DNA of 32,000 bases, from contig JBBIMK010000005.1 in the NCBI GenBank assembly GCA_037444445.1, forward strand, positions 1 to 32,000, given 5' to 3'. Below the pieces are notes generated by a model, which had not been told where the DNA came from, did not search any database, and saw only the letters and a program-made list of their open reading frames with translations. The position numbers were made by a program, and so were the translations under genes. Position 1 is the first letter of the stretch, and every line of letters begins with the position of its first letter. Source of the DNA: a bacterium (GTDB lineage Bacteria > UBP7 > UBA6624 > JBBIMK01). Shown one piece after another: positions 1 through 32,000 of this stretch.

Positions 1-1044
1 TCTTTCCTTCCAGAAATCCACAAGATTATTGAAAGGACGGTCAATCCAGATAGGTCTTTTTCTTTTTTGGATAACTTCTCTTAGATTTTTGACAAGGGGA
101 AATAAATAAAACTGGCGTTTAATCCCATGATATTCAAATTTTGGAAGTTTAAGATATTTTAGACCAAGACTTATTAATTTTAATTTTCTTGAAGGTCCAT
201 GACCATAACCCCTTGTTATATCAACCCCACGATCTCTTAAAAACTCAAGAAGTTCCTCGTATAATTCTTCTGGAATATGAAATGTGCCTGAACCTTGCGT
301 ATAACCTAAACATTCTGCCACAACTTCACCATTATACTTTAACCGATTATATAAACTGCTTTTACCAAATGCACTTGTAGTAGTAATAAATAAAAGTTCA
401 GGTTCTAATTTTCTCTCTTTAATGATTGATACATAATTTTTGTATTTTCTCTTATAAGCTTCTCTTATTTCATTGCAAGACAGAGTAAGAGCAACCATTT
501 TCCCTCCCAATAATTCATTATAAGGAGGTAAAGCTCCAACTCGCTGGGCATTCATTGACCTATTTACCCATATGTCTAACTCATCCTTAGGTAAACCAAG
601 CCACCTATCACGAACCGCCATTTTTAATACAGGGCTTTGGAGACAAATCAAACCAAATGGTGCATCATGTGTTGTATCCCATAATAAAAATCTCATCTGA
701 CGGCCATATGAGCGTTGAAATGGAATACTCCACCAGATTAAGTTCCACCATTTAAATAAAATTTCCTCAAAAGAATCTGATTGAACCTCCCGTAATTCTA
801 AAGAAATTCTCTCAGGGACAATTTCATAACCATTTCTACAATAATTTTTCACTTTCTTAATGGAATCTACTAAAAAATTCTTATGTAGAGATAGTTGCTC
901 CAACCTTGCCTTTTGTTGAATTCTGCGATATGTTGCTTTACTATATCCTTTTGGCCTCACATGAGGATTTATTTTAAACCCTTGTTCTTTTAAGACTTGA
1001 ATGATTCGCTCTCGCAGTTCTCTTTGAGATTGGTTTAGTTTCAT
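1..1044 (-). CDS. DUF4338-like (Druantia DruA-like) protein, partial: the 3' end runs off the left window edge
   Basis: It is absent from the ORF track because no stop codon lies in the window. My own reverse-strand translation from the ATG at 1044-1042 stays open for 348 codons down to nt 1: MKLNQSQRELRERIIQVLKEQGF...SYGRQMRFLLWDTTHDAPFGLICLQSPVLKMAVRDRWLGLPKDE...LLFITTTSAFGKSSLYNRLKYNGE...GYTQGSGTFHIP...KRQFYLFPLVKNL...IWIDRPFNNLVDFWKER. The order of motifs (GRQxRFL, hydrophobic strand + RDRWxG, xYNRL, GxTxGxG, FYxFPL) matches what I remember of Pfam DUF4338, the DruA family. This is a memory-based assignment. The region is clearly AT-rich compared with its neighbours. Confidence 0.5.
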   Translation of the reverse strand, partial: MKLNQSQRELRERIIQVLKEQGFKINPHVRPKGYSKATYRRIQQKARLEQLSLHKNFLVDSIKKVKNYCRNGYEIVPERISLELREVQSDSFEEILFKWWNLIWWSIPFQRSYGRQMRFLLWDTTHDAPFGLICLQSPVLKMAVRDRWLGLPKDELDIWVNRSMNAQRVGALPPYNELLGGKMVALTLSCNEIREAYKRKYKNYVSIIKERKLEPELLFITTTSAFGKSSLYNRLKYNGEVVAECLGYTQGSGTFHIPEELYEELLEFLRDRGVDITRGYGHGPSRKLKLISLGLKYLKLPKFEYHGIKRQFYLFPLVKNLREVIQKRKRPIWIDRPFNNLVDFWKER

Positions 1045-1046
1045 TT

Positions 1047-1235
1047 TTATTTTTTATCCTTTTGCCTTACAACTTTTCTTTTTTCAACCCATCCATCAAT
1101 TACTTCTTTTTTAAATCTCCACGGTTTGGCGATTTTCTGGGGAGGGGTGAATTGTCGGGGGCGGGTGGGTTTCCCTCCCTCTCTTTTTTCCACGATAGGT
1201 GATTTTTCTGTCTGGCTTTGGCACATTTGCTTCAC
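1047..1235 (-). CDS. hypothetical small basic protein (doubtful)
   Basis: This is a 62-aa ORF in the track. Its TAA stop lies 2 nt upstream of the DruA-like ATG. It is Lys/Arg/Pro-rich with no recognisable motif, and it spans the AT-rich to normal-GC transition. Confidence 0.2.
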   Translation of the reverse strand: MKQMCQSQTEKSPIVEKREGGKPTRPRQFTPPQKIAKPWRFKKEVIDGWVEKRKVVRQKDKK

Positions 1236-1341
1236 TTTGTATTATATCTCAATGGTGGGAAATCAACCGGTGAGGATGGGACCCATTTTCCAACCCTTTC
1301 ATCTATCGGCGTCTATCCCACAGCACCTCACGAAAGCACAT

Positions 1342-2478
1342 TTACTCCGGCACTTTTTTCGTTTCGTTCGGCAGATGTAAGACCCTTGCGGGATGTGCCA
1401 GTAAGGAGTCGGCAGAGGAGAGGACTTCGCTGACGGAAATCATTTTCAGACACTTCCGGTTGTCGGGAATCTGGCAGTGGTATCGGTAGCAGGGCCAGCA
1501 GGGGAGGGATTGCCCTTTGCAGAGGGCGATGTGTGGTTCTGCTTTTGGGGCGTGGAAGAGGGGGTTGGTACCGCCGAAGATGGAGAGGGTAGGAACGCCC
1601 ACGGCGGCGGATAGATGCATCAGCCCTGTGTCGTTGGTGATGAACAGGGAGCAGCGGGAAATCAGGGCGGCGGCATGGTTGGGCGTGGGTGTTTGCCCCG
1701 CACATATCACCGCTTCCTCTGGATGTTTCATCGCCCGTAGAACCGCCTCCGCCTTCGGTATGTCCTCGGGACCGCCGAAGAGCAGAACACCCGCCCCATA
1801 ATGCTTCACAAGATTATCCGCCACCCCGGCATACCGTTCTTCAAAATACTCCTTGGATTCCCAGTTGACACCAGGATTGATGCCGAGGAGAAATGTTCTC
1901 GTGGTCAGGAATGGATACCGGGACAGAAATGCGTTAGCAAAGGAAATTTCCTCGGTGGAAAAGAAAAATTCAAGGTGAGCGCCGGCAGGAGGGATGCCTC
2001 GCTTCTTTAAGTCACCCAACTGCACCTCCACCGGATAGCCCTTCTGCCTTCGTCCACCTTTCATAGCAGGGGGGGCAAAAATTTGAAAGAGTAAGTTGCC
2101 GAAAGCATTCCATTTTCTCTTCCAGCCGGGTGATGTGAAGATTTCAATGAGGTAACTTCGGGCATTGCCCTGGAAGTTAAACACTTCATCAAAGTGCTTT
2201 CCTGACAACAGGAAGAGGAAGCGGGTGAAACGAAAAAAGTCGAGCGGAGGAAATGACCTGCGAAAGGGGCGCTCCAGTGTGAGGGTTTCATCTATATAAG
2301 GGCAAGCATGAAGAATACCTTCATATCCTTTGACCACGAGGAGAGAGATTCGGGCAGAGGGGAACGCCTGGCGGATGGCACGCAGAGCGGGAACGGTGAG
2401 CACTAAATCCCCGATGGCGCTGAATTTAATTACCAGGACTTTACGAGGAAGATTTATTTTTCCCCTCCCCTGCTTCAT
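1342..2478 (-). CDS. glycosyltransferase family 9 (ADP-heptose:LPS heptosyltransferase-like)
   Basis: 378 aa. The N-terminal KVLVIKFSAIGDLVLTVPALRAIRQAFP and the C-terminal ITNDTGLMHLSAAVGVPTLSIFGGTNP are the two hallmark GT9 (WaaC/WaaF-type) motifs. Confidence 0.85.
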   Translation of the reverse strand: MKQGRGKINLPRKVLVIKFSAIGDLVLTVPALRAIRQAFPSARISLLVVKGYEGILHACPYIDETLTLERPFRRSFPPLDFFRFTRFLFLLSGKHFDEVFNFQGNARSYLIEIFTSPGWKRKWNAFGNLLFQIFAPPAMKGGRRQKGYPVEVQLGDLKKRGIPPAGAHLEFFFSTEEISFANAFLSRYPFLTTRTFLLGINPGVNWESKEYFEERYAGVADNLVKHYGAGVLLFGGPEDIPKAEAVLRAMKHPEEAVICAGQTPTPNHAAALISRCSLFITNDTGLMHLSAAVGVPTLSIFGGTNPLFHAPKAEPHIALCKGQSLPCWPCYRYHCQIPDNRKCLKMISVSEVLSSADSLLAHPARVLHLPNETKKVPE

Positions 2479-2488
2479 TCCATTTCTT

Positions 2489-3772
2489 TCATCTCCGTTC
2501 CGACATCAGGGAGAGAAGTTTTTGCGATAGGCGAGAGATTTGCACCGGCGTCTTCAGATTTTCATACAGAGACTGCTGAATGTTCACCGACGAGACTCTC
2601 TCCACCCTCTGGTTGTATAAAGTCATCAGATAATCCGTCAGACTATGCAAGGGGGGATTTTCAACTGGAAATGCCTTGCCACATCCCACTCGTTCTAACA
2701 ATTCTCCTTCCGCAGAACCTTCGGGTCCGATAAAAAGAATCGGCTTGCGGAATGCCAGATACTGAAAAATCTTCCCGCTGTAAAGGGGTTTATATCGGAG
2801 GTCACGGGAGACAAGGAAGGCATCCATTTTTGACATTTCGCACAGGGTTTTGAGGTAAGATAAAGGCTCCGTTAAGAGGCGAAGGCGGAAGAAGGATTGC
2901 CCTTCAGTGGAATGGGGATGGAGATAGGCGTAAGCCTGCAAGAGTTGCCTTCGGCGACGGGGTGTAATCCAGCCCCGGATATACAATGTGATACGGGAAC
3001 GAACTGCTGGAGGGAGGAGGTAGAGGCTTCTCATCAACGAATGCAGGGCGCGGATTTCCTCGGGCCTGACCGTGCCGAAGTATCCAATGTGAAACTCCGA
3101 AGATGGGGGAACTTCCCGCCCGGCGAAAGGGGCATAATCCTCCGGGTCAAACCCCTGCAGATAGTGAAAGCAATGTTCGGCTTTTTCAGGGATGGCCCTT
3201 TGATATGCGCGTAAAAGAGATTCTGAATTCAAGATGATGAGGTGAAAACAACGGAGCAGGGATTTTTCGAGGGGACGCCAGAAAAAACCTTTCACGGTGT
3301 CCCGAAATCCTACAAGCGATGAGAGATACCACGGGTCAATATACCAGACTGCTTTCAGAGAATGAGGGGCAGAAGCCTCTGCCACCAGGCGAATGAGAGC
3401 AGGAGTGGAGGCATTCACCCCTAAAATCACATCGTAAGAGTTCCGGGCAAGAATTTTCTGCAAAGCGCTTTTAGCGGATGAATACCATAACCCGCTCTCC
3501 CGATATGGCGTGAGACCATACAGGTTTTTCATCAGAGGGCGAAGGAGGGAAGAAAAATTGGAATACCCTGTGAGGGGGAATTCATCCAGTGCTTCTAATT
3601 TCCCCACATCCTCCAGAAGTGCGGGGTCATCCAACCCTGACTTCCTGCCCGTCAGGACTGTAACCTGCCACCCTTCACGCAGAAGATATTTCACCGCTTT
3701 CCCCACGACAATAGAGGGTGAGGAAAGGGCGGGGGGGAATACCGGGGTCGCCAGAAGTAGCCTCATCCCCAC
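2489..3772 (-). CDS. GT-B fold glycosyltransferase (GT4-like)
   Basis: 427 aa. The N-terminus MRLLLATPVFPP...REGWQVTVLTG is a typical GT-B Rossmann start, and the C-terminal ILFIGPEGSAEGELLERVGCGKAF resembles the sugar-donor binding region. It lies on the same strand as the GT9 gene, with a 10-nt gap. Confidence 0.6.
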   Translation of the reverse strand: MGMRLLLATPVFPPALSSPSIVVGKAVKYLLREGWQVTVLTGRKSGLDDPALLEDVGKLEALDEFPLTGYSNFSSLLRPLMKNLYGLTPYRESGLWYSSAKSALQKILARNSYDVILGVNASTPALIRLVAEASAPHSLKAVWYIDPWYLSSLVGFRDTVKGFFWRPLEKSLLRCFHLIILNSESLLRAYQRAIPEKAEHCFHYLQGFDPEDYAPFAGREVPPSSEFHIGYFGTVRPEEIRALHSLMRSLYLLPPAVRSRITLYIRGWITPRRRRQLLQAYAYLHPHSTEGQSFFRLRLLTEPLSYLKTLCEMSKMDAFLVSRDLRYKPLYSGKIFQYLAFRKPILFIGPEGSAEGELLERVGCGKAFPVENPPLHSLTDYLMTLYNQRVERVSSVNIQQSLYENLKTPVQISRLSQKLLSLMSERR

Positions 3773-3808
3773 TGTCTATTTCTTTTGCACTTTCCCCCTG
3801 CCCTGCTC

Positions 3809-5182
3809 TTACAACTTCTCCACTTTCGGCGATGGAAATGGAATGGCATTCCGCAGGTCAAATATCCGGTCCGCACGCTCCTCAATACGCTTCCAGTCGT
3901 AGATGGAATGGGGAGTGGTGATTACGAGCAGGTCATAGTTTTCCAGCAAGCGATAAGGGAAGTCTTTTCCCTCGCCCATACTTTTCAGGACCAGCGAATT
4001 GATGCGGAGGGCGGGAACATAAGGGTCGTGGTAGTCTACGCTGGCGCCTTTCTCGTGAAGCATCCTCAGAATTTCCAGGGCAGGGCTCTCCCGGGTATCC
4101 GCCACATCTTTTTTATAACCCACACCGATGAGAAGGATGTTCGCATTTTTCAGGGGGATACCCGATGCATCAAGCAAATTGCGGATACGGGAGACCACAT
4201 AAGCAGGCATGGACTGGTTCACCGCATCCGCCAGAGCCAGAAAGCGAGGATTGTATTTCAGGGTTCTGGCTTTATACGACAGATATAGGGGGTCAACAGG
4301 AATACAGTGTCCACCGAGTCCTGGACCCGGGTAAAAAGGCTGAAAACCGAAGGGCTTGGTGGCTGCCGCATCCACCACTTCCCACACAGGAATCCCCATA
4401 CGATGGCAGAGAATTGCCACCTCATTTACCAGGCCAATGTTCACCGCCCGATAAGTGTTTTCCAGTAGTTTTGCCATCTCCGCCACGCGTGGGCTGGACA
4501 CCGGCACCACAACCTGGATGAATTGACGGTAAAAATGCTCCACCAGACTCCGGCAGGCAGGGGTTACACCGCTGACAATCTTTGGTGTATTCACAATGCC
4601 AAACTTCGGATTCCCCGGGTCAACCCGCTCCGGCGAGAACCCAAGATAATAGTCCTTCCCCACTCTCCACCTCTCATACTTTTTCCGCCTCTGACGGGCG
4701 CTGAGAATGGGAAGAACCACCTCCTCCGTGGTCCCGGGATAAGTGGTGGATTCGAGGATAATCACCTGACCGGGGTGAATCTCTCGGACGATAGCCTGAG
4801 TGGCTTGCAGGATGTAAGAAATATCCGGCTCTCGGGTTTTTGATAGTGGGGTGGGAACACAAATCAGAATCACATCCGCTCTGCTTAATTCAGAATACGA
4901 GGAAACTTTCACTTTTCCAGCCTTCACCAGAGACTTCAGGAGTTCTTCCGGCACATCGGGGGTGAAGGGAATACCGCGAGAAATTTTCTTCAGCCTCTCC
5001 CGGTCCGTGTCTACCGCGAGGACGGTGAATCCTGCTTTTGCAATTTCAGTGAGCAGGGGCAAGCCCACATAGCCTACCCCAATCACCGCCACCACCGCCT
5101 CCTTCCTCTCAATCCGGCGGAACAATTTCCTGTAGATTTTCAGGTGTAATTTGACATAGGGCTTTTTCCCCATCACTTTCAT
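3809..5182 (-). CDS. nucleotide-sugar dehydrogenase, UDP-N-acetyl-hexosamine (WecC/WbpA/TviB/Cap5O-type) branch
   Basis: 457 aa. It has the NAD-binding motif VAVIGVGYVGLPLL and the catalytic-Cys motif GPGLGGHCIPVDP, which is characteristic of this branch of the UDP-glucose/GDP-mannose dehydrogenase family. The true start may be an internal Met (MGKKPY...). Confidence 0.85.
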   Translation of the reverse strand: MKVMGKKPYVKLHLKIYRKLFRRIERKEAVVAVIGVGYVGLPLLTEIAKAGFTVLAVDTDRERLKKISRGIPFTPDVPEELLKSLVKAGKVKVSSYSELSRADVILICVPTPLSKTREPDISYILQATQAIVREIHPGQVIILESTTYPGTTEEVVLPILSARQRRKKYERWRVGKDYYLGFSPERVDPGNPKFGIVNTPKIVSGVTPACRSLVEHFYRQFIQVVVPVSSPRVAEMAKLLENTYRAVNIGLVNEVAILCHRMGIPVWEVVDAAATKPFGFQPFYPGPGLGGHCIPVDPLYLSYKARTLKYNPRFLALADAVNQSMPAYVVSRIRNLLDASGIPLKNANILLIGVGYKKDVADTRESPALEILRMLHEKGASVDYHDPYVPALRINSLVLKSMGEGKDFPYRLLENYDLLVITTPHSIYDWKRIEERADRIFDLRNAIPFPSPKVEKL

Positions 5183-5740
5183 TGTAGCACGATTCAGGGA
5201 GGGTCCTGACTTTCCGTCGTCAGAATCCAGTAAGGGCAGGTTACCCTGTGCTCATCCGCAAAAAGTAATGAGGTTCATTGAATCTTAGCACACTCTGGGG
5301 ACTGAACTCAAAAGTTCACCTTCCACTAACCTGTGGAAGTGTGCAAGCAATAGGAGGGCAGGTAGCCACTTCCTGTTCATCTTGTAGATGGGGAATGGAA
5401 AAAAAGAGGCAAAAATAGAAAAAGATTGTTTTTTTACATTTTCTTTATTCTTTATAACTGGTTGAAAGCCAGGGACTGAGCGATGTATAGGATGGTCAGT
5501 CAGTAGTGCCCCTGCACACGGGCAATTTTCAGGCTTTCTTCGCTCATTTTCTCTCCTTTTCACTGCAGGACTTTTCAGAACCGCCATTCAATCCCTTGAT
5601 TTTTCTGACAAAAAATCGTATTCTGAAGGTGATAAGAGATGACGAAAAGTCATCCTTCTTTCTTTTCGTGGTGGAATCCGGTAGGAAGATTTTCCTCAGT
5701 TCCTAAGACCTTAAGCAGGATGGAAAATTCGGGCAAATAA

Positions 5741-6364
5741 TTGGTAATCATAGTCGCCATATCCCTGATGGTGGGGTGCGAACTGGTAGAGGGTATAATT
5801 GGGTGGATTCATAGCAGGGAAGCATATAGGGGAAAGAAGTTCATAGACTCCTTCAAGGAGTGGTGTGAGAGCCACAAAGACCAAGGCTGGGAATATATCC
5901 CGCCCGGAGCAGGACAGGGTGCACGCTGTCACTTACCATGCTACCCGGATTTGCATTGCCCATTCTTGATATCTGAAGTCTACGCTCACTACGACGATGA
6001 TGGGGATAAAAAGTTTGAACCTAAGGGCAATGACGGAGCCCCTAACGCCGACGATGATGAAATCAAATGCAGTGAAGGTCCAGGTCCGATTGATCCTGAT
6101 GAAAATCCACGACTACCCTGTCCTTTTGTTAAGGTTAGCGACCTTCATAACGAATGTTCGACTCAAGGAGGAATCTGGCAGGAGAATGGCAATCATTATT
6201 CATGCTCCGGGGTTGGCTGGGATTACGCAGGTGTAGGAACTGACTTAAACAACGACGGCTTAATTAACGAGTTAGACGAGTGGCATTGCGAGACGGTAAC
6301 TTCTGAAGGATTACCCAGCGGCACAGTGGTGGATTGCCCGTGGGAAGGAATGGATGTCGAGTGA
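5741..6364 (+). CDS. hypothetical Cys-rich, acidic protein with an EF-hand-type Ca-binding loop; possibly a lipoprotein or secreted
   Basis: 207 aa with a TTG start directly after an in-frame TAA. It contains 11 Cys residues. It has acidic low-complexity segments (YDDDGDKKFEPKGNDGAPNADDDE). DLNNDGLINELD (nt 6242-6277) fits the canonical DxNxDGxIxxxD/E loop. The N-terminus MVIIVAISLMVGC is loosely lipobox-like but lacks a charged n-region. No SD is visible, so the start is uncertain. Confidence 0.45.
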   Translation: MVIIVAISLMVGCELVEGIIGWIHSREAYRGKKFIDSFKEWCESHKDQGWEYIPPGAGQGARCHLPCYPDLHCPFLISEVYAHYDDDGDKKFEPKGNDGAPNADDDEIKCSEGPGPIDPDENPRLPCPFVKVSDLHNECSTQGGIWQENGNHYSCSGVGWDYAGVGTDLNNDGLINELDEWHCETVTSEGLPSGTVVDCPWEGMDVE

Positions 6365-7382
6365 CAGAGGCCTGAACAACGAGCGCAGGATTTCTATCTT
6401 TTTCACGCTTGCATTTTTCTTATTTTTCTTTGAACCTCTTATAAGAGGGCTGCCGCTTTTTGTTCCATGTCGCTCTGTTCCACATTTTGTTGCGAAATTA
6501 TTTTCTACCTGCAGCGTTTATCCTTTCGCTCATATCACTGAACCCGGATTCGTTCAAGTTGGACTCTTCACTGTGCTCCCCTGGATAGCCTATCTTTTCG
6601 TCTTATATTCAGGATTGATAAGGCAAAGACCTTCGTGGAAAATCCAGGCTTTCCACCTTTTTTTATGGTTCATCTTTGCTATCCCTCTCTTAAAGAACCT
6701 CTTTAGTTTTATGGGTTGGTTCCTCGTGCGGCATATCCCTTACCGGAAGCACTCCTGGAGTCAATGGGTCTGGACAGTAAATCAGGCTGTATTGGGATTG
6801 GTGAAACAAGTGGATTATTCCCGGATTTTACAGGAGATAGATCACCTGCTGTGGTTCGTTTTTTGTTTGTTACTCTTTCAATGGTTTATGTTTGGCAAAC
6901 TCACGGACCTGGGATTTATCCGTAACCCGTTCCGAGTCCGTCTAAAATGGATAGTGGTTATTTTAGGAATAGTTTTTTTAGTTCATGTGATGACGGCAGT
7001 AGTCGGGCTTTATCTCCTTCGCCAACCCAAACCAGGTCCCCGGGAAACTGACTTTTTCTTTACGCTGAGCGGACCTTTTCTCCTTCTGGTGGGGGCATTT
7101 TCAGAACAGGTGATTCAGGTGTTTCTCTTTACCCATCTGGTAAAATGGATTCGGCCTGTGTTTTTTGCCTATCTGATCCCCGGTATCGTCAGAGCGGTGC
7201 TACATGCGGATTACTGGTTAGATGTACAGATAGATCCCATGCTGTCCGCTTCGATAATCGTCAGCAGTGCTATTGAACTCTGGGTGTTTTCGCGCATGCG
7301 AGATATCGTTCCACTCTGGATGGCTCATTTTATTTTGGATGCCATTCTTATCTCCCTCAGTTTTCTGCTTTACGGCACTTGA
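6354..7382 (+). CDS. polytopic membrane protein, CPBP (CAAX/Abi) intramembrane protease-like with degenerate catalytic motifs
   Basis: 342 aa and very hydrophobic, with multiple predicted TM helices. Its C-terminal third follows the CPBP motif order: SEQVIQVFLF in place of EExxxR, RAVLHAD in place of FxxxH, and HFILDAI in place of HxxxN/D. The ATG overlaps the upstream ORF by 11 nt. Confidence 0.55.
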   Translation: MSSDRGLNNERRISIFFTLAFFLFFFEPLIRGLPLFVPCRSVPHFVAKLFSTCSVYPFAHITEPGFVQVGLFTVLPWIAYLFVLYSGLIRQRPSWKIQAFHLFLWFIFAIPLLKNLFSFMGWFLVRHIPYRKHSWSQWVWTVNQAVLGLVKQVDYSRILQEIDHLLWFVFCLLLFQWFMFGKLTDLGFIRNPFRVRLKWIVVILGIVFLVHVMTAVVGLYLLRQPKPGPRETDFFFTLSGPFLLLVGAFSEQVIQVFLFTHLVKWIRPVFFAYLIPGIVRAVLHADYWLDVQIDPMLSASIIVSSAIELWVFSRMRDIVPLWMAHFILDAILISLSFLLYGT

Positions 7383-7520
7383 GCAGGAAGTTAAATTTTT
7401 AAGAAATATTTACAGGCGGGCTCTGCAGATAGAGGGTCAGGGAGGTGAGTCATGAATCGTGAATTGCCGTTTTAGGAGCGCCCGCAGGGCATTTTTTCCT
7501 TTTAAGGCCCTTCTTCTTTT

Positions 7521-7566
7521 CCCGAGTCTGGCTCGGGATCCCGAATGTAGTTCGGGACTTTTTTCT
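7521..7566 (+). terminator. rho-independent terminator (tandem hairpins followed by a T-tract)
   Basis: Hairpin 1 is cccgag-tctgg-ctcggg (7521-7537, 6-bp stem). Hairpin 2 is tcccgaa-tgtag-ttcggga (7539-7557, 7-bp stem). The second hairpin is followed by c-tttttt-c (7558-7565). The site lies about 140 nt downstream of the stop at 7382. Confidence 0.6.
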
Positions 7567-7697
7567 CATCTCACCCTGGTTACGGGGTATGGGTGATGCG
7601 TAACTCTTTCACCGGAATGCCATCGCGACGGAAAAAAATCTTCATCATAGCATCGGCAGGGTCAGGTTCCAAAGGGTGAGACTATTATAGGGGGGTT

Positions 7698-8198
7698 CTA
7701 CCAGGCTTTTTTCAGCGCCTCGTAGGTTTGTTGCAACTGCTGGGAGATAACTTTGGTGTCGGTAAGGACGGGCATAAAGTTGGTGTCGCCTTGCCAGCGG
7801 GGCACGATGTGGAAGTGAAGATGGTCCTCCAGCCCGGCGCCTGCGGACAGCCCGAGGTTGAACCCGGCATTGACTCCCTGTGCCCGTAAGGCTTTCTTCA
7901 AAACCTGCACGCACTTCACCGTTAACTGCATCAGTTCCAATAGTTCCTCATCGGAAAGAGAATCCAATAAAGCCACATGGCGGTTGGAGGCCACCATCAA
8001 ATGCCCATTATTGTAAGGGTATAAATTCATCACGACGAAATGAGTTTTCCCCCGCCAGAGGACCAGATTTTCCACATCCTTCTTTTTCTCCCTCCGAATA
8101 CGACAGAGGAAGCATCCCTTCTCTCGCTCACCGGCAATATACTGGATTCGCCAGGGTGCCCACAGGAGTTTCATTTTTTCCTCGTTCTTCTTTATCAT
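7698..8198 (-). CDS. HIT (histidine triad) family nucleotide hydrolase/phosphorylase
   Basis: 166 aa. It has the histidine-triad motif EDHLHFHIVPRW and the N-terminal LWAPWRIQYI...CFLC typical of the Ap4A-phosphorylase-like HIT subgroup. It lies 4 nt downstream of tsaD. Confidence 0.88.
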   Translation of the reverse strand: MIKKNEEKMKLLWAPWRIQYIAGEREKGCFLCRIRREKKKDVENLVLWRGKTHFVVMNLYPYNNGHLMVASNRHVALLDSLSDEELLELMQLTVKCVQVLKKALRAQGVNAGFNLGLSAGAGLEDHLHFHIVPRWQGDTNFMPVLTDTKVISQQLQQTYEALKKAW

Positions 8199-8202
8199 AT
8201 CA

Positions 8203-9297
8203 TTATACGAAGTCCAGGGATGGGTCTACATCCAGGTCGGCGGGAGGACAGATTGTCCTGCCTGTGGTTCTTCGTTCTGCGAGCAAATAGTGATAAGCGG
8301 CAGAGGCAACCATCAAGCCGTTATCCGTGCAAAGTGCGGGAGGGGGGACGAAGACGGTGAACTTCCGCGTCTGGTAAAGGAGGGGAGCAAAAGGATTATC
8401 CAGGGGGGGTGGCAAAAGCGTCATTTTCCCGAATCGCTGTAAGGCTTCCTGAAGGCGAAGACGGAGGCGGGTGTTGCGAATCACTCCTCCCACCAGAATC
8501 AGGCTACGGGCATTTTTCTCTTCTGCCCCCCGCAGGCTCTTCTGAACCAGCGGTTGTATGACCGCTTCCGTGAAGGAGGCGGCAAAATCCGGTGGGTGAA
8601 CCTTCCCGTCCTTTTCCAGAAGTCTTTTGGCGGCAGTTTTCAGCCCGCTGTAAGAAAACTCATAGGCACCCGTCTGTGCCACAGGGAATGAAAATGCTCC
8701 TGGATTTCCCTTCTGCCCTAAATCGTCCATCGCCTGTCCGGCAGGGTAGGAAAGGTTCAGCAGGCGGCCCACCTTATCAAAGGCTTCACCAGCCGCATCA
8801 TCTCGTGTTCGCCCCAGCAGTTCATACACCCCTATCTCGGGCGAATACACCAGTTCTGTATGCCCACCGGAGGCAATTAACGCTACCAGAGGATATTCTG
8901 GCTTCTTCTCACCTGTAAAGGCAGAGAAAATATGCGCCTCCAGATGATTCACTGGAATCAGCGGCACCTGGAGGGCGCAGGAAAGTGCTTTCGCGGCAGA
9001 AAAACCCACCAGCAGAGAGCCCACGAGCCCGGGACCCCGGGTGACCCCAATGGCCTCCACCTGGGAATAAGTAATTTTTGCCTCTTTCAAAACCTTTCTC
9101 AAAAGCAGGGGAACATCTTTTAAGTGCTGGCGAGAAGCCAGTTCGGGGATGACCCCTCCATGAACGCTGTGAAGGGCTTCCTGGGAGGCCACTTTACTGA
9201 GAACGGGCTTTCCATTCCGAATCAATCCAATGCCCGTATCGTCGCAAGAAGTATCAATTCCGAGAATGATTCTTCGTGAGGGGCGACCGCTTTTCAT
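8203..9297 (-). CDS. tsaD: tRNA N6-adenosine threonylcarbamoyltransferase TsaD
   Basis: It carries the Kae1/TsaD motifs ILGIDTSCDDTGIGLI, GPGLVGSLLVG, NHLEAHI, SGGHTEL, DDAAGEAFDKVGRLL and CTDNGLMVA. I prefer the internal ATG at 9297 (MKSGRPSRRIILGID...) because it forms an ATGA overlap with the stop of the upstream ORF (plus-strand tcat at 9294-9297). The track ORF starts at 9333. Confidence 0.9.
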   Translation of the reverse strand: MKSGRPSRRIILGIDTSCDDTGIGLIRNGKPVLSKVASQEALHSVHGGVIPELASRQHLKDVPLLLRKVLKEAKITYSQVEAIGVTRGPGLVGSLLVGFSAAKALSCALQVPLIPVNHLEAHIFSAFTGEKKPEYPLVALIASGGHTELVYSPEIGVYELLGRTRDDAAGEAFDKVGRLLNLSYPAGQAMDDLGQKGNPGAFSFPVAQTGAYEFSYSGLKTAAKRLLEKDGKVHPPDFAASFTEAVIQPLVQKSLRGAEEKNARSLILVGGVIRNTRLRLRLQEALQRFGKMTLLPPPLDNPFAPLLYQTRKFTVFVPPPALCTDNGLMVASAAYHYLLAERRTTGRTICPPADLDVDPSLDFV

Positions 9298-10844
9298 TCC
9301 CGTGAAATCTTGGATTGAAGAAAGATTTTCCACACTTCTTCCATCCGCTCTTCCGGTATTTCAGAGGTCAACCGCGCCACGAACTGCCCTGGCAGGTCAA
9401 AGGCAAGGCTGGGTCGGTCAAAGCGTCCCTTCACTCTCAACCACAGAATCAGGTACACCTTCTGTTTCAGGATATAGTCGGGTATCAGGCGAAGAATTTC
9501 TTCTTCACCCCCCAGGAGTCGTGCTGCATCTTCCGTGGGCAGAGCGAGGATTCCTCGCCCATCCACCTCTTCCGATAGGAAGTTCAAACTGCCCTTTGCC
9601 ACAGAGAGCCACCGACCTCCCACGATGGACAGTTGCCCCTTGAGGATTTTCATCACACCTCTTTCCATAGAAAATGCTACACTCGCCTGGTCGTATGCCA
9701 TCCTGCCCTTTCCATCTGGTGAAGGAAAATCTCCATCAGCGAAAGTAATCTTTCCCTCGCCCTGGCTTCTTAGCAGGTCTCCGAGGGCGCCGCTGAAGGA
9801 AATTTCACCCGCTACTTCGCCCGACACATCCAGTTTCTCGCCAAAATTCACCGACTTCAAAAAATCTTTCATAGAAAGAGAATCAAAGGAAAGATTCAAG
9901 TCATAATTGGGGGTATCTGAGGGATTCCCGGGGTTCAGGAGGCTACGGAAATCCAGCCCGCCCTCCTTCAATTGAAGTTGGCCACCAAAAACCCTCGCGG
10001 ATACATCCACAAAACTCAATTTCCCGAGAGCATAAGAGAATTTCCCCTGAAGGGATTCAACCATCCAGCCCTGGATGTAGGCTTTCGGAGTTTTAAAGGT
10101 GCCTGAAAGGTGGACAACACCCGAGCGGCGTTCCGCCGTCAATCGCCCATCTACATTGGCACCTATGCCCGGGTCCTTCATTTTCCCCAGGGACGCCTTC
10201 AACAGGTTTACCGCATCATCTATGGAGAAACTTTGAACCTCAATCTGATACCGATAATCATCCGAGTTCCGATAATACACCCCATCCACGGTGAAGGTAG
10301 TGCCGAGTGTAAGGAAAGATAATTTAGAAAATTGCACCTGCCTGCCAGCAAATTTTATTTGCCCGTTCACCATTCCGGTAAGAGGGAACTTTACAGCAAA
10401 AGTCTCATCCTCGTAAGAAAAGGAAGTCTGCTGAAATTTCAGGGTAAATTCGGGGGTTTCGGTGGGAGGAAGATTCCACGACATTTTTCCTTCCTTCGTT
10501 TTTTGAAACGACAGCGTTCCACCAATAATTGTTACTGTTTTCACCCTCACCGGGCGGAAGATGAGGCTTTCAGGAAGCAGGGAAACTTTCAGTGTGGCTG
10601 AAGATAATGAAAGCCCCGAGGAGGTTTTGAGATGCACATCCTGAACAAGAAAGCCCCGGAAAGGGTTGCCGGAGAGGGAGGCATAAGTGACTGTCGCCTG
10701 GAAATTCTTCTGGATGACTTCTGCAAGCCTGGAGCCGGCCATTTTCCCCCAGGGTCCGATAATCAAATAGAGACCCCCCGCTGCCGCCAGCAAAAAGAGA
10801 AACCACAGAATGCGGCTCAACCACCCTCGCATACCACCTAACAT
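9294..10844 (-). CDS. AsmA-family / TamB-like envelope assembly protein (N-terminal anchor plus beta-rich body)
   Basis: 516 aa. It has a single N-terminal TM segment (ILWFLFLLAAAGGLYLII) followed by a long beta-strand-rich, Gly/Ser/Lys-rich region, as in AsmA-like proteins. The assignment rests on overall pattern only. Confidence 0.45.
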   Translation of the reverse strand: MLGGMRGWLSRILWFLFLLAAAGGLYLIIGPWGKMAGSRLAEVIQKNFQATVTYASLSGNPFRGFLVQDVHLKTSSGLSLSSATLKVSLLPESLIFRPVRVKTVTIIGGTLSFQKTKEGKMSWNLPPTETPEFTLKFQQTSFSYEDETFAVKFPLTGMVNGQIKFAGRQVQFSKLSFLTLGTTFTVDGVYYRNSDDYRYQIEVQSFSIDDAVNLLKASLGKMKDPGIGANVDGRLTAERRSGVVHLSGTFKTPKAYIQGWMVESLQGKFSYALGKLSFVDVSARVFGGQLQLKEGGLDFRSLLNPGNPSDTPNYDLNLSFDSLSMKDFLKSVNFGEKLDVSGEVAGEISFSGALGDLLRSQGEGKITFADGDFPSPDGKGRMAYDQASVAFSMERGVMKILKGQLSIVGGRWLSVAKGSLNFLSEEVDGRGILALPTEDAARLLGGEEEILRLIPDYILKQKVYLILWLRVKGRFDRPSLAFDLPGQFVARLTSEIPEERMEEVWKIFLQSKISRE

Positions 10845-10979
10845 TGTATCGCATCTTTCTCCTTACCAGACACCCGTTGTCACCCGGTAGCGTCGGAGCC
10901 CTTTCTCATCCATTGAAGCCATAGTAACCTCGCTTTTCGCTTCTCCCTCCCTCCTATCTCAAATAGGTATAAGATAAAG

Positions 10980-11225
10980 ATGAGGATGAAAGACAAGGTG
11001 GATGCGGTGTTACATACGGAGGGGTTACGATGCCCTCTACCCATCATTAAAACCGCAGAAAAGGTGAAGGAGATGAAACCCGGGCAGGTTCTAAAAGTCA
11101 TCTCCGATGACCCGGTGATACAGATTGATATGCCCGCCTGGTGCCTCTCCACCAGCCATGAGTTCTTGAAAGTGGAAGAGAAAGACGGAGTATTTTCCGT
11201 GTTCGTGAGAGTGAAAAAGGGATAG
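10980..11225 (+). CDS. TusA/SirA-family sulfurtransferase-like protein
   Basis: 81 aa. It has the conserved GLRCPLPIIKTAEKVKEM (CPxP active-site motif) and the two-layer alpha/beta length typical of TusA. Confidence 0.85.
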   Translation: MRMKDKVDAVLHTEGLRCPLPIIKTAEKVKEMKPGQVLKVISDDPVIQIDMPAWCLSTSHEFLKVEEKDGVFSVFVRVKKG

Positions 11226-11426
11226 CCCGCAAGATTTGACTCCCCCTGGTATTTTCTTCATCCCCCTTGCGTTTTATCAGGGTAAACCTTTACCCCGAAC
11301 AGGAAAACAAGGAATCAGGAGTGGGTGGTCATTCTTCACGGGAAGAGCGGGGAGATGTCATTTCTAACTCCAGAAACGGCAGAAAGTTGCGGGGAAGGAA
11401 GGAGGCAGGCGGATTCCCGCCCGATT

Positions 11427-13919
11427 TTACTCCGGGGCGAATATCTTCAAGAACACATCCACCAGTTCGGGGTCAAAGTGAGTGCCGGATTGTTCCCGGA
11501 TGTAGTCCCGTGCTTGCTCTCTGGACCAGGCTTTCCGATATGGTCGGTCGGAGAGAAGGGCATCCCAAACATCCACCAGGGCGAACATCCGTGCAGGCAG
11601 AGGAATCGTTTCCCGTTTCAACCCCCCTGGATAACCGCTTCCATCCCATTTCTCATGGTGGCGATAGGGGATGTCAATGGCGAGGTGGAGAAAGGGAATA
11701 GGTCGGAGAAACTCATACGCATAAACGGGGTGCTTCCGCATAATTACCCACTCTTCATCCGTGAGTTTTCCTGGCTTGAGCAGGATAGTGTCTGGAATGG
11801 CGATTTTTCCGATGTCGTGAAGCAACGCCCCCCGGCGGATGTGGGGCATTTGTTCCTTCGGAATGTCCAGATGCTGAGCGAAGCGAACCGTCATCTCACA
11901 CACCCTTTGCGTGTGCCCCTCCGTCTCCTGGTCCCTCAAGTCCAGCGCCCGAACCCATCCCTCCAGCGTATAGTCGTAGGAAAGCAGAAGTTCTGCATAG
12001 GCTCTTTTCTTCTCCTCTATCCCCCTCAAATTTTCAATCGCTATGGCAAGTTGATGGGAAAGGGTCTCCAGGAAATCCAGAAATCCGGCTTCTGCCCTGT
12101 GATACTTGCGGCTGAAAATTTCCAGAACGCCCAGCAATTCCCCTCTGGCAATGAGAGGCAGGGCGAAGTAAGTGACAAATCCTTCCCCCAGGAAATGGGG
12201 AGAAAGGCGAAATTCTCCAGGCTCTTCCCGAAGGTCAGGAATGTGGATGATTTTACGCTCCAGAGCGGATTTTCCAGCAAATCCCTCCCCTATCCTCAGC
12301 ATACTGAACTCTAATGCTGGAGAGTAGAATCCCCTCCTCGCTGTGCATTCCAGCCTGTTCAGCAGAGGATGAAAAAGGAGTATATCCGCTGCATCCACAC
12401 CCAGATTGCTCAAAATCTGCTCCAGAATCACCTCAAAGACCAGTTTAGAATCCAGACTCCCCGCGATTGCCAGGTCGATGTTCCTTAAGGTAGAGACCCG
12501 TTGCAGTTGTGTCTGGAGCGCCTTTTCTGCCTGCTTCAACTCCGTGATGTCCTTCAGGGTTGACACAAATCCGATAGTAGCCCCTTTTTGGTCCCGGAGG
12601 GGGGTGATGGTCTCATCCACACAGAAGAAAGTTCCATCCTTCCTCCGGTTTATGACTTCCCATGCCCGGAAAACATTTCCCGCCAGAATCGTGTTCCACA
12701 GGTTCTGATAATACTCCGGTGGCATTTTGGCGGATTTCAGAATTCTCGGCGTCTGTCCAGACACCTCCTCTGCCTTATAGCCCGTCAACTCTTCAAAAGC
12801 CGGATTGACATACTGAAAGACCCCCTGCGGGTCTGTGACGAACACGGCATCCGCAGTCTGTGCCACAGCGGTGGACAGCATTCTGATTTTTTCTTCCGAT
12901 GCTATCCGATGGGTAATATCCAGACAAACGCCGTGAATAATCCGTGGAATTCCTTGCTCATCTTCCTCCAGGTAAGAACTCTCCAGAAGATGGACCGGCT
13001 GTCCATCCTTCCGCTTTCCCACAATCTCCACATCCTTCAACTGCTTCTCTTCGTGGAGTTTCATCAGATATTCCCTGCGAAAGGAGGGGTTGAAGTAGAG
13101 GTCTTCAGCCTTCATCTTGCGGATTTCATCTATGGAATAGCCGAAAATCAGTGCAAAGGCCTGGTTACAGTCTATGAATTCTCCTGCAATGGTGGAGTGG
13201 AATACCCCGGCAGGATTTTTTTCAAAGAGGCTTCTGTAGCGTTGCTCGGAAACCTGCAGGTCCAGGAATGAGCGTTGAAGGCTTCCCAGCAGGCTGTTGA
13301 AGGAATCGGTCAGGAGGGAGATTTCTGCGATTTGCGGGGCTGGAGCCCGCCGATTCCAATCCCCTCCTGCAATTTCCCGCATAATTCCTGAAATGGAGCG
13401 AATGGGTTCTACAATCCACCGGTGGAGGACAAAGGTATAAAACAGGGAAGCACTAAAAGATAAAAGGAGAAGCACGAGTGCCAGAATATTGAGCCTTTGC
13501 AGAGGGCGGAAAACCACCCGCTCTGGCAGGGAAACCAGCAAAAGTCCCTTAGGTTCCGGGATAGCGAAGATTTCCCCCACCCACCTTTTCCCTTCCCTGT
13601 CGGAAAAGAATATTCGCTGAGCCTGCTCTGCGGATAGGTTTCGGGGGAGGGTAAGCGGAATATATGCCCTTCTTCCCAGCAGGGCGGGTGGTCCAGAAAC
13701 GATTACCCCTGAACCATCCTCTTGAAGGACCACGGCGTTAAGGTTGTCCAACCATTCTGCTTCCATCCCCAGCGCGGAAGGAAAGCGAAGCAAATTAACT
13801 TTCGGTAAGAAAAACCGGACGGTAATAACGCCGATAAATTCTTGGGTTTTTACATCTGTCAGGGGGGCGGAAACACCGAAATGCCCTTCCTCCCCAGCAG
13901 GGAGGTGCATCGGAGCCAC
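11427..13919 (-). CDS. signal-transduction protein: distal part of a periplasmic Cache-like sensor, TM, HAMP, 2x PAS, GAF, HD-GYP phosphodiesterase. It is the downstream part of a frame-split gene.
   Basis: 830 aa. The TM segment is LNILALVLLLLSFSASLFYTFVL. The HAMP region is EPIRSISGIMREIAGGDWNRR...SFNSLLGSL. The two PAS domains begin at RYRSLFEKNPAGVF and STAVAQTADAVFVTDPQG...NPAFEELTGY. A GAF region follows. The HD-GYP motifs are GHTQRV, LLHDIGKIAIPD and HHEKWDGSGYPGGL. The annotated start is a GTG only 8 nt after the stop of the upstream ORF, and this frame stays open through the G9 tract. Confidence 0.85.
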   Translation of the reverse strand: MAPMHLPAGEEGHFGVSAPLTDVKTQEFIGVITVRFFLPKVNLLRFPSALGMEAEWLDNLNAVVLQEDGSGVIVSGPPALLGRRAYIPLTLPRNLSAEQAQRIFFSDREGKRWVGEIFAIPEPKGLLLVSLPERVVFRPLQRLNILALVLLLLSFSASLFYTFVLHRWIVEPIRSISGIMREIAGGDWNRRAPAPQIAEISLLTDSFNSLLGSLQRSFLDLQVSEQRYRSLFEKNPAGVFHSTIAGEFIDCNQAFALIFGYSIDEIRKMKAEDLYFNPSFRREYLMKLHEEKQLKDVEIVGKRKDGQPVHLLESSYLEEDEQGIPRIIHGVCLDITHRIASEEKIRMLSTAVAQTADAVFVTDPQGVFQYVNPAFEELTGYKAEEVSGQTPRILKSAKMPPEYYQNLWNTILAGNVFRAWEVINRRKDGTFFCVDETITPLRDQKGATIGFVSTLKDITELKQAEKALQTQLQRVSTLRNIDLAIAGSLDSKLVFEVILEQILSNLGVDAADILLFHPLLNRLECTARRGFYSPALEFSMLRIGEGFAGKSALERKIIHIPDLREEPGEFRLSPHFLGEGFVTYFALPLIARGELLGVLEIFSRKYHRAEAGFLDFLETLSHQLAIAIENLRGIEEKKRAYAELLLSYDYTLEGWVRALDLRDQETEGHTQRVCEMTVRFAQHLDIPKEQMPHIRRGALLHDIGKIAIPDTILLKPGKLTDEEWVIMRKHPVYAYEFLRPIPFLHLAIDIPYRHHEKWDGSGYPGGLKRETIPLPARMFALVDVWDALLSDRPYRKAWSREQARDYIREQSGTHFDPELVDVFLKIFAPE

Positions 13920-13926
13920 CCGGAGT

Positions 13927-14412
13927 TCATTTGCCCCCCCCCGAAAAATACTCCTTTTCCAGTTCCTGTGGGGATTTCACCATTTCTATGTTCGTTCCCG
14001 CCACGAGTTTTCCCGCTCTGCTGAAAATCAGAATGTCCAGTATGTCCGGGTCCAGCGGTGCTTTGTTCCGCTTCAGATGCTGATTCAGTTCCATCCTCAC
14101 TGTCTGATTCGCGGGTTGTTCATTCAGCCTCCGGACGCTTTCCCGAATGAGCCCGTCACTGGAGAAGTGCGAAGTCAGTTCTTTTTTTGCCTGAACATAA
14201 TGTTCGTATTCCAGGCGGATGTGACTGGATAGAATGGGGGAATACCGGCGAGCGTCTTCCAGTAAGTGATTTCGGAGCAGGAAGTATGAGATGAGGAACA
14301 GGAGGGAGATAAGGAATACGAGCAGGATATTTCCGAGAAAAATCCGGTTTCGGAGAGAGGCTTTCCCGCGGATGTTCCCTCGTTCCACCTCTTTTTGCAC
14401 CTTCCCACTCAT
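13927..14412 (-). CDS. N-terminal part of the same sensor: cytoplasmic tail, TM1 and the proximal half of the Cache-like domain
   Basis: The track ORF is 13927..14451. I prefer the internal ATG at 14412 (MSGKVQKEVERG...) because a tandem TATAATTATAAT lies inside the longer ORF, 21 nt upstream of that ATG. The TM segment is ILLVFLISLLFLISYFLL. The ORF ends ...EKEYFSGGGK* immediately after the G9 run. Confidence 0.6.
   Translation of the reverse strand: MSGKVQKEVERGNIRGKASLRNRIFLGNILLVFLISLLFLISYFLLRNHLLEDARRYSPILSSHIRLEYEHYVQAKKELTSHFSSDGLIRESVRRLNEQPANQTVRMELNQHLKRNKAPLDPDILDILIFSRAGKLVAGTNIEMVKSPQELEKEYFSGGGK
13934..13942. repeat. C9/G9 homopolymer at the frame break of the sensor gene
   Basis: The plus strand reads ttg-ccccccccc-gaaaaa, which is the longest homopolymer I saw in the window. 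Removing one G joins the two ORFs in frame (...EKEYFSGGANELRVAPMHLPAGEEG...). Confidence 0.9.
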
Positions 14413-14433
14413 TGGCTCTTTTTCCCTTGACTT

Positions 14434-14445
14434 ATTATAATTATA
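14434..14445 (-). promoter_or_regulatory. candidate -10 elements (tandem TATAAT TATAAT) for the sensor gene
   Basis: The reverse complement of attataattata is tataattataat. The proximal hexamer is 21 nt upstream of the ATG at 14412, with agggaaaaagag in between. Confidence 0.3.
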
Positions 14446-14733
14446 CCACATATATTCCGGAAGTTTTCCCGGCGGGACAAGGGGTTATTCGGAGCGGAGG
14501 GCAACGATGGAGTCCAGATTGGATGCTCAATAGGCGGGTAGGAAGCAAAAAATCAGCCCAACAGGCCGCCGTTGGAAAACCGATGAATGGCATTTTAGAA
14601 AGGTGAATCGGTTTTGCAAATGGATACAAAAAGAAGGGCGGATTCTGGCAGAGGACCTGCACTTGTTCCCGGTAAAGACTGTATCCCTATCCAGTGATGG
14701 ATTGAAGGATTTCTCACTCCTGCCTGGTAACTT

Positions 14734-14742
14734 TGTTATAAT
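14734..14742 (+). promoter_or_regulatory. candidate extended -10 (TGtTATAAT) directly upstream of dnaE
   Basis: tgttataat lies at 14734-14742, and only 9 nt (ggaatcggt) separate it from the dnaE ATG at 14752. No SD is present and no good -35 is seen. Confidence 0.3.
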
Positions 14743-14751
14743 GGAATCGGT

Positions 14752-17700
14752 ATGAGTTTTGTGCATCTGCATCTGCATACAGAATACAGTTTGCTGGACG
14801 GGATTACGAGGATACCCACGCTGATGCGGAAGGCGAGGATATTGAAGATGCCAGCGGTGGCGCTGACGGACCACGGGGTTCTTCATGCGGGCATAGAGTT
14901 TTATCAGGAAGCCCAGAGTTATGGGATAAAGCCCATCCTTGGTTGTGAGGTCTATTTCACTGAAACGCCCCTTTCGGAGAGGAACCCGGATGCTCCCATT
15001 ACGCATTTTACCCTTTTAGCGAAGGATGAAACAGGCTACCTGAATCTGGTGAAACTTCTCTCAATAAGCCATCTGGAGGGGTTTTATAAAAAGCCACGCC
15101 TGAACTGGGAGGTGCTGGCAGAGCATCACAAGGGGATAATACTTCTCACGGGATGCGAGCAGAGTTTGTTTTCCCGGTGGATTCAGGCAGGGGATGAGCC
15201 GAAGGCGAAGAATGTGCTGGCGAAGTTGTATGAAATCTTCGGCGAGGATTTATATGTGGAGATTCAGTATCATCGGCGGGAAATTGAGGAGAAGATGAAT
15301 GAGGTGAAGATTCGGCTGGCGCGCCAGTTTGGTCTGCCTGTTGTAGCCACTAACGATGTGCATTATCTGAATAAAAGTGATGCCTTCATTCAGGATGTGG
15401 TGCTGTGTATTCAAACGAAGAAGGTGCTTACCGATACGGACCGGATGAAGATGGAGCCGGCGGAGTATTATTTCAAGACTCCACAAGAAATGCAGGAACT
15501 ATTTTCGGAGGTTCCGGAGGCAATAAAGAACACTCTGGCGGTGGCGGAGCGGTGCCAGGAGTATTTGAATTTTCGTGAGATGAAGCCAAGATTCCCGGCA
15601 TTCCAGCCTCCACCCGGCTTTTCAAGCCCGGAGGCATATTTTGAACATCTATGTCGGGAAGGCTTTCAAGCCCGTTATCCCGAGCAGACGAAAGAAGCCC
15701 TGAAACGCCTGGAGCACGAAATGAGAGTCATTGAGGATAAAGGATTCACCACCTACTTTTTAGTGGTGCAGGACTTTATCCGGTTTGCGAAGGAGCAGGA
15801 CATCCCCGTGGGTCCTGGGCGTGGAAGTGCCACCGGCTCCCTGGTAGCGTATTGCCTCGGTATCACCGATGTGGACCCGCTGAAGTACAATCTGCTATTT
15901 GAGCGGTTCTTGAACCCGGAGCGGAAGAGCCTGCCGGATATAGATATAGATTTCTGTGCCAGGCGAAGGGATGAAGTCATCGGCTATGTTCGGAAGAGAT
16001 ATGGGGAGGAGCACACGGCGCAGATAGTGACTTTTGGGCGGATGATGTCCCGGGCTGCGGTGCGTGATGTAGGGCGGGTGATGGGTCTGGACCTGCCCCT
16101 GGTGGATTCAGTGGCTCGGATGATACCCTTCGGCGCCCGGCTCCCGCAGGTGCTGAAAAGTCCGGAGGTTCGCGCCCTCTTCAAAAAAAGCCCGGAGGTG
16201 CGTGCTCTTCTCACCACAGCGGTCCGTGTGGAAGGGCTGGTTCGGAACACCTCCGTCCATGCGGGTGGTATCGTCGTTGGCGATGTCCCTCTTTCTTCTA
16301 TCGTGCCATTAAAATTCGCCAAAGAGGGGGAAATCATCACCCAGTATCCTATGGAAGCCTTAGAAGAGGTGGGGCTGGTGAAAATGGATTTTCTCGGCCT
16401 TCGCAACCTCACCCTTATCCAGAAATGCCTGCAACTTCTGAAAGAGACCCGAAACATCACTGTGGACCTCAAAAGCATCCCATTAAATAATGCGAAAACT
16501 TACGAATTATTCCAGAATGGAGCCACAGAAGGCATCTTCCAATTTGAAAAGGAAGGAGCCAAACGCCTCTGTCGGGAAGTGAAGCCCAAAACCCTGTTAG
16601 AACTCACTGCCATCAATGCGATGAACCGACCGGGTCCTTTGCAGAGCGGGATGGCCGATACATATATTCGGCGGAAGCAGAAGAAAGAGCCCGTTACCTA
16701 CCTCCACCCGGATTTAGAGCCCATATTGAAAGAAACCTTCGGGGTGATTCTGTATCAGGAGCAGTTATTGCAAATCGCCGAAGCCCTGGCCGGATTCAGC
16801 CCTGGGGAAGCGGATGACCTGCGAAAAGCGGTGGGGAAGAAGGACCCGGAACTGATGGAGAGAACGCTGAAGAAGTTTTTAGCCGGGTGTGAGAAGCGGA
16901 GCATACCGCCGCCCATAGCGAAGAAGATTCTGGATACTATGGCGGAGTTTGCCCAGTATGGGTTTAATAAAAGTCACAGCGCCGCTTATGCCCTCGTGGC
17001 GTATCAGACTGCCTACCTGAAAGCCCACTATCCGGTGGAGTTTATGACCGCCCTGCTTTCCAGTGTCATAGGCAATCTGGAAAAGACGGCGGAATATATT
17101 GCGGAAGCCCGTCGGCTTGGCATCCCGGTGTATCCCCCGGACATCAACAAGAGTGAGGCTTTTTATAAAGTGGAGGGGCACGGGATACGCACCGGCTTAT
17201 GCACCATTAAGGGCGTAGGCGAGTCAGCGGTAGAAAATCTGGTGAAGCAGCGAACGGAGGGCGGAGATTTTATTCACCTGCTGGATTTCTGCCAGCGTGT
17301 GGACACCCGGCTGATAAATAAGGGCGTGATAGAAAGCCTGATTAAAGCGGGTAGTTTTGACCGATTGCACGCCCAGAGGCCCTGGCTTCTGGACCAGTTA
17401 TCCGACATCCTGACAGAGGCACAGGTTCGGCGAGAGCGAGCCGCCTCTGGCATGCAGAGCCTCTTTACCGATGCCAGCGTCCAGGAGCCCGAGCCCGGCC
17501 TCCTTTTCCCCTCTAACCTCCTGGAACGATTTGACCCTTCCATCCAGTGGATGATGGAGCGGGAGGTGCTGGGCTTCTTTTTGAGTGGCCACCCATTGGA
17601 AGCCTTTCGCGGGGTGGTTCATCCCCACCCGGTGATGGAAATTGCCCGTCTCAAACAGAGCAATGAAGAGAGGAGTTGCCGAATTTTCGGGTTTATTTCC

Positions 17701-18282
17701 GATTTTTCTGTAAAAATCAGCAGGCGGGGCAACCGATATGCGAAGGGGGTGCTGGAAGATTTGACGGGGCGTGTGGATTTCCAGGTCTTCTCCCGGGTGC
17801 TGGAATCCGCACCGCCGGACTTCCGCATCAGCGGCATGGTTTATATGGAGGGACGCCTTCAGCGGGAAGAAGCAGAGGAAGGGATGGAAATGAGTGAGGA
17901 GGAAGAGACCCTCCGAACCCTCTTCTTAGTGGAAAGAATCCTTCCTCCTCCAGCGATTCCGTCCGCCGGCCTCACCCCGGAATCTCCACTCTCTACTTTG
18001 CCGTCGTTCTCCCTTCCAGTCACTCCCCTGGTGATTACCCTGAAGGCGAAGGAAGTCACCGAGGAGTCTTTACAAAAACTTCGCACTCTGTTAAAAAAAT
18101 ACCCGGGCGAGCATCCGGTTCGTCTGGAGATTCAGGAAGTGCCCGGTGAATCCTCGCCCATTTCCATCATTCTGGCGAAGGAATTTTCCGTTCTTCTGAC
18201 ACCCACATTGTATATGGACTTACAATCAGCGGGGTTTCGTGAAGTCTACCGGGCTCCTTACACTGGCTCCTCACCCAACTGA
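14752..18282 (+). CDS. dnaE: DNA polymerase III alpha subunit
   Basis: 1176 aa. It has the PHP-domain start MSFVHLHLHTEYSLLDG. Polymerase-core motifs are present: GPGRGSATGSLVAYCLGITDVDP, LPDIDIDF, HAGGIVV, KMDFLGLRNLT and FNKSHSAAYALVAYQTAYLKAHYP. An OB-fold region and C-terminal tail follow. Confidence 0.97.
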   Translation: MSFVHLHLHTEYSLLDGITRIPTLMRKARILKMPAVALTDHGVLHAGIEFYQEAQSYGIKPILGCEVYFTETPLSERNPDAPITHFTLLAKDETGYLNLVKLLSISHLEGFYKKPRLNWEVLAEHHKGIILLTGCEQSLFSRWIQAGDEPKAKNVLAKLYEIFGEDLYVEIQYHRREIEEKMNEVKIRLARQFGLPVVATNDVHYLNKSDAFIQDVVLCIQTKKVLTDTDRMKMEPAEYYFKTPQEMQELFSEVPEAIKNTLAVAERCQEYLNFREMKPRFPAFQPPPGFSSPEAYFEHLCREGFQARYPEQTKEALKRLEHEMRVIEDKGFTTYFLVVQDFIRFAKEQDIPVGPGRGSATGSLVAYCLGITDVDPLKYNLLFERFLNPERKSLPDIDIDFCARRRDEVIGYVRKRYGEEHTAQIVTFGRMMSRAAVRDVGRVMGLDLPLVDSVARMIPFGARLPQVLKSPEVRALFKKSPEVRALLTTAVRVEGLVRNTSVHAGGIVVGDVPLSSIVPLKFAKEGEIITQYPMEALEEVGLVKMDFLGLRNLTLIQKCLQLLKETRNITVDLKSIPLNNAKTYELFQNGATEGIFQFEKEGAKRLCREVKPKTLLELTAINAMNRPGPLQSGMADTYIRRKQKKEPVTYLHPDLEPILKETFGVILYQEQLLQIAEALAGFSPGEADDLRKAVGKKDPELMERTLKKFLAGCEKRSIPPPIAKKILDTMAEFAQYGFNKSHSAAYALVAYQTAYLKAHYPVEFMTALLSSVIGNLEKTAEYIAEARRLGIPVYPPDINKSEAFYKVEGHGIRTGLCTIKGVGESAVENLVKQRTEGGDFIHLLDFCQRVDTRLINKGVIESLIKAGSFDRLHAQRPWLLDQLSDILTEAQVRRERAASGMQSLFTDASVQEPEPGLLFPSNLLERFDPSIQWMMEREVLGFFLSGHPLEAFRGVVHPHPVMEIARLKQSNEERSCRIFGFISDFSVKISRRGNRYAKGVLEDLTGRVDFQVFSRVLESAPPDFRISGMVYMEGRLQREEAEEGMEMSEEEETLRTLFLVERILPPPAIPSAGLTPESPLSTLPSFSLPVTPLVITLKAKEVTEESLQKLRTLLKKYPGEHPVRLEIQEVPGESSPISIILAKEFSVLLTPTLYMDLQSAGFREVYRAPYTGSSPN

Positions 18283-18304
18283 AGGCGGGATCAGGTAGAT
18301 TTCG

Positions 18305-18439
18305 TCATCTACACATAAAGCCCACAAATTCTGACTTTGAGCGTTCTGGTTTTTGGAGACCTTCCCGGACTTTGCCGTTCAGCATTTTTGCGAAATGCTG
18401 GTGAACCTCTTCACGGGTGTATGCCTTTCCTTCACTCAT
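18305..18439 (-). CDS. hypothetical 44-aa protein, third ORF of the nucleotidyltransferase cassette
   Basis: It is below the track's 60-aa cutoff. My translation is MSEGKAYTREEVHQHFAKMLNGKVREGLQKPERSKSEFVGFMCR*. A strong SD (agaGGAGGcttctaat-ATG) precedes it. It starts 15 nt after the stop of the 197-aa ORF. Confidence 0.35.
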   Translation of the reverse strand: MSEGKAYTREEVHQHFAKMLNGKVREGLQKPERSKSEFVGFMCR

Positions 18440-18454
18440 ATTAGAAGCCTCCTC

Positions 18455-19048
18455 TCATTTTCCATTTAACCACCCACTTTCTTTTTTCCTCATCCAGCCC
18501 ACTACTTCCCTGAGGTTTTCTCTAATGCTGGCATCACCTGTTTCCCTGGCAAGGGTGATTGCAGAGGCTCTTATGTATTGAATATCCAATCTGTTACCGG
18601 AACGGATGATGATGGCTTTTATATCGGCTTTATCCATATCTTCAAATCGTGCAATCTTGAACACAATAATATCTTCAGCGGTTGCAATGGGCAGTTTCCT
18701 GCCGAAAAGTCGCACAGAAATCGCCCTCTCCACTGTTTGTCGGTCTATCGTATAACTCGCAACTCTCAAATCAACCGAGAACACCTTTCCAAACCTTATC
18801 TTGACCGGTAACAGGCGCTTAAGCCTGAGCACCATTTTCGGCTGGGAAGACTCTGTGATTCCGAAACCATGGGATTTTAGATTCCAGAGAAGTTCATTGG
18901 GGTCGGCTGGCAATGTGGCAATGACAACATCCGCATCCAGTGTGGTTCTCGGTCTTCCTAATATAGATGCGGCAATCCCACCGATGATGACATACCTGAT
19001 TTTTAGGCTTTGCAGGACAGTGTCAAGCTGGTGTATCATTTTTTCCAT
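18455..19048 (-). CDS. nucleotidyltransferase-fold protein (minimal NTase, DUF2204/DUF6036-like) with a C-terminal helical extension
   Basis: 197 aa. IRYVIIGGIAASILGRPRTTLDADVVI fits the pol-beta-superfamily signature hGG/S...G..R.T.D.D. A helical tail of about 85 aa follows. The family name is from memory. An alternative ATG at 19039 forms an ATGA overlap with the upstream small ORF. Confidence 0.6.
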   Translation of the reverse strand: MEKMIHQLDTVLQSLKIRYVIIGGIAASILGRPRTTLDADVVIATLPADPNELLWNLKSHGFGITESSQPKMVLRLKRLLPVKIRFGKVFSVDLRVASYTIDRQTVERAISVRLFGRKLPIATAEDIIVFKIARFEDMDKADIKAIIIRSGNRLDIQYIRASAITLARETGDASIRENLREVVGWMRKKESGWLNGK

Positions 19049-19218
19049 ACTTCTGCCAGCCTCAATAATATCTCGGTTCGCCTGGCCGCCCGGGCGATGG
19101 TCAGCCTCTTTAACTCCAGAATCTCTGCCCTCGCAATATCCTGATATTCATCTAACGGCTTTCTGCCGAGAGTCTTTCTCTTTGTTTTTTTTGTTCGCTT
19201 ATTCATCCTGATATTCAA
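19036..19218 (-). CDS. hypothetical small protein with a basic N-terminus and helical C-terminus; candidate partner or regulator of the NTase-fold protein
   Basis: The track ORF is 60 aa from a TTG start, and an ATG at 19206 would give 56 aa: MNKRTKKTKRKTLGRKPLDEYQDIARAEILELKRLTIARAARRTEILLRLAEVWKK. Its stop overlaps the start of the downstream 197-aa ORF. Confidence 0.4.
   Translation of the reverse strand: MNIRMNKRTKKTKRKTLGRKPLDEYQDIARAEILELKRLTIARAARRTEILLRLAEVWKK
19138..19150. repeat. copy A of an exact 13-nt direct repeat (atcctgatattca)
   Basis: The identical 13-mer recurs 67 nt away at 19205-19217. The two copies are read in different codon phases (DEYQDI versus LNIRMN), so the repeat exists at the DNA level rather than the protein level. 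Confidence 0.8.
19205..19217. repeat. copy B of the exact 13-nt direct repeat (atcctgatattca), covering the start-codon region of the small ORF
   Basis: See copy A. A degenerate third match (tctgatatacc on the minus strand) lies at about 19343-19353, over the putative -10. Confidence 0.8.
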
Positions 19219-19343
19219 TCGGGGTCACAGGTCATATCTGCCCCCCCGCCTCGTCTGCTGTTTGTGAAAGAAGGGGCATCCCATCTTTCCAATAGAACGA
19301 AGGAAAAACTTCACCTTTCTCTGATTCATTCTTGCCGATTTCA

Positions 19344-19372
19344 GGTATATCAGATAAATTATGGAAAGTCAA
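19344..19372 (-). promoter_or_regulatory. candidate sigma70-type promoter of the NTase cassette
   Basis: The minus strand reads TTGACT (19372-19367), a 17-nt spacer, then TATACC (19349-19344). The -35 is good and the -10 is weak. The site is about 130 nt upstream of the small ORF. Confidence 0.25.
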
Positions 19373-19479
19373 CTTTCCTACCTTTTTCCAAAAATGATGA
19401 CATATTACCGTGCTGACCCTAAATCACCCCACATTTGCCAGGCAAAAACCGGAAAGGTGTAATAAAATAGGAATCAGAG

Positions 19480-20205
19480 ATGGGGAAACTATTTTTGTTG
19501 ATGATAGGGGCAATGGTGTTATGGCGGATTTTCGGGGCGTATCGTTTTCTACCGATTCTTCGGAAGATTTCCGGGTTGACAGTATTTGAGGAAGCGGTGG
19601 GGCGGAGTGCAGAATTGGGGCGGCCGGTACTCTTTTGCACGGGCGCCGGCGGGATTGATGCCACGCTCCTGGGCGCTCTGCCCATCTTGAATTATGTGGC
19701 CGGGCTTTGTGCTCGGATGGGCATGCCCCTGTTGGTTCCCGTGTGCGACCCGCCCACTTATCCTATGGAGGAAGAAATCGTTCGTCAAGCGTTTCTGGCG
19801 GAGGGGCAAGAAGCCCTTTATTCCCCGGAGAATGTCCGCTACCTTTCCAATAATCAAAACGCTTTTGCGGCTGGCACTGCGGGATGGATTCTACGGGAAC
19901 GCGTGGGGGCCACCTTCCTCCTGGGGTATTACGGATATGAATCGCTGATTATCGCCGAGGCGGGGCAGAGGGTTGGGGCTTTCCAGATTGGAGGCGCTCC
20001 GCAGTACTACCAGATTCCCTTTTTCATCGCCACCTGCGACTATACTCTCATTGGAGAAGAATTCTTCGCCGCCTCTGCTTATCTCGCCTCTGAACCCCAG
20101 ATGGTGGGGTCTCTCGTCGGGCAGGACTGGACGAAGTTTGCCCTGCTGGTTCTCATCCTTCTGGGGACCCTCGCTTCTACCCTCCAATCCTTCCTCCTTT
20201 CATAG
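19480..20205 (+). CDS. hypothetical membrane protein
   Basis: 241 aa. It has an N-terminal TM segment (LFLLMIGAMVLWRIFG) and a C-terminal TM segment (FALLVLILLGTLASTL) flanking a conserved-looking core (PVLFCTGAGGIDATLLGALPILNYVAG...GYYGYESLIIAEAGQ). I cannot name a family with confidence. Confidence 0.6.
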   Translation: MGKLFLLMIGAMVLWRIFGAYRFLPILRKISGLTVFEEAVGRSAELGRPVLFCTGAGGIDATLLGALPILNYVAGLCARMGMPLLVPVCDPPTYPMEEEIVRQAFLAEGQEALYSPENVRYLSNNQNAFAAGTAGWILRERVGATFLLGYYGYESLIIAEAGQRVGAFQIGGAPQYYQIPFFIATCDYTLIGEEFFAASAYLASEPQMVGSLVGQDWTKFALLVLILLGTLASTLQSFLLS

Positions 20206-20406
20206 ACCGTTTGAGACTGAAAAGAAGGGAGGATACATCGTGATTTCCAAATCTGAGATATCCCATAGTATAATGCGAGTATGTTTTCTTCTCCCATTGA
20301 GCACTCGCCCCGCCACTTCTCGCTCTTACTTTTCACAGGGTTCATCCGGAATTGGGGTTAGAGGCTTTGCATAATCAGAAAATCTGTGATACAGTAGAAT
20401 ATCAGT

Positions 20407-21198
20407 ATGGAGGTTCAGGTGCTTCCAATTTCCAGTGGGAGTTGTGGAAACTGCTTCTTCTTCCAGTGTGGTGATACGCGATTTCTGATAGATGCGGGGG
20501 TTTCAGTTTCTTCCATTCAGTCCGCACTGGAGGTGCATCGGATTCCTCTCCAATCTCTGAATGCGGTGTTCGTGACCCATGACCATCATGACCATATTGC
20601 CTACCTGAAGGACCTCTTAAAATTGCATCCTGTGCCCGTGTGGCTTTCTTCCCGCCTCTCCCATCTGGGAGAATGGCTGGAAGAGGAAGAGATTTATTAC
20701 TTTCCATTTCATCCGGGGCAGAAACTTTCCTTTGGAGATGTATGGGTGTATCCCCTCTCGCTCCCGCATGATGCCATTTCCACAGTAGGATATATTTTTC
20801 AGTATCGGGATGTGAAGTTATCCTATTTCACTGATTTAGGGGTTTGTCTTCCTTCTATGATGAGGGCAGCGGAGAGTTCCACCTTACTGGTTGTAGAGGC
20901 GAATCATGATGAAGAGAAACTGGTGAGCGGTCCTTATCCGGAGTATTTGAAGAAGAGAATTCAGAGTTCGGTAGGGCATCTATCCAATCGTCAATGCGGG
21001 GAGGCGCTGGTGCAAATTCTTTCCAACGGAAGTGGGAGGATGGATGTTTTGCTGGCTCATTTAAGCGCGGTGAACAATACGCCGGAAACGGCGCTTTCTA
21101 CGGTGGAAACGATACTCAAGAAGGCGGGGAAGCGGGAGAAGGTTCGGTTGAGTTTCGCTCCCCGGGGAAAACCAGGCCACCTCTGGCGTCTTTCTTAG
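20407..21198 (+). CDS. MBL-fold metallo-hydrolase (YycJ/WalJ-like)
   Basis: 263 aa. It has the metallo-beta-lactamase motif VFVTHDHHDHIAYL, a downstream H/D ligand pattern (LPHDA, EANHD) and the terminal GHLSN. Confidence 0.88.
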   Translation: MEVQVLPISSGSCGNCFFFQCGDTRFLIDAGVSVSSIQSALEVHRIPLQSLNAVFVTHDHHDHIAYLKDLLKLHPVPVWLSSRLSHLGEWLEEEEIYYFPFHPGQKLSFGDVWVYPLSLPHDAISTVGYIFQYRDVKLSYFTDLGVCLPSMMRAAESSTLLVVEANHDEEKLVSGPYPEYLKKRIQSSVGHLSNRQCGEALVQILSNGSGRMDVLLAHLSAVNNTPETALSTVETILKKAGKREKVRLSFAPRGKPGHLWRLS

Positions 21199-21199
21199 T

Positions 21200-22102
21200 A
21201 TGACGCTTTCTACGGCAGTAGTTGCCTCTCGGTCCGTGATGGCGGGCATTGATGTGGGTGGAACAAAAACCCTCTGCCTTCTGCGAAGCGAGGGAAGGGA
21301 GCAGGTGAAGAGGTTTATTACACCGAAAAGATGGGACTTCCTGGTGAAGGTTTTACAGTCGTGGGTGGAGGCGACAGAGCCAGAGTGTCTGGGAATTGCT
21401 CTACCCTCGCCGATTAGCGGGGGAGGGATAGCGGAGCAGGCTCCCAATCTGGGGTGGAATAAAAAAGATGTGAGGGAGGTTTTCGGAGGCTGGGCGAAGC
21501 GGGTTCGGATTCTGAATGATGTGACGGCGGCGGCGGTAGCAGAGAAGTATGCCGGGGATGCGAAAACATTGTCCGATTTCCTTTGCATCTACATCGGCAC
21601 AGGAATCGGGGGTGGCGGATATTCCCGTGGAAGACTGATAACGGGAGCATTTGGGCGTGGCATGGAAATTGGCCACCAGCAGGTGGACCCGGAGGGGATG
21701 CCCTGCACCTGTGGGGCCCGGGGATGCTGGGAAACTCTTGCGGGCACAGCCGGATTTCTCCGCATCGCCTCGGGGCTGGGGCTGGGGGGGCTCTCCCCGC
21801 CCCGCCTGTTTATGCTGGCAGGAAAAGGAAATCCAAAAGCCCGAAAACTCCTGGATATTTACACCGATTGTGTTGCCCTCGGAGCGGCAAACCTGGTGGC
21901 AATCCTGGACCCCTCTGCCCTTTTCTTCGGTGGTGGATTGATGAAATCCTGGAGGCTTTTCAGCGGGCCTCTCAGCGTCAAGATTCGTAGAAGGGTAAGA
22001 ATCTTCCATACCCGAAAATTACAAATCCTTCATTCCAGGTTAGGAGATAGGGCTGTGGCACTGGGTGCCCTGATGGCAGTTCAGCACGAAGATGACCTCT
22101 AA
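21200..22102 (+). CDS. ROK-family sugar kinase (glucokinase-like)
   Basis: 300 aa. It has the ATP-binding motif GIDVGGTKT and the ROK zinc motif CTCGARGCWETLAG. It starts 1 nt after the stop of the MBL gene. Confidence 0.88.
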   Translation: MTLSTAVVASRSVMAGIDVGGTKTLCLLRSEGREQVKRFITPKRWDFLVKVLQSWVEATEPECLGIALPSPISGGGIAEQAPNLGWNKKDVREVFGGWAKRVRILNDVTAAAVAEKYAGDAKTLSDFLCIYIGTGIGGGGYSRGRLITGAFGRGMEIGHQQVDPEGMPCTCGARGCWETLAGTAGFLRIASGLGLGGLSPPRLFMLAGKGNPKARKLLDIYTDCVALGAANLVAILDPSALFFGGGLMKSWRLFSGPLSVKIRRRVRIFHTRKLQILHSRLGDRAVALGALMAVQHEDDL

Positions 22103-22916
22103 GGGAATCTACACGGACCTGGCATTACCTCTTGCGGTGGTTTTACTGCTCACCTTTCTGGCGGGAGATTGGGGGCTAACCTGGTTGGTGAACGAACTCT
22201 CAATCCCAGCCATACGATACTTCGGTCTTTTGTCGGCTCTCATTTCCATCGTAGTGATTGCAGTGTTGGCTTTTTCATACGTTTCCGTTCCGCGTCATTT
22301 TCAGACGCACTTGCTGCTGGGAATTATTTCCTTTGCGCTCTTATTGTTTTTGGGCGCTCAGCACTGGGAAGAGGGGGCGAGGACAGCGTGGGCGATAAAG
22401 GATTTCGCCGGCATCCTCCTTGCCCTTTCACTTTCTGCCCTCGTGGCGGGTGTATTCTACCGGGAAGAATTTTTACTCCCCCTATCGCTGGTGGCGGCCT
22501 TCGTGGAAGTATCTGCCGTCTTCCTGAAAATCATCCCTCCCTTCTATGGTAGCGGTTTTCGCCTGTCCATGACGACGATTGAATTTATCCCTTTTGAAAC
22601 CGTTACAGGCTCCTCACCTTCCATCTTATGGGCAGACTTTTTCTTCTATGGCTTCTTCCTTGCAGTGGTGGAGCCCTTCCGTTTAGACCTGCGAAAGAAT
22701 GCGTTCGTTCTTACCCTCGCCCTCTGGATTTTAGCCACCCTCTCCTACTTCCTCCATTACAGTAAATCCCTCCCCGGCATTCCTTTGCTGGTATTGTTCT
22801 TCTTCCTCCTGAACTGGAAAGCCCTTCGCTTGAAGCGGGAAGAAGTCATTCTTTCCATCGCCTTTTTCATCGCTGTTATACTCGTTTTCGGAATCGCCAT
22901 TCTGAGTCTGCGATGA
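22092..22916 (+). CDS. hypothetical polytopic membrane protein
   Basis: 274 aa and hydrophobic throughout, with about 7-8 TM helices. It overlaps the end of the ROK gene by 11 nt and is ATGA-coupled to the next gene. Confidence 0.6.
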   Translation: MTSKGIYTDLALPLAVVLLLTFLAGDWGLTWLVNELSIPAIRYFGLLSALISIVVIAVLAFSYVSVPRHFQTHLLLGIISFALLLFLGAQHWEEGARTAWAIKDFAGILLALSLSALVAGVFYREEFLLPLSLVAAFVEVSAVFLKIIPPFYGSGFRLSMTTIEFIPFETVTGSSPSILWADFFFYGFFLAVVEPFRLDLRKNAFVLTLALWILATLSYFLHYSKSLPGIPLLVLFFFLLNWKALRLKREEVILSIAFFIAVILVFGIAILSLR

Positions 22917-23428
22917 AACGGTTGCGCTGGCAAACTATACTGCTCATTGGATTTTCTCTCATCCTTTTGCTCTTCTTTATTTACATTTCTGCGGGGAGAA
23001 ATAAAGCGGCCATGCTGGTGGGGAAAAAGGCTCCCGATTTCACCCTTCCGGATGAAAATGAAAATCTGCTTACGCTTTCTTCTTTACAGGGTTCACGAAT
23101 CTGGCTAATATATTGGATGATGGACTGTATTCCCTGCCGGAATGAACTGGAGTATGTGCAAGAGGAAGTGGAAAAAGGGGGAGGGTCTTCTCTGGCGGTG
23201 GCTGTAAACCTGGACACAGTTTCAACTTCCTCTCGGGAATGGTTGAAAAAGTTGAATCCCTCTTATCTGACCCTGTTTGACCCTGCCCAGAGCACAGCAA
23301 AAACATATTCTCTACTGATTTTCCCTGCCAATTTCTTCATAGATGAACAGGGCATCGTCCGAGACTATATTGCCGGGTTTCACCCATATTTGAAGGAGAA
23401 AGCAACGGAATGGATGAAAACTCGCTGA
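22913..23428 (+). CDS. TlpA/ResA-like membrane-anchored thiol:disulfide oxidoreductase
   Basis: 171 aa. It has an N-terminal TM anchor, the KAPDFTLPDENENLLTLSSLQG motif and the thioredoxin-fold CxxC motif (WMMDCIPCRNE). Confidence 0.85.
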   Translation: MKRLRWQTILLIGFSLILLLFFIYISAGRNKAAMLVGKKAPDFTLPDENENLLTLSSLQGSRIWLIYWMMDCIPCRNELEYVQEEVEKGGGSSLAVAVNLDTVSTSSREWLKKLNPSYLTLFDPAQSTAKTYSLLIFPANFFIDEQGIVRDYIAGFHPYLKEKATEWMKTR

Positions 23429-24858
23429 AAGAAGGATTGACTCGTATCCTCGGGGCGTCGGCTATGAACCTTCTGGAATCCCATCCTGAAATTTACGCGG
23501 TAGGAGGGGTGGTCCGCGACCTTCTTCTACACCGGAAGATTCTGGATGTGGACATTCTTCTGGATGGCATTGCCTCGGAGGAGATTATTCAGAAAATGGG
23601 GTCTTTGGTTCAGACCACTTTTCGGGTGAACGACCGTTTTCAAACCCGACGGGCCATTCTTCAGAATGGCTGTATCCTGGATTTCACCGAACTGGCAGGA
23701 AAAACTCTCGGTGAGGACATTCGGCGGAGGGATTTCACTCTCAATGCTCTCGTCTACCATTTTCATTCTCAGCGGATTCTGGATGAAGTGGGGGGGCTTT
23801 CTGACCTGAGAGGAGGCATTCTCCGGATGCTCCAGGAGAAGAATTTTGAGGAGGACCCCTTAAGGCTTCTGCGGGCATATCGTCTGCGACACGAACTGGG
23901 ATTTACAGTGGAGAGAGGAACAGAAAAAGCCATCCGGGAGCGGGCGCATCTTGTGCGAGAGGTTGCACCGGAGCGTCTTCAGGAGGAATTACACCGCCTT
24001 CTACGACTGCCCGAATTTTCCACCGTTGCACGGGAACTGGCGGATTCTAACCTGCTGTTCTCCCTGTTTCCCTGCCTGGAGGGGCTGAAGAGTGGAGTCG
24101 CCAGCCCCGTTTCCTCCCTTACGGTTCTGGAACATACTTTCCGCTCCCTCAGGGAACTGGAGAACATCCTGAAGCATCTCAAGGACCATTTCCACCCCTA
24201 TCACTTTTACCTGCAAAATTTCTTGAAAGAGCATGAAGAAGTTTTACCGCTCATCCGGCTTGCCCTGTTGTTTCATGATTCAGCAAAGCCGATAACCCAG
24301 AAGGAAGCCGATGGCGACATCACTTACTATGGGCATGATGTGGAGGGTGCTCGCCTTGCGGAAGAGACCCTGACACAACTCCGCTTCCCTAAGAAAGATG
24401 TGGACTGGGTGGTCACACTGGTTCGTGGACACCTCCGCATCGGATTCTATTCCAACGAGCGAGAAGTAACTCCACGAAAAATCTACCGCTTCTTCAAGGA
24501 ATTCGGGGAGAAAGGCATTGCCCTCATCCTTCATTCCAGAGCCGATTTGCTTGGATATGACTTTGATTATGAATCTATTCCCTGGGGAATGTATCAAAAA
24601 GAGATTTCCCGGGGGCTATTATCCGCCTATTTTGAGCAGAACAAAGTGGTGGTGAAGCCGCCGAAGTGGGTAACTGGAAAGGATTTGCTAAAGATGAATA
24701 TCCCCGCCGGTCCGGCTTATCGCTGGATACTGGAGAAAATAGAGGAGGGGCAGGTGGAAGGACGGATTCCCTCCCGAGAGACCGCTCTTTCCCGGGTGAA
24801 AGCCCTTTATGAAGAATATCAACGCACTGTCTCCTCCCCACAGAGAGAGGTGGAATGA
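23410..24858 (+). CDS. cca: CCA-adding tRNA nucleotidyltransferase / poly(A) polymerase family enzyme with an HD domain
   Basis: 482 aa. It has the class II NTase head AVGGVVRDLLLHRKILDVDILL and RRDFTLNAL. The body motif EDPLRLLRAYR is present. The C-terminal HD domain shows LLFHDSAKP...GHDVEGARLAE. I cannot separate CC-adding, A-adding and CCA-adding specificity by eye. Confidence 0.8.
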   Translation: MDENSLKEGLTRILGASAMNLLESHPEIYAVGGVVRDLLLHRKILDVDILLDGIASEEIIQKMGSLVQTTFRVNDRFQTRRAILQNGCILDFTELAGKTLGEDIRRRDFTLNALVYHFHSQRILDEVGGLSDLRGGILRMLQEKNFEEDPLRLLRAYRLRHELGFTVERGTEKAIRERAHLVREVAPERLQEELHRLLRLPEFSTVARELADSNLLFSLFPCLEGLKSGVASPVSSLTVLEHTFRSLRELENILKHLKDHFHPYHFYLQNFLKEHEEVLPLIRLALLFHDSAKPITQKEADGDITYYGHDVEGARLAEETLTQLRFPKKDVDWVVTLVRGHLRIGFYSNEREVTPRKIYRFFKEFGEKGIALILHSRADLLGYDFDYESIPWGMYQKEISRGLLSAYFEQNKVVVKPPKWVTGKDLLKMNIPAGPAYRWILEKIEEGQVEGRIPSRETALSRVKALYEEYQRTVSSPQREVE

Positions 24859-24865
24859 ACCGAAG

Positions 24866-25630
24866 ATGCCCGGCATGTATTTTATCGGAGTGGATTTTCC
24901 TCTGCGGGATGGTTCCGCATCTGCAGGGCTGGCTTTCCTCCAGTTTGATGGCAAAGCCGCATCCCTGAAGGAATATACCACCCTTTCCTCTGTGGAGGAC
25001 ATTTCGCTATGGATACTGGACCGGTGCCGTTTTTTTGGCATCGTGGCGGTGAATGTTCCATACCGTTCCCCCCGGGGGGAAGCCCCCTTACGGCCAGCGG
25101 AGAAGCAAATGGCAGAGAGACTGGCTCCTTACGCCCCATCCAAATCTTCTAACAAAAACGCCTATCTCGGACATTCCCTGCGCCTTCAAGAACTTTTCCA
25201 GCAATTGAGCGAGTGGGAATTTGAACCGGACCCGTTTTTCCAGCCCAGAACTATCGTTCGCGCCTGGTTAGAGGTTTCATCCCAGGCTTCCCAGGTAGCC
25301 CTCTTCCAGTTAAAGAAATTCTTCACCCCCCCTCCGGGGGATAACCAACAGAGATTGAAAAAACTTCACGAATTCCAGAAGCAGATACTGGAGAAATTGC
25401 CCCGGGAGGACCCACCGCTATTGGCAAATGCTTCCCTTCTATCCCTGAGTGTGTCTGGAGCATCAACCAGAGGTTCAGCAAAGGGGGAAGCACTGGAGAA
25501 GGTTCTGAATGCAGTGCTGTGTGCCTACACCGGGCTTTACTACTGGTGGTGGGGCGGTTCCCGCTGCCAGGTCTTTGGCTCTGAATCAGAAGGCTACATC
25601 GTGGCTCCCACTCTCCCCAGGCCCCCCTGA
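24866..25630 (+). CDS. DUF429-like (RNase H-fold) hypothetical protein
   Basis: The track ORF starts at 24809 inside cca. I prefer the ATG at 24866 (MPGMYFIGVDF...), 8 nt after the cca stop. The motif order GVDF ... VAVNVPYRSP..RPAEKQM ... EVSSQAS ... KVLNAVLCAYTG ... GYIVAP resembles DUF429 as I remember it. Confidence 0.45.
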   Translation: MPGMYFIGVDFPLRDGSASAGLAFLQFDGKAASLKEYTTLSSVEDISLWILDRCRFFGIVAVNVPYRSPRGEAPLRPAEKQMAERLAPYAPSKSSNKNAYLGHSLRLQELFQQLSEWEFEPDPFFQPRTIVRAWLEVSSQASQVALFQLKKFFTPPPGDNQQRLKKLHEFQKQILEKLPREDPPLLANASLLSLSVSGASTRGSAKGEALEKVLNAVLCAYTGLYYWWWGGSRCQVFGSESEGYIVAPTLPRPP

Positions 25631-26292
25631 GGGTTCGGAACAATCTTATCCCACCAATGATTCTCCCTGAAAACATCAACTCATCGGATTACAACCCAAT
25701 GAGCGGGGGTGCTCTTCCTTCGTTAAAGCCAGAGCCTCAGGCACAACCCTATCAAGTTCCTTGCAATCAGGTATTGCTTTACTATCCCTTCCAATTCCCT
25801 CCTGATACTGTCATTAACTTTTTGTGGCAGTGGAGAATTGGTTTCCGCTAATAAAGGGTGAAAATGGGACAATACGAAGCAGGATATTCCCTGCACAAAT
25901 TTCGGCGATTTCATACGCAGAATTGACATTTCTCGTTTTATACGGTAAACTAATTTCACGCTACATATTTGCATCTGCAAAACAGGGAGATGAGACCCTG
26001 GAACATCAGGAGTGGGTAAAGACTTTTCGGTCAGAGCACGCATCTTCAGGAAGAAGCCATCAGAGAAATGGAAAAAGCCATTGAAATGGCAAAGGATGTC
26101 TTCCATCTCTGGAATAACCTGGATGCGGGAGCCGATGCCTCTGCCCCTTTTCACTGCATTTTTGAAATAAATATACCTCCTCAAGAGGCGAGGGTGGGTA
26201 AGAAGAATTTTCTATTTTCTTGACCACAAGAGAGGGTAGCAGTTAACACGGAATAGAGGTGCGCAACTCGGGTTCTTTCTTTAATATTGAGA

Positions 26293-26357
26293 TATAATAA
26301 AAGTGGAGGGAAAGGATGGGTGCGTGTGGAGTTTCATTGGAAGTAGCCTGAAAGGAG
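26293..26357 (+). promoter_or_regulatory. candidate -10 (TATAAT, 26293-26298) and strong SD (AAGGAG, 26352-26357) ahead of the ATPase gene
   Basis: gatataataaaag contains a perfect TATAAT in an AT-rich context, with no good -35. The aaaggag SD lies 10 nt upstream of the GTG at 26368. Confidence 0.35.
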
Positions 26358-26367
26358 AAAAGTAATT

Positions 26368-27639
26368 GTGCTGACTTACTTACGGATTAAGGACTATAAA
26401 AGTTTTCGGGATGTAGAGGTTCATCTCAAACCGCTGACTATTCTCATTGGAGCCAATGCGTCTGGAAAAAGTAATTTTTTAGATGCACTTCACTTCCTTC
26501 AGCTGGCAGCGACACACAAAAGCCTGGGGGCTACTTTTAAGGAGCATAGAGGCTTGCCATTTGAATCTGTTTTCTGGAGTAACACCGGACCAAAGGGAGA
26601 GGGAAGGTTTCATATAGAGGCTTGGGTAGAACTTTCGCCTCAGGTCATAGAAGATGTGAATAAAGAAATCCGACAATACCGAAGTAATGACAGTAAAAAA
26701 TCGCAATTTATTTATCATACCCACCTCTGTTATCGGCTCACTGTGGAAGTGGATGAGATAGGCGCAGCACGAGTGATGGAAGAAGAACTATATCCCATCC
26801 GCAAGGACGGTCAACGTAAAAAACGCAATGCCTTCCTGGAAACGAAAGGAGGCAAGATTCATTTGCGGATTGAAGGGCAGGCGCATCCCCGGTATATTGA
26901 TGCAGGTAGGGACCGAACCGTGCTGGGTTATGAAGACCTGTATCGCCCCCATTACCCTCATATCACGGCTTTTAAGGAAGAGCTTTCCCGATGGGCTTTC
27001 TTTTATCTGGAACCCAGAGTATTGATGAGGAAAGAAGAACCCAAAAAGGAAACTTACCTCATCGGTCCCCAGGGGCAGGACATCGCCTCCTTCCTGAACA
27101 CTTTAAAACATAAAGAAGAAAAGCGTTTTCATGCTCTGGAGAAAAACTTGCAGATTTTGCTTCCGTCAGTGTCTGGTGTGGAAGTGAGTCCCGATGAGGA
27201 AGGATTTTTACACTGGTACTTCGTGGAAAATGGAAAACGAGCCTCTTCGCGAATTTTGTCTGAGGGGGCGCTGAGGGTGCTGGGTATTCTTTCCATTGTC
27301 TCGGCTATTAAATCTAATACCTTAATAGGGTATGAGGAACCTGAAAATGGAGTTCATCCTCACCGCCTCAAGGACATTGCAGATATTTTTGAAAAGTCCG
27401 TGTTAGATAAAAACGGAAAGCCTTATCGGCAGGTCATTCTCACCACCCACTCCCCGAAGTTTCCTCTCCATTTTGATTACAGACCCAATCACCCTGTGTG
27501 TGATATTCTCGTGGTTTCCAAGAAAGAGGGAGTGTCTAAAATCACTCCTCTTGAAAAATTCGGAGATTCTTTTCCTATGTATAAGGAAACTACTTTAGAG
27601 AAGGCATTGGAAGAAATGGAGCAGGTAGGCATCGAGTGA
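26368..27639 (+). CDS. ABC-type / AAA_21-AAA_15-like ATPase (OLD/AriA/AbiLi-like ATPase component)
   Basis: 423 aa with a GTG start. The N-terminus MLTYLRIKDYKSFRDVEVHLKPLTILIGANASGKSNFLDAL contains Walker A GxxxSGKS (K34). Other motifs present:
- the signature-like LSEGALRVL
- Walker B LIGYEEPENGVHP
- the H-loop ILTTHSP
G+C is modestly lower than in the flanking genes (about 40-47% in the two 60-nt lines I counted). Confidence 0.85.
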   Translation: MLTYLRIKDYKSFRDVEVHLKPLTILIGANASGKSNFLDALHFLQLAATHKSLGATFKEHRGLPFESVFWSNTGPKGEGRFHIEAWVELSPQVIEDVNKEIRQYRSNDSKKSQFIYHTHLCYRLTVEVDEIGAARVMEEELYPIRKDGQRKKRNAFLETKGGKIHLRIEGQAHPRYIDAGRDRTVLGYEDLYRPHYPHITAFKEELSRWAFFYLEPRVLMRKEEPKKETYLIGPQGQDIASFLNTLKHKEEKRFHALEKNLQILLPSVSGVEVSPDEEGFLHWYFVENGKRASSRILSEGALRVLGILSIVSAIKSNTLIGYEEPENGVHPHRLKDIADIFEKSVLDKNGKPYRQVILTTHSPKFPLHFDYRPNHPVCDILVVSKKEGVSKITPLEKFGDSFPMYKETTLEKALEEMEQVGIE

Positions 27640-28250
27640 ACCTGCAGGGCGGAATTCTCGTATTCTGTGAAGATTCTGCTCAACAGGAACTTATGAAAGG
27701 AATTTTGGACAGAATGTTTGAAGATTATTCCTACCCTGTAGAAAAGTGGTTTCATCAACTCACGAAGAGGGTAAGATATAAGCGCTTTATCACAGAGACG
27801 CTCAAAGATTACTTGAAAAGAAATCTGGTAAGCCTTGTCATTATCGTAAGAGATACCAATTGTAGGAAAACGGCTGAAATAAAGAAAGAAACAGATGGAT
27901 GGTTCAAAACACTCCGAAAAAAATATGAGGAAGAATTTCCAGAACTTGTTTACGCTTTTCCCTCTCCCCATATAGAGAAATGGTATTTGCTGGATATGTC
28001 ATTCTGGCGGGACAAGGTAGCGGAGAGCCCTCAGCCTCCACCTCGTAAAGTGTGCAAAAAGGACTTTTACAAACAGAAATTACACGCACTCTGCTACAGT
28101 CCTCCTCGCAGAGGTGTAGAATATGGCTCTGATATAGGCCGTAACTTGTTTTCAGGTGCAACCTCCGCTGTCGCCGAGGATTTCCGACAGTTTTTAAAAG
28201 ACATCAGGGCTAAGAAGCCCTTCTTCAAGGCTCCTATTAGGGATAAATAG
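27636..28250 (+). CDS. small Toprim-like protein (DUF4276-type; compare DUF4435/AriB and RloB/AbiLii), predicted nuclease partner of the ATPase
   Basis: 204 aa. Its GTG start overlaps the ATPase TGA stop (GTGA at 27636-27639). An N-terminal beta-strand is followed by an acidic residue, ILVFCEDSAQQEL (E12). A central hydrophobic strand is followed by Asp, LVIIVRDTN (D73). Then comes SPHIEKWYLLD (E114, D120). The size and motif order fit my memory of DUF4276 (EGxxE ... D ... hEaWhL), a Toprim-related family. Confidence 0.6.
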   Translation: MNLQGGILVFCEDSAQQELMKGILDRMFEDYSYPVEKWFHQLTKRVRYKRFITETLKDYLKRNLVSLVIIVRDTNCRKTAEIKKETDGWFKTLRKKYEEEFPELVYAFPSPHIEKWYLLDMSFWRDKVAESPQPPPRKVCKKDFYKQKLHALCYSPPRRGVEYGSDIGRNLFSGATSAVAEDFRQFLKDIRAKKPFFKAPIRDK

Positions 28251-28268
28251 AATGGCATCGGAAAGGTG

Positions 28269-28427
28269 ATGGGGTGGGTGGGTAAGAAGAAGAAAAAGGA
28301 CCTGCGGGGACGCTTGCTGTTGAAAAAAACGGTGGTTATGAAAGACCGCCGTATGAAACGACTGAAAGCGAAAGAAAAAAAGAGGCTGGAGGAGGAAATC
28401 GCCCGGGCCACTGATAAAGGAGCCTGA
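28269..28427 (+). CDS. hypothetical 52-aa highly basic coiled-coil-like peptide (doubtful)
   Basis: It is below the track cutoff. My translation is MGWVGKKKKKDLRGRLLLKKTVVMKDRRMKRLKAKEKKRLEEEIARATDKGA*. It begins 18 nt after the Toprim-like gene. The SD spacing is poor, and A/G-rich DNA can yield such ORFs by chance. Confidence 0.2.
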   Translation: MGWVGKKKKKDLRGRLLLKKTVVMKDRRMKRLKAKEKKRLEEEIARATDKGA

Positions 28428-28543
28428 ACTTATTACTATTTCAAAATTCAAAACTGAAATTTATATCAGGGATAGAATGGAAAAGCAGGACTTAAAGAGG
28501 GTATGCTATTATTTTTGTAGTAGTTCAAGGAGGTGAATAAAAG

Positions 28544-28969
28544 ATGTTTAGATTTCTGGACGCATATAGGGATATAGGCTTGTTGCTTCTGCGTATCGGC
28601 ATCGGGCTGATGTTTCTGGTTGTCCATGGTGGTCCGAAACTGCTCGGTGGAGTTCCCCAGTGGGCAAAGTTAGGTAGCGTCATGGGATACCTGGGAATCC
28701 ACTTTGCACCCGCCTTCTGGGGTTTTATGGGTATGTTTGCCGAATTCTTTGGGGCCCTTTTGTTGCTTCTGGGGTTATTCTTCCGCCCTGCCTGCTTTCT
28801 TCTGCTAATCAACATGTTCGTTGCCGCTTATCAGCATCTTGCGAAAGGTGATGGCCTGGTCGTGGCATCGCACGCTATAGAAGATGGAATTCTTTTCCTC
28901 GCATTCATTCTCATCGGACCTGGCAGGTTGAGCCTGGATGAACTTCTGTTCCGCCAGCGAGCCAGATGA
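28544..28969 (+). CDS. DoxX-family membrane protein
   Basis: 141 aa with four TM helices and a typical DoxX pattern (LLLRIGIGLMFLVVHGGPKL...FAEFFGALLLLLGLFFRPA...INMFVA). A strong SD (caAGGAGGtga) lies 9 nt upstream. Confidence 0.85.
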   Translation: MFRFLDAYRDIGLLLLRIGIGLMFLVVHGGPKLLGGVPQWAKLGSVMGYLGIHFAPAFWGFMGMFAEFFGALLLLLGLFFRPACFLLLINMFVAAYQHLAKGDGLVVASHAIEDGILFLAFILIGPGRLSLDELLFRQRAR

Positions 28970-30417
28970 AGGCCTCCATTTTTATCTATGGCTTACTATC
29001 CACGGTCCATAGCCTGCTTTCCCCGGTTTATGGCTTAAAGTCTGAAGTTCTGACCCGGGGAGGGCTGGAGCGAACTTATCACATCTATCTACCGGCGTCG
29101 TATGGGAAGAGTAGACCCGTGCCATTATTGATTGTTCTTCACGGGGGAGGTGGAACGGGGCAGGGAATGGAAAGGCTTACCCGAGGAGGTTTCAACATCC
29201 TTGCCGACAGGGAAGGCTTCATCATCGTTTATCCCGATGGTGTGGAAAAGCACTGGAACGACGGGCGGGACATCCGAACCTGGCGAGCCCATCGGGAAAG
29301 GATTGACGATGTGGGTTTCCTCTCTGCCCTCATTGACCGGGTCGCGAAGGACTGGAATATAGACCCACAGCGCGTTTTTGCCACCGGGATTTCCAACGGT
29401 GGGCTGATGTCCTACCGCCTCGCCTGTGAACTCTCGCATAAAATTTCAGCCATTGCCGTCGTCACCGCATCCCTTTCTGAGGAACTGTTCGCTCAATGCT
29501 CGCCCGCGAAGCCCATATCCGTGCTGATAATGAATGGAACAAAGGACCCGCTGGTTCCCTATGGTGGCGGGGAAATTACAGGACCCTTTGGAGTCAGAAA
29601 GTTCGGAAAAGTGGTTTCTACTGCCGAGACAGTGCAATTCTGGGTGAAGCATAACGCCTGCCCTGATGAACTCGTGATAAAGCAGGAGCCGGATGAAGAC
29701 CCGAAAGACGGCACCCGAGTTCGGCGGGAAGTGTACTCTCCCTGCAAAAACAACACGCAGGTGGTTCTTTACACCATTGAAGGCGGGGGGCACACCTGGC
29801 CGTCCGGCTGGCAATACCTGCCCGAGCGGGTCATCGGCAAAACAAGCCAGGACATTACCGCCACGGATGTCATCTGGGAGTTTTTCAGCCACCTTCCCCC
29901 GGCCTCCCCTGTTTCCCTCTCCCCAACCTCTTCCACATTCACCTCCATAGAAGGTTTTCCCTATGCACAGCAATCTCATCCCAATACCTGTGGCGTTGCT
30001 GCCCTCGTCATGCTCCTTCAATATTACGGTGTTCCCATCTCCGAGCAAGACCTTATCAAAGAATATCCGGATGTTTATGAAAAAGGCTGGTATCTTCCCT
30101 GGCTCTGGGAGTATGCCGGGAAGAAGGGGCTAAAAGTGGAATATGGCACTGGAGACATAGGAAAGGTCAAAGATTTCGTCTTGCGAGGGATTCCAGTCCT
30201 CGTTTATCAGTATTCCCACAAAACAGGAAAACCCCATTTTAGAATTGTGACAGGCTACGATGAAGAAAAGAGAGTTTTCATCCTTCAGGACCCCGCAAAG
30301 CAGATGGGCAAAGACTCTCACCTTTCCTTCTCCGAATTTGAGGAGTTGTGGAACCTTCCCTGGTTCACCGGTTCTGAAGGAAAGAAGTCCCACTTCTACT
30401 TTGTGGTGAGGAAGTAA
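28966..30417 (+). CDS. secreted fusion protein: LpqC/PHB-depolymerase-type alpha/beta esterase plus a C-terminal peptidase C39-like (papain-fold) domain
   Basis: 483 aa, ATGA-coupled to doxX, with a signal-like N-terminus. The esterase part shows LLIVLHGGGGTG, the nucleophile elbow GISNGGLMSY and GGGHTWP. After a Pro/Ser linker (LPPASPVSLSPTSS), the second domain shows QQSHPNTCGVAALVMLLQYYG (catalytic Cys), KPHFRIVTGYD (His) and FILQDP (Asp). Confidence 0.8.
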   Translation: MKASIFIYGLLSTVHSLLSPVYGLKSEVLTRGGLERTYHIYLPASYGKSRPVPLLIVLHGGGGTGQGMERLTRGGFNILADREGFIIVYPDGVEKHWNDGRDIRTWRAHRERIDDVGFLSALIDRVAKDWNIDPQRVFATGISNGGLMSYRLACELSHKISAIAVVTASLSEELFAQCSPAKPISVLIMNGTKDPLVPYGGGEITGPFGVRKFGKVVSTAETVQFWVKHNACPDELVIKQEPDEDPKDGTRVRREVYSPCKNNTQVVLYTIEGGGHTWPSGWQYLPERVIGKTSQDITATDVIWEFFSHLPPASPVSLSPTSSTFTSIEGFPYAQQSHPNTCGVAALVMLLQYYGVPISEQDLIKEYPDVYEKGWYLPWLWEYAGKKGLKVEYGTGDIGKVKDFVLRGIPVLVYQYSHKTGKPHFRIVTGYDEEKRVFILQDPAKQMGKDSHLSFSEFEELWNLPWFTGSEGKKSHFYFVVRK

Positions 30418-30539
30418 CTAACCCCCTGGGGGTAGTGGCGAAGAAGAGATGGAATGCGTTCTTCTGGCTCACCCGTATAAGCCCGGATATTCGCGAAGAT
30501 ACTTCTGTAATGGATACAACGGTATACTTACGAACTGCC

Positions 30540-32000
30540 TCAGGGGTGGGGGTGAATCATCGGCGGCATAGGCAGGTGGAGAAGGTCCACCACCCACCCT
30601 TTCTCGCTGACCCTGGATAAAGTGGCTCCCACGAGGTCTGGCTTCTCATCCCCGAACAGGTCTGTTAGGGTCACAGGAATGGAAGACCCACTGACAGACT
30701 TAACCTGGTAAAGCCCCACCCCATAGCCTCCTTTCTCCACGATAAGGACCAGATTTTGAGCAGGGGTGGGGACCTTGTCTGCCTCTATGAGACGGGTTGA
30801 GCAGGACCAGACCACCGCCCGAGCATTCCACGGGTCGGGAATGACGCTGGAAGTGCAGTCATCCGCTACTACATCAGGAATTTTCAAAGAAACCTTTCCA
30901 AAAGAATCAAACAGCCAGGTGCTCTGGAGGGTTCCTATTAGGGCACCGAGAGGTTGACCACTCAGATTATAGGAGTAGGAAAACGGCTTCCATCGTTCGC
31001 CGGAAGAAGAAGCGACAAAGCCCTCTGCGTCCATCAGGAGGGGTCTTACATCCAGTCCATCCAGAACCACTACATTCCGAGAACCTGCTCGGACTCCCTT
31101 CGGAACCTTTTCTTCTGAAATGGGTAAATTCATCAGGGCATTGACGGGGTCGTGAAGAAAATAAAGAGTGCGCCTTTCAAGATTAGAAGACCTGGGATAT
31201 AGTTTGAGACGGAACCACCACTTACCTGCCAGCGGAAGAAAATCTCCTGTTTCTAATCGGGAAGGGTTGTAAAGCAAGGTATCAAAGGTGGCTTTCCATT
31301 GCCTCCAGGGTTTCCCGGTGGGGCTTTTGGCTTCTATTCCCGCGCCGAAATCGGTCTTTTCCAGGGAAAGGATGTCTCGTATTCCATCACCGTTCAAATC
31401 GGGTCCCAAGAATCCCCAAGAACCTTTCAGTGGAAGATAAGTAGTTTTTAAGGGTTGCTGGTTCTTCTGAACGAAATTGCATTCACTTCGGTCAATGTCA
31501 TCGGAATAGACATCGAGACCGAGTCCTCGTTGAAACCCCGCACAGAGAAAAACGGAATCCTTACCCGCGGGCAAAAGCGACAAAGATGATAAAGAAAGGC
31601 CGTTGGCTTCAAAAGGAATTGAAATATGGCCGATGGGCTGGGACACGGAGAATCCACCTTCTGGATTCCACCGGGTAGGTGGGGGAATGTTAGGCTGTGG
31701 CGCCTGAAGCGAGAAGTAAAGAATACTACGGAATCCGCCACGGGTCAGGTAAAACTCCTTCAAGCCGTCAAAGTTCAGGTCAAGAGAGACAAGAGATGAA
31801 TAACTTGAAAAATACTGCATGGTCCCCCATAGCCTGCGGGATGAAACCCTCCTGCCATTCAGGTCAAAGAAGTCAATTGTGTTCTCTCTGCCTGTTTCAT
31901 AAGCACCGATGAGACTCAATCCTGGTCGCACTTCTGCAACGGTTAGATTCTGCGCGGTAATAAGGAAGGAACGAAGCAACCTTCCGCCCGTATCCCAGAT
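30540..32000 (-). CDS. FG-GAP/VCBS-repeat (beta-propeller) protein, 5' end runs off the right window edge
   Basis: The track ORF is 479 aa from a TTG at 31979, but the frame stays open to nt 32000 (IWDTGGR-LLRSFL...). It has repeated Ca-binding-type loops DLNFDGLKEF, DLNGDGIRDIL and DLFGDEKPDLV, separated by beta-rich segments. Confidence 0.6.
   Translation of the reverse strand: MWDTGGRLLRSFLITAQNLTVAEVRPGLSLIGAYETGRENTIDFFDLNGRRVSSRRLWGTMQYFSSYSSLVSLDLNFDGLKEFYLTRGGFRSILYFSLQAPQPNIPPPTRWNPEGGFSVSQPIGHISIPFEANGLSLSSLSLLPAGKDSVFLCAGFQRGLGLDVYSDDIDRSECNFVQKNQQPLKTTYLPLKGSWGFLGPDLNGDGIRDILSLEKTDFGAGIEAKSPTGKPWRQWKATFDTLLYNPSRLETGDFLPLAGKWWFRLKLYPRSSNLERRTLYFLHDPVNALMNLPISEEKVPKGVRAGSRNVVVLDGLDVRPLLMDAEGFVASSSGERWKPFSYSYNLSGQPLGALIGTLQSTWLFDSFGKVSLKIPDVVADDCTSSVIPDPWNARAVVWSCSTRLIEADKVPTPAQNLVLIVEKGGYGVGLYQVKSVSGSSIPVTLTDLFGDEKPDLVGATLSRVSEKGWVVDLLHLPMPPMIHPHP

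Follow-up and report, generated by a model that had tools for sequence, protein, structure and literature searches.

A stand-alone, divergent HEC-01/Mad3-Mad4-type pair of ABC ATPase and DUF4276-family genes in a bacterium of the UBP7 lineage

Introduction

Does a gene pair that joins an ABC-type ATPase to a small partner protein, and that lies among housekeeping genes, represent a new anti-phage system or a divergent form of one already catalogued? This question is raised by a locus in the first 32,000 nucleotides of contig JBBIMK010000005.1 (assembly GCA_037444445.1; lineage UBP7; this whole stretch is referred to below as the window). The original prediction, made from the letters alone, read the pair as a split OLD-like module and as an undescribed defence system with a DUF4276-type, Toprim-like effector, a kind of partner believed never to have been characterised experimentally. 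The split-module reading is upheld by our analysis, in which an ABC ATPase of AAA_15/AAA_21 type is coupled to a separate small protein. The claim of novelty fails because the pair type is already covered by HEC-01 of PADLOC, by Mad3-Mad4 of the MADS system and by the 'MADS3-4' entry that the PARIS paper adds to the ABC ATPase + TOPRIM systems (PMC11464382). Nor is a DUF4276 partner without experimental precedent, since deletion of either mad3 or mad4 weakens defence in P. aeruginosa (bioRxiv 10.1101/2023.03.30.534895). In this report, we describe the window pair as a divergent addition to a catalogued candidate anti-phage module and not as an undescribed system, and we weigh what its stand-alone setting may mean.

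Results

Gene organization and expression signals

The two predicted open reading frames and their overlap were found exactly where they had been placed (Table 1). The ATPase gene comes first, and the partner gene is adjacent, co-oriented and encoded in a separate, shifted frame; at the junction (...ATCGAGTGAACC...), stop and start codons share the four nucleotides GTGA, and translational coupling of the two genes is therefore likely. The long GTG start of the partner gene is supported by its N-terminal I-x-x-F-x-E-D motif, which is kept in relatives; in the sister contig (L002), automated gene calling places the start at an internal ATG, so that the protein loses this motif. A basic 52-aa reading frame downstream was considered as a third gene and rejected because it is conserved in the sister contig only.

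The strong Shine-Dalgarno sequence noticed earlier is present ahead of the ATPase gene. The upstream TATAAT hexamer is likewise real, but there is no evidence that it is part of a promoter: no acceptable -35 element accompanies it, it is absent from the output of a promoter scan, and promoter-like sites are not commoner in the region than expected by chance (5, against 3.8 +/- 2.1 in shuffled sequences). In the sister contig, an 8-nt indel lies just 5' of the hexamer.

Table 1. Features of the locus, in window coordinates
Feature	Position	Strand	Remarks
Left copy of direct repeat	26187..26207		GGCGAGGGTGGGTAAGAAGAA; 21 nt, 19/21 identical to right copy
TATAAT hexamer, candidate -10 element	26293..26298	+	Read in sequence, upstream of ATPase gene
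Block near-identical to sister contig L002	26339..28274		4 differences in ~1.94 kb; flanks differ ~4%
AGGAG ribosome-binding site	26353..26357	+	10 nt 5' of ATPase GTG, read in sequence
ABC ATPase gene (HEC-01A-like)	26368..27639	+	GTG start, 423 aa, OLD/AAA_15-AAA_21 type
Partner gene, divergent DUF4276/HEC-01B family, predicted metal-dependent nuclease	27636..28250	+	GTG start, 204 aa
Right copy of direct repeat	28271..28291		GGGGTGGGTGGGTAAGAAGAA; 21 nt 3' of stop codon

An ABC ATPase of the OLD clade

All of the ATPase motifs picked out in the original prediction are seen in the 423-aa protein, and their core residues are invariant in 61 homologues: G28, N30, G33, K34, S35 and N36 in the Walker A motif (GANASGKSN), S298, G300 and L302 in the signature (LSEGAL), E323-E324-P325-E326-N327-G328 in Walker B (YEEPENGVHP), and H361-S362 in the H-loop (TTHSP). 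The protein matches Pfam AAA_21 (4.8e-26) and AAA_15 (1.7e-22). Its best match in the PADLOC defence library is the HEC-01A model PDLC04184 (5.2e-56, residues 1-365), with eight further HEC-01A models below 1e-25, ahead of AriA (1.5e-26), AbiLi (1.7e-25), mad3 (4.2e-23) and NsnB (1.7e-18). The sole substantial NCBIfam match is MAD3, at 130.1 bits, below the equivalog cut-off of 420. When the ATPase profile was compared with PDB sequences, the class 1 OLD protein 6P74 was the best match (1.2e-16), and PtuA, GajA and AriA (1.7e-7) were also recovered; in addition, the family profile could be aligned with P2 Old over the stretch that runs from signature to H-loop (89%). By these profile matches, the protein belongs to the OLD/PtuA/GajA/AriA ABC clade, and its catalytic motifs are intact. 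One family feature is missing: the C-terminal R-I/L-L/M-R-G-D tail, present in 58 of 60 relatives, is absent from the window ATPase.

A small partner that standard models miss

The 204-aa protein had no match in Pfam, PADLOC, NCBIfam or PHROGs (Pfam and PADLOC at E <= 1), and thus no model for DUF4276, HEC-01B, MAD4, RloB, DUF4435, AriB or Toprim recognised it; the PADLOC scan proposed earlier consequently identifies the ATPase but leaves its partner unmatched. A word-indexed homology search returned two matches only, and an exhaustive HMMER profile search was needed to reveal the family, which comprises ~510 clusters at 50% identity; the statistics below refer to 131 sampled members. Pfam DUF4276 is matched by 102 of these relatives (E <= 0.01) and HEC-01B models by 88 (best 3.8e-12), whereas the mad4 model is matched by 11, NCBIfam MAD4 by 12, Pfam RloB by one, and AriB by one, weakly (8.9e-4). 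P0002 aligns to DUF4276 (PF14103) with 22.4 bits (E = 1.7e-4) over profile positions 6-191 of 192, and the family consensus reaches 37.9 bits, above the gathering cut-off of 30.2; at E <= 10, this consensus matched DUF4276 only and no other family of the Toprim clan. The predicted DUF4276-type identity is therefore reached transitively and not by a direct match: judged by homology, the window protein belongs to DUF4276 through its relatives, and membership holds at family level, whereas the window sequence by itself escapes the model. The window protein is an outlier: none of the sampled relatives is more than 39% identical to it.

The acidic residues flagged earlier, E12, D73 and E114, are invariant in all 131 members, as are D13, W116 and K146, and the family can be recognised by the motifs I-x-x-F-x-E-D, D-x-N-C, P-x-P-H-I-E-R/K-W-Y-L-x-D, Y-K and G-x-E-Y-G. 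Position 75 is Asn in the window protein and in 114 members, and Asp in 17 members and in the sister contig. A glycine loop after strand 2 is lacking in the window protein; when losses of the ATPase tail and of this loop were compared across pairs, a clean double loss was seen in the window pair alone. The coupling of ATPase and partner could suffer from either loss.

Predicted fold and metal site

An AlphaFold2 model of the window protein (pLDDT 91.4) has a beta-alpha-beta-alpha-beta-alpha-beta core, and both in this model and in that of a typical member (pLDDT 96.6) the invariant residues lie at strand ends. In the window model, E12-D13 directly follows strand 1 (residues 6-11), D73-x-N75 follows strand 3 (65-71) and E114 follows strand 4; K146 also belongs to the invariant set. 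In these models the invariant residues are arranged like a putative Toprim-type metal site, with the Toprim glutamate on the loop after strand 1 present as E12 and with D73 in the place of the first acid of the DxD motif, whose second acidic position is mostly Asn in this family. In the literature, DUF4276 is assigned to the Toprim superfamily (PMC12065111) and HEC-01B is described as a TOPRIM protein (bioRxiv 10.1101/2024.01.29.577857). Comparisons with known structures and sequences did not confirm a Toprim fold. Foldseek against the PDB gave neither a match below E = 1e-3 nor a Toprim entry in the top 50 for either model, the matches being generic alpha/beta/alpha folds; against BFVD, the top match of the window model was an RloB-like protein, aligned over the full length (E = 4e-3, TM 0.43) but below significance. 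The family profile matched only noise among PDB sequences at E <= 10, and hhalign of the 131-sequence profile with P2 Old gave 0.2% probability, a comparison limited by the use of one sequence as template.

The pair as a unit and its distribution

Conservation of the two genes as neighbours, a key expectation of the original prediction, was borne out: a homologous ATPase gene lies directly upstream of the small gene in 80 of 81 genome loci from many phyla, with a stop/start overlap of 4, 8, 11 or 17 nt in 66 of the 74 loci whose junction was measured. The distance matrices of the two proteins are strongly correlated (r = 0.92, Mantel p = 0.001), indicating co-evolution. At least 573 pair loci occur among 185,579 species genomes, and the distribution is thus patchy.

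Two kinds of setting can be distinguished. At 18 of 80 loci the pair is embedded in helicase/DUF1156-methylase/DUF499 systems, and at 62 none of these three occurs within 6 kb. The window copy is a stand-alone pair: the 32 kb hold no methylase, helicase, DUF499, MAD6-8 or NsnA-like gene. Its closest relatives by the small protein, L001 and L084, lie directly upstream of an N6/N4 methylase. Enrichment in defence islands, which had also been anticipated, was not observed; such a setting is rejected for the window and for 27 other stand-alone loci, whose neighbours are housekeeping genes. Carriage by phages or plasmids was likewise rejected within the collections searched, since the small-protein family was not found in 72,556 plasmids, 50,697 phages and 2.9 million viral contigs.

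A cassette between direct repeats

The genomic setting given in the original prediction was correct for the CCA-adding enzyme (PolyA_pol domains) upstream and DoxX downstream, but no Pfam family was matched by the 273-aa neighbour that had been labelled 'DUF429-like'. Also as predicted, the pair is poorer in G+C than its surroundings (44.0% against 49.8% for the window), and its GC3 is 44-45%, compared with 55-59% in four neighbouring genes. The pair and its immediate borders are nearly identical to the sister contig, with 4 differences where ~80 would be predicted from the divergence of the flanks. One of the four is a synonymous change in the ATPase gene; the other three, N75D, I82M and P156L, are all non-synonymous and fall in the small gene, N75D lying in the metal motif. 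A direct repeat flanks the pair, its right copy falling where the near-identical block ends. Within the 32-kb window, the exact 16-mer GGGTGGGTAAGAAGAA is confined to 26192 and 28276, a repeat of at least 16 nt arose in 1 of 500 Markov shuffles, and in the sister contig the repeat has decayed to ~16/21 identity. No tRNA or ncRNA was found near the cassette, and searches for an empty site yielded no relatives of the flanking genes in JGI metagenomes and no further contigs in the exact-protein index. Taken together, these features suggest that the window pair is a 2.1-kb cassette, exchanged in the recent past, that lies between direct repeats.

As a separate observation, identity of two strains that is limited to a cassette flanked by repeats gives a hint of how small defence cassettes may move without a recombinase.

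Discussion

The two genes form a self-contained cassette of the HEC-01/Mad3-Mad4 type that was acquired horizontally, and we think it probable that the pair acts in defence as a nuclease restrained by its ATPase. With PARIS, Gabija, Septu and MADS as models, an ATPase oligomer would bind and restrain the small nuclease and serve as the sensor; some signal of the invading element would alter the nucleotide state of the ATPase, and the nuclease would thereby be activated or released. The activated enzyme may then cut nucleic acid, either DNA or tRNA, so that the invader is degraded or the infection ends abortively. As no methylase is present, discrimination between self and non-self would rest on the sensing of the trigger and not on methylation. 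A role in defence is favoured by the 18 loci inside helicase/DUF1156-methylase/DUF499 systems, by the methylase beside L001 and L084 and by the need for both mad3 and mad4 in MADS. Counting against it is the report that HEC-01 alone, in E. coli, gave no protection from any phage in the panel (bioRxiv 10.1101/2024.01.29.577857). Also adverse to the proposed model are the missing direct matches of the window protein, the negative Foldseek and hhalign comparisons, the Asn at the second DxD position, the absence of stand-alone pairs from defence islands and of the family from the plasmids, phages and viral contigs searched, and the lack of tail and loop in the window pair.

A bolder form of this proposal, which we regard as doubtful, is that those DUF4276 pairs which stand alone, roughly three in four of the sampled loci, constitute an autonomous system of defence or abortive infection that does not depend on methylation and follows a PARIS-like logic but differs in catalytic centre, fold and spread. 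Its centre would be non-canonical with respect to Toprim (E-D, D-x-N-C, P-H-I-E-x-W, a lysine and two near-invariant cysteines), its fold would have no detectable solved relative, and it would spread as a 2.1-kb cassette that lacks a recombinase of its own and leaves a 16-21-bp target duplication, inserting among the housekeeping genes of uncultured environmental bacteria. If this were true, the window lineage would be a further variant, without the ATPase RGD tail and the glycine loop of the partner.

Three other explanations have to be set against our favoured reading. The pair might be an orphaned effector, that is, the restriction arm of an Hma/MADS or type III-like restriction-modification system that is inert by itself or serves a system encoded elsewhere. 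The mad5 methylase gene can be deleted only when mad2 or mad3 is deleted as well (10.1101/2023.03.30.534895), which implies a role of the Mad3 ATPase in the attack on unmethylated self DNA, and the failure of HEC-01 alone to protect, the methylase next to the closest relatives, the 18 loci inside Hma-type systems and the missing C-terminal tail of the window ATPase all fit such an origin. We nevertheless consider it unlikely, given that 62 of the 80 loci lack the helicase, the DUF1156 methylase and DUF499, that 27 of these have housekeeping neighbours, that stand-alone copies, the window copy included, keep every catalytic residue, and that toxicity or loss would be expected of a nuclease arm that has no methylase of its own. 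That MAD3/4 are accessory in the MADS detection model, in which MAD6, MAD7 and MAD8 are mandatory, also suggests a separable module; the reason given by its authors is that detection of MAD3/4 is not reliable in every system (10.1101/2023.03.30.534895).

It is very unlikely, in our judgement, that the pair is instead a selfish, toxin-antitoxin-like addiction cassette or a non-defence pair for nucleic-acid processing, in which the ATPase curbs a toxic or processing nuclease and loss of the pair is costly. Tight translational coupling and co-evolution, recent exchange confined to the cassette with its flanking repeats, and absence both from defence islands and from the phages and plasmids searched would all be compatible with this. 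Yet there is no sign of toxicity, all characterised relatives in the ATPase clade are anti-phage (OLD, Gabija, PARIS, Septu, AbiL and MADS), the recurrent embedding in methylase-containing systems is a defence context, and the patchy distribution speaks against a housekeeping role. Least probable of all is that the window copy is a decaying remnant, an inactivated and drifting member of the family. Its outlier position, the escape of the small protein from all HMMs, the double loss of tail and loop, and the three non-synonymous differences out of three in the small gene, one of them in the metal motif, might be read in this way; but both reading frames are intact and of full length, the ribosome-binding site and the overlap are kept, the invariant catalytic residues of both proteins are all in place, and the small protein gives a confident AlphaFold2 model. 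Moreover, Asn and Asp are both natural at position 75, and four substitutions are too few for relaxed selection to be inferred.

The window pair carries a lesson for detection: a widespread family holds members so divergent that their effector is missed by Pfam, NCBIfam, PADLOC and PHROGs alike. Since the effector goes undetected, the PADLOC models would probably call no complete HEC-01 at this locus, and the same would probably apply to automated defence annotation in general. An extension of the HEC-01B and DUF4276 models could draw on the family profile and motifs. In addition, the solitary, methylase-less majority of pairs leads one to ask by what means a nuclease under ATPase control would distinguish self from non-self outside MADS and Hma systems, and the stand-alone pairs offer simple two-gene constructs with which to address it.

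Among known systems, HEC-01 ('Hma-embedded candidate 01'), an ABC ATPase with a TOPRIM protein in PADLOC (Payne et al., bioRxiv 10.1101/2024.01.29.577857), shares with the window pair the two genes in the same order, the ATPase match to HEC-01A and, for two thirds of the sampled partner relatives, a match to HEC-01B; the related loci inside helicase, methylase and DUF499 systems reproduce the setting in which HEC-01 was first found. Unlike HEC-01, the window partner matches no HEC-01B model, the pair lies outside any Hma system, and the ATPase lacks the conserved C-terminal tail. MADS is an eight-gene, methylation-based system of P. aeruginosa SMC4386 (10.1101/2023.03.30.534895), and its Mad3-Mad4 have the same succession of an AAA_15/21 ABC ATPase and a DUF4276 protein, with mad4 or MAD4 matched by 11-12 of the 131 partner relatives; in contrast, the window ATPase stays far below the MAD3 cut-off, its partner does not match MAD4, and MAD6-8 and a methylase are absent from the window. 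Menshen (PMC12065111) also combines an ABC ATPase, NsnB, with an effector, NsnC, that can be a DUF4276 domain, but it consists of NsnA, NsnB and NsnC with DUF4276 at the C-terminus of NsnC, whereas the window has no NsnA-like gene.

The remaining relatives resemble the window pair through the ATPase. The OLD nucleases (P2 Old, 6P74 and GajA) have a homologous ATPase, 6P74 being the best solved relative, but OLD and GajA fuse ATPase and Toprim in one chain, where the window has separate genes, and neither Foldseek nor hhalign detected similarity of the small protein to the Old Toprim domain. AbiL likewise pairs an ATPase, AbiLi, with a small Toprim-like partner, the RloB-like AbiLii; the window ATPase is far closer to HEC-01A than to AbiLi, and the RloB similarity of its partner is below significance. 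PARIS (PMC11464382) shares the split into an ATPase and a small nuclease-like partner encoded by adjacent, co-evolving genes, as well as the ATPase match to AriA. It differs in its effector, AriB being a DUF4435 Toprim nuclease whereas the partner described here is of DUF4276 type, and in its carriage, since PARIS commonly occurs in the genomes of viruses whereas the window family was not found on the phages, plasmids and viral contigs searched. For the model in which an ATPase scaffold holds and releases a nuclease, PARIS is the best mechanistic template.

Results

Both open reading frames lie where the original prediction had placed them, and their four-base overlap, GTGA, was confirmed, as was the low G+C content of the pair (44.0% versus 49.8% for the window); GC3 is 44-45% in the pair and 55-59% in the four adjacent genes. 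The TATAAT hexamer is present, but it lacks an acceptable -35 partner, and promoter-like sites are no more frequent in the region than in shuffles. Upstream of the pair are the gene for a CCA-adding enzyme and a 273-aa ORF that could not be assigned, and downstream is DoxX; the rest of the 32 kb encodes LPS glycosyltransferases, UDP-glucose dehydrogenase, TsaD, a PAS/GAF/HD-GYP sensor, DnaE, glucokinase, AhpC and a C39 peptidase/esterase, and no methylase or helicase was found in it. As judged from the precomputed annotation of the sister contig L002, a nucleotidyltransferase-like DUF6036/DUF2204 gene about 7 kb from the cassette (window ~18455-19313, minus strand) overlaps an ORF of 92 aa, and the two may form a toxin-antitoxin-type pair.

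Features of the gene pair and its borders
Feature	Position	Strand	Description
ATPase ORF	26368-27639	+	GTG start, 423 aa
Small-protein ORF	27636-28250	+	GTG start, 204 aa
AGGAG	10 nt 5' of ATPase GTG		read in sequence
TATAAT hexamer	26293-26298		5' of ATPase gene; read in sequence
21-nt direct repeat	26187-26207 and 28271-28291		19/21 identical

The ATPase motifs originally named are all present in the window and do not vary across 61 aligned homologues: Walker A (G28-N30-G33-K34-S35-N36), the signature (S298-G300-L302), Walker B (E323-E324-P325-E326-N327-G328) and the H-loop (H361-S362). The protein matches Pfam AAA_21 (4.8e-26) and AAA_15 (1.7e-22), and in PADLOC the ABC ATPase HEC-01A (5.2e-56, residues 1-365) is far ahead of PDC-M07A, AriA (1.5e-26), AbiLi (1.7e-25), mad3 (4.2e-23), NsnB, Old and GajA, in that order. 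The top NCBIfam match is MAD3, the ATPase of the methylation-associated defence system (MADS), at 130 bits, below the equivalog cut-off of 420. Against PDB sequences, the 61-sequence profile found class 1 OLD 6P74 (1.2e-16), then PtuA, GajA and AriA, and its alignment with P2 Old runs from the signature to the H-loop. Because of these Pfam, PADLOC, NCBIfam and PDB-sequence matches, the protein is an OLD-clade ABC ATPase. A C-terminal tail, R-I/L-L/M-R-G-D-F/Y-D/G-A/G, is found in 58/60 related ATPases and at L001, a locus with close relatives, and there overlaps the partner start; the window ATPase (27616-27639) ends ...ALEEMEQVGIE without this tail, which is not encoded in any frame at that end.

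The label 'DUF4276-type' is right for the family of the 204-aa protein, but the protein itself is missed by HMMs, with no match in Pfam, PADLOC, NCBIfam or PHROGs. A word-indexed search of 5.8 billion proteins returned two matches only, the near-identical L002 copy and P0002, a relative of ~30% identity that keeps D-x-N-C, PHIEKWYLLD, GVEYGS and the N-terminal I-I-F-x-x-E-D; because this last motif is kept, the long GTG start is supported. P0002 covers the whole DUF4276 profile below threshold (22.4 bits, E = 1.7e-4). Exhaustive searching of 1.84 billion representatives with the two-sequence profile (E <= 1e-3) yielded 510 proteins of ~200 aa, 353 of them scoring <= 1e-10, and from a sample of 131 of these relatives, 102 matched DUF4276, 88 PADLOC HEC-01B, 11 PADLOC mad4 and 12 NCBIfam MAD4; their majority consensus reached 37.9 bits with the DUF4276 model, which has a gathering cut-off of 30.2. 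E12, D13, D73, E114, W116 and K146 are invariant in the sample and C76, C140, H112, P109, P111, D120, Y145 and E162 nearly so; a metal site and a disulphide are possibilities for C76, C140 and H112. The window protein is an outlier of this DUF4276-type family, with no more than 39% identity to the members sampled and without the glycine-rich loop that follows strand 2 in the family (R-G-H/G-G-R/K-V there; LTKRVRYK in the region of residues 42-47 of the window protein). As for the database itself, PADLOC-DB PDLC04144, labelled HEC-01B, matches the window ATPase (1.9e-20), and PDLC04143, labelled HEC-01A, matches 17 small-protein relatives, so that the two labels appear to be swapped.

AlphaFold2 gave confident models of the window protein (pLDDT 91.4) and of a typical member (pLDDT 96.6), both with a beta-alpha-beta-alpha-beta-alpha-beta core ahead of a helical region. 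E12-D13 lies after strand 1, D73-x-N75 after strand 3 and E114 after strand 4, which matches the linear order of Toprim motifs (PMC12065111). At the second acidic position of the DxD motif, 114/131 members have Asn and 17/131 have Asp. In Foldseek searches of the PDB neither model had a significant match, and the 50 best matches included no Toprim nuclease; the weak matches were to generic three-layer alpha/beta folds (lumazine synthase, PurE, LacI-type domains). We take these folds to share with Toprim the 2-1-3-4 alpha/beta/alpha topology class (SCOP), which is compatible with Toprim and not specific for it. The best BFVD match was a 'RloB-like protein' (E = 4e-3), and hhalign of the family against P2 Old was negative. 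The Toprim fold originally proposed was not confirmed by Foldseek or hhalign; the assignment is putative and draws on motif topology and the literature (PMC12065111; bioRxiv 10.1101/2024.01.29.577857), in which the Menshen paper places DUF4276 and RloB in the Toprim superfamily (PMC12065111).

Scanning one genome per species revealed at least 573 loci in Chloroflexota, Latescibacterota, Planctomycetota, Binatia, Rhodothermales, Gammaproteobacteria and other groups, all with small proteins at most 33% identical to that of the window. The expected conservation of the two genes as neighbours holds: in 80/81 loci the gene just upstream, on the same strand, encodes an ATPase with 35-43% identity to that of the window, and the sole exception is truncated at the end of its contig. 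Of 74 measured junctions, 66 have overlapping stop and start (by 8, 11, 17 or 4 nt), and the distance matrices of the two proteins are correlated (r = 0.92, Mantel p = 0.001). At the Omnitrophota locus L063, another ATPase gene (384 aa), which belongs to the same ATPase cluster, and an ORF of 233 aa stand divergent and back-to-back with the family pair (2745-4572, minus strand, next to 4728-6600, plus strand). A pooled neighbour scan held one AAA_21 protein (6e-36) and one canonical DUF4276 protein (3e-55), which we infer to be these second genes; if correctly assigned, L063 carries paralogous cassettes side by side.

Whereas the flanks of the window and L002 are 95.8-96.2% identical, 26339-28274 differs at four of ~1,940 positions, against ~80 expected from ~4% flank divergence. 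One difference is synonymous in the ATPase gene, and all three in the small gene are non-synonymous (N75D, I82M, P156L); codon 75 (27858), which falls on the second acidic position of the candidate metal motif (DxD/DxN), encodes Asn in the window and Asp in L002. Because this near-identity contrasts with the flank divergence and the ends of the block coincide with those of the cassette, sequence comparison suggests that the cassette alone was recently exchanged horizontally. The segment 5' of it is a hypervariable spacer without Pfam, Rfam or tRNA matches: for ~350 bp (25626-25979) no alignment can be made with the ~260 bp at this place in L002, and the ~360 bp that follow are broken up by several indels (one of 13 nt at 26167 and one of 8 nt at 26283). 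The direct repeat brackets a 2,084-bp unit of promoter-like region and both genes, its right copy lying where the near-identical block ends. The window has no further copy of its exact 16-mer, GGGTGGGTAAGAAGAA; 1/500 shuffles produced an exact repeat that long, and in L002 the repeat has decayed to ~16/21. In this cassette without recombinase, the repeat could represent a target-site duplication or an att-like core; no empty site turned up in JGI metagenomes or the exact-protein index. Inside the right copy starts a 52-codon ORF (28269-28427, plus strand) for a very basic peptide, MGWVGKKKKKDLRGRLLLKK..., annotated as a gene in L002 with 5/52 residues different; it is absent from other loci, which rules it out as part of the conserved module.

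Discussion

By analogy with related systems, the pair would most likely provide a metal-dependent nuclease that is under the control of the ATPase and directed at invading elements. The main rival reading makes it the effector arm of, and dependent on, a methylation system, as might be expected from MADS, whose methylase gene mad5 can be deleted only along with mad2 or mad3 (10.1101/2023.03.30.534895). In 18/80 loci the neighbours of the pair include an SNF2/ResIII-NOV_C helicase, a DUF1156 methylase and a DUF499 protein, which we read as the Hma/MADS arrangement where HEC-01 was discovered, and the closest relatives of the window pair, at L001 (1670-2695) and L084 (2169-3440), have an N6/N4 DNA methylase (DPPY motif) directly downstream, a second kind of methylase association. 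The other 62 loci stand alone, as does the window pair; in 27 of them the neighbours have housekeeping or metabolic functions, and no defence family recurs among these neighbours. Searches of 72,556 plasmids, 50,697 phages and 2.9 million viral contigs found no member of the family studied here.

The nearest systems are already described. HEC-01 is described as combining an ABC ATPase with a TOPRIM-like protein that shares the BpOLD metal site, and it gave E. coli no protection from the phages tested (bioRxiv 10.1101/2024.01.29.577857); in MADS, deletion of mad3 or mad4 reduces defence (10.1101/2023.03.30.534895); and the PARIS paper counts AbiL and 'MADS3-4' among ABC ATPase + TOPRIM systems (PMC11464382). 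The original prediction was right about the architecture, but, beyond the unconfirmed Toprim fold, wrong to call the system undescribed, since the pair type is known as HEC-01 and MADS3-4 (10.1101/2024.01.29.577857, PMC11464382). Unlike the Hma/MADS arrangement, the window copy has neither a methylase nor a helicase in its 32 kb, and its ATPase, with MAD3 as top NCBIfam match, reaches 130 bits against a cut-off of 420; it is an unusually divergent, stand-alone member of an already known candidate kind.
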